Below, piece after piece: positions 1 to 64,000 of a stretch of 64,000 nucleotides of DNA (positions are counted from its first letter, which is position 1; each line of letters begins with the position of its first letter). Source of the stretch: Blastocladiella emersonii ATCC 22665. Its lineage: Eukaryota; Fungi; Blastocladiomycota. Below the pieces are notes generated by a model. The model did no database searches. It was given only the letters and a program-made list of their open reading frames with translations, and was not told the DNA's origin. Both the position numbers and the translations under genes were made by a program. The stretch lies in assembly GCA_025594325.1 (NCBI GenBank), contig JANHCV010000005.1, positions 2,145,774 through 2,209,773 on the forward strand, in the 5' to 3' direction.

Positions 1-77
1 GTGCGTGTGGGCGTGCGGGCCCGTGTCCGTGCGTGCCTGTGTCTGTGCGTGCCTGGATTAGACCTCCATCACAAGCG

Positions 78-171
78 CCAAGTGACCAAGTGACCAAGTG
101 ACAAAGTGACCAAGGTGACCAAGGTGACCAAGGTGACCAAGGTGACCAGGGTGACCAAGGTGACCAAGTGA
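78..171 (+). repeat. 8/9-bp tandem repeat CCAAG(G)TGA, 11 copies, invariant in every unit
   Basis: Parsed directly: (CCAAGTGA)3 CAAAGTGA (CCAAGGTGA)4 CCAGGGTGA CCAAGGTGA CCAAGTGA. Present at unit start +77 in all 16 units; gives the WSP-repeat shadow ORF on the minus strand. Confidence 0.97.
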
Positions 172-509
172 CACACAAGCACCAAGCTAGGGTGGCCGGG
201 CGGCCATGGACCGTACTGCATGGGTACCATTACCGTGGACTGGCCGCGGCCATTTATTGCAGCACAGCCCTGCCTGGCTCAGGACGCGGCGGGCGTGGGA
301 GGCGGGCAGGGTAGATAGGTAGCAGCAGCAGGACCTGGCTAGCTGGCTGTCAAACAACACGAGTGAAGGGGTGCGTGAGGGAGGGTGTGTTGAACGAATG
401 GATGGGTGGATGCAGGCAGACCTTCATACGTGTCGTGCGTGATGAGGATTGGTTGGCCACCATCCACCAACGCCATGGCATGGCTGCGGGTGTCGCTGCG
501 TGCGCCTTG

Positions 510-632
510 GCGGGTGGTGGTGTTGGTGGGTGGTGTTGGTGGGTGCTGTGGTGGTAGTGGAGCTAAAGTGGTGTTGTGGGGCTCCTGGGGTCCCCTTCCC
601 TTCCTGTCTGGCCTAGGTGGGTGGGTGGGCGG
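510..632 (+). repeat. GT/G-rich low-complexity block (GGT/GGGT runs), G-quadruplex-prone
   Basis: GCGGGTGGTGGTGTTGGTGGGTGGTGTTGGTGGG at 510 onward and GGTGGGTGGGTGGGCGG at 616-632; once per unit. Confidence 0.7.
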
Positions 633-1432
633 ACGTAGCGCGCATGCGGGCGGGCAAGGTAGGAACGTTGCTCACGCAATGGATCATGTATTTTATGGAA
701 CGTAGTCTGCACAGCAGAGAGGGGGATGTCCGGCCCAATCGGACCCTCCACGAATCACACCGCGCCGCCGCCTCTGTTGCCGCCGCGGCCGCCGCTAAAC
801 GACCAATCGAATCTTCTACTACACCACCAACACCACCACCACCACCCGCTACGCTTTCTCCTGTCCATGGCGAGGACCTCAGCACTCCCGGCTACGCCAT
901 GGTCGGCGAGTCCGTTGCTGGCGCGACGCGGTCCCTTGCCTCGTTCGGCCGTCGCCTCCTCGCCTCCATCTGGCGCGACCCCGCCGCTCTGTCTCGCCTC
1001 GCCGGCTGCGTTGTACGCGCCCGCGACGTCGCCTTCGCCTCCCGCTCACTCCAACTCGACCGCGACCTCGCTCGACCCGTCCTCGCGGCCATCACGTCCG
1101 TCGCCTCCCGATCCCTCTGGCGCGGCGCCTGGCTCTCTCACTCCGCTGGCTGCGCCGAGGCCGACCCACTCGATTCTTCTGAAGCTCCGCCGCGCGAGCC
1201 GCGTGAGCGGGCCCGCCGCCCATTTGGCCAGCCCATTGCCACACTCAAGTTCATCAACCGCCACCACTACTGCTCTCGCTGTCTGAGCTCGCTCCATTCC
1301 CACGTCCCCAACCCGTCTGGGCGTGAAGAAGACCCGCCAGTGTGCCCGCCGTCCACCGCGGCCCAAGCGGCTCTTGTTGCAGATCCCTCCGTCCGACTTT
1401 GGCTGCTCGGTTCCCCAAGGCACATTCGGTAA
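617..1432 (+). CDS. 271-codon chimeric ORF: ~48 flank-derived codons fused in frame to the coding remnant of the retro-insertion; product unknown, possibly the C-terminus of a non-LTR retroelement protein
   Basis: 31 of 40 codons at 953-1072 end in C, i.e. real coding bias in this frame. In-frame ATGs at 644, 686, 695 (flank) and 899 (insert). Open in all 16 units (617, 4728, 8879, 13030, 17205, 21355, 25466, 29617, 33768, 37879, 42061, 46171, 50281, 54391, 58501, 62611). Stop is TAA in unit 1 and TGA in the others. Expression unproven. Confidence 0.5.
   Translation: MGGWADVARMRAGKVGTLLTQWIMYFMERSLHSREGDVRPNRTLHESHRAAASVAAAAAAKRPIESSTTPPTPPPPPATLSPVHGEDLSTPGYAMVGESVAGATRSLASFGRRLLASIWRDPAALSRLAGCVVRARDVAFASRSLQLDRDLARPVLAAITSVASRSLWRGAWLSHSAGCAEADPLDSSEAPPREPRERARRPFGQPIATLKFINRHHYCSRCLSSLHSHVPNPSGREEDPPVCPPSTAAQAALVADPSVRLWLLGSPRHIR
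743..759 (+). repeat. 5' copy of 17-bp target-site duplication ACCCTCCACGAATCACA
   Basis: Exact match to 2011-2027; flanks diverge on both sides (CGG|..|CCG versus GAA|..|ATA). Confidence 0.9.
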
Positions 1433-1482
1433 TGTGACTAGACCAAGGATCGGCGCAGTCGACGCAAGTCCAGTAGCACCAG

Positions 1483-1983
1483 GTGTTTGCGCGCGGTACT
1501 GACCCATCCACTTTCTCTCGTTCTGACGACGATGAAACGCATGATCCGCCACTGAATGGCGCTGACGCACAAAAGAAAACGAAGGAGAAAAACAAAAAGA
1601 AAAGAAACGCAAAAAGAAGAATGTCCGCACAAAAAGATGGAAAAACATCTGACGAACCTCACAGGCCATGCCCAAGACCACAGCACTGCCACTGGTCCAT
1701 TGGCATGTCCTCGCGCTCTAGTTGGTCACGCCAGCTTGTCTCTCTGCTCGGTCTCTCTTTACTGCGTTTCGTTCGCTCTCTTAGCTCGCTGCTCGAGCTC
1801 GCTCTCTCTTCGCCTCGTTCGCCCATCTCTCTCGTACTCCCCTCTCCTCCCACAATTCTTCCCCCTATGCTCCTCGACGTGCACGGTCCGGGCTTGTCGT
1901 ACTGCGGCTTGCCCACAAAAGGGCTGCTGCCCGTTGCACAGTGGATATTCTGCTTGCAGTTCACAACCGCTGTTAAGGAATAA
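1483..1983 (+). CDS. Possible 166-codon ORF in the 3' part of the insertion (acidic + Lys/Arg-rich, then Ser/Leu-rich); may simply be 3' UTR
   Basis: GTG start; TAA lies inside the AATAAA signal; low-complexity purine then pyrimidine blocks keep several frames open, so support is weak. Confidence 0.2.
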   Translation: MFARGTDPSTFSRSDDDETHDPPLNGADAQKKTKEKNKKKRNAKRRMSAQKDGKTSDEPHRPCPRPQHCHWSIGMSSRSSWSRQLVSLLGLSLLRFVRSLSSLLELALSSPRSPISLVLPSPPTILPPMLLDVHGPGLSYCGLPTKGLLPVAQWIFCLQFTTAVKE

Positions 1984-1984
1984 A
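1979..1984 (+). promoter_or_regulatory. AATAAA polyadenylation signal of the retro-insertion
   Basis: The hexamer ends 12 nt upstream of the A-tail at 1997, a canonical spacing; present in all 16 units. Confidence 0.7.
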
Positions 1985-2010
1985 TGCATTGGTTCCAAAA
2001 AAAAAAAGAA

Positions 2011-2027
2011 ACCCTCCACGAATCACA
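2011..2027 (+). repeat. 3' copy of 17-bp target-site duplication
   Basis: Immediately follows the A-tail; exact match to 743-759. Confidence 0.9.
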
Positions 2028-2066
2028 ATATGCGCGCAATGAATTGACCGATGATATGGCCGTACC

Positions 2067-3124
2067 AAACCAGCCACGTAGACAATTGTCATGGTAGTCG
2101 AACAAAACCATATTCAAATCTTGGACTACCCGCTTGTCCAGCTAGCCAGGGACCCATAAATCACAGTATCGACCCAACTAAATATTTGACAGCAGAAAAA
2201 TAGTAAACCAACCTCGTACAAAATTGTCATGGTACTCAAACAAAACCATATTCAAAACCTTGACTTCCCGCATATCCAGCTGGCCAGGGACCCATAAATC
2301 ACAGTATGGAACCAACAAAGTATCTGACAACAGAAATATGGTAAAACAGCTACGCGGATAATTGTCATGGTACTCAATCAAAACCATACTCAAACCTTTG
2401 CTTTCCTGCATGTCCAGCTGGCCACTGACCCATAAATCACAGTATCGGACCAAGAAAATATCTGACCATGGAAATATAGTATACCAGCCACCTAGGTAAT
2501 TGTCATGGCACTCAAACAAAACCATAGTCAAGTCTTTGACTATCCACATGTCCAGCTGATTGAGGACCCATGAATCGTAACGTCAAAGCAACAATATATC
2601 TCACCATGGAAGTATAGTAAACCAGCCACTCTGGCAATTGTCATGGTACTCAAACAAAACCATACTCAAATCTATGACTTCCCACATGTCCAGCAGGTTG
2701 GACACCCATAAATCACAGTATCAAACCAACAAAATATCAGACCACAGGAGTATATAAAACCGACCACGTAGGTAATTGTCTTGGTACTCAAACAAAACCA
2801 TATTCAAATCTTTCAATTCCCGCTTGTCCAGCTAGCCAGGGACCCATAAATCACAGGATCACAGCAACAAAGTATCTGACAACAGAAATATGGTACACCA
2901 GCCACGTAGATAATTGTCATGGTACTCAAACAAAACCATACTCAAATCTTCGAGTGCCCCATGTCCAGGTGGGCAAGGGCCTATAAATCACAGTATTGAA
3001 CCAAGAAAATACCTGACGATCGGGATGTATCAAACCCGCCACGCTGATACTTGTCGTGGTACTCAAACATAACCATACTCAGCCAAATCTTTGAATACCC
3101 TCACGTCCAGGTGGGCAAGGAACC
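2067..3124. repeat. Array of ~8 diverged 138-bp AT-richer monomers (higher-order repeat inside each unit)
   Basis: The anchor AATTGTC(A/T)TGG recurs at 2084, 2222, 2360, 2498, 2636, 2774, 2912 (138-bp steps) and as ACTTGTCGTGG at 3049. Monomers 1 and 2 differ at about 25 of 138 positions. Same array in units 1-15. Confidence 0.97.
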
Positions 3125-3238
3125 AAAGCGCCAGATATTCAAATCTACCGCTTTGTGCACACTCCACTAGCCAACTCTTCGATCCACTAATTATGGAGCC
3201 CGTCGTCAAAGTACACTGTCCAATCAACTAAGTAAACA

Positions 3239-3313
3239 GCCAACCTGCCAGCCTGCCAGCCTGCCAGCCTGCCAGCCTGCCAACCTGCCAACCTGCCAAC
3301 CTGCCGCCTTGCC
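3239..3313 (+). repeat. 8-bp VNTR GCCAACCT-(GCCAGCCT)n-(GCCAACCT)3-GCCGCCTT; n=4 in unit 1
   Basis: Parsed directly. n for units 1-15 = 4, 9, 9, 12, 9, 4, 9, 9, 4, 13, 4, 4, 4, 4, 4, matching unit-length increments of +40, +64 and +72 bp. Confidence 0.96.
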
Positions 3314-4870
3314 TACCTGCTATCCGAACACCCACACCGCCTCGCAAGTCATTGGGGGCCCGCGCTCTCTGGTTGCCGTCCCAGCCAACAAAGGAATGAA
3401 TGATGAGCCCTGGCAGCCTGGCAGCCTGCCACACTGACAGCCTGACTGACAGCGCCCACCCAGTAGATATTATCTATCTCGTAGGTAGTCTGGGAGGACT
3501 TCGTTAGTCAATACACGACCAGTCTCCTCCTGGCTGCCGGCTCTGCTGTCCACTCCAAGTCCTGCATGATGATGGGCCAAGGAGGGTTCCGAGCAGCTCC
3601 TCTGTCTACCCGCGTGAAACCACTCACCCGCTGACGGATGTATACCACGCACCGTGCAGCGCGCACAGCACACAGCGCCCGACGCACCACGCGGTGCGCA
3701 CACGGCGCAAACGGCCACCCTGGTGTCACACACACTCGCATGAACGGCAGGCATGCAAGGCGTCCGTCCTCAACTCAACAATGATTTATCATCCAGGCTT
3801 ACTACTCGCTCCAACGGGTGCGCCTGCCTGCCCTCCCAGTGCCGTTGATTGATTGATGGGTGCGCCAGCCCCTGTTGCCAGCCACGTGGCAAGCAACACC
3901 TCAGCACCTGCGTCGCCCTGGCCACCGTCCGTACCTTGCAAACAGCGTAGCAGCCGTACTGCTTCACAGGGCTGCAGAGGGCTGGCTGCGGAGGGCTGAG
4001 GCGGCAGGGCTCCTCCTGCAGGAAGGAGACAGTGCTGGGGCCAAGGAGTGCTAGGGACGACAAACTGAATGGTGAATGACCAGACCAACACACCACATGC
4101 TCCTGGCAGGAGTGCGTGTGGGCGTGCGGGCCCGTGTCCGTGCGTGCCTGTGTCTGTGCGTGCCTGGATTAGACCTCCATCACAAGCGCCAAGTGACCAA
4201 GTGACCAAGTGACAAAGTGACCAAGGTGACCAAGGTGACCAAGGTGACCAAGGTGACCAGGGTGACCAAGGTGACCAAGTGACACACAAGCACCAAGCTA
4301 GGGTGGCCGGGCGGCCATGGACCGTACTGCATGGGTACCATTACCGTGGACTGGCCGCGGCCATTTATTGCAGCACAGCCCTGCCTGGCTCAGGACGCGG
4401 CGGGCGTGGGAGGCGGGCAGGGTAGATAGGTAGCAGCAGCAGGACCTGGCTAGCTGGCTGTCAAACAACACGAGTGAAGGGGTGCGTGAGGGAGGGTGTG
4501 TTGAACGAATGGATGGGTGGATGCAGGCAGACCTTCATACGTGTCGTGCGTGATGAGGATTGGTTGGCCACCATCCACCAACGCCATGGCATGGCTGCGG
4601 GTGTCGCTGCGTGCGCCTTGGCGGGTGGTGGTGTTGGTGGGTGGTGTTGGTGGGTGCTGTGGTGGTAGTGGAGCTAAAGTGGTGTTGTGGGGCTCCTGGG
4701 GTCCCCTTCCCTTCCTGTCTGGCCTAGGTGGGTGGGTGGGCGGACGTAGCGCGCATGCGGGCGGGCAAGGTAGGAACGTTGCTCACGCAATGGATCATGT
4801 ATTTTATGGAACGTAGTCTGCACAGCAGAGAGGGGGATGTCCGGCCCAATCGGACCCTCCACGAATCACA

Positions 4871-6121
4871 CCGCGCCGCCGCCTCTGTTGCCGCCGCGGC
4901 CGCCGCTAAACGACCAATCGAATCTTCTACTACACCACCAACACCACCACCACCACCCGCTACGCTTTCTCCTGTCCATGGCGAGGACCTCAGCACTCCC
5001 GGCTACGCCATGGTCGGCGAGTCCGTTGCTGGCGCGACGCGGTCCCTTGCCTCGTTCGGCCGTCGCCTCCTCGCCTCCATCTGGCGCGACCCCGCCGCTC
5101 TGTCTCGCCTCGCCGGCTGCGTTGTACGCGCCCGCGACGTCGCCTTCGCCTCCCGCTCACTCCAACTCGACCGCGACCTCGCTCGACCCGTCCTCGCGGC
5201 CATCACGTCCGTCGCCTCCCGATCCCTCTGGCGCGGCGCCTGGCTCTCTCACTCCGCTGGCTGCGCCGAGGCCGACCCACTCGATTCTTCTGAAGCTCCG
5301 CCGCGCGAGCCGCGTGAGCGGGCCCGCCGCCCATTTGGCCAGCCCATTGCCACACTCAAGTTCATCAACCGCCACCACTACTGCTCTCGCTGTCTGAGCT
5401 CGCTCCATTCCCACGTCCCCAACCCGTCTGGGCGTGAAGAAGACCCGCCAGTGTGCCCGCCGTCCACCGCGGCCCAAGCGGCTCTTGTTGCAGATCCCTC
5501 CGTCCGACTTTGGCTGCTCGGTTCCGCAAGGCACATTCGGTGATGTGACTAGACCAAGGATCGGCGCAGTCGACGCAAGTCCAGTAGCACCAGGTGTTTG
5601 CGCGCGGTACTGACCCATCCACTTTCTCTCGTTCTGACGACGATGAAACGCATGATCCGCCACTGAATGGCGCTGACGCACAAAAGAAAACGAAGGAGAA
5701 AAACAAAAAGAAAAGAAACGCAAAAAGAAGAATGTCCGCACAAAAAGATGGAAAAACATCTGACGAACCTCACAGGCCATGCCCAAGACCACAGCACTGC
5801 CACTGGTCCATTGGCATGTCCTCGCGCTCTAGTTGGTCACGCCAGCTTGTCTCTCTGCTCGGTCTCTCTTTACTGCGTTTCGTTCGCTCTCTTAGCTCGC
5901 TGCTCGAGCTCGCTCTCTCTTCGCCTCGTTCGCCCATCTCTCTCGTACTCCCCTCTCCTCCCACAATTCTTCCCCCTATGCTCCTCGACGTGCACGGTCC
6001 GGGCTTGTCGTACTGCGGCTTGCCCACAAAAGGGCTGCTGGCCGTTGCACAGTGGATATTCTGCTTGCAGTTCACAACCGCTGTTAAGGAATAAATGCAT
6101 TGGTTCCAAAAAAAAAAAGAA
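4871..6121 (+). mobile_element. Retro-insertion copy, unit 2
   Basis: Same TSDs and junctions; A11; two private C>G changes (5526, 6041). Confidence 0.8.
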
Positions 6122-9021
6122 ACCCTCCACGAATCACAATATGCGCGCAATGAATTGACCGATGATATGGCCGTACCAAACCAGCCACGTAGACAATTGT
6201 CATGGTAGTCGAACAAAACCATATTCAAATCTTGGACTACCCGCTTGTCCAGCTAGCCAGGGACCCATAAATCACAGTATCGACCCAACTAAATATTTGA
6301 CAGCAGAAATATAGTAAACCAACCTCGTACAAAATTGTCATGGTACTCAAACAAAACCATATTCAAAACCTTGACTTCCCGCATATCCAGCTGGCCAGGG
6401 ACCCATAAATCACAGTATGGAACCAACAAAGTATCTGACAACAGAAATATGGTAAAACAGCTACGCGGATAATTGTCATGGTACTCAATCAAAACCATAC
6501 TCAAACCTTTGCTTTCCTGCATGTCCAGCTGGCCACTGACCCATAAATCACAGTATCGGACCAAGAAAATATCTGACCATGGAAATATAGTATACCAGCC
6601 ACCTAGGTAATTGTCATGGCACTCAAACAAAACCATAGTCAAGTCTTTGACTATCCACATGTCCAGCTGATTGAGGACCCATGAATCGTAACGTCAAAGC
6701 AACAATATATCTCACCATGGAAGTATAGTAAACCAGCCACTCTGGCAATTGTCATGGTACTCAAACAAAACCATACTCAAATCTATGACTTCCCACATGT
6801 CCAGCAGGTTGGACACCCATAAATCACAGTATCAAACCAACAAAATATCAGACCACAGGAGTATATAAAACCGACCACGTAGGTAATTGTCTTGGTACTC
6901 AAACAAAACCATATTCAAATCTTTCAATTCCCGCTTGTCCAGCTAGCCAGGGACCCATAAATCACAGGATCACAGCAACAAAGTATCTGACAACAGAAAT
7001 ATGGTACACCAGCCACGTAGATAATTGTCATGGTACTCAAACAAAACCATACTCAAATCTTCGAGTGCCCCATGTCCAGGTGGGCAAGGGCCTATAAATC
7101 ACAGTATTGAACCAAGAAAATACCTGACGATCGGGATGTATCAAACCCGCCACGCTGATACTTGTCGTGGTACTCAAACATAACCATACTCAGCCAAATC
7201 TTTGAATACCCTCACGTCCAGGTGGGCAAGGAACCAAAGCGCCAGATATTCAAATCTACCGCTTTGTGCACACTCCACTAGCCAACTCTTCGATCCACTA
7301 ATTATGGAGCCCGTCGTCAAAGTACACTGTCCAATCAACTAAGTAAACAGCCAACCTGCCAGCCTGCCAGCCTGCCAGCCTGCCAGCCTGCCAGCCTGCC
7401 AGCCTGCCAGCCTGCCAGCCTGCCAGCCTGCCAACCTGCCAACCTGCCAACCTGCCGCCTTGCCTACCTGCTATCCGAACACCCACACCGCCTCGCAAGT
7501 CATTGGGGGCCCGCGCTCTCTGGTTGCCGTCCCAGCCAACAAAGGAATGAATGATGAGCCCTGGCAGCCTGGCAGCCTGCCACACTGACAGCCTGACTGA
7601 CAGCGCCCACCCAGTAGATATTATCTATCTCGTAGGTAGTCTGGGAGGACTTCGTTAGTCAATACACGACCAGTCTCCTCCTGGCTGCCGGCTCTGCTGT
7701 CCACTCCAAGTCCTGCATGATGATGGGCCAAGGAGGGTTCCGAGCAGCTCCTCTGTCTACCCGCGTGAAACCACTCACCCGCTGACGGATGTATACCACG
7801 CACCGTGCAGCGCGCACAGCACACAGCGCCCGACGCACCACGCGGTGCGCACACGGCGCAAACGGCCACCCTGGTGTCACACACACTCGCATGAACGGCA
7901 GGCATGCAAGGCGTCCGTCCTCAACTCAACAATGATTTATCATCCAGGCTTACTACTCGCTCCAACGGGTGCGCCTGCCTGCCCTCCCAGTGCCGTTGAT
8001 TGATTGATGGGTGCGCCAGCCCCTGTTGCCAGCCACGTGGCAAGCAACACCTCAGCACCTGCGTCGCCCTGGCCACCGTCCGTACCTTGCAAACAGCGTA
8101 GCAGCCGTACTGCTTCACAGGGCTGCAGAGGGCTGGCTGCGGAGGGCTGAGGCGGCAGGGCTCCTCCTGCAGGAAGGAGACAGTGCTGGGGCCAAGGAGT
8201 GCTAGGGACGACAAACTGAATGGTGAATGACCAGACCAACACACCACATGCTCCTGGCAGGAGTGCGTGTGGGCGTGCGGGCCCGTGTCCGTGCGTGCCT
8301 GTGTCTGTGCGTGCCTGGATTAGACCTCCATCACAAGCGCCAAGTGACCAAGTGACCAAGTGACAAAGTGACCAAGGTGACCAAGGTGACCAAGGTGACC
8401 AAGGTGACCAGGGTGACCAAGGTGACCAAGTGACACACAAGCACCAAGCTAGGGTGGCCGGGCGGCCATGGACCGTACTGCATGGGTACCATTACCGTGG
8501 ACTGGCCGCGGCCATTTATTGCAGCACAGCCCTGCCTGGCTCAGGACGCGGCGGGCGTGGGAGGCGGGCAGGGTAGATAGGTAGCAGCAGCAGGACCTGG
8601 CTAGCTGGCTGTCAAACAACACGAGTGAAGGGGTGCGTGAGGGAGGGTGTGTTGAACGAATGGATGGGTGGATGCAGGCAGACCTTCATACGTGTCGTGC
8701 GTGATGAGGATTGGTTGGCCACCATCCACCAACGCCATGGCATGGCTGCGGGTGTCGCTGCGTGCGCCTTGGCGGGTGGTGGTGTTGGTGGGTGGTGTTG
8801 GTGGGTGCTGTGGTGGTAGTGGAGCTAAAGTGGTGTTGTGGGGCTCCTGGGGTCCCCTTCCCTTCCTGTCTGGCCTAGGTGGGTGGGTGGGCGGACGTAG
8901 CGCGCATGCGGGCGGGCAAGGTAGGAACGTTGCTCACGCAATGGATCATGTATTTTATGGAACGTAGTCTGCACAGCAGAGAGGGGGATGTCCGGCCCAA
9001 TCGGACCCTCCACGAATCACA

Positions 9022-10272
9022 CCGCGCCGCCGCCTCTGTTGCCGCCGCGGCCGCCGCTAAACGACCAATCGAATCTTCTACTACACCACCAACACCACCA
9101 CCACCACCCGCTACGCTTTCTCCTGTCCATGGCGAGGACCTCAGCACTCCCGGCTACGCCATGGTCGGCGAGTCCGTTGCTGGCGCGACGCGGTCCCTTG
9201 CCTCGTTCGGCCGTCGCCTCCTCGCCTCCATCTGGCGCGACCCCGCCGCTCTGTCTCGCCTCGCCGGCTGCGTTGTACGCGCCCGCGACGTCGCCTTCGC
9301 CTCCCGCTCACTCCAACTCGACCGCGACCTCGCTCGACCCGTCCTCGCGGCCATCACGTCCGTCGCCTCCCGATCCCTCTGGCGCGGCGCCTGGCTCTCT
9401 CACTCCGCTGGCTGCGCCGAGGCCGACCCACTCGATTCTTCTGAAGCTCCGCCGCGCGAGCCGCGTGAGCGGGCCCGCCGCCCATTTGGCCAGCCCATTG
9501 CCACACTCAAGTTCATCAACCGCCACCACTACTGCTCTCGCTGTCTGAGCTCGCTCCATTCCCACGTCCCCAACCCGTCTGGGCGTGAAGAAGACCCGCC
9601 AGTGTGCCCGCCGTCCACCGCGGCCCAAGCGGCTCTTGTTGCAGATCCCTCCGTCCGACTTTGGCTGCTCGGTTCCCCAAGGCACATTCGGTGATGTGAC
9701 TAGACCAAGGATCGGCGCAGTCGACGCAAGTCCAGTAGCACCAGGTGTTTGCGCGCGGTACTGACCCATCCACTTTCTCTCGTTCTGACGACGATGAAAC
9801 GCATGATCCGCCACTGAATGGCGCTGACGCACAAAAGAAAACGAAGGAGAAAAACAAAAAGAAAAGAAACGCAAAAAGAAGAATGTCCGCACAAAAAGAT
9901 GGAAAAACATCTGACGAACCTCACAGGCCATGCCCAAGACCACAGCACTGCCACTGGTCCATTGGCATGTCCTCGCGCTCTAGTTGGTCACGCCAGCTTG
10001 TCTCTCTGCTCGGTCTCTCTTTACTGCGTTTCGTTCGCTCTCTTAGCTCGCTGCTCGAGCTCGCTCTCTCTTCGCCTCGTTCGCCCATCTCTCTCGTACT
10101 CCCCTCTCCTCCCACAATTCTTCCCCCTATGCTCCTCGACGTGCACGGTCCGGGCTTGTCGTACTGCGGCTTGCCCACAAAAGGGCTGCTGCCCGTTGCA
10201 CAGTGGATATTCTGCTTGCAGTTCACAACCGCTGTTAAGGAATAAATGCATTGGTTCCAAAAAAAAAAAGAA
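9022..10272 (+). mobile_element. Retro-insertion copy, unit 3
   Basis: Same TSDs and junctions; A11. Confidence 0.8.
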
Positions 10273-13172
10273 ACCCTCCACGAATCACAATATGCGCGCA
10301 ATGAATTGACCGATGATATGGCCGTACCAAACCAGCCACGTAGACAATTGTCATGGTAGTCGAACAAAACCATATTCAAATCTTGGACTACCCGCTTGTC
10401 CAGCTAGCCAGGGACCCATAAATCACAGTATCGACCCAACTAAATATTTGACAGCAGAAATATAGTAAACCAACCTCGTACAAAATTGTCATGGTACTCA
10501 AACAAAACCATATTCAAAACCTTGACTTCCCGCATATCCAGCTGGCCAGGGACCCATAAATCACAGTATGGAACCAACAAAGTATCTGACAACAGAAATA
10601 TGGTAAAACAGCTACGCGGATAATTGTCATGGTACTCAATCAAAACCATACTCAAACCTTTGCTTTCCTGCATGTCCAGCTGGCCACTGACCCATAAATC
10701 ACAGTATCGGACCAAGAAAATATCTGACCATGGAAATATAGTATACCAGCCACCTAGGTAATTGTCATGGCACTCAAACAAAACCATAGTCAAGTCTTTG
10801 ACTATCCACATGTCCAGCTGATTGAGGACCCATGAATCGTAACGTCAAAGCAACAATATATCTCACCATGGAAGTATAGTAAACCAGCCACTCTGGCAAT
10901 TGTCATGGTACTCAAACAAAACCATACTCAAATCTATGACTTCCCACATGTCCAGCAGGTTGGACACCCATAAATCACAGTATCAAACCAACAAAATATC
11001 AGACCACAGGAGTATATAAAAGCGACCACGTAGGTAATTGTCTTGGTACTCAAACAAAACCATATTCAAATCTTTCAATTCCCGCTTGTCCAGCTAGCCA
11101 GGGACCCATAAATCACAGGATCACAGCAACAAAGTATCTGACAACAGAAATATGGTACACCAGCCACGTAGATAATTGTCATGGTACTCAAACAAAACCA
11201 TACTCAAATCTTCGAGTGCCCCATGTCCAGGTGGGCAAGGGCCTATAAATCACAGTATTGAACCAAGAAAATACCTGACGATCGGGATGTATCAAACCCG
11301 CCACGCTGATACTTGTCGTGGTACTCAAACATAACCATACTCAGCCAAATCTTTGAATACCCTCACGTCCAGGTGGGCAAGGAACCAAAGCGCCAGATAT
11401 TCAAATCTACCGCTTTGTGCACACTCCACTAGCCAACTCTTCGATCCACTAATTATGGAGCCCGTCGTCAAAGTACACTGTCCAATCAACTAAGTAAACA
11501 GCCAACCTGCCAGCCTGCCAGCCTGCCAGCCTGCCAGCCTGCCAGCCTGCCAGCCTGCCAGCCTGCCAGCCTGCCAGCCTGCCAACCTGCCAACCTGCCA
11601 ACCTGCCGCCTTGCCTACCTGCTATCCGAACACCCACACCGCCTCGCAAGTCATTGGGGGCCCGCGCTCTCTGGTTGCCGTCCCAGCCAACAAAGGAATG
11701 AATGATGAGCCCTGGCAGCCTGGCAGCCTGCCACACTGACAGCCTGACTGACAGCGCCCACCCAGTAGATATTATCTATCTCGTAGGTAGTCTGGGAGGA
11801 CTTCGTTAGTCAATACACGACCAGTCTCCTCCTGGCTGCCGGCTCTGCTGTCCACTCCAAGTCCTGCATGATGATGGGCCAAGGAGGGTTCCGAGCAGCT
11901 CCTCTGTCTACCCGCGTGAAACCACTCACCCGCTGACGGATGTATACCACGCACCGTGCAGCGCGCACAGCACACAGCGCCCGACGCACCACGCGGTGCG
12001 CACACGGCGCAAACGGCCACCCTGGTGTCACACACACTCGCATGAACGGCAGGCATGCAAGGCGTCCGTCCTCAACTCAACAATGATTTATCATCCAGGC
12101 TTACTACTCGCTCCAACGGGTGCGCCTGCCTGCCCTCCCAGTGCCGTTGATTGATTGATGGGTGCGCCAGCCCCTGTTGCCAGCCACGTGGCAAGCAACA
12201 CCTCAGCACCTGCGTCGCCCTGGCCACCGTCCGTACCTTGCAAACAGCGTAGCAGCCGTACTGCTTCACAGGGCTGCAGAGGGCTGGCTGCGGAGGGCTG
12301 AGGCGGCAGGGCTCCTCCTGCAGGAAGGAGACAGTGCTGGGGCCAAGGAGTGCTAGGGACGACAAACTGAATGGTGAATGACCAGACCAACACACCACAT
12401 GCTCCTGGCAGGAGTGCGTGTGGGCGTGCGGGCCCGTGTCCGTGCGTGCCTGTGTCTGTGCGTGCCTGGATTAGACCTCCATCACAAGCGCCAAGTGACC
12501 AAGTGACCAAGTGACAAAGTGACCAAGGTGACCAAGGTGACCAAGGTGACCAAGGTGACCAGGGTGACCAAGGTGACCAAGTGACACACAAGCACCAAGC
12601 TAGGGTGGCCGGGCGGCCATGGACCGTACTGCATGGGTACCATTACCGTGGACTGGCCGCGGCCATTTATTGCAGCACAGCCCTGCCTGGCTCAGGACGC
12701 GGCGGGCGTGGGAGGCGGGCAGGGTAGATAGGTAGCAGCAGCAGGACCTGGCTAGCTGGCTGTCAAACAACACGAGTGAAGGGGTGCGTGAGGGAGGGTG
12801 TGTTGAACGAATGGATGGGTGGATGCAGGCAGACCTTCATACGTGTCGTGCGTGATGAGGATTGGTTGGCCACCATCCACCAACGCCATGGCATGGCTGC
12901 GGGTGTCGCTGCGTGCGCCTTGGCGGGTGGTGGTGTTGGTGGGTGGTGTTGGTGGGTGCTGTGGTGGTAGTGGAGCTAAAGTGGTGTTGTGGGGCTCCTG
13001 GGGTCCCCTTCCCTTCCTGTCTGGCCTAGGTGGGTGGGTGGGCGGACGTAGCGCGCATGCGGGCGGGCAAGGTAGGAACGTTGCTCACGCAATGGATCAT
13101 GTATTTTATGGAACGTAGTCTGCACAGCAGAGAGGGGGATGTCCGGCCCAATCGGACCCTCCACGAATCACA

Positions 13173-14423
13173 CCGCGCCGCCGCCTCTGTTGCCGCCGCG
13201 GCCGCCGCTAAACGACCAATCGAATCTTCTACTACACCACCAACACCACCACCACCACCCGCTACGCTTTCTCCTGTCCATGGCGAGGACCTCAGCACTC
13301 CCGGCTACGCCATGGTCGGCGAGTCCGTTGCTGGCGCGACGCGGTCCCTTGCCTCGTTCGGCCGTCGCCTCCTCGCCTCCATCTGGCGCGACCCCGCCGC
13401 TCTGTCTCGCCTCGCCGGCTGCGTTGTACGCGCCCGCGACGTCGCCTTCGCCTCCCGCTCACTCCAACTCGACCGCGACCTCGCTCGACCCGTCCTCGCG
13501 GCCATCACGTCCGTCGCCTCCCGATCCCTCTGGCGCGGCGCCTGGCTCTCTCACTCCGCTGGCTGCGCCGAGGCCGACCCACTCGATTCTTCTGAAGCTC
13601 CGCCGCGCGAGCCGCGTGAGCGGGCCCGCCGCCCATTTGGCCAGCCCATTGCCACACTCAAGTTCATCAACCGCCACCACTACTGCTCTCGCTGTCTGAG
13701 CTCGCTCCATTCCCACGTCCCCAACCCGTCTGGGCGTGAAGAAGACCCGCCAGTGTGCCCGCCGTCCACCGCGGCCCAAGCGGCTCTTGTTGCAGATCCC
13801 TCCGTCCGACTTTGGCTGCTCGGTTCCCCAAGGCACATTCGGTGATGTGACTAGACCAAGGATCGGCGCAGTCGACGCAAGTCCAGTAGCACCAGGTGTT
13901 TGCGCGCGGTACTGACCCATCCACTTTCTCTCGTTCTGACGACGATGAAACGCATGATCCGCCACTGAATGGCGCTGACGCACAAAAGAAAACGAAGGAG
14001 AAAAACAAAAAGAAAAGAAACGCAAAAAGAAGAATGTCCGCACAAAAAGATGGAAAAACATCTGACGAACCTCACAGGCCATGCCCAAGACCACAGCACT
14101 GCCACTGGTCCATTGGCATGTCCTCGCGCTCTAGTTGGTCACGCCAGCTTGTCTCTCTGCTCGGTCTCTCTTTACTGCGTTTCGTTCGCTCTCTTAGCTC
14201 GCTGCTCGAGCTCGCTCTCTCTTCGCCTCGTTCGCCCATCTCTCTCGTACTCCCCTCTCCTCCCACAATTCTTCCCCCTATGCTCCTCGACGTGCACGGT
14301 CCGGGCTTGTCGTACTGCGGCTTGCCCACAAAAGGGCTGCTGCCCGTTGCACAGTGGATATTCTGCTTGCAGTTCACAACCGCTGTTAAGGAATAAATGC
14401 ATTGGTTCCAAAAAAAAAAAGAA
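13173..14423 (+). mobile_element. Retro-insertion copy, unit 4
   Basis: Same TSDs and junctions; A11. Confidence 0.8.
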
Positions 14424-17347
14424 ACCCTCCACGAATCACAATATGCGCGCAATGAATTGACCGATGATATGGCCGTACCAAACCAGCCACGTAGACAATT
14501 GTCATGGTAGTCGAACAAAACCATATTCAAATCTTGGACTACCCGCTTGTCCAGCTAGCCAGGGACCCATAAATCACAGTATCGACCCAACTAAATATTT
14601 GACAGCAGAAATATAGTAAACCAACCTCGTACAAAATTGTCATGGTACTCAAACAAAACCATATTCAAAACCTTGACTTCCCGCATATCCAGCTGGCCAG
14701 GGACCCATAAATCACAGTATGGAACCAACAAAGTATCTGACAACAGAAATATGGTAAAACAGCTACGCGGATAATTGTCATGGTACTCAATCAAAACCAT
14801 ACTCAAACCTTTGCTTTCCTGCATGTCCAGCTGGCCACTGACCCATAAATCACAGTATCGGACCAAGAAAATATCTGACCATGGAAATATAGTATACCAG
14901 CCACCTAGGTAATTGTCATGGCACTCAAACAAAACCATAGTCAAGTCTTTGACTATCCACATGTCCAGCTGATTGAGGACCCATGAATCGTAACGTCAAA
15001 GCAACAATATATCTCACCATGGAAGTATAGTAAACCAGCCACTCTGGCAATTGTCATGGTACTCAAACAAAACCATACTCAAATCTATGACTTCCCACAT
15101 GTCCAGCAGGTTGGACACCCATAAATCACAGTATCAAACCAACAAAATATCAGACCACAGGAGTATATAAAAGCGACCACGTAGGTAATTGTCTTGGTAC
15201 TCAAACAAAACCATATTCAAATCTTTCAATTCCCGCTTGTCCAGCTAGCCAGGGACCCATAAATCACAGGATCACAGCAACAAAGTATCTGACAACAGAA
15301 ATATGGTACACCAGCCACGTAGATAATTGTCATGGTACTCAAACAAAACCATACTCAAATCTTCGAGTGCCCCATGTCCAGGTGGGCAAGGGCCTATAAA
15401 TCACAGTATTGAACCAAGAAAATACCTGACGATCGGGATGTATCAAACCCGCCACGCTGATACTTGTCGTGGTACTCAAACATAACCATACTCAGCCAAA
15501 TCTTTGAATACCCTCACGTCCAGGTGGGCAAGGAACCAAAGCGCCAGATATTCAAATCTACCGCTTTGTGCACACTCCACTAGCCAACTCTTCGATCCAC
15601 TAATTATGGAGCCCGTCGTCAAAGTACACTGTCCAATCAACTAAGTAAACAGCCAACCTGCCAGCCTGCCAGCCTGCCAGCCTGCCAGCCTGCCAGCCTG
15701 CCAGCCTGCCAGCCTGCCAGCCTGCCAGCCTGCCAGCCTGCCAGCCTGCCAGCCTGCCAACCTGCCAACCTGCCAACCTGCCGCCTTGCCTACCTGCTAT
15801 CCGAACACCCACACCGCCTCGCAAGTCATTGGGGGCCCGCGCTCTCTGGTTGCCGTCCCAGCCAACAAAGGAATGAATGATGAGCCCTGGCAGCCTGGCA
15901 GCCTGCCACACTGACAGCCTGACTGACAGCGCCCACCCAGTAGATATTATCTATCTCGTAGGTAGTCTGGGAGGACTTCGTTAGTCAATACACGACCAGT
16001 CTCCTCCTGGCTGCCGGCTCTGCTGTCCACTCCAAGTCCTGCATGATGATGGGCCAAGGAGGGTTCCGAGCAGCTCCTCTGTCTACCCGCGTGAAACCAC
16101 TCACCCGCTGACGGATGTATACCACGCACCGTGCAGCGCGCACAGCACACAGCGCCCGACGCACCACGCGGTGCGCACACGGCGCAAACGGCCACCCTGG
16201 TGTCACACACACTCGCATGAACGGCAGGCATGCAAGGCGTCCGTCCTCAACTCAACAATGATTTATCATCCAGGCTTACTACTCGCTCCAACGGGTGCGC
16301 CTGCCTGCCCTCCCAGTGCCGTTGATTGATTGATGGGTGCGCCAGCCCCTGTTGCCAGCCACGTGGCAAGCAACACCTCAGCACCTGCGTCGCCCTGGCC
16401 ACCGTCCGTACCTTGCAAACAGCGTAGCAGCCGTACTGCTTCACAGGGCTGCAGAGGGCTGGCTGCGGAGGGCTGAGGCGGCAGGGCTCCTCCTGCAGGA
16501 AGGAGACAGTGCTGGGGCCAAGGAGTGCTAGGGACGACAAACTGAATGGTGAATGACCAGACCAACACACCACATGCTCCTGGCAGGAGTGCGTGTGGGC
16601 GTGCGGGCCCGTGTCCGTGCGTGCCTGTGTCTGTGCGTGCCTGGATTAGACCTCCATCACAAGCGCCAAGTGACCAAGTGACCAAGTGACAAAGTGACCA
16701 AGGTGACCAAGGTGACCAAGGTGACCAAGGTGACCAGGGTGACCAAGGTGACCAAGTGACACACAAGCACCAAGCTAGGGTGGCCGGGCGGCCATGGACC
16801 GTACTGCATGGGTACCATTACCGTGGACTGGCCGCGGCCATTTATTGCAGCACAGCCCTGCCTGGCTCAGGACGCGGCGGGCGTGGGAGGCGGGCAGGGT
16901 AGATAGGTAGCAGCAGCAGGACCTGGCTAGCTGGCTGTCAAACAACACGAGTGAAGGGGTGCGTGAGGGAGGGTGTGTTGAACGAATGGATGGGTGGATG
17001 CAGGCAGACCTTCATACGTGTCGTGCGTGATGAGGATTGGTTGGCCACCATCCACCAACGCCATGGCATGGCTGCGGGTGTCGCTGCGTGCGCCTTGGCG
17101 GGTGGTGGTGTTGGTGGGTGGTGTTGGTGGGTGCTGTGGTGGTAGTGGAGCTAAAGTGGTGTTGTGGGGCTCCTGGGGTCCCCTTCCCTTCCTGTCTGGC
17201 CTAGGTGGGTGGGTGGGCGGACGTAGCGCGCATGCGGGCGGGCAAGGTAGGAACGTTGCTCACGCAATGGATCATGTATTTTATGGAACGTAGTCTGCAC
17301 AGCAGAGAGGGGGATGTCCGGCCCAATCGGACCCTCCACGAATCACA

Positions 17348-18597
17348 CCGCGCCGCCGCCTCTGTTGCCGCCGCGGCCGCCGCTAAACGACCAATCGAAT
17401 CTTCTACTACACCACCAACACCACCACCACCACCCGCTACGCTTTCTCCTGTCCATGGCGAGGACCTCAGCACTCCCGGCTACGCCATGGTCGGCGAGTC
17501 CGTTGCTGGCGCGACGCGGTCCCTTGCCTCGTTCGGCCGTCGCCTCCTCGCCTCCATCTGGCGCGACCCCGCCGCTCTGTCTCGCCTCGCCGGCTGCGTT
17601 GTACGCGCCCGCGACGTCGCCTTCGCCTCCCGCTCACTCCAACTCGACCGCGACCTCGCTCGACCCGTCCTCGCGGCCATCACGTCCGTCGCCTCCCGAT
17701 CCCTCTGGCGCGGCGCCTGGCTCTCTCACTCCGCTGGCTGCGCCGAGGCCGACCCACTCGATTCTTCTGAAGCTCCGCCGCGCGAGCCGCGTGAGCGGGC
17801 CCGCCGCCCATTTGGCCAGCCCATTGCCACACTCAAGTTCATCAACCGCCACCACTACTGCTCTCGCTGTCTGAGCTCGCTCCATTCCCACGTCCCCAAC
17901 CCGTCTGGGCGTGAAGAAGACCCGCCAGTGTGCCCGCCGTCCACCGCGGCCCAAGCGGCTCTTGTTGCAGATCCCTCCGTCCGACTTTGGCTGCTCGGTT
18001 CCCCAAGGCACATTCGGTGATGTGACTAGACCAAGGATCGGCGCAGTCGACGCAAGTCCAGTAGCACCAGGTGTTTGCGCGCGGTACTGACCCATCCACT
18101 TTCTCTCGTTCTGACGACGATGAAACGCATGATCCGCCACTGAATGGCGCTGACGCACAAAAGAAAACGAAGGAGAAAAACAAAAAGAAAAGAAACGCAA
18201 AAAGAAGAATGTCCGCACAAAAAGATGGAAAAACATCTGACGAACCTCACAGGCCATGCCCAAGACCACAGCACTGCCACTGGTCCATTGGCATGTCCTC
18301 GCGCTCTAGTTGGTCACGCCAGCTTGTCTCTCTGCTCGGTCTCTCTTTACTGCGTTTCGTTCGCTCTCTTAGCTCGCTGCTCGAGCTCGCTCTCTCTTCG
18401 CCTCGTTCGCCCATCTCTCTCGTACTCCCCTCTCCTCCCACAATTCTTCCCCCTATGCTCCTCGACGTGCACGGTCCGGGCTTGTCGTACTGCGGCTTGC
18501 CCACAAAAGGGCTGCTGCCCGTTGCACAGTGGATATTCTGCTTGCAGTTCACAACCGCTGTTAAGGAATAAATGCATTGGTTCCAAAAAAAAAAGAA
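17348..18597 (+). mobile_element. Retro-insertion copy, unit 5
   Basis: Same TSDs and junctions; A10. Confidence 0.8.
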
Positions 18598-21497
18598 ACC
18601 CTCCACGAATCACAATATGCACGCAATGAATTGACCGATGATATGGCCGTACCAAACCAGCCACGTAGACAATTGTCATGGTAGTCGAACAAAACCATAT
18701 TCAAATCTTGGACTACCCGCTTGTCCAGCTAGCCAGGGACCCATAAATCACAGTATCGACCCAACTAAATATTTGACAGCAGAAATATAGTAAACCAACC
18801 TCGTACAAAATTGTCATGGTACTCAAACAAAACCATATTCAAAACCTTGACTTCCCGCATATCCAGCTGGCCAGGGACCCATAAATCACAGTATGGAACC
18901 AACAAAGTATCTGACAACAGAAATATGGTAAAACAGCTACGCGGATAATTGTCATGGTACTCAATCAAAACCATACTCAAACCTTTGCTTTCCTGCATGT
19001 CCAGCTGGCCACTGACCCATAAATCACAGTATCGGACCAAGAAAATATCTGACCATGGAAATATAGTATACCAGCCACCTAGGTAATTGTCATGGCACTC
19101 AAACAAAACCATAGTCAAGTCTTTGACTATCCACATGTCCAGCTGATTGAGGACCCATGAATCGTAACGTCAAAGCAACAATATATCTCACCATGGAAGT
19201 ATAGTAAACCAGCCACTCTGGCAATTGTCATGGTACTCAAACAAAACCATACTCAAATCTATGACTTCCCACATGTCCAGCAGGTTGGACACCCATAAAT
19301 CACAGTATCAAACCAACAAAATATCAGACCACAGGAGTATATAAAACCGACCACGTAGGTAATTGTCTTGGTACTCAAACAAAACCATATTCAAATCTTT
19401 CAATTCCCGCTTGTCCAGCTAGCCAGGGACCCATAAATCACAGGATCACAGCAACAAAGTATCTGACAACAGAAATATGGTACACCAGCCACGTAGATAA
19501 TTGTCATGGTACTCAAACAAAACCATACTCAAATCTTCGAGTGCCCCATGTCCAGGTGGGCAAGGGCCTATAAATCACAGTATTGAACCAAGAAAATACC
19601 TGACGATCGGGATGTATCAAACCCGCCACGCTGATACTTGTCGTGGTACTCAAACATAACCATACTCAGCCAAATCTTTGAATACCCTCACGTCCAGGTG
19701 GGCAAGGAACCAAAGCGCCAGATATTCAAATCTACCGCTTTGTGCACACTCCACTAGCCAACTCTTCGATCCACTAATTATGGAGCCCGTCGTCAAAGTA
19801 CACTGTCCAATCAACTAAGTAAACAGCCAACCTGCCAGCCTGCCAGCCTGCCAGCCTGCCAGCCTGCCAGCCTGCCAGCCTGCCAGCCTGCCAGCCTGCC
19901 AGCCTGCCAACCTGCCAACCTGCCAACCTGCCGCCTTGCCTACCTGCTATCCGAACACCCACACCGCCTCGCAAGTCATTGGGGGCCCGCGCTCTCTGGT
20001 TGCCGTCCCAGCCAACAAAGGAATGAATGATGAGCCCTGGCAGCCTGGCAGCCTGCCACACTGACAGCCTGACTGACAGCGCCCACCCAGTAGATATTAT
20101 CTATCTCGTAGGTAGTCTGGGAGGACTTCGTTAGTCAATACACGACCAGTCTCCTCCTGGCTGCCGGCTCTGCTGTCCACTCCAAGTCCTGCATGATGAT
20201 GGGCCAAGGAGGGTTCCGAGCAGCTCCTCTGTCTACCCGCGTGAAACCACTCACCCGCTGACGGATGTATACCACGCACCGTGCAGCGCGCACAGCACAC
20301 AGCGCCCGACGCACCACGCGGTGCGCACACGGCGCAAACGGCCACCCTGGTGTCACACACACTCGCATGAACGGCAGGCATGCAAGGCGTCCGTCCTCAA
20401 CTCAACAATGATTTATCATCCAGGCTTACTACTCGCTCCAACGGGTGCGCCTGCCTGCCCTCCCAGTGCCGTTGATTGATTGATGGGTGCGCCAGCCCCT
20501 GTTGCCAGCCACGTGGCAAGCAACACCTCAGCACCTGCGTCGCCCTGGCCACCGTCCGTACCTTGCAAACAGCGTAGCAGCCGTACTGCTTCACAGGGCT
20601 GCAGAGGGCTGGCTGCGGAGGGCTGAGGCGGCAGGGCTCCTCCTGCAGGAAGGAGACAGTGCTGGGGCCAAGGAGTGCTAGGGACGACAAACTGAATGGT
20701 GAATGACCAGACCAACACACCACATGCTCCTGGCAGGAGTGCGTGTGGGCGTGCGGGCCCGTGTCCGTGCGTGCCTGTGTCTGTGCGTGCCTGGATTAGA
20801 CCTCCATCACAAGCGCCAAGTGACCAAGTGACCAAGTGACAAAGTGACCAAGGTGACCAAGGTGACCAAGGTGACCAAGGTGACCAGGGTGACCAAGGTG
20901 ACCAAGTGACACACAAGCACCAAGCTAGGGTGGCCGGGCGGCCATGGACCGTACTGCATGGGTACCATTACCGTGGACTGGCCGCGGCCATTTATTGCAG
21001 CACAGCCCTGCCTGGCTCAGGACGCGGCGGGCGTGGGAGGCGGGCAGGGTAGATAGGTAGCAGCAGCAGGACCTGGCTAGCTGGCTGTCAAACAACACGA
21101 GTGAAGGGGTGCGTGAGGGAGGGTGTGTTGAACGAATGGATGGGTGGATGCAGGCAGACCTTCATACGTGTCGTGCGTGATGAGGATTGGTTGGCCACCA
21201 TCCACCAACGCCATGGCATGGCTGCGGGTGTCGCTGCGTGCGCCTTGGCGGGTGGTGGTGTTGGTGGGTGGTGTTGGTGGGTGCTGTGGTGGTAGTGGAG
21301 CTAAAGTGGTGTTGTGGGGCTCCTGGGGTCCCCTTCCCTTCCTGTCTGGCCTAGGTGGGTGGGTGGGCGGACGTAGCGCGCATGCGGGCGGGCAAGGTAG
21401 GAACGTTGCTCACGCAATGGATCATGTATTTTATGGAACGTAGTCTGCACAGCAGAGAGGGGGATGTCCGGCCCAATCGGACCCTCCACGAATCACA

Positions 21498-22748
21498 CCG
21501 CGCCGCCGCCTCTGTTGCCGCCGCGGCCGCCGCTAAACGACCAATCGAATCTTCTACTACACCACCAACACCACCACCACCACCCGCTACGCTTTCTCCT
21601 GTCCATGGCGAGGACCTCAGCACTCCCGGCTACGCCATGGTCGGCGAGTCCGTTGCTGGCGCGACGCGGTCCCTTGCCTCGTTCGGCCGTCGCCTCCTCG
21701 CCTCCATCTGGCGCGACCCCGCCGCTCTGTCTCGCCTCGCCGGCTGCGTTGTACGCGCCCGCGACGTCGCCTTCGCCTCCCGCTCACTCCAACTCGACCG
21801 CGACCTCGCTCGACCCGTCCTCGCGGCCATCACGTCCGTCGCCTCCCGATCCCTCTGGCGCGGCGCCTGGCTCTCTCACTCCGCTGGCTGCGCCGAGGCC
21901 GACCCACTCGATTCTTCTGAAGCTCCGCCGCGCGAGCCGCGTGAGCGGGCCCGCCGCCCATTTGGCCAGCCCATTGCCACACTCAAGTTCATCAACCGCC
22001 ACCACTACTGCTCTCGCTGTCTGAGCTCGCTCCATTCCCACGTCCCCAACCCGTCTGGGCGTGAAGAAGACCCGCCAGTGTGCCCGCCGTCCACCGCGGC
22101 CCAAGCGGCTCTTGTTGCAGATCCCTCCGTCCGACTTTGGCTGCTCGGTTCCCCAAGGCACATTCGGTGATGTGACTAGACCAAGGATCGGCGCAGTCGA
22201 CGCAAGTCCAGTAGCACCAGGTGTTTGCGCGCGGTACTGACCCATCCACTTTCTCTCGTTCTGACGACGATGAAACGCATGATCCGCCACTGAATGGCGC
22301 TGACGCACAAAAGAAAACGAAGGAGAAAAACAAAAAGAAAAGAAACGCAAAAAGAAGAATGTCCGCACAAAAAGATGGAAAAACATCTGACGAACCTCAC
22401 AGGCCATGCCCAAGACCACAGCACTGCCACTGGTCCATTGGCATGTCCTCGCGCTCTAGTTGGTCACGCCAGCTTGTCTCTCTGCTCGGTCTCTCTTTAC
22501 TGCGTTTCGTTCGCTCTCTTAGCTCGCTGCTCGAGCTCGCTCTCTCTTCGCCTCGTTCGCCCATCTCTCTCGTACTCCCCTCTCCTCCCACAATTCTTCC
22601 CCCTATGCTCCTCGACGTGCACGGTCCGGGCTTGTCGTACTGCGGCTTGCCCACAAAAGGGCTGCTGCCCGTTGCACAGTGGATATTCTGCTTGCAGTTC
22701 ACAACCGCTGTTAAGGAATAAATGCATTGGTTCCAAAAAAAAAAAGAA
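21498..22748 (+). mobile_element. Retro-insertion copy, unit 6
   Basis: Same TSDs and junctions; A11. Confidence 0.8.
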
Positions 22749-25608
22749 ACCCTCCACGAATCACAATATGCGCGCAATGAATTGACCGATGATATGGCCG
22801 TACCAAACCAGCCACGTAGACAATTGTCATGGTAGTCGAACAAAACCATATTCAAATCTTGGACTACCCGCTTGTCCAGCTAGCCAGGGACCCATAAATC
22901 ACAGTATCGACCCAACTAAATATTTGACAGCAGAAATATAGTAAACCAACCTCGTACAAAATTGTCATGGTACTCAAACAAAACCATATTCAAAACCTTG
23001 ACTTCCCGCATATCCAGCTGGCCAGGGACCCATAAATCACAGTATGGAACCAACAAAGTATCTGACAACAGAAATATGGTAAAACAGCTACGCGGATAAT
23101 TGTCATGGTACTCAATCAAAACCATACTCAAACCTTTGCTTTCCTGCATGTCCAGCTGGCCACTGACCCATAAATCACAGTATCGGACCAAGAAAATATC
23201 TGACCATGGAAATATAGTATACCAGCCACCTAGGTAATTGTCATGGCACTCAAACAAAACCATAGTCAAGTCTTTGACTATCCACATGTCCAGCTGATTG
23301 AGGACCCATGAATCGTAACGTCAAAGCAACAATATATCTCACCATGGAAGTATAGTAAACCAGCCACTCTGGCAATTGTCATGGTACTCAAACAAAACCA
23401 TACTCAAATCTATGACTTCCCACATGTCCAGCAGGTTGGACACCCATAAATCACAGTATCAAACCAACAAAATATCAGACCACAGGAGTATATAAAACCG
23501 ACCACGTAGGTAATTGTCTTGGTACTCAAACAAAACCATATTCAAATCTTTCAATTCCCGCTTGTCCAGCTAGCCAGGGACCCATAAATCACAGGATCAC
23601 AGCAACAAAGTATCTGACAACAGAAATATGGTACACCAGCCACGTAGATAATTGTCATGGTACTCAAACAAAACCATACTCAAATCTTCGAGTGCCCCAT
23701 GTCCAGGTGGGCAAGGGCCTATAAATCACAGTATTGAACCAAGAAAATACCTGACGATCGGGATGTATCAAACCCGCCACGCTGATACTTGTCGTGGTAC
23801 TCAAACATAACCATACTCAGCCAAATCTTTGAATACCCTCACGTCCAGGTGGGCAAGGAACCAAAGCGCCAGATATTCAAATCTACCGCTTTGTGCACAC
23901 TCCACTAGCCAACTCTTCGATCCACTAATTATGGAGCCCGTCGTCAAAGTACACTGTCCAATCAACTAAGTAAACAGCCAACCTGCCAGCCTGCCAGCCT
24001 GCCAGCCTGCCAGCCTGCCAACCTGCCAACCTGCCAACCTGCCGCCTTGCCTACCTGCTATCCGAACACCCACACCGCCTCGCAAGTCATTGGGGGCCCG
24101 CGCTCTCTGGTTGCCGTCCCAGCCAACAAAGGAATGAATGATGAGCCCTGGCAGCCTGGCAGCCTGCCACACTGACAGCCTGACTGACAGCGCCCACCCA
24201 GTAGATATTATCTATCTCGTAGGTAGTCTGGGAGGACTTCGTTAGTCAATACACGACCAGTCTCCTCCTGGCTGCCGGCTCTGCTGTCCACTCCAAGTCC
24301 TGCATGATGATGGGCCAAGGAGGGTTCCGAGCAGCTCCTCTGTCTACCCGCGTGAAACCACTCACCCGCTGACGGATGTATACCACGCACCGTGCAGCGC
24401 GCACAGCACACAGCGCCCGACGCACCACGCGGTGCGCACACGGCGCAAACGGCCACCCTGGTGTCACACACACTCGCATGAACGGCAGGCATGCAAGGCG
24501 TCCGTCCTCAACTCAACAATGATTTATCATCCAGGCTTACTACTCGCTCCAACGGGTGCGCCTGCCTGCCCTCCCAGTGCCGTTGATTGATTGATGGGTG
24601 CGCCAGCCCCTGTTGCCAGCCACGTGGCAAGCAACACCTCAGCACCTGCGTCGCCCTGGCCACCGTCCGTACCTTGCAAACAGCGTAGCAGCCGTACTGC
24701 TTCACAGGGCTGCAGAGGGCTGGCTGCGGAGGGCTGAGGCGGCAGGGCTCCTCCTGCAGGAAGGAGACAGTGCTGGGGCCAAGGAGTGCTAGGGACGACA
24801 AACTGAATGGTGAATGACCAGACCAACACACCACATGCTCCTGGCAGGAGTGCGTGTGGGCGTGCGGGCCCGTGTCCGTGCGTGCCTGTGTCTGTGCGTG
24901 CCTGGATTAGACCTCCATCACAAGCGCCAAGTGACCAAGTGACCAAGTGACAAAGTGACCAAGGTGACCAAGGTGACCAAGGTGACCAAGGTGACCAGGG
25001 TGACCAAGGTGACCAAGTGACACACAAGCACCAAGCTAGGGTGGCCGGGCGGCCATGGACCGTACTGCATGGGTACCATTACCGTGGACTGGCCGCGGCC
25101 ATTTATTGCAGCACAGCCCTGCCTGGCTCAGGACGCGGCGGGCGTGGGAGGCGGGCAGGGTAGATAGGTAGCAGCAGCAGGACCTGGCTAGCTGGCTGTC
25201 AAACAACACGAGTGAAGGGGTGCGTGAGGGAGGGTGTGTTGAACGAATGGATGGGTGGATGCAGGCAGACCTTCATACGTGTCGTGCGTGATGAGGATTG
25301 GTTGGCCACCATCCACCAACGCCATGGCATGGCTGCGGGTGTCGCTGCGTGCGCCTTGGCGGGTGGTGGTGTTGGTGGGTGGTGTTGGTGGGTGCTGTGG
25401 TGGTAGTGGAGCTAAAGTGGTGTTGTGGGGCTCCTGGGGTCCCCTTCCCTTCCTGTCTGGCCTAGGTGGGTGGGTGGGCGGACGTAGCGCGCATGCGGGC
25501 GGGCAAGGTAGGAACGTTGCTCACGCAATGGATCATGTATTTTATGGAACGTAGTCTGCACAGCAGAGAGGGGGATGTCCGGCCCAATCGGACCCTCCAC
25601 GAATCACA

Positions 25609-26859
25609 CCGCGCCGCCGCCTCTGTTGCCGCCGCGGCCGCCGCTAAACGACCAATCGAATCTTCTACTACACCACCAACACCACCACCACCACCCGCTA
25701 CGCTTTCTCCTGTCCATGGCGAGGACCTCAGCACTCCCGGCTACGCCATGGTCGGCGAGTCCGTTGCTGGCGCGACGCGGTCCCTTGCCTCGTTCGGCCG
25801 TCGCCTCCTCGCCTCCATCTGGCGCGACCCCGCCGCTCTGTCTCGCCTCGCCGGCTGCGTTGTACGCGCCCGCGACGTCGCCTTCGCCTCCCGCTCACTC
25901 CAACTCGACCGCGACCTCGCTCGACCCGTCCTCGCGGCCATCACGTCCGTCGCCTCCCGATCCCTCTGGCGCGGCGCCTGGCTCTCTCACTCCGCTGGCT
26001 GCGCCGAGGCCGACCCACTCGATTCTTCTGAAGCTCCGCCGCGCGAGCCGCGTGAGCGGGCCCGCCGCCCATTTGGCCAGCCCATTGCCACACTCAAGTT
26101 CATCAACCGCCACCACTACTGCTCTCGCTGTCTGAGCTCGCTCCATTCCCACGTCCCCAACCCGTCTGGGCGTGAAGAAGACCCGCCAGTGTGCCCGCCG
26201 TCCACCGCGGCCCAAGCGGCTCTTGTTGCAGATCCCTCCGTCCGACTTTGGCTGCTCGGTTCCCCAAGGCACATTCGGTGATGTGACTAGACCAAGGATC
26301 GGCGCAGTCGACGCAAGTCCAGTAGCACCAGGTGTTTGCGCGCGGTACTGACCCATCCACTTTCTCTCGTTCTGACGACGATGAAACGCATGATCCGCCA
26401 CTGAATGGCGCTGACGCACAAAAGAAAACGAAGGAGAAAAACAAAAAGAAAAGAAACGCAAAAAGAAGAATGTCCGCACAAAAAGATGGAAAAACATCTG
26501 ACGAACCTCACAGGCCATGCCCAAGACCACAGCACTGCCACTGGTCCATTGGCATGTCCTCGCGCTCTAGTTGGTCACGCCAGCTTGTCTCTCTGCTCGG
26601 TCTCTCTTTACTGCGTTTCGTTCGCTCTCTTAGCTCGCTGCTCGAGCTCGCTCTCTCTTCGCCTCGTTCGCCCATCTCTCTCGTACTCCCCTCTCCTCCC
26701 ACAATTCTTCCCCCTATGCTCCTCGACGTGCACGGTCCGGGCTTGTCGTACTGCGGCTTGCCCACAAAAGGGCTGCTGCCCGTTGCACAGTGGATATTCT
26801 GCTTGCAGTTCACAACCGCTGTTAAGGAATAAATGCATTGGTTCCAAAAAAAAAAAGAA
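25609..26859 (+). mobile_element. Retro-insertion copy, unit 7
   Basis: Same TSDs and junctions; A11. Confidence 0.8.
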
Positions 26860-29759
26860 ACCCTCCACGAATCACAATATGCGCGCAATGAATTGACCGA
26901 TGATATGGCCGTACCAAACCAGCCACGTAGACAATTGTCATGGTAGTCGAACAAAACCATATTCAAATCTTGGACTACCCGCTTGTCCAGCTAGCCAGGG
27001 ACCCATAAATCACAGTATCGACCCAACTAAATATTTGACAGCAGAAATATAGTAAACCAACCTCGTACAAAATTGTCATGGTACTCAAACAAAACCATAT
27101 TCAAAACCTTGACTTCCCGCATATCCAGCTGGCCAGGGACCCATAAATCACAGTATGGAACCAACAAAGTATCTGACAACAGAAATATGGTAAAACAGCT
27201 ACGCGGATAATTGTCATGGTACTCAATCAAAACCATACTCAAACCTTTGCTTTCCTGCATGTCCAGCTGGCCACTGACCCATAAATCACAGTATCGGACC
27301 AAGAAAATATCTGACCATGGAAATATAGTATACCAGCCACCTAGGTAATTGTCATGGCACTCAAACAAAACCATAGTCAAGTCTTTGACTATCCACATGT
27401 CCAGCTGATTGAGGACCCATGAATCGTAACGTCAAAGCAACAATATATCTCACCATGGAAGTATAGTAAACCAGCCACTCTGGCAATTGTCATGGTACTC
27501 AAACAAAACCATACTCAAATCTATGACTTCCCACATGTCCAGCAGGTTGGACACCCATAAATCACAGTATCAAACCAACAAAATATCAGACCACAGGAGT
27601 ATATAAAACCGACCACGTAGGTAATTGTCTTGGTACTCAAACAAAACCATATTCAAATCTTTCAATTCCCGCTTGTCCAGCTAGCCAGGGACCCATAAAT
27701 CACAGGATCACAGCAACAAAGTATCTGACAACAGAAATATGGTACACCAGCCACGTAGATAATTGTCATGGTACTCAAACAAAACCATACTCAAATCTTC
27801 GAGTGCCCCATGTCCAGGTGGGCAAGGGCCTATAAATCACAGTATTGAACCAAGAAAATACCTGACGATCGGGATGTATCAAACCCGCCACGCTGATACT
27901 TGTCGTGGTACTCAAACATAACCATACTCAGCCAAATCTTTGAATACCCTCACGTCCAGGTGGGCAAGGAACCAAAGCGCCAGATATTCAAATCTACCGC
28001 TTTGTGCACACTCCACTAGCCAACTCTTCGATCCACTAATTATGGAGCCCGTCGTCAAAGTACACTGTCCAATCAACTAAGTAAACAGCCAACCTGCCAG
28101 CCTGCCAGCCTGCCAGCCTGCCAGCCTGCCAGCCTGCCAGCCTGCCAGCCTGCCAGCCTGCCAGCCTGCCAACCTGCCAACCTGCCAACCTGCCGCCTTG
28201 CCTACCTGCTATCCGAACACCCACACCGCCTCGCAAGTCATTGGGGGCCCGCGCTCTCTGGTTGCCGTCCCAGCCAACAAAGGAATGAATGATGAGCCCT
28301 GGCAGCCTGGCAGCCTGCCACACTGACAGCCTGACTGACAGCGCCCACCCAGTAGATATTATCTATCTCGTAGGTAGTCTGGGAGGACTTCGTTAGTCAA
28401 TACACGACCAGTCTCCTCCTGGCTGCCGGCTCTGCTGTCCACTCCAAGTCCTGCATGATGATGGGCCAAGGAGGGTTCCGAGCAGCTCCTCTGTCTACCC
28501 GCGTGAAACCACTCACCCGCTGACGGATGTATACCACGCACCGTGCAGCGCGCACAGCACACAGCGCCCGACGCACCACGCGGTGCGCACACGGCGCAAA
28601 CGGCCACCCTGGTGTCACACACACTCGCATGAACGGCAGGCATGCAAGGCGTCCGTCCTCAACTCAACAATGATTTATCATCCAGGCTTACTACTCGCTC
28701 CAACGGGTGCGCCTGCCTGCCCTCCCAGTGCCGTTGATTGATTGATGGGTGCGCCAGCCCCTGTTGCCAGCCACGTGGCAAGCAACACCTCAGCACCTGC
28801 GTCGCCCTGGCCACCGTCCGTACCTTGCAAACAGCGTAGCAGCCGTACTGCTTCACAGGGCTGCAGAGGGCTGGCTGCGGAGGGCTGAGGCGGCAGGGCT
28901 CCTCCTGCAGGAAGGAGACAGTGCTGGGGCCAAGGAGTGCTAGGGACGACAAACTGAATGGTGAATGACCAGACCAACACACCACATGCTCCTGGCAGGA
29001 GTGCGTGTGGGCGTGCGGGCCCGTGTCCGTGCGTGCCTGTGTCTGTGCGTGCCTGGATTAGACCTCCATCACAAGCGCCAAGTGACCAAGTGACCAAGTG
29101 ACAAAGTGACCAAGGTGACCAAGGTGACCAAGGTGACCAAGGTGACCAGGGTGACCAAGGTGACCAAGTGACACACAAGCACCAAGCTAGGGTGGCCGGG
29201 CGGCCATGGACCGTACTGCATGGGTACCATTACCGTGGACTGGCCGCGGCCATTTATTGCAGCACAGCCCTGCCTGGCTCAGGACGCGGCGGGCGTGGGA
29301 GGCGGGCAGGGTAGATAGGTAGCAGCAGCAGGACCTGGCTAGCTGGCTGTCAAACAACACGAGTGAAGGGGTGCGTGAGGGAGGGTGTGTTGAACGAATG
29401 GATGGGTGGATGCAGGCAGACCTTCATACGTGTCGTGCGTGATGAGGATTGGTTGGCCACCATCCACCAACGCCATGGCATGGCTGCGGGTGTCGCTGCG
29501 TGCGCCTTGGCGGGTGGTGGTGTTGGTGGGTGGTGTTGGTGGGTGCTGTGGTGGTAGTGGAGCTAAAGTGGTGTTGTGGGGCTCCTGGGGTCCCCTTCCC
29601 TTCCTGTCTGGCCTAGGTGGGTGGGTGGGCGGACGTAGCGCGCATGCGGGCGGGCAAGGTAGGAACGTTGCTCACGCAATGGATCATGTATTTTATGGAA
29701 CGTAGTCTGCACAGCAGAGAGGGGGATGTCCGGCCCAATCGGACCCTCCACGAATCACA

Positions 29760-31010
29760 CCGCGCCGCCGCCTCTGTTGCCGCCGCGGCCGCCGCTAAAC
29801 GACCAATCGAATCTTCTACTACACCACCAACACCACCACCACCACCCGCTACGCTTTCTCCTGTCCATGGCGAGGACCTCAGCACTCCCGGCTACGCCAT
29901 GGTCGGCGAGTCCGTTGCTGGCGCGACGCGGTCCCTTGCCTCGTTCGGCCGTCGCCTCCTCGCCTCCATCTGGCGCGACCCCGCCGCTCTGTCTCGCCTC
30001 GCCGGCTGCGTTGTACGCGCCCGCGACGTCGCCTTCGCCTCCCGCTCACTCCAACTCGACCGCGACCTCGCTCGACCCGTCCTCGCGGCCATCACGTCCG
30101 TCGCCTCCCGATCCCTCTGGCGCGGCGCCTGGCTCTCTCACTCCGCTGGCTGCGCCGAGGCCGACCCACTCGATTCTTCTGAAGCTCCGCCGCGCGAGCC
30201 GCGTGAGCGGGCCCGCCGCCCATTTGGCCAGCCCATTGCCACACTCAAGTTCATCAACCGCCACCACTACTGCTCTCGCTGTCTGAGCTCGCTCCATTCC
30301 CACGTCCCCAACCCGTCTGGGCGTGAAGAAGACCCGCCAGTGTGCCCGCCGTCCACCGCGGCCCAAGCGGCTCTTGTTGCAGATCCCTCCGTCCGACTTT
30401 GGCTGCTCGGTTCCCCAAGGCACATTCGGTGATGTGACTAGACCAAGGATCGGCGCAGTCGACGCAAGTCCAGTAGCACCAGGTGTTTGCGCGCGGTACT
30501 GACCCATCCACTTTCTCTCGTTCTGACGACGATGAAACGCATGATCCGCCACTGAATGGCGCTGACGCACAAAAGAAAACGAAGGAGAAAAACAAAAAGA
30601 AAAGAAACGCAAAAAGAAGAATGTCCGCACAAAAAGATGGAAAAACATCTGACGAACCTCACAGGCCATGCCCAAGACCACAGCACTGCCACTGGTCCAT
30701 TGGCATGTCCTCGCGCTCTAGTTGGTCACGCCAGCTTGTCTCTCTGCTCGGTCTCTCTTTACTGCGTTTCGTTCGCTCTCTTAGCTCGCTGCTCGAGCTC
30801 GCTCTCTCTTCGCCTCGTTCGCCCATCTCTCTCGTACTCCCCTCTCCTCCCACAATTCTTCCCCCTATGCTCCTCGACGTGCACGGTCCGGGCTTGTCGT
30901 ACTGCGGCTTGCCCACAAAAGGGCTGCTGCCCGTTGCACAGTGGATATTCTGCTTGCAGTTCACAACCGCTGTTAAGGAATAAATGCATTGGTTCCAAAA
31001 AAAAAAAGAA
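29760..31010 (+). mobile_element. Retro-insertion copy, unit 8
   Basis: Same TSDs and junctions; A11. Confidence 0.8.
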
Positions 31011-33910
31011 ACCCTCCACGAATCACAATATGCGCGCAATGAATTGACCGATGATATGGCCGTACCAAACCAGCCACGTAGACAATTGTCATGGTAGTCG
31101 AACAAAACCATATTCAAATCTTGGACTACCCGCTTGTCCAGCTAGCCAGGGACCCATAAATCACAGTATCGACCCAACTAAATATTTGACAGCAGAAATA
31201 TAGTAAACCAACCTCGTACAAAATTGTCATGGTACTCAAACAAAACCATATTCAAAACCTTGACTTCCCGCATATCCAGCTGGCCAGGGACCCATAAATC
31301 ACAGTATGGAACCAACAAAGTATCTGACAACAGAAATATGGTAAAACAGCTACGCGGATAATTGTCATGGTACTCAATCAAAACCATACTCAAACCTTTG
31401 CTTTCCTGCATGTCCAGCTGGCCACTGACCCATAAATCACAGTATCGGACCAAGAAAATATCTGACCATGGAAATATAGTATACCAGCCACCTAGGTAAT
31501 TGTCATGGCACTCAAACAAAACCATAGTCAAGTCTTTGACTATCCACATGTCCAGCTGATTGAGGACCCATGAATCGTAACGTCAAAGCAACAATATATC
31601 TCACCATGGAAGTATAGTAAACCAGCCACTCTGGCAATTGTCATGGTACTCAAACAAAACCATACTCAAATCTATGACTTCCCACATGTCCAGCAGGTTG
31701 GACACCCATAAATCACAGTATCAAACCAACAAAATATCAGACCACAGGAGTATATAAAACCGACCACGTAGGTAATTGTCTTGGTACTCAAACAAAACCA
31801 TATTCAAATCTTTCAATTCCCGCTTGTCCAGCTAGCCAGGGACCCATAAATCACAGGATCACAGCAACAAAGTATCTGACAACAGAAATATGGTACACCA
31901 GCCACGTAGATAATTGTCATGGTACTCAAACAAAACCATACTCAAATCTTCGAGTGCCCCATGTCCAGGTGGGCAAGGGCCTATAAATCACAGTATTGAA
32001 CCAAGAAAATACCTGACGATCGGGATGTATCAAACCCGCCACGCTGATACTTGTCGTGGTACTCAAACATAACCATACTCAGCCAAATCTTTGAATACCC
32101 TCACGTCCAGGTGGGCAAGGAACCAAAGCGCCAGATATTCAAATCTACCGCTTTGTGCACACTCCACTAGCCAACTCTTCGATCCACTAATTATGGAGCC
32201 CGTCGTCAAAGTACACTGTCCAATCAACTAAGTAAACAGCCAACCTGCCAGCCTGCCAGCCTGCCAGCCTGCCAGCCTGCCAGCCTGCCAGCCTGCCAGC
32301 CTGCCAGCCTGCCAGCCTGCCAACCTGCCAACCTGCCAACCTGCCGCCTTGCCTACCTGCTATCCGAACACCCACACCGCCTCGCAAGTCATTGGGGGCC
32401 CGCGCTCTCTGGTTGCCGTCCCAGCCAACAAAGGAATGAATGATGAGCCCTGGCAGCCTGGCAGCCTGCCACACTGACAGCCTGACTGACAGCGCCCACC
32501 CAGTAGATATTATCTATCTCGTAGGTAGTCTGGGAGGACTTCGTTAGTCAATACACGACCAGTCTCCTCCTGGCTGCCGGCTCTGCTGTCCACTCCAAGT
32601 CCTGCATGATGATGGGCCAAGGAGGGTTCCGAGCAGCTCCTCTGTCTACCCGCGTGAAACCACTCACCCGCTGACGGATGTATACCACGCACCGTGCAGC
32701 GCGCACAGCACACAGCGCCCGACGCACCACGCGGTGCGCACACGGCGCAAACGGCCACCCTGGTGTCACACACACTCGCATGAACGGCAGGCATGCAAGG
32801 CGTCCGTCCTCAACTCAACAATGATTTATCATCCAGGCTTACTACTCGCTCCAACGGGTGCGCCTGCCTGCCCTCCCAGTGCCGTTGATTGATTGATGGG
32901 TGCGCCAGCCCCTGTTGCCAGCCACGTGGCAAGCAACACCTCAGCACCTGCGTCGCCCTGGCCACCGTCCGTACCTTGCAAACAGCGTAGCAGCCGTACT
33001 GCTTCACAGGGCTGCAGAGGGCTGGCTGCGGAGGGCTGAGGCGGCAGGGCTCCTCCTGCAGGAAGGAGACAGTGCTGGGGCCAAGGAGTGCTAGGGACGA
33101 CAAACTGAATGGTGAATGACCAGACCAACACACCACATGCTCCTGGCAGGAGTGCGTGTGGGCGTGCGGGCCCGTGTCCGTGCGTGCCTGTGTCTGTGCG
33201 TGCCTGGATTAGACCTCCATCACAAGCGCCAAGTGACCAAGTGACCAAGTGACAAAGTGACCAAGGTGACCAAGGTGACCAAGGTGACCAAGGTGACCAG
33301 GGTGACCAAGGTGACCAAGTGACACACAAGCACCAAGCTAGGGTGGCCGGGCGGCCATGGACCGTACTGCATGGGTACCATTACCGTGGACTGGCCGCGG
33401 CCATTTATTGCAGCACAGCCCTGCCTGGCTCAGGACGCGGCGGGCGTGGGAGGCGGGCAGGGTAGATAGGTAGCAGCAGCAGGACCTGGCTAGCTGGCTG
33501 TCAAACAACACGAGTGAAGGGGTGCGTGAGGGAGGGTGTGTTGAACGAATGGATGGGTGGATGCAGGCAGACCTTCATACGTGTCGTGCGTGATGAGGAT
33601 TGGTTGGCCACCATCCACCAACGCCATGGCATGGCTGCGGGTGTCGCTGCGTGCGCCTTGGCGGGTGGTGGTGTTGGTGGGTGGTGTTGGTGGGTGCTGT
33701 GGTGGTAGTGGAGCTAAAGTGGTGTTGTGGGGCTCCTGGGGTCCCCTTCCCTTCCTGTCTGGCCTAGGTGGGTGGGTGGGCGGACGTAGCGCGCATGCGG
33801 GCGGGCAAGGTAGGAACGTTGCTCACGCAATGGATCATGTATTTTATGGAACGTAGTCTGCACAGCAGAGAGGGGGATGTCCGGCCCAATCGGACCCTCC
33901 ACGAATCACA

Positions 33911-35161
33911 CCGCGCCGCCGCCTCTGTTGCCGCCGCGGCCGCCGCTAAACGACCAATCGAATCTTCTACTACACCACCAACACCACCACCACCACCCGC
34001 TACGCTTTCTCCTGTCCATGGCGAGGACCTCAGCACTCCCGGCTACGCCATGGTCGGCGAGTCCGTTGCTGGCGCGACGCGGTCCCTTGCCTCGTTCGGC
34101 CGTCGCCTCCTCGCCTCCATCTGGCGCGACCCCGCCGCTCTGTCTCGCCTCGCCGGCTGCGTTGTACGCGCCCGCGACGTCGCCTTCGCCTCCCGCTCAC
34201 TCCAACTCGACCGCGACCTCGCTCGACCCGTCCTCGCGGCCATCACGTCCGTCGCCTCCCGATCCCTCTGGCGCGGCGCCTGGCTCTCTCACTCCGCTGG
34301 CTGCGCCGAGGCCGACCCACTCGATTCTTCTGAAGCTCCGCCGCGCGAGCCGCGTGAGCGGGCCCGCCGCCCATTTGGCCAGCCCATTGCCACACTCAAG
34401 TTCATCAACCGCCACCACTACTGCTCTCGCTGTCTGAGCTCGCTCCATTCCCACGTCCCCAACCCGTCTGGGCGTGAAGAAGACCCGCCAGTGTGCCCGC
34501 CGTCCACCGCGGCCCAAGCGGCTCTTGTTGCAGATCCCTCCGTCCGACTTTGGCTGCTCGGTTCCCCAAGGCACATTCGGTGATGTGACTAGACCAAGGA
34601 TCGGCGCAGTCGACGCAAGTCCAGTAGCACCAGGTGTTTGCGCGCGGTACTGACCCATCCACTTTCTCTCGTTCTGACGACGATGAAACGCATGATCCGC
34701 CACTGAATGGCGCTGACGCACAAAAGAAAACGAAGGAGAAAAACAAAAAGAAAAGAAACGCAAAAAGAAGAATGTCCGCACAAAAAGATGGAAAAACATC
34801 TGACGAACCTCACAGGCCATGCCCAAGACCACAGCACTGCCACTGGTCCATTGGCATGTCCTCGCGCTCTAGTTGGTCACGCCAGCTTGTCTCTCTGCTC
34901 GGTCTCTCTTTACTGCGTTTCGTTCGCTCTCTTAGCTCGCTGCTCGAGCTCGCTCTCTCTTCGCCTCGTTCGCCCATCTCTCTCGTACTCCCCTCTCCTC
35001 CCACAATTCTTCCCCCTATGCTCCTCGACGTGCACGGTCCGGGCTTGTCGTACTGCGGCTTGCCCACAAAAGGGCTGCTGCCCGTTGCACAGTGGATATT
35101 CTGCTTGCAGTTCACAACCGCTGTTAAGGAATAAATGCATTGGTTCCAAAAAAAAAAAGAA
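33911..35161 (+). mobile_element. Retro-insertion copy, unit 9
   Basis: Same TSDs and junctions; A11. Confidence 0.8.
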
Positions 35162-38021
35162 ACCCTCCACGAATCACAATATGCGCGCAATGAATTGACC
35201 GATGATATGGCCGTACCAAACCAGCCACGTAGACAATTGTCATGGTAGTCGAACAAAACCATATTCAAATCTTGGACTACCCGCTTGTCCAGCTAGCCAG
35301 GGACCCATAAATCACAGTATCGACCCAACTAAATATTTGACAGCAGAAATATAGTAAACCAACCTCGTACAAAATTGTCATGGTACTCAAACAAAACCAT
35401 ATTCAAAACCTTGACTTCCCGCATATCCAGCTGGCCAGGGACCCATAAATCACAGTATGGAACCAACAAAGTATCTGACAACAGAAATATGGTAAAACAG
35501 CTACGCGGATAATTGTCATGGTACTCAATCAAAACCATACTCAAACCTTTGCTTTCCTGCATGTCCAGCTGGCCACTGACCCATAAATCACAGTATCGGA
35601 CCAAGAAAATATCTGACCATGGAAATATAGTATACCAGCCACCTAGGTAATTGTCATGGCACTCAAACAAAACCATAGTCAAGTCTTTGACTATCCACAT
35701 GTCCAGCTGATTGAGGACCCATGAATCGTAACGTCAAAGCAACAATATATCTCACCATGGAAGTATAGTAAACCAGCCACTCTGGCAATTGTCATGGTAC
35801 TCAAACAAAACCATACTCAAATCTATGACTTCCCACATGTCCAGCAGGTTGGACACCCATAAATCACAGTATCAAACCAACAAAATATCAGACCACAGGA
35901 GTATATAAAACCGACCACGTAGGTAATTGTCTTGGTACTCAAACAAAACCATATTCAAATCTTTCAATTCCCGCTTGTCCAGCTAGCCAGGGACCCATAA
36001 ATCACAGGATCACAGCAACAAAGTATCTGACAACAGAAATATGGTACACCAGCCACGTAGATAATTGTCATGGTACTCAAACAAAACCATACTCAAATCT
36101 TCGAGTGCCCCATGTCCAGGTGGGCAAGGGCCTATAAATCACAGTATTGAACCAAGAAAATACCTGACGATCGGGATGTATCAAACCCGCCACGCTGATA
36201 CTTGTCGTGGTACTCAAACATAACCATACTCAGCCAAATCTTTGAATACCCTCACGTCCAGGTGGGCAAGGAACCAAAGCGCCAGATATTCAAATCTACC
36301 GCTTTGTGCACACTCCACTAGCCAACTCTTCGATCCACTAATTATGGAGCCCGTCGTCAAAGTACACTGTCCAATCAACTAAGTAAACAGCCAACCTGCC
36401 AGCCTGCCAGCCTGCCAGCCTGCCAGCCTGCCAACCTGCCAACCTGCCAACCTGCCGCCTTGCCTACCTGCTATCCGAACACCCACACCGCCTCGCAAGT
36501 CATTGGGGGCCCGCGCTCTCTGGTTGCCGTCCCAGCCAACAAAGGAATGAATGATGAGCCCTGGCAGCCTGGCAGCCTGCCACACTGACAGCCTGACTGA
36601 CAGCGCCCACCCAGTAGATATTATCTATCTCGTAGGTAGTCTGGGAGGACTTCGTTAGTCAATACACGACCAGTCTCCTCCTGGCTGCCGGCTCTGCTGT
36701 CCACTCCAAGTCCTGCATGATGATGGGCCAAGGAGGGTTCCGAGCAGCTCCTCTGTCTACCCGCGTGAAACCACTCACCCGCTGACGGATGTATACCACG
36801 CACCGTGCAGCGCGCACAGCACACAGCGCCCGACGCACCACGCGGTGCGCACACGGCGCAAACGGCCACCCTGGTGTCACACACACTCGCATGAACGGCA
36901 GGCATGCAAGGCGTCCGTCCTCAACTCAACAATGATTTATCATCCAGGCTTACTACTCGCTCCAACGGGTGCGCCTGCCTGCCCTCCCAGTGCCGTTGAT
37001 TGATTGATGGGTGCGCCAGCCCCTGTTGCCAGCCACGTGGCAAGCAACACCTCAGCACCTGCGTCGCCCTGGCCACCGTCCGTACCTTGCAAACAGCGTA
37101 GCAGCCGTACTGCTTCACAGGGCTGCAGAGGGCTGGCTGCGGAGGGCTGAGGCGGCAGGGCTCCTCCTGCAGGAAGGAGACAGTGCTGGGGCCAAGGAGT
37201 GCTAGGGACGACAAACTGAATGGTGAATGACCAGACCAACACACCACATGCTCCTGGCAGGAGTGCGTGTGGGCGTGCGGGCCCGTGTCCGTGCGTGCCT
37301 GTGTCTGTGCGTGCCTGGATTAGACCTCCATCACAAGCGCCAAGTGACCAAGTGACCAAGTGACAAAGTGACCAAGGTGACCAAGGTGACCAAGGTGACC
37401 AAGGTGACCAGGGTGACCAAGGTGACCAAGTGACACACAAGCACCAAGCTAGGGTGGCCGGGCGGCCATGGACCGTACTGCATGGGTACCATTACCGTGG
37501 ACTGGCCGCGGCCATTTATTGCAGCACAGCCCTGCCTGGCTCAGGACGCGGCGGGCGTGGGAGGCGGGCAGGGTAGATAGGTAGCAGCAGCAGGACCTGG
37601 CTAGCTGGCTGTCAAACAACACGAGTGAAGGGGTGCGTGAGGGAGGGTGTGTTGAACGAATGGATGGGTGGATGCAGGCAGACCTTCATACGTGTCGTGC
37701 GTGATGAGGATTGGTTGGCCACCATCCACCAACGCCATGGCATGGCTGCGGGTGTCGCTGCGTGCGCCTTGGCGGGTGGTGGTGTTGGTGGGTGGTGTTG
37801 GTGGGTGCTGTGGTGGTAGTGGAGCTAAAGTGGTGTTGTGGGGCTCCTGGGGTCCCCTTCCCTTCCTGTCTGGCCTAGGTGGGTGGGTGGGCGGACGTAG
37901 CGCGCATGCGGGCGGGCAAGGTAGGAACGTTGCTCACGCAATGGATCATGTATTTTATGGAACGTAGTCTGCACAGCAGAGAGGGGGATGTCCGGCCCAA
38001 TCGGACCCTCCACGAATCACA

Positions 38022-39271
38022 CCGCGCCGCCGCCTCTGTTGCCGCCGCGGCCGCCGCTAAACGACCAATCGAATCTTCTACTACACCACCAACACCACCA
38101 CCACCACCCGCTACGCTTTCTCCTGTCCATGGCGAGGACCTCAGCACTCCCGGCTACGCCATGGTCGGCGAGTCCGTTGCTGGCGCGACGCGGTCCCTTG
38201 CCTCGTTCGGCCGTCGCCTCCTCGCCTCCATCTGGCGCGACCCCGCCGCTCTGTCTCGCCTCGCCGGCTGCGTTGTACGCGCCCGCGACGTCGCCTTCGC
38301 CTCCCGCTCACTCCAACTCGACCGCGACCTCGCTCGACCCGTCCTCGCGGCCATCACGTCCGTCGCCTCCCGATCCCTCTGGCGCGGCGCCTGGCTCTCT
38401 CACTCCGCTGGCTGCGCCGAGGCCGACCCACTCGATTCTTCTGAAGCTCCGCCGCGCGAGCCGCGTGAGCGGGCCCGCCGCCCATTTGGCCAGCCCATTG
38501 CCACACTCAAGTTCATCAACCGCCACCACTACTGCTCTCGCTGTCTGAGCTCGCTCCATTCCCACGTCCCCAACCCGTCTGGGCGTGAAGAAGACCCGCC
38601 AGTGTGCCCGCCGTCCACCGCGGCCCAAGCGGCTCTTGTTGCAGATCCCTCCGTCCGACTTTGGCTGCTCGGTTCCCCAAGGCACATTCGGTGATGTGAC
38701 TAGACCAAGGATCGGCGCAGTCGACGCAAGTCCAGTAGCACCAGGTGTTTGCGCGCGGTACTGACCCATCCACTTTCTCTCGTTCTGACGACGATGAAAC
38801 GCATGATCCGCCACTGAATGGCGCTGACGCACAAAAGAAAACGAAGGAGAAAAACAAAAAGAAAAGAAACGCAAAAAGAAGAATGTCCGCACAAAAAGAT
38901 GGAAAAACATCTGACGAACCTCACAGGCCATGCCCAAGACCACAGCACTGCCACTGGTCCATTGGCATGTCCTCGCGCTCTAGTTGGTCACGCCAGCTTG
39001 TCTCTCTGCTCGGTCTCTCTTTACTGCGTTTCGTTCGCTCTCTTAGCTCGCTGCTCGAGCTCGCTCTCTCTTCGCCTCGTTCGCCCATCTCTCTCGTACT
39101 CCCCTCTCCTCCCACAATTCTTCCCCCTATGCTCCTCGACGTGCACGGTCCGGGCTTGTCGTACTGCGGCTTGCCCACAAAAGGGCTGCTGCCCGTTGCA
39201 CAGTGGATATTCTGCTTGCAGTTCACAACCGCTGTTAAGGAATAAATGCATTGGTTCCAAAAAAAAAAGAA
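38022..39271 (+). mobile_element. Retro-insertion copy, unit 10
   Basis: Same TSDs and junctions; A10. Confidence 0.8.
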
Positions 39272-42203
39272 ACCCTCCACGAATCACAATATGCGCGCAA
39301 TGAATTGACCGATGATATGGCCGTACCAAACCAGCCACGTAGACAATTGTCATGGTAGTCGAACAAAACCATATTCAAATCTTGGACTACCCGCTTGTCC
39401 AGCTAGCCAGGGACCCATAAATCACAGTATCGACCCAACTAAATATTTGACAGCAGAAAAATAGTAAACCAACCTCGTACAAAATTGTCATGGTACTCAA
39501 ACAAAACCATATTCAAAACCTTGACTTCCCGCATATCCAGCTGGCCAGGGACCCATAAATCACAGTATGGAACCAACAAAGTATCTGACAACAGAAATAT
39601 GGTAAAACAGCTACGCGGATAATTGTCATGGTACTCAATCAAAACCATACTCAAACCTTTGCTTTCCTGCATGTCCAGCTGGCCACTGACCCATAAATCA
39701 CAGTATCGGACCAAGAAAATATCTGACCATGGAAATATAGTATACCAGCCACCTAGGTAATTGTCATGGCACTCAAACAAAACCATAGTCAAGTCTTTGA
39801 CTATCCACATGTCCAGCTGATTGAGGACCCATGAATCGTAACGTCAAAGCAACAATATATCTCACCATGGAAGTATAGTAAACCAGCCACTCTGGCAATT
39901 GTCATGGTACTCAAACAAAACCATACTCAAATCTATGACTTCCCACATGTCCAGCAGGTTGGACACCCATAAATCACAGTATCAAACCAACAAAATATCA
40001 GACCACAGGAGTATATAAAACCGACCACGTAGGTAATTGTCTTGGTACTCAAACAAAACCATATTCAAATCTTTCAATTCCCGCTTGTCCAGCTAGCCAG
40101 GGACCCATAAATCACAGGATCACAGCAACAAAGTATCTGACAACAGAAATATGGTACACCAGCCACGTAGATAATTGTCATGGTACTCAAACAAAACCAT
40201 ACTCAAATCTTCGAGTGCCCCATGTCCAGGTGGGCAAGGGCCTATAAATCACAGTATTGAACCAAGAAAATACCTGACGATCGGGATGTATCAAACCCGC
40301 CACGCTGATACTTGTCGTGGTACTCAAACATAACCATACTCAGCCAAATCTTTGAATACCCTCACGTCCAGGTGGGCAAGGAACCAAAGCGCCAGATATT
40401 CAAATCTACCGCTTTGTGCACACTCCACTAGCCAACTCTTCGATCCACTAATTATGGAGCCCGTCGTCAAAGTACACTGTCCAATCAACTAAGTAAACAG
40501 CCAACCTGCCAGCCTGCCAGCCTGCCAGCCTGCCAGCCTGCCAGCCTGCCAGCCTGCCAGCCTGCCAGCCTGCCAGCCTGCCAGCCTGCCAGCCTGCCAG
40601 CCTGCCAGCCTGCCAACCTGCCAACCTGCCAACCTGCCGCCTTGCCTACCTGCTATCCGAACACCCACACCGCCTCGCAAGTCATTGGGGGCCCGCGCTC
40701 TCTGGTTGCCGTCCCAGCCAACAAAGGAATGAATGATGAGCCCTGGCAGCCTGGCAGCCTGCCACACTGACAGCCTGACTGACAGCGCCCACCCAGTAGA
40801 TATTATCTATCTCGTAGGTAGTCTGGGAGGACTTCGTTAGTCAATACACGACCAGTCTCCTCCTGGCTGCCGGCTCTGCTGTCCACTCCAAGTCCTGCAT
40901 GATGATGGGCCAAGGAGGGTTCCGAGCAGCTCCTCTGTCTACCCGCGTGAAACCACTCACCCGCTGACGGATGTATACCACGCACCGTGCAGCGCGCACA
41001 GCACACAGCGCCCGACGCACCACGCGGTGCGCACACGGCGCAAACGGCCACCCTGGTGTCACACACACTCGCATGAACGGCAGGCATGCAAGGCGTCCGT
41101 CCTCAACTCAACAATGATTTATCATCCAGGCTTACTACTCGCTCCAACGGGTGCGCCTGCCTGCCCTCCCAGTGCCGTTGATTGATTGATGGGTGCGCCA
41201 GCCCCTGTTGCCAGCCACGTGGCAAGCAACACCTCAGCACCTGCGTCGCCCTGGCCACCGTCCGTACCTTGCAAACAGCGTAGCAGCCGTACTGCTTCAC
41301 AGGGCTGCAGAGGGCTGGCTGCGGAGGGCTGAGGCGGCAGGGCTCCTCCTGCAGGAAGGAGACAGTGCTGGGGCCAAGGAGTGCTAGGGACGACAAACTG
41401 AATGGTGAATGACCAGACCAACACACCACATGCTCCTGGCAGGAGTGCGTGTGGGCGTGCGGGCCCGTGTCCGTGCGTGCCTGTGTCTGTGCGTGCCTGG
41501 ATTAGACCTCCATCACAAGCGCCAAGTGACCAAGTGACCAAGTGACAAAGTGACCAAGGTGACCAAGGTGACCAAGGTGACCAAGGTGACCAGGGTGACC
41601 AAGGTGACCAAGTGACACACAAGCACCAAGCTAGGGTGGCCGGGCGGCCATGGACCGTACTGCATGGGTACCATTACCGTGGACTGGCCGCGGCCATTTA
41701 TTGCAGCACAGCCCTGCCTGGCTCAGGACGCGGCGGGCGTGGGAGGCGGGCAGGGTAGATAGGTAGCAGCAGCAGGACCTGGCTAGCTGGCTGTCAAACA
41801 ACACGAGTGAAGGGGTGCGTGAGGGAGGGTGTGTTGAACGAATGGATGGGTGGATGCAGGCAGACCTTCATACGTGTCGTGCGTGATGAGGATTGGTTGG
41901 CCACCATCCACCAACGCCATGGCATGGCTGCGGGTGTCGCTGCGTGCGCCTTGGCGGGTGGTGGTGTTGGTGGGTGGTGTTGGTGGGTGCTGTGGTGGTA
42001 GTGGAGCTAAAGTGGTGTTGTGGGGCTCCTGGGGTCCCCTTCCCTTCCTGTCTGGCCTAGGTGGGTGGGTGGGCGGACGTAGCGCGCATGCGGGCGGGCA
42101 AGGTAGGAACGTTGCTCACGCAATGGATCATGTATTTTATGGAACGTAGTCTGCACAGCAGAGAGGGGGATGTCCGGCCCAATCGGACCCTCCACGAATC
42201 ACA

Positions 42204-43453
42204 CCGCGCCGCCGCCTCTGTTGCCGCCGCGGCCGCCGCTAAACGACCAATCGAATCTTCTACTACACCACCAACACCACCACCACCACCCGCTACGCTT
42301 TCTCCTGTCCATGGCGAGGACCTCAGCACTCCCGGCTACGCCATGGTCGGCGAGTCCGTTGCTGGCGCGACGCGGTCCCTTGCCTCGTTCGGCCGTCGCC
42401 TCCTCGCCTCCATCTGGCGCGACCCCGCCGCTCTGTCTCGCCTCGCCGGCTGCGTTGTACGCGCCCGCGACGTCGCCTTCGCCTCCCGCTCACTCCAACT
42501 CGACCGCGACCTCGCTCGACCCGTCCTCGCGGCCATCACGTCCGTCGCCTCCCGATCCCTCTGGCGCGGCGCCTGGCTCTCTCACTCCGCTGGCTGCGCC
42601 GAGGCCGACCCACTCGATTCTTCTGAAGCTCCGCCGCGCGAGCCGCGTGAGCGGGCCCGCCGCCCATTTGGCCAGCCCATTGCCACACTCAAGTTCATCA
42701 ACCGCCACCACTACTGCTCTCGCTGTCTGAGCTCGCTCCATTCCCACGTCCCCAACCCGTCTGGGCGTGAAGAAGACCCGCCAGTGTGCCCGCCGTCCAC
42801 CGCGGCCCAAGCGGCTCTTGTTGCAGATCCCTCCGTCCGACTTTGGCTGCTCGGTTCCCCAAGGCACATTCGGTGATGTGACTAGACCAAGGATCGGCGC
42901 AGTCGACGCAAGTCCAGTAGCACCAGGTGTTTGCGCGCGGTACTGACCCATCCACTTTCTCTCGTTCTGACGACGATGAAACGCATGATCCGCCACTGAA
43001 TGGCGCTGACGCACAAAAGAAAACGAAGGAGAAAAACAAAAAGAAAAGAAACGCAAAAAGAAGAATGTCCGCACAAAAAGATGGAAAAACATCTGACGAA
43101 CCTCACAGGCCATGCCCAAGACCACAGCACTGCCACTGGTCCATTGGCATGTCCTCGCGCTCTAGTTGGTCACGCCAGCTTGTCTCTCTGCTCGGTCTCT
43201 CTTTACTGCGTTTCGTTCGCTCTCTTAGCTCGCTGCTCGAGCTCGCTCTCTCTTCGCCTCGTTCGCCCATCTCTCTCGTACTCCCCTCTCCTCCCACAAT
43301 TCTTCCCCCTATGCTCCTCGACGTGCACGGTCCGGGCTTGTCGTACTGCGGCTTGCCCACAAAAGGGCTGCTGCCCGTTGCACAGTGGATATTCTGCTTG
43401 CAGTTCACAACCGCTGTTAAGGAATAAATGCATTGGTTCCAAAAAAAAAAGAA
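42204..43453 (+). mobile_element. Retro-insertion copy, unit 11
   Basis: Same TSDs and junctions; A10. Confidence 0.8.
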
Positions 43454-46313
43454 ACCCTCCACGAATCACAATATGCACGCAATGAATTGACCGATGATAT
43501 GGCCGTACCAAACCAGCCACGTAGACAATTGTCATGGTAGTCGAACAAAACCATATTCAAATCTTGGACTACCCGCTTGTCCAGCTAGCCAGGGACCCAT
43601 AAATCACAGTATCGACCCAACTAAATATTTGACAGCAGAAAAATAGTAAACCAACCTCGTACAAAATTGTCATGGTACTCAAACAAAACCATATTCAAAA
43701 CCTTGACTTCCCGCATATCCAGCTGGCCAGGGACCCATAAATCACAGTATGGAACCAACAAAGTATCTGACAACAGAAATATGGTAAAACAGCTACGCGG
43801 ATAATTGTCATGGTACTCAATCAAAACCATACTCAAACCTTTGCTTTCCTGCATGTCCAGCTGGCCACTGACCCATAAATCACAGTATCGGACCAAGAAA
43901 ATATCTGACCATGGAAATATAGTATACCAGCCACCTAGGTAATTGTCATGGCACTCAAACAAAACCATAGTCAAGTCTTTGACTATCCACATGTCCAGCT
44001 GATTGAGGACCCATGAATCGTAACGTCAAAGCAACAATATATCTCACCATGGAAGTATAGTAAACCAGCCACTCTGGCAATTGTCATGGTACTCAAACAA
44101 AACCATACTCAAATCTATGACTTCCCACATGTCCAGCAGGTTGGACACCCATAAATCACAGTATCAAACCAACAAAATATCAGACCACAGGAGTATATAA
44201 AACCGACCACGTAGGTAATTGTCTTGGTACTCAAACAAAACCATATTCAAATCTTTCAATTCCCGCTTGTCCAGCTAGCCAGGGACCCATAAATCACAGG
44301 ATCACAGCAACAAAGTATCTGACAACAGAAATATGGTACACCAGCCACGTAGATAATTGTCATGGTACTCAAACAAAACCATACTCAAATCTTCGAGTGC
44401 CCCATGTCCAGGTGGGCAAGGGCCTATAAATCACAGTATTGAACCAAGAAAATACCTGACGATCGGGATGTATCAAACCCGCCACGCTGATACTTGTCGT
44501 GGTACTCAAACATAACCATACTCAGCCAAATCTTTGAATACCCTCACGTCCAGGTGGGCAAGGAACCAAAGCGCCAGATATTCAAATCTACCGCTTTGTG
44601 CACACTCCACTAGCCAACTCTTCGATCCACTAATTATGGAGCCCGTCGTCAAAGTACACTGTCCAATCAACTAAGTAAACAGCCAACCTGCCAGCCTGCC
44701 AGCCTGCCAGCCTGCCAGCCTGCCAACCTGCCAACCTGCCAACCTGCCGCCTTGCCTACCTGCTATCCGAACACCCACACCGCCTCGCAAGTCATTGGGG
44801 GCCCGCGCTCTCTGGTTGCCGTCCCAGCCAACAAAGGAATGAATGATGAGCCCTGGCAGCCTGGCAGCCTGCCACACTGACAGCCTGACTGACAGCGCCC
44901 ACCCAGTAGATATTATCTATCTCGTAGGTAGTCTGGGAGGACTTCGTTAGTCAATACACGACCAGTCTCCTCCTGGCTGCCGGCTCTGCTGTCCACTCCA
45001 AGTCCTGCATGATGATGGGCCAAGGAGGGTTCCGAGCAGCTCCTCTGTCTACCCGCGTGAAACCACTCACCCGCTGACGGATGTATACCACGCACCGTGC
45101 AGCGCGCACAGCACACAGCGCCCGACGCACCACGCGGTGCGCACACGGCGCAAACGGCCACCCTGGTGTCACACACACTCGCATGAACGGCAGGCATGCA
45201 AGGCGTCCGTCCTCAACTCAACAATGATTTATCATCCAGGCTTACTACTCGCTCCAACGGGTGCGCCTGCCTGCCCTCCCAGTGCCGTTGATTGATTGAT
45301 GGGTGCGCCAGCCCCTGTTGCCAGCCACGTGGCAAGCAACACCTCAGCACCTGCGTCGCCCTGGCCACCGTCCGTACCTTGCAAACAGCGTAGCAGCCGT
45401 ACTGCTTCACAGGGCTGCAGAGGGCTGGCTGCGGAGGGCTGAGGCGGCAGGGCTCCTCCTGCAGGAAGGAGACAGTGCTGGGGCCAAGGAGTGCTAGGGA
45501 CGACAAACTGAATGGTGAATGACCAGACCAACACACCACATGCTCCTGGCAGGAGTGCGTGTGGGCGTGCGGGCCCGTGTCCGTGCGTGCCTGTGTCTGT
45601 GCGTGCCTGGATTAGACCTCCATCACAAGCGCCAAGTGACCAAGTGACCAAGTGACAAAGTGACCAAGGTGACCAAGGTGACCAAGGTGACCAAGGTGAC
45701 CAGGGTGACCAAGGTGACCAAGTGACACACAAGCACCAAGCTAGGGTGGCCGGGCGGCCATGGACCGTACTGCATGGGTACCATTACCGTGGACTGGCCG
45801 CGGCCATTTATTGCAGCACAGCCCTGCCTGGCTCAGGACGCGGCGGGCGTGGGAGGCGGGCAGGGTAGATAGGTAGCAGCAGCAGGACCTGGCTAGCTGG
45901 CTGTCAAACAACACGAGTGAAGGGGTGCGTGAGGGAGGGTGTGTTGAACGAATGGATGGGTGGATGCAGGCAGACCTTCATACGTGTCGTGCGTGATGAG
46001 GATTGGTTGGCCACCATCCACCAACGCCATGGCATGGCTGCGGGTGTCGCTGCGTGCGCCTTGGCGGGTGGTGGTGTTGGTGGGTGGTGTTGGTGGGTGC
46101 TGTGGTGGTAGTGGAGCTAAAGTGGTGTTGTGGGGCTCCTGGGGTCCCCTTCCCTTCCTGTCTGGCCTAGGTGGGTGGGTGGGCGGACGTAGCGCGCATG
46201 CGGGCGGGCAAGGTAGGAACGTTGCTCACGCAATGGATCATGTATTTTATGGAACGTAGTCTGCACAGCAGAGAGGGGGATGTCCGGCCCAATCGGACCC
46301 TCCACGAATCACA

Positions 46314-47563
46314 CCGCGCCGCCGCCTCTGTTGCCGCCGCGGCCGCCGCTAAACGACCAATCGAATCTTCTACTACACCACCAACACCACCACCACCACC
46401 CGCTACGCTTTCTCCTGTCCATGGCGAGGACCTCAGCACTCCCGGCTACGCCATGGTCGGCGAGTCCGTTGCTGGCGCGACGCGGTCCCTTGCCTCGTTC
46501 GGCCGTCGCCTCCTCGCCTCCATCTGGCGCGACCCCGCCGCTCTGTCTCGCCTCGCCGGCTGCGTTGTACGCGCCCGCGACGTCGCCTTCGCCTCCCGCT
46601 CACTCCAACTCGACCGCGACCTCGCTCGACCCGTCCTCGCGGCCATCACGTCCGTCGCCTCCCGATCCCTCTGGCGCGGCGCCTGGCTCTCTCACTCCGC
46701 TGGCTGCGCCGAGGCCGACCCACTCGATTCTTCTGAAGCTCCGCCGCGCGAGCCGCGTGAGCGGGCCCGCCGCCCATTTGGCCAGCCCATTGCCACACTC
46801 AAGTTCATCAACCGCCACCACTACTGCTCTCGCTGTCTGAGCTCGCTCCATTCCCACGTCCCCAACCCGTCTGGGCGTGAAGAAGACCCGCCAGTGTGCC
46901 CGCCGTCCACCGCGGCCCAAGCGGCTCTTGTTGCAGATCCCTCCGTCCGACTTTGGCTGCTCGGTTCCCCAAGGCACATTCGGTGATGTGACTAGACCAA
47001 GGATCGGCGCAGTCGACGCAAGTCCAGTAGCACCAGGTGTTTGCGCGCGGTACTGACCCATCCACTTTCTCTCGTTCTGACGACGATGAAACGCATGATC
47101 CGCCACTGAATGGCGCTGACGCACAAAAGAAAACGAAGGAGAAAAACAAAAAGAAAAGAAACGCAAAAAGAAGAATGTCCGCACAAAAAGATGGAAAAAC
47201 ATCTGACGAACCTCACAGGCCATGCCCAAGACCACAGCACTGCCACTGGTCCATTGGCATGTCCTCGCGCTCTAGTTGGTCACGCCAGCTTGTCTCTCTG
47301 CTCGGTCTCTCTTTACTGCGTTTCGTTCGCTCTCTTAGCTCGCTGCTCGAGCTCGCTCTCTCTTCGCCTCGTTCGCCCATCTCTCTCGTACTCCCCTCTC
47401 CTCCCACAATTCTTCCCCCTATGCTCCTCGACGTGCACGGTCCGGGCTTGTCGTACTGCGGCTTGCCCACAAAAGGGCTGCTGCCCGTTGCACAGTGGAT
47501 ATTCTGCTTGCAGTTCACAACCGCTGTTAAGGAATAAATGCATTGGTTCCAAAAAAAAAAGAA
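46314..47563 (+). mobile_element. Retro-insertion copy, unit 12
   Basis: Same TSDs and junctions; A10. Confidence 0.8.
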
Positions 47564-50423
47564 ACCCTCCACGAATCACAATATGCACGCAATGAATTGA
47601 CCGATGATATGGCCGTACCAAACCAGCCACGTAGACAATTGTCATGGTAGTCGAACAAAACCATATTCAAATCTTGGACTACCCGCTTGTCCAGCTAGCC
47701 AGGGACCCATAAATCACAGTATCGACCCAACTAAATATTTGACAGCAGAAATATAGTAAACCAACCTCGTACAAAATTGTCATGGTACTCAAACAAAACC
47801 ATATTCAAAACCTTGACTTCCCGCATATCCAGCTGGCCAGGGACCCATAAATCACAGTATGGAACCAACAAAGTATCTGACAACAGAAATATGGTAAAAC
47901 AGCTACGCGGATAATTGTCATGGTACTCAATCAAAACCATACTCAAACCTTTGCTTTCCTGCATGTCCAGCTGGCCACTGACCCATAAATCACAGTATCG
48001 GACCAAGAAAATATCTGACCATGGAAATATAGTATACCAGCCACCTAGGTAATTGTCATGGCACTCAAACAAAACCATAGTCAAGTCTTTGACTATCCAC
48101 ATGTCCAGCTGATTGAGGACCCATGAATCGTAACGTCAAAGCAACAATATATCTCACCATGGAAGTATAGTAAACCAGCCACTCTGGCAATTGTCATGGT
48201 ACTCAAACAAAACCATACTCAAATCTATGACTTCCCACATGTCCAGCAGGTTGGACACCCATAAATCACAGTATCAAACCAACAAAATATCAGACCACAG
48301 GAGTATATAAAACCGACCACGTAGGTAATTGTCTTGGTACTCAAACAAAACCATATTCAAATCTTTCAATTCCCGCTTGTCCAGCTAGCCAGGGACCCAT
48401 AAATCACAGGATCACAGCAACAAAGTATCTGACAACAGAAATATGGTACACCAGCCACGTAGATAATTGTCATGGTACTCAAACAAAACCATACTCAAAT
48501 CTTCGAGTGCCCCATGTCCAGGTGGGCAAGGGCCTATAAATCACAGTATTGAACCAAGAAAATACCTGACGATCGGGATGTATCAAACCCGCCACGCTGA
48601 TACTTGTCGTGGTACTCAAACATAACCATACTCAGCCAAATCTTTGAATACCCTCACGTCCAGGTGGGCAAGGAACCAAAGCGCCAGATATTCAAATCTA
48701 CCGCTTTGTGCACACTCCACTAGCCAACTCTTCGATCCACTAATTATGGAGCCCGTCGTCAAAGTACACTGTCCAATCAACTAAGTAAACAGCCAACCTG
48801 CCAGCCTGCCAGCCTGCCAGCCTGCCAGCCTGCCAACCTGCCAACCTGCCAACCTGCCGCCTTGCCTACCTGCTATCCGAACACCCACACCGCCTCGCAA
48901 GTCATTGGGGGCCCGCGCTCTCTGGTTGCCGTCCCAGCCAACAAAGGAATGAATGATGAGCCCTGGCAGCCTGGCAGCCTGCCACACTGACAGCCTGACT
49001 GACAGCGCCCACCCAGTAGATATTATCTATCTCGTAGGTAGTCTGGGAGGACTTCGTTAGTCAATACACGACCAGTCTCCTCCTGGCTGCCGGCTCTGCT
49101 GTCCACTCCAAGTCCTGCATGATGATGGGCCAAGGAGGGTTCCGAGCAGCTCCTCTGTCTACCCGCGTGAAACCACTCACCCGCTGACGGATGTATACCA
49201 CGCACCGTGCAGCGCGCACAGCACACAGCGCCCGACGTACCACGCGGTGCGCACACGGCGCAAACGGCCACCCTGGTGTCACACACACTCGCATGAACGG
49301 CAGGCATGCAAGGCGTCCGTCCTCAACTCAACAATGATTTATCATCCAGGCTTACTACTCGCTCCAACGGGTGCGCCTGCCTGCCCTCCCAGTGCCGTTG
49401 ATTGATTGATGGGTGCGCCAGCCCCTGTTGCCAGCCACGTGGCAAGCAACACCTCAGCACCTGCGTCGCCCTGGCCACCGTCCGTACCTTGCAAACAGCG
49501 TAGCAGCCGTACTGCTTCACAGGGCTGCAGAGGGCTGGCTGCGGAGGGCTGAGGCGGCAGGGCTCCTCCTGCAGGAAGGAGACAGTGCTGGGGCCAAGGA
49601 GTGCTAGGGACGACAAACTGAATGGTGAATGACCAGACCAACACACCACATGCTCCTGGCAGGAGTGCGTGTGGGCGTGCGGGCCCGTGTCCGTGCGTGC
49701 CTGTGTCTGTGCGTGCCTGGATTAGACCTCCATCACAAGCGCCAAGTGACCAAGTGACCAAGTGACAAAGTGACCAAGGTGACCAAGGTGACCAAGGTGA
49801 CCAAGGTGACCAGGGTGACCAAGGTGACCAAGTGACACACAAGCACCAAGCTAGGGTGGCCGGGCGGCCATGGACCGTACTGCATGGGTACCATTACCGT
49901 GGACTGGCCGCGGCCATTTATTGCAGCACAGCCCTGCCTGGCTCAGGACGCGGCGGGCGTGGGAGGCGGGCAGGGTAGATAGGTAGCAGCAGCAGGACCT
50001 GGCTAGCTGGCTGTCAAACAACACGAGTGAAGGGGTGCGTGAGGGAGGGTGTGTTGAACGAATGGATGGGTGGATGCAGGCAGACCTTCATACGTGTCGT
50101 GCGTGATGAGGATTGGTTGGCCACCATCCACCAACGCCATGGCATGGCTGCGGGTGTCGCTGCGTGCGCCTTGGCGGGTGGTGGTGTTGGTGGGTGGTGT
50201 TGGTGGGTGCTGTGGTGGTAGTGGAGCTAAAGTGGTGTTGTGGGGCTCCTGGGGTCCCCTTCCCTTCCTGTCTGGCCTAGGTGGGTGGGTGGGCGGACGT
50301 AGCGCGCATGCGGGCGGGCAAGGTAGGAACGTTGCTCACGCAATGGATCATGTATTTTATGGAACGTAGTCTGCACAGCAGAGAGGGGGATGTCCGGCCC
50401 AATCGGACCCTCCACGAATCACA

Positions 50424-51673
50424 CCGCGCCGCCGCCTCTGTTGCCGCCGCGGCCGCCGCTAAACGACCAATCGAATCTTCTACTACACCACCAACACCAC
50501 CACCACCACCCGCTACGCTTTCTCCTGTCCATGGCGAGGACCTCAGCACTCCCGGCTACGCCATGGTCGGCGAGTCCGTTGCTGGCGCGACGCGGTCCCT
50601 TGCCTCGTTCGGCCGTCGCCTCCTCGCCTCCATCTGGCGCGACCCCGCCGCTCTGTCTCGCCTCGCCGGCTGCGTTGTACGCGCCCGCGACGTCGCCTTC
50701 GCCTCCCGCTCACTCCAACTCGACCGCGACCTCGCTCGACCCGTCCTCGCGGCCATCACGTCCGTCGCCTCCCGATCCCTCTGGCGCGGCGCCTGGCTCT
50801 CTCACTCCGCTGGCTGCGCCGAGGCCGACCCACTCGATTCTTCTGAAGCTCCGCCGCGCGAGCCGCGTGAGCGGGCCCGCCGCCCATTTGGCCAGCCCAT
50901 TGCCACACTCAAGTTCATCAACCGCCACCACTACTGCTCTCGCTGTCTGAGCTCGCTCCATTCCCACGTCCCCAACCCGTCTGGGCGTGAAGAAGACCCG
51001 CCAGTGTGCCCGCCGTCCACCGCGGCCCAAGCGGCTCTTGTTGCAGATCCCTCCGTCCGACTTTGGCTGCTCGGTTCCCCAAGGCACATTCGGTGATGTG
51101 ACTAGACCAAGGATCGGCGCAGTCGACGCAAGTCCAGTAGCACCAGGTGTTTGCGCGCGGTACTGACCCATCCACTTTCTCTCGTTCTGACGACGATGAA
51201 ACGCATGATCCGCCACTGAATGGCGCTGACGCACAAAAGAAAACGAAGGAGAAAAACAAAAAGAAAAGAAACGCAAAAAGAAGAATGTCCGCACAAAAAG
51301 ATGGAAAAACATCTGACGAACCTCACAGGCCATGCCCAAGACCACAGCACTGCCACTGGTCCATTGGCATGTCCTCGCGCTCTAGTTGGTCACGCCAGCT
51401 TGTCTCTCTGCTCGGTCTCTCTTTACTGCGTTTCGTTCGCTCTCTTAGCTCGCTGCTCGAGCTCGCTCTCTCTTCGCCTCGTTCGCCCATCTCTCTCGTA
51501 CTCCCCTCTCCTCCCACAATTCTTCCCCCTATGCTCCTCGACGTGCACGGTCCGGGCTTGTCGTACTGCGGCTTGCCCACAAAAGGGCTGCTGCCCGTTG
51601 CACAGTGGATATTCTGCTTGCAGTTCACAACCGCTGTTAAGGAATAAATGCATTGGTTCCAAAAAAAAAAGAA
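50424..51673 (+). mobile_element. Retro-insertion copy, unit 13
   Basis: Same TSDs and junctions; A10. Confidence 0.8.
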
Positions 51674-54533
51674 ACCCTCCACGAATCACAATATGCACGC
51701 AATGAATTGACCGATGATATGGCCGTACCAAACCAGCCACGTAGACAATTGTCATGGTAGTCGAACAAAACCATATTCAAATCTTGGACTACCCGCTTGT
51801 CCAGCTAGCCAGGGACCCATAAATCACAGTATCGACCCAACTAAATATTTGACAGCAGAAAAATAGTAAACCAACCTCGTACAAAATTGTCATGGTACTC
51901 AAACAAAACCATATTCAAAACCTTGACTTCCCGCATATCCAGCTGGCCAGGGACCCATAAATCACAGTATGGAACCAACAAAGTATCTGACAACAGAAAT
52001 ATGGTAAAACAGCTACGCGGATAATTGTCATGGTACTCAATCAAAACCATACTCAAACCTTTGCTTTCCTGCATGTCCAGCTGGCCACTGACCCATAAAT
52101 CACAGTATCGGACCAAGAAAATATCTGACCATGGAAATATAGTATACCAGCCACCTAGGTAATTGTCATGGCACTCAAACAAAACCATAGTCAAGTCTTT
52201 GACTATCCACATGTCCAGCTGATTGAGGACCCATGAATCGTAACGTCAAAGCAACAATATATCTCACCATGGAAGTATAGTAAACCAGCCACTCTGGCAA
52301 TTGTCATGGTACTCAAACAAAACCATACTCAAATCTATGACTTCCCACATGTCCAGCAGGTTGGACACCCATAAATCACAGTATCAAACCAACAAAATAT
52401 CAGACCACAGGAGTATATAAAAGCGACCACGTAGGTAATTGTCTTGGTACTCAAACAAAACCATATTCAAATCTTTCAATTCCCGCTTGTCCAGCTAGCC
52501 AGGGACCCATAAATCACAGGATCACAGCAACAAAGTATCTGACAACAGAAATATGGTACACCAGCCACGTAGATAATTGTCATGGTACTCAAACAAAACC
52601 ATACTCAAATCTTCGAGTGCCCCATGTCCAGGTGGGCAAGGGCCTATAAATCACAGTATTGAACCAAGAAAATACCTGACGATCGGGATGTATCAAACCC
52701 GCCACGCTGATACTTGTCGTGGTACTCAAACATAACCATACTCAGCCAAATCTTTGAATACCCTCACGTCCAGGTGGGCAAGGAACCAAAGCGCCAGATA
52801 TTCAAATCTACCGCTTTGTGCACACTCCACTAGCCAACTCTTCGATCCACTAATTATGGAGCCCGTCGTCAAAGTACACTGTCCAATCAACTAAGTAAAC
52901 AGCCAACCTGCCAGCCTGCCAGCCTGCCAGCCTGCCAGCCTGCCAACCTGCCAACCTGCCAACCTGCCGCCTTGCCTACCTGCTATCCGAACACCCACAC
53001 CGCCTCGCAAGTCATTGGGGGCCCGCGCTCTCTGGTTGCCGTCCCAGCCAACAAAGGAATGAATGATGAGCCCTGGCAGCCTGGCAGCCTGCCACACTGA
53101 CAGCCTGACTGACAGCGCCCACCCAGTAGATATTATCTATCTCGTAGGTAGTCTGGGAGGACTTCGTTAGTCAATACACGACCAGTCTCCTCCTGGCTGC
53201 CGGCTCTGCTGTCCACTCCAAGTCCTGCATGATGATGGGCCAAGGAGGGTTCCGAGCAGCTCCTCTGTCTACCCGCGTGAAACCACTCACCCGCTGACGG
53301 ATGTATACCACGCACCGTGCAGCGCGCACAGCACACAGCGCCCGACGCACCACGCGGTGCGCACACGGCGCAAACGGCCACCCTGGTGTCACACACACTC
53401 GCATGAACGGCAGGCATGCAAGGCGTCCGTCCTCAACTCAACAATGATTTATCATCCAGGCTTACTACTCGCTCCAACGGGTGCGCCTGCCTGCCCTCCC
53501 AGTGCCGTTGATTGATTGATGGGTGCGCCAGCCCCTGTTGCCAGCCACGTGGCAAGCAACACCTCAGCACCTGCGTCGCCCTGGCCACCGTCCGTACCTT
53601 GCAAACAGCGTAGCAGCCGTACTGCTTCACAGGGCTGCAGAGGGCTGGCTGCGGAGGGCTGAGGCGGCAGGGCTCCTCCTGCAGGAAGGAGACAGTGCTG
53701 GGGCCAAGGAGTGCTAGGGACGACAAACTGAATGGTGAATGACCAGACCAACACACCACATGCTCCTGGCAGGAGTGCGTGTGGGCGTGCGGGCCCGTGT
53801 CCGTGCGTGCCTGTGTCTGTGCGTGCCTGGATTAGACCTCCATCACAAGCGCCAAGTGACCAAGTGACCAAGTGACAAAGTGACCAAGGTGACCAAGGTG
53901 ACCAAGGTGACCAAGGTGACCAGGGTGACCAAGGTGACCAAGTGACACACAAGCACCAAGCTAGGGTGGCCGGGCGGCCATGGACCGTACTGCATGGGTA
54001 CCATTACCGTGGACTGGCCGCGGCCATTTATTGCAGCACAGCCCTGCCTGGCTCAGGACGCGGCGGGCGTGGGAGGCGGGCAGGGTAGATAGGTAGCAGC
54101 AGCAGGACCTGGCTAGCTGGCTGTCAAACAACACGAGTGAAGGGGTGCGTGAGGGAGGGTGTGTTGAACGAATGGATGGGTGGATGCAGGCAGACCTTCA
54201 TACGTGTCGTGCGTGATGAGGATTGGTTGGCCACCATCCACCAACGCCATGGCATGGCTGCGGGTGTCGCTGCGTGCGCCTTGGCGGGTGGTGGTGTTGG
54301 TGGGTGGTGTTGGTGGGTGCTGTGGTGGTAGTGGAGCTAAAGTGGTGTTGTGGGGCTCCTGGGGTCCCCTTCCCTTCCTGTCTGGCCTAGGTGGGTGGGT
54401 GGGCGGACGTAGCGCGCATGCGGGCGGGCAAGGTAGGAACGTTGCTCACGCAATGGATCATGTATTTTATGGAACGTAGTCTGCACAGCAGAGAGGGGGA
54501 TGTCCGGCCCAATCGGACCCTCCACGAATCACA

Positions 54534-55783
54534 CCGCGCCGCCGCCTCTGTTGCCGCCGCGGCCGCCGCTAAACGACCAATCGAATCTTCTACTACACCA
54601 CCAACACCACCACCACCACCCGCTACGCTTTCTCCTGTCCATGGCGAGGACCTCAGCACTCCCGGCTACGCCATGGTCGGCGAGTCCGTTGCTGGCGCGA
54701 CGCGGTCCCTTGCCTCGTTCGGCCGTCGCCTCCTCGCCTCCATCTGGCGCGACCCCGCCGCTCTGTCTCGCCTCGCCGGCTGCGTTGTACGCGCCCGCGA
54801 CGTCGCCTTCGCCTCCCGCTCACTCCAACTCGACCGCGACCTCGCTCGACCCGTCCTCGCGGCCATCACGTCCGTCGCCTCCCGATCCCTCTGGCGCGGC
54901 GCCTGGCTCTCTCACTCCGCTGGCTGCGCCGAGGCCGACCCACTCGATTCTTCTGAAGCTCCGCCGCGCGAGCCGCGTGAGCGGGCCCGCCGCCCATTTG
55001 GCCAGCCCATTGCCACACTCAAGTTCATCAACCGCCACCACTACTGCTCTCGCTGTCTGAGCTCGCTCCATTCCCACGTCCCCAACCCGTCTGGGCGTGA
55101 AGAAGACCCGCCAGTGTGCCCGCCGTCCACCGCGGCCCAAGCGGCTCTTGTTGCAGATCCCTCCGTCCGACTTTGGCTGCTCGGTTCCCCAAGGCACATT
55201 CGGTGATGTGACTAGACCAAGGATCGGCGCAGTCGACGCAAGTCCAGTAGCACCAGGTGTTTGCGCGCGGTACTGACCCATCCACTTTCTCTCGTTCTGA
55301 CGACGATGAAACGCATGATCCGCCACTGAATGGCGCTGACGCACAAAAGAAAACGAAGGAGAAAAACAAAAAGAAAAGAAACGCAAAAAGAAGAATGTCC
55401 GCACAAAAAGATGGAAAAACATCTGACGAACCTCACAGGCCATGCCCAAGACCACAGCACTGCCACTGGTCCATTGGCATGTCCTCGCGCTCTAGTTGGT
55501 CACGCCAGCTTGTCTCTCTGCTCGGTCTCTCTTTACTGCGTTTCGTTCGCTCTCTTAGCTCGCTGCTCGAGCTCGCTCTCTCTTCGCCTCGTTCGCCCAT
55601 CTCTCTCGTACTCCCCTCTCCTCCCACAATTCTTCCCCCTATGCTCCTCGACGTGCACGGTCCGGGCTTGTCGTACTGCGGCTTGCCCACAAAAGGGCTG
55701 CTGCCCGTTGCACAGTGGATATTCTGCTTGCAGTTCACAACCGCTGTTAAGGAATAAATGCATTGGTTCCAAAAAAAAAAGAA
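54534..55783 (+). mobile_element. Retro-insertion copy, unit 14
   Basis: Same TSDs and junctions; A10. Confidence 0.8.
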
Positions 55784-58643
55784 ACCCTCCACGAATCACA
55801 ATATGCACGCAATGAATTGACCGATGATATGGCCGTACCAAACCAGCCACGTAGACAATTGTCATGGTAGTCGAACAAAACCATATTCAAATCTTGGACT
55901 ACCCGCTTGTCCAGCTAGCCAGGGACCCATAAATCACAGTATCGACCCAACTAAATATTTGACAGCAGAAAAATAGTAAACCAACCTCGTACAAAATTGT
56001 CATGGTACTCAAACAAAACCATATTCAAAACCTTGACTTCCCGCATATCCAGCTGGCCAGGGACCCATAAATCACAGTATGGAACCAACAAAGTATCTGA
56101 CAACAGAAATATGGTAAAACAGCTACGCGGATAATTGTCATGGTACTCAATCAAAACCATACTCAAACCTTTGCTTTCCTGCATGTCCAGCTGGCCACTG
56201 ACCCATAAATCACAGTATCGGACCAAGAAAATATCTGACCATGGAAATATAGTATACCAGCCACCTAGGTAATTGTCATGGCACTCAAACAAAACCATAG
56301 TCAAGTCTTTGACTATCCACATGTCCAGCTGATTGAGGACCCATGAATCGTAACGTCAAAGCAACAATATATCTCACCATGGAAGTATAGTAAACCAGCC
56401 ACTCTGGCAATTGTCATGGTACTCAAACAAAACCATACTCAAATCTATGACTTCCCACATGTCCAGCAGGTTGGACACCCATAAATCACAGTATCAAACC
56501 AACAAAATATCAGACCACAGGAGTATATAAAAGCGACCACGTAGGTAATTGTCTTGGTACTCAAACAAAACCATATTCAAATCTTTCAATTCCCGCTTGT
56601 CCAGCTAGCCAGGGACCCATAAATCACAGGATCACAGCAACAAAGTATCTGACAACAGAAATATGGTACACCAGCCACGTAGATAATTGTCATGGTACTC
56701 AAACAAAACCATACTCAAATCTTCGAGTGCCCCATGTCCAGGTGGGCAAGGGCCTATAAATCACAGTATTGAACCAAGAAAATACCTGACGATCGGGATG
56801 TATCAAACCCGCCACGCTGATACTTGTCGTGGTACTCAAACATAACCATACTCAGCCAAATCTTTGAATACCCTCACGTCCAGGTGGGCAAGGAACCAAA
56901 GCGCCAGATATTCAAATCTACCGCTTTGTGCACACTCCACTAGCCAACTCTTCGATCCACTAATTATGGAGCCCGTCGTCAAAGTACACTGTCCAATCAA
57001 CTAAGTAAACAGCCAACCTGCCAGCCTGCCAGCCTGCCAGCCTGCCAGCCTGCCAACCTGCCAACCTGCCAACCTGCCGCCTTGCCTACCTGCTATCCGA
57101 ACACCCACACCGCCTCGCAAGTCATTGGGGGCCCGCGCTCTCTGGTTGCCGTCCCAGCCAACAAAGGAATGAATGATGAGCCCTGGCAGCCTGGCAGCCT
57201 GCCACACTGACAGCCTGACTGACAGCGCCCACCCAGTAGATATTATCTATCTCGTAGGTAGTCTGGGAGGACTTCGTTAGTCAATACACGACCAGTCTCC
57301 TCCTGGCTGCCGGCTCTGCTGTCCACTCCAAGTCCTGCATGATGATGGGCCAAGGAGGGTTCCGAGCAGCTCCTCTGTCTACCCGCGTGAAACCACTCAC
57401 CCGCTGACGGATGTATACCACGCACCGTGCAGCGCGCACAGCACACAGCGCCCGACGCACCACGCGGTGCGCACACGGCGCAAACGGCCACCCTGGTGTC
57501 ACACACACTCGCATGAACGGCAGGCATGCAAGGCGTCCGTCCTCAACTCAACAATGATTTATCATCCAGGCTTACTACTCGCTCCAACGGGTGCGCCTGC
57601 CTGCCCTCCCAGTGCCGTTGATTGATTGATGGGTGCGCCAGCCCCTGTTGCCAGCCACGTGGCAAGCAACACCTCAGCACCTGCGTCGCCCTGGCCACCG
57701 TCCGTACCTTGCAAACAGCGTAGCAGCCGTACTGCTTCACAGGGCTGCAGAGGGCTGGCTGCGGAGGGCTGAGGCGGCAGGGCTCCTCCTGCAGGAAGGA
57801 GACAGTGCTGGGGCCAAGGAGTGCTAGGGACGACAAACTGAATGGTGAATGACCAGACCAACACACCACATGCTCCTGGCAGGAGTGCGTGTGGGCGTGC
57901 GGGCCCGTGTCCGTGCGTGCCTGTGTCTGTGCGTGCCTGGATTAGACCTCCATCACAAGCGCCAAGTGACCAAGTGACCAAGTGACAAAGTGACCAAGGT
58001 GACCAAGGTGACCAAGGTGACCAAGGTGACCAGGGTGACCAAGGTGACCAAGTGACACACAAGCACCAAGCTAGGGTGGCCGGGCGGCCATGGACCGTAC
58101 TGCATGGGTACCATTACCGTGGACTGGCCGCGGCCATTTATTGCAGCACAGCCCTGCCTGGCTCAGGACGCGGCGGGCGTGGGAGGCGGGCAGGGTAGAT
58201 AGGTAGCAGCAGCAGGACCTGGCTAGCTGGCTGTCAAACAACACGAGTGAAGGGGTGCGTGAGGGAGGGTGTGTTGAACGAATGGATGGGTGGATGCAGG
58301 CAGACCTTCATACGTGTCGTGCGTGATGAGGATTGGTTGGCCACCATCCACCAACGCCATGGCATGGCTGCGGGTGTCGCTGCGTGCGCCTTGGCGGGTG
58401 GTGGTGTTGGTGGGTGGTGTTGGTGGGTGCTGTGGTGGTAGTGGAGCTAAAGTGGTGTTGTGGGGCTCCTGGGGTCCCCTTCCCTTCCTGTCTGGCCTAG
58501 GTGGGTGGGTGGGCGGACGTAGCGCGCATGCGGGCGGGCAAGGTAGGAACGTTGCTCACGCAATGGATCATGTATTTTATGGAACGTAGTCTGCACAGCA
58601 GAGAGGGGGATGTCCGGCCCAATCGGACCCTCCACGAATCACA

Positions 58644-59893
58644 CCGCGCCGCCGCCTCTGTTGCCGCCGCGGCCGCCGCTAAACGACCAATCGAATCTTC
58701 TACTACACCACCAACACCACCACCACCACCCGCTACGCTTTCTCCTGTCCATGGCGAGGACCTCAGCACTCCCGGCTACGCCATGGTCGGCGAGTCCGTT
58801 GCTGGCGCGACGCGGTCCCTTGCCTCGTTCGGCCGTCGCCTCCTCGCCTCCATCTGGCGCGACCCCGCCGCTCTGTCTCGCCTCGCCGGCTGCGTTGTAC
58901 GCGCCCGCGACGTCGCCTTCGCCTCCCGCTCACTCCAACTCGACCGCGACCTCGCTCGACCCGTCCTCGCGGCCATCACGTCCGTCGCCTCCCGATCCCT
59001 CTGGCGCGGCGCCTGGCTCTCTCACTCCGCTGGCTGCGCCGAGGCCGACCCACTCGATTCTTCTGAAGCTCCGCCGCGCGAGCCGCGTGAGCGGGCCCGC
59101 CGCCCATTTGGCCAGCCCATTGCCACACTCAAGTTCATCAACCGCCACCACTACTGCTCTCGCTGTCTGAGCTCGCTCCATTCCCACGTCCCCAACCCGT
59201 CTGGGCGTGAAGAAGACCCGCCAGTGTGCCCGCCGTCCACCGCGGCCCAAGCGGCTCTTGTTGCAGATCCCTCCGTCCGACTTTGGCTGCTCGGTTCCCC
59301 AAGGCACATTCGGTGATGTGACTAGACCAAGGATCGGCGCAGTCGACGCAAGTCCAGTAGCACCAGGTGTTTGCGCGCGGTACTGACCCATCCACTTTCT
59401 CTCGTTCTGACGACGATGAAACGCATGATCCGCCACTGAATGGCGCTGACGCACAAAAGAAAACGAAGGAGAAAAACAAAAAGAAAAGAAACGCAAAAAG
59501 AAGAATGTCCGCACAAAAAGATGGAAAAACATCTGACGAACCTCACAGGCCATGCCCAAGACCACAGCACTGCCACTGGTCCATTGGCATGTCCTCGCGC
59601 TCTAGTTGGTCACGCCAGCTTGTCTCTCTGCTCGGTCTCTCTTTACTGCGTTTCGTTCGCTCTCTTAGCTCGCTGCTCGAGCTCGCTCTCTCTTCGCCTC
59701 GTTCGCCCATCTCTCTCGTACTCCCCTCTCCTCCCACAATTCTTCCCCCTATGCTCCTCGACGTGCACGGTCCGGGCTTGTCGTACTGCGGCTTGCCCAC
59801 AAAAGGGCTGCTGCCCGTTGCACAGTGGATATTCTGCTTGCAGTTCACAACCGCTGTTAAGGAATAAATGCATTGGTTCCAAAAAAAAAAGAA
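58644..59893 (+). mobile_element. Retro-insertion copy, unit 15
   Basis: Same TSDs and junctions; A10. Confidence 0.8.
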
Positions 59894-62753
59894 ACCCTCC
59901 ACGAATCACAATATGCACGCAATGAATTGACCGATGATATGGCCGTACCAAACCAGCCACGTAGACAATTGTCATGGTAGTCGAACAAAACCATATTCAA
60001 ATCTTGGACTACCCGCTTGTCCAGCTAGCCAGGGACCCATAAATCACAGTATCGACCCAACTAAATATTTGACAGCAGAAATATAGTAAACCAACCTCGT
60101 ACAAAATTGTCATGGTACTCAAACAAAACCATATTCAAAACCTTGACTTCCCGCATATCCAGCTGGCCAGGGACCCATAAATCACAGTATGGAACCAACA
60201 AAGTATCTGACAACAGAAATATGGTAAAACAGCTACGCGGATAATTGTCATGGTACTCAATCAAAACCATACTCAAACCTTTGCTTTCCTGCATGTCCAG
60301 CTGGCCACTGACCCATAAATCACAGTATCGGACCAAGAAAATATCTGACCATGGAAATATAGTATACCAGCCACCTAGGTAATTGTCATGGCACTCAAAC
60401 AAAACCATAGTCAAGTCTTTGACTATCCACATGTCCAGCTGATTGAGGACCCATGAATCGTAACGTCAAAGCAACAATATATCTCACCATGGAAGTATAG
60501 TAAACCAGCCACTCTGGCAATTGTCATGGTACTCAAACAAAACCATACTCAAATCTATGACTTCCCACATGTCCAGCAGGTTGGACACCCATAAATCACA
60601 GTATCAAACCAACAAAATATCAGACCACAGGAGTATATAAAACCGACCACGTAGGTAATTGTCTTGGTACTCAAACAAAACCATATTCAAATCTTTCAAT
60701 TCCCGCTTGTCCAGCTAGCCAGGGACCCATAAATCACAGGATCACAGCAACAAAGTATCTGACAACAGAAATATGGTACACCAGCCACGTAGATAATTGT
60801 CATGGTACTCAAACAAAACCATACTCAAATCTTCGAGTGCCCCATGTCCAGGTGGGCAAGGGCCTATAAATCACAGTATTGAACCAAGAAAATACCTGAC
60901 GATCGGGATGTATCAAACCCGCCACGCTGATACTTGTCGTGGTACTCAAACATAACCATACTCAGCCAAATCTTTGAATACCCTCACGTCCAGGTGGGCA
61001 AGGAACCAAAGCGCCAGATATTCAAATCTACCGCTTTGTGCACACTCCACTAGCCAACTCTTCGATCCACTAATTATGGAGCCCGTCGTCAAAGTACACT
61101 GTCCAATCAACTAAGTAAACAGCCAACCTGCCAGCCTGCCAGCCTGCCAGCCTGCCAGCCTGCCAACCTGCCAACCTGCCAACCTGCCGCCTTGCCTACC
61201 TGCTATCCGAACACCCACACCGCCTCGCAAGTCATTGGGGGCCCGCGCTCTCTGGTTGCCGTCCCAGCCAACAAAGGAATGAATGATGAGCCCTGGCAGC
61301 CTGGCAGCCTGCCACACTGACAGCCTGACTGACAGCGCCCACCCAGTAGATATTATCTATCTCGTAGGTAGTCTGGGAGGACTTCGTTAGTCAATACACG
61401 ACCAGTCTCCTCCTGGCTGCCGGCTCTGCTGTCCACTCCAAGTCCTGCATGATGATGGGCCAAGGAGGGTTCCGAGCAGCTCCTCTGTCTACCCGCGTGA
61501 AACCACTCACCCGCTGACGGATGTATACCACGCACCGTGCAGCGCGCACAGCACACAGCGCCCGACGCACCACGCGGTGCGCACACGGCGCAAACGGCCA
61601 CCCTGGTGTCACACACACTCGCATGAACGGCAGGCATGCAAGGCGTCCGTCCTCAACTCAACAATGATTTATCATCCAGGCTTACTACTCGCTCCAACGG
61701 GTGCGCCTGCCTGCCCTCCCAGTGCCGTTGATTGATTGATGGGTGCGCCAGCCCCTGTTGCCAGCCACGTGGCAAGCAACACCTCAGCACCTGCGTCGCC
61801 CTGGCCACCGTCCGTACCTTGCAAACAGCGTAGCAGCCGTACTGCTTCACAGGGCTGCAGAGGGCTGGCTGCGGAGGGCTGAGGCGGCAGGGCTCCTCCT
61901 GCAGGAAGGAGACAGTGCTGGGGCCAAGGAGTGCTAGGGACGACAAACTGAATGGTGAATGACCAGACCAACACACCACATGCTCCTGGCAGGAGTGCGT
62001 GTGGGCGTGCGGGCCCGTGTCCGTGCGTGCCTGTGTCTGTGCGTGCCTGGATTAGACCTCCATCACAAGCGCCAAGTGACCAAGTGACCAAGTGACAAAG
62101 TGACCAAGGTGACCAAGGTGACCAAGGTGACCAAGGTGACCAGGGTGACCAAGGTGACCAAGTGACACACAAGCACCAAGCTAGGGTGGCCGGGCGGCCA
62201 TGGACCGTACTGCATGGGTACCATTACCGTGGACTGGCCGCGGCCATTTATTGCAGCACAGCCCTGCCTGGCTCAGGACGCGGCGGGCGTGGGAGGCGGG
62301 CAGGGTAGATAGGTAGCAGCAGCAGGACCTGGCTAGCTGGCTGTCAAACAACACGAGTGAAGGGGTGCGTGAGGGAGGGTGTGTTGAACGAATGGATGGG
62401 TGGATGCAGGCAGACCTTCATACGTGTCGTGCGTGATGAGGATTGGTTGGCCACCATCCACCAACGCCATGGCATGGCTGCGGGTGTCGCTGCGTGCGCC
62501 TTGGCGGGTGGTGGTGTTGGTGGGTGGTGTTGGTGGGTGCTGTGGTGGTAGTGGAGCTAAAGTGGTGTTGTGGGGCTCCTGGGGTCCCCTTCCCTTCCTG
62601 TCTGGCCTAGGTGGGTGGGTGGGCGGACGTAGCGCGCATGCGGGCGGGCAAGGTAGGAACGTTGCTCACGCAATGGATCATGTATTTTATGGAACGTAGT
62701 CTGCACAGCAGAGAGGGGGATGTCCGGCCCAATCGGACCCTCCACGAATCACA

Positions 62754-64000
62754 CCGCGCCGCCGCCTCTGTTGCCGCCGCGGCCGCCGCTAAACGACCAA
62801 TCGAATCTTCTACTACACCACCAACACCACCACCACCACCCGCTACGCTTTCTCCTGTCCATGGCGAGGACCTCAGCACTCCCGGCTACGCCATGGTCGG
62901 CGAGTCCGTTGCTGGCGCGACGCGGTCCCTTGCCTCGTTCGGCCGTCGCCTCCTCGCCTCCATCTGGCGCGACCCCGCCGCTCTGTCTCGCCTCGCCGGC
63001 TGCGTTGTACGCGCCCGCGACGTCGCCTTCGCCTCCCGCTCACTCCAACTCGACCGCGACCTCGCTCGACCCGTCCTCGCGGCCATCACGTCCGTCGCCT
63101 CCCGATCCCTCTGGCGCGGCGCCTGGCTCTCTCACTCCGCTGGCTGCGCCGAGGCCGACCCACTCGATTCTTCTGAAGCTCCGCCGCGCGAGCCGCGTGA
63201 GCGGGCCCGCCGCCCATTTGGCCAGCCCATTGCCACACTCAAGTTCATCAACCGCCACCACTACTGCTCTCGCTGTCTGAGCTCGCTCCATTCCCACGTC
63301 CCCAACCCGTCTGGGCGTGAAGAAGACCCGCCAGTGTGCCCGCCGTCCACCGCGGCCCAAGCGGCTCTTGTTGCAGATCCCTCCGTCCGACTTTGGCTGC
63401 TCGGTTCCCCAAGGCACATTCGGTGATGTGACTAGACCAAGGATCGGCGCAGTCGACGCAAGTCCAGTAGCACCAGGTGTTTGCGCGCGGTACTGACCCA
63501 TCCACTTTCTCTCGTTCTGACGACGATGAAACGCATGATCCGCCACTGAATGGCGCTGACGCACAAAAGAAAACGAAGGAGAAAAACAAAAAGAAAAGAA
63601 ACGCAAAAAGAAGAATGTCCGCACAAAAAGATGGAAAAACATCTGACGAACCTCACAGGCCATGCCCAAGACCACAGCACTGCCACTGGTCCATTGGCAT
63701 GTCCTCGCGCTCTAGTTGGTCACGCCAGCTTGTCTCTCTGCTCGGTCTCTCTTTACTGCGTTTCGTTCGCTCTCTTAGCTCGCTGCTCGAGCTCGCTCTC
63801 TCTTCGCCTCGTTCGCCCATCTCTCTCGTACTCCCCTCTCCTCCCACAATTCTTCCCCCTATGCTCCTCGACGTGCACGGTCCGGGCTTGTCGTACTGCG
63901 GCTTGCCCACAAAAGGGCTGCTGCCCGTTGCACAGTGGATATTCTGCTTGCAGTTCACAACCGCTGTTAAGGAATAAATGCATTGGTTCCAAAGAAAAAA
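62754..64000 (+). mobile_element. Retro-insertion copy, unit 16 (cut by window end inside the tail)
   Basis: 5' TSD and body match; tail reads AAAGAAAAAA, unlike the other units; 3' TSD not visible. Confidence 0.75.

Follow-up and report, generated by a model that had tools for sequence, protein, structure and literature searches.

Processed retrocopies are recognised by a poly(A) tail, an upstream AAUAAA, a target-site duplication (TSD) of 7–20 bp and an mRNA-like layout (PMC7692494, PMC3747384). Trans-mobilisation of polyadenylated RNAs is known mainly for the relaxed elements of the L1 clade, in flowering plants and in mammals (PMC3747384). For fungi, studies of gene retroposition are scarce (PMC5470649). 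The insert that we describe here resembles L1-type processed retrocopies in its tail, its AAUAAA, its TSD and its mRNA-like layout, but differs from them in that its target is not a T-rich L1 site, in that its host is an early-diverging fungus, and in that a copy of it is found in every unit of a tandem array.

For this last property, the D4Z4 macrosatellite at human 4q35 provides a point of comparison, as it carries the DUX4 retrogene (PMC12376486, PMC3836709). Both loci are kilobase-scale head-to-tail arrays in which each unit holds the same retro-derived, CpG-rich, ORF-bearing segment; however, DUX4 has clear homologues and a proven function, whereas the ORF here is homologue-free and putative, and it is here that TSD and tail are still intact. 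Streeck reportedly described, in 1981, the bovine satellite 1.711b as satellite 1.711a plus an inserted sequence of ~1.2 kb, which would likewise make it an older unit with one inserted mobile sequence fixed in all units; there, the empty satellite (1.711a) coexists with the filled one, whereas no empty form occurs in the DNA analysed here. The fixation of an inserted sequence throughout a satellite is a phenomenon long known, and satellites built from transposable elements are also known (PMC5932611).

The array and the junctions of the insert

The window, by which we mean the whole stretch of 64,000 nucleotides analysed from Blastocladiella emersonii ATCC 22665, lies inside a macrosatellite array that continues past both window ends and is at least 64 kb long. 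Its features are as follows, with all but the first given at their positions in the first complete unit:

1–64000, forward strand: macrosatellite array, head-to-tail, with ~15.6 units of 4110–4182 bp that are ~99.9% identical
743–759, forward strand: 5' TSD copy, 17 bp (or 16 bp), in a junction context that is the same in 16/16 units
760–2010, forward strand: insert of 1251 bp (one bp shorter in 7 units), very probably the retro-copy of a polyadenylated RNA
760–898, forward strand: leader, 5'UTR-like, 139 nt, containing a tract similar to (CCA)n and, at 867, an upstream ATG in weak context
899–1432, forward strand: putative ORF of 177 codons, with a start in strong context (GCCATGG); its stop codon is TAA in unit 1, TGA in the others
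1433–1996, forward strand: region resembling a 3'UTR, lower in GC (~0.5) and comprising a purine block rich in A (~1560–1650), then a CT-rich block, and AATAAA at 1979–1984
1997–2010, forward strand: remnant of the poly(A) tail, reading A11GAA (8 units) or A10GAA (7 units)
2011–2027, forward strand: 3' TSD copy, directly after the poly(A) remnant
2028–4853, no strand assigned: remainder of the unit, 2826 bp, old and CpG-depleted, with internal sub-repeats

With the 17-mer ACCCTCCACGAATCACA as a landmark we found 16 unit starts, spaced 4110–4182 bp apart, and an alignment of the 15 complete units contains 7 variable sites (single-base or 1-bp) and one VNTR. The latter, a GCCAGCCT repeat at ~3239–3320 and equivalent positions, ranges from 9 to 18 copies between units, and its copy number accounts for every unit-length class (4110–4182 bp); a second repeat, CCAAGGTGA at 4189–4283 (and equivalently at 78–172), is invariant between units. 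A 138-bp sub-repeat is present in 7.4 copies at 2067–3081, and these copies are only ~78% alike where the units are 99.9% alike; it is an old internal repeat, frozen within a recently amplified macro-unit. Among the variable sites, a G/A polymorphism at 2034 and equivalent positions turns CpG into CpA in 6 of the 15 units, and units 11–15 all combine the A10 tail, A at 2034 and a short VNTR. Variants that are common to neighbouring units, as in this block, form the pattern expected from local unequal exchange. No rRNA or tRNA was found, with 0 Rfam matches across the window (E ≤ 1) and 0 genes called by ARAGORN, and Pfam searches on 11 ORFs or frames returned no domain and nothing below E = 0.3.

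The 17-mer has 31 perfect matches in the 64-kb window, against 0.01 expected, and these are strictly paired, with two per unit at a distance of 1268 or 1267 bp. At the 5' junction, the 77-nt context (30 nt on each side of the 17-mer) is identical in all 16 units, and the 3' junction is found in each of the 15 units that reach it, the 16th falling just beyond the window end. The order at the 3' junction is AATAAA, 12 nt, A11GAA or A10GAA, and then the second 17-mer, which abuts the tail directly; since the base preceding this 3' copy is an A, the TSD may be 16 or 17 bp long. The AATAAA at 1979–1984, 12 nt before the tail, is the only forward-strand copy in the 4111-bp unit, which also holds a single A-run of 8 or more (1997–2007). 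The unit being circular, it offers two arcs between the 17-mers, and because only 760–2010 ends in a tail, on either strand, this arc is the natural choice of insert.

An earlier sequence-only reading of this DNA had drawn attention to the two 17-mer copies, the second immediately behind AATAAA-N12-A11GAA, and to a 5' junction that is the same in all 16 units; both are indeed present, A11GAA being the tail of 8 units and A10GAA that of the other 7. The string which it predicted for the empty site agrees with the true flanks. It had also named, as one finding that would count against it, a 17-mer belonging to a longer internal duplication, and here the similarity ends exactly at the 17-mer: a repeat finder gave a shared sequence of exactly 17 nt between the junctions and no longer similarity, and local alignment of the insert with the remainder of the unit, on both strands, returned nothing but a brief (ACC)n/(GGT)n match of low complexity, hardly better than in shuffles. 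A near-perfect inverted match of ~20–26 nt between the left flank (510–529, (GGT)n-like) and the insert leader (824–849, (ACC)n-like), which reaches a score of 41 where 40 shuffles gave at most 38, was set aside as low complexity that does not extend. The empty junction itself does not occur in the 64-kb window, even with 3 mismatches allowed, and two 27-mers, one of TSD plus 3' flank and one of the insert, are absent from metagenome and prokaryote contigs, where this fungus is not expected.

The target-primed reverse transcription of non-LTR elements characteristically leaves a TSD of such a size (here 16–17 bp) and, at the 3' junction, a tail, and a length of 17 bp fits non-LTR retroposition, the TSDs of LTR elements and DNA transposons being much shorter. 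In our insert, the TSD is direct and within the range of ~7–20 bp that target-primed reverse transcription produces, the tail abuts its 3' copy, and the polyadenylation signal lies within the 10–30 nt upstream of the tail that characterise processed retrocopies. The tail is short, with 14 nt, and is interrupted by a G. The nick on the primed (bottom) strand, as read from the sequence, would be GGGT/CC, with the second nick 17 nt away; it offers at most one T able to pair with the tail and departs from the T-rich TTTT/AA of L1. Such a nick suggests an enzyme without an L1-like target preference, although one event cannot show site specificity.

These departures, that is, a target that is not T-rich and a tail of only 14 nt with an internal G, together with changes in CpG content that lie ~100 bp off the junctions, are what could be expected if no retroposition had taken place, and either a chance 17-bp repeat lay beside a chance A-run or the segment arose by duplication or insertion at the DNA level. 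We regard this as highly improbable: none of 300 block-wise dinucleotide shuffles of the unit held a dispersed exact repeat of 17 bp or more (maximum 16), the single A-run and the single forward-strand AATAAA of the unit sit exactly at the repeat, extended homology is lacking, and neither DNA transposons nor LTR elements leave TSDs nearly as long.

All units share identical junctions, which speaks for one event rather than many, and the insert is very probably a passive scar, left by a single retroposition and later spread together with the repeat. The RNA that was copied would have been a polyadenylated transcript of RNA polymerase II type, ~1.24 kb long and composed of a leader, a GC-rich mRNA-like body, a 3' region lower in GC, AAUAAA and a tail. 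The machinery of a non-LTR retrotransposon would have copied it, through target-primed reverse transcription, into a ~2.84-kb sequence that had a staggered break; fill-in of this break would have created the 17-bp duplication. Unequal exchange or conversion would then have multiplied or homogenised the filled unit, giving the present array of at least 64 kb with units ~99.9% identical. We infer mechanism, single event and spread with the repeat from the anatomy of the junctions, their identity between units and the composition of the insert. The scar would provide a clean, datable marker within a macrosatellite, tracing all of the array (at least 64 kb) to one founder unit in which the insertion was already present. 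Descent from one founder would imply that these repeats turn over quickly when compared with point mutation and CpG decay.

Composition and the order of events

The insert (760–2010) has a GC content of 61% and a C-rich strand, with observed/expected ratios of 1.18 for CpG, 1.15 for TpG and 0.94 for CpA, whereas in the rest of the unit these ratios are 0.61, 1.57 and 1.34. TpA is without excess in the rest of the unit, so that the signature is not RIP-like, and the decay of CpG to TpG and CpA there points to a history of cytosine methylation rather than RIP. Given its CpG ratio of 1.18 against 0.61, and the excess of TpG and CpA outside it, the insert appears to have missed the long CpG decay of its surroundings, and on these compositional grounds we infer that it is a younger arrival, from an unmethylated and probably genic source, in an older, CpG-decayed sequence. 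Near position 700 the GC skew flips, being +0.43 before and -0.32 after. For CpG, the best change points are 630 and 2100, each ~100 bp outside a junction, so that the compositional boundary is not sharp at the available resolution. Around the target, ~200 bp (630–742 and 2028–2100) have a normal CpG density, with GCGCGC motifs on both sides, and the insertion seems to have fallen within a small part of the old unit that has kept its CpGs. Another patch of this kind is seen at about 3500–3800.

Together with one 17-mer, the 2826-bp remainder makes up an 'empty' unit of 2843 bp, and an array of such units that existed before the insertion is one of two possible orders of events. In the other, the retro-copy was inserted into single-copy DNA, and only afterwards was the 4.1-kb segment around it amplified, without there ever having been an ancestral array of 2843-bp units. 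A unit identity of ~99.9% fits such a very recent amplification, no empty unit or junction occurs within 64 kb, and no feature of the window calls for an array before the insertion; against this order, the rest of the unit carries old sub-repeats and strong CpG decay, which the insert lacks. Sub-repeats and decay indicate that the flanks are older than the insert, not that they already formed an array. We consider amplification after insertion a serious possibility, though we would not put it first.

The probable source of the insert

Within the insert, a GC change point lies at 1372, with a support interval of 1220–1432, and a reading frame is open from its first base region (761) to 1432. 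The first ~140 nt have a codon-position GC pattern opposite to that of the 177-codon ORF, which mildly favours a leader over a truncated reading frame. We conclude, from the arrangement of these parts, that the source was probably a polyadenylated, Pol II-type transcript with an mRNA-like layout. Whether this transcript came from a cellular gene or from the mobile element itself is a finer distinction, in which we lean slightly towards a cellular transcript (an orphan or lineage-specific mRNA, or an lncRNA) over the 3' end of a LINE.

It is in this respect that we depart from the sequence-only reading: its poly(A)-primed, TSD-flanked retro-insertion in a single event fits every test made within the window, but the 5'-truncated non-LTR element that it took as the source is unsupported, as neither Pfam nor a phmmer search of 1.84 billion proteins found similarity to a reverse transcriptase, an RNase H or the C-terminal part of an ORF2. 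If the insert were nonetheless the 3' end of a 5'-truncated LINE, 761–1432 would represent the C-terminus of ORF2 and the rest its 3'UTR. A frame that is open from the start of the insert to 1432 is consistent with this, and LINEs of several clades terminate in AATAAA and poly(A); however, Pfam gave no RT, RNase H or other domain, phmmer and word-indexed search gave 0 matches, the first 140 nt run opposite to the ORF in codon-position GC, chance alone often leaves frames as long as this one open in the unit, and a putative 'zinc knuckle' (CSRC...H.H) matched no known motif in any search. Taken together, this makes a LINE source rather unlikely. Three further candidates were rejected: 1) a SINE, as the insert has no tRNA, 7SL or 5S head (Rfam 0, ARAGORN 0) and is, with 1.25 kb, too long, 2) the 3'-terminal stem-loop of a 'stringent' LINE, for which a fold z of -1.9 is not convincing, and 3) a chimeric insert derived from two RNAs, with an internal tail at 1560–1650, as this block has degenerated much further than the tail of the same age at the end of the insert.

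The array might also be a gene array, in which the retro-copy is a functional retrogene, encoding the 177-aa product or a chimeric frame of 271 codons from 617, that was amplified for a useful product, in the manner of DUX4 in D4Z4. The ATG at 899 lies in the strong context GCCATGG, the ORF has GC3 > GC1 > GC2 (p about 0.02), GC drops near its stop codon, and it is intact in all units. Intactness, however, is uninformative when units are 99.9% identical; an ORF of this length appears in 18% of shuffles and is thus within chance, with overlapping ORFs of 139–271 codons in other frames and on the opposite strand; and codon-position GC was dismissed as a coding test because it is not discriminating, the bias being stronger in an ORF outside the insert that is due to chance. 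Nor does the predicted product resemble known proteins: the 177-aa sequence had no match in a word-indexed protein search and 0 matches by phmmer against 1.84 billion representative proteins, the ESM atlas yielded nothing above noise, its protein-language-model recognition score is low, and its single-sequence AlphaFold (AF2) model has a low-confidence pLDDT of 42. Protein homology searches likewise gave no match for a 211-aa antisense ORF in the insert and a 166-aa ORF in the rest of the unit, and seven ATG ORFs of the unit are absent from a collection of 15 billion proteins. We consider an array amplified for a retrogene product improbable.

If the source was a cellular mRNA, the insert would be among the few documented retrocopies with poly(A) and TSD in fungi, and would imply a blastoclad LINE that is able to act in trans; a retrocopy of a cellular RNA in a blastoclad would be, if confirmed, a modest novelty. 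A more specific scenario, in which a cellular transcript was trans-mobilised by a blastoclad non-LTR element with 'relaxed', L1-like poly(A) recognition and a cut that is not T-rich, and in which the host array is a centromere-candidate repeat, is speculative, and we hold its parts unlikely to be true all at once. Were it true, a centromere-candidate repeat would have gained an mRNA-derived, CpG-rich and possibly transcribed module in every unit, and, if the array is centromeric, the insert would offer a handle on whether transcription or CpG-rich modules matter there.

Two differences between units fall within the insert. At the stop codon of the 177-codon ORF (1431 and equivalent positions), unit 1 has TAA where the remaining 14 units have TGA, and unit 2 alone carries two C-to-G changes, one at 1415, which would replace Pro by Ala in the frame of the ORF, and one at 1930.
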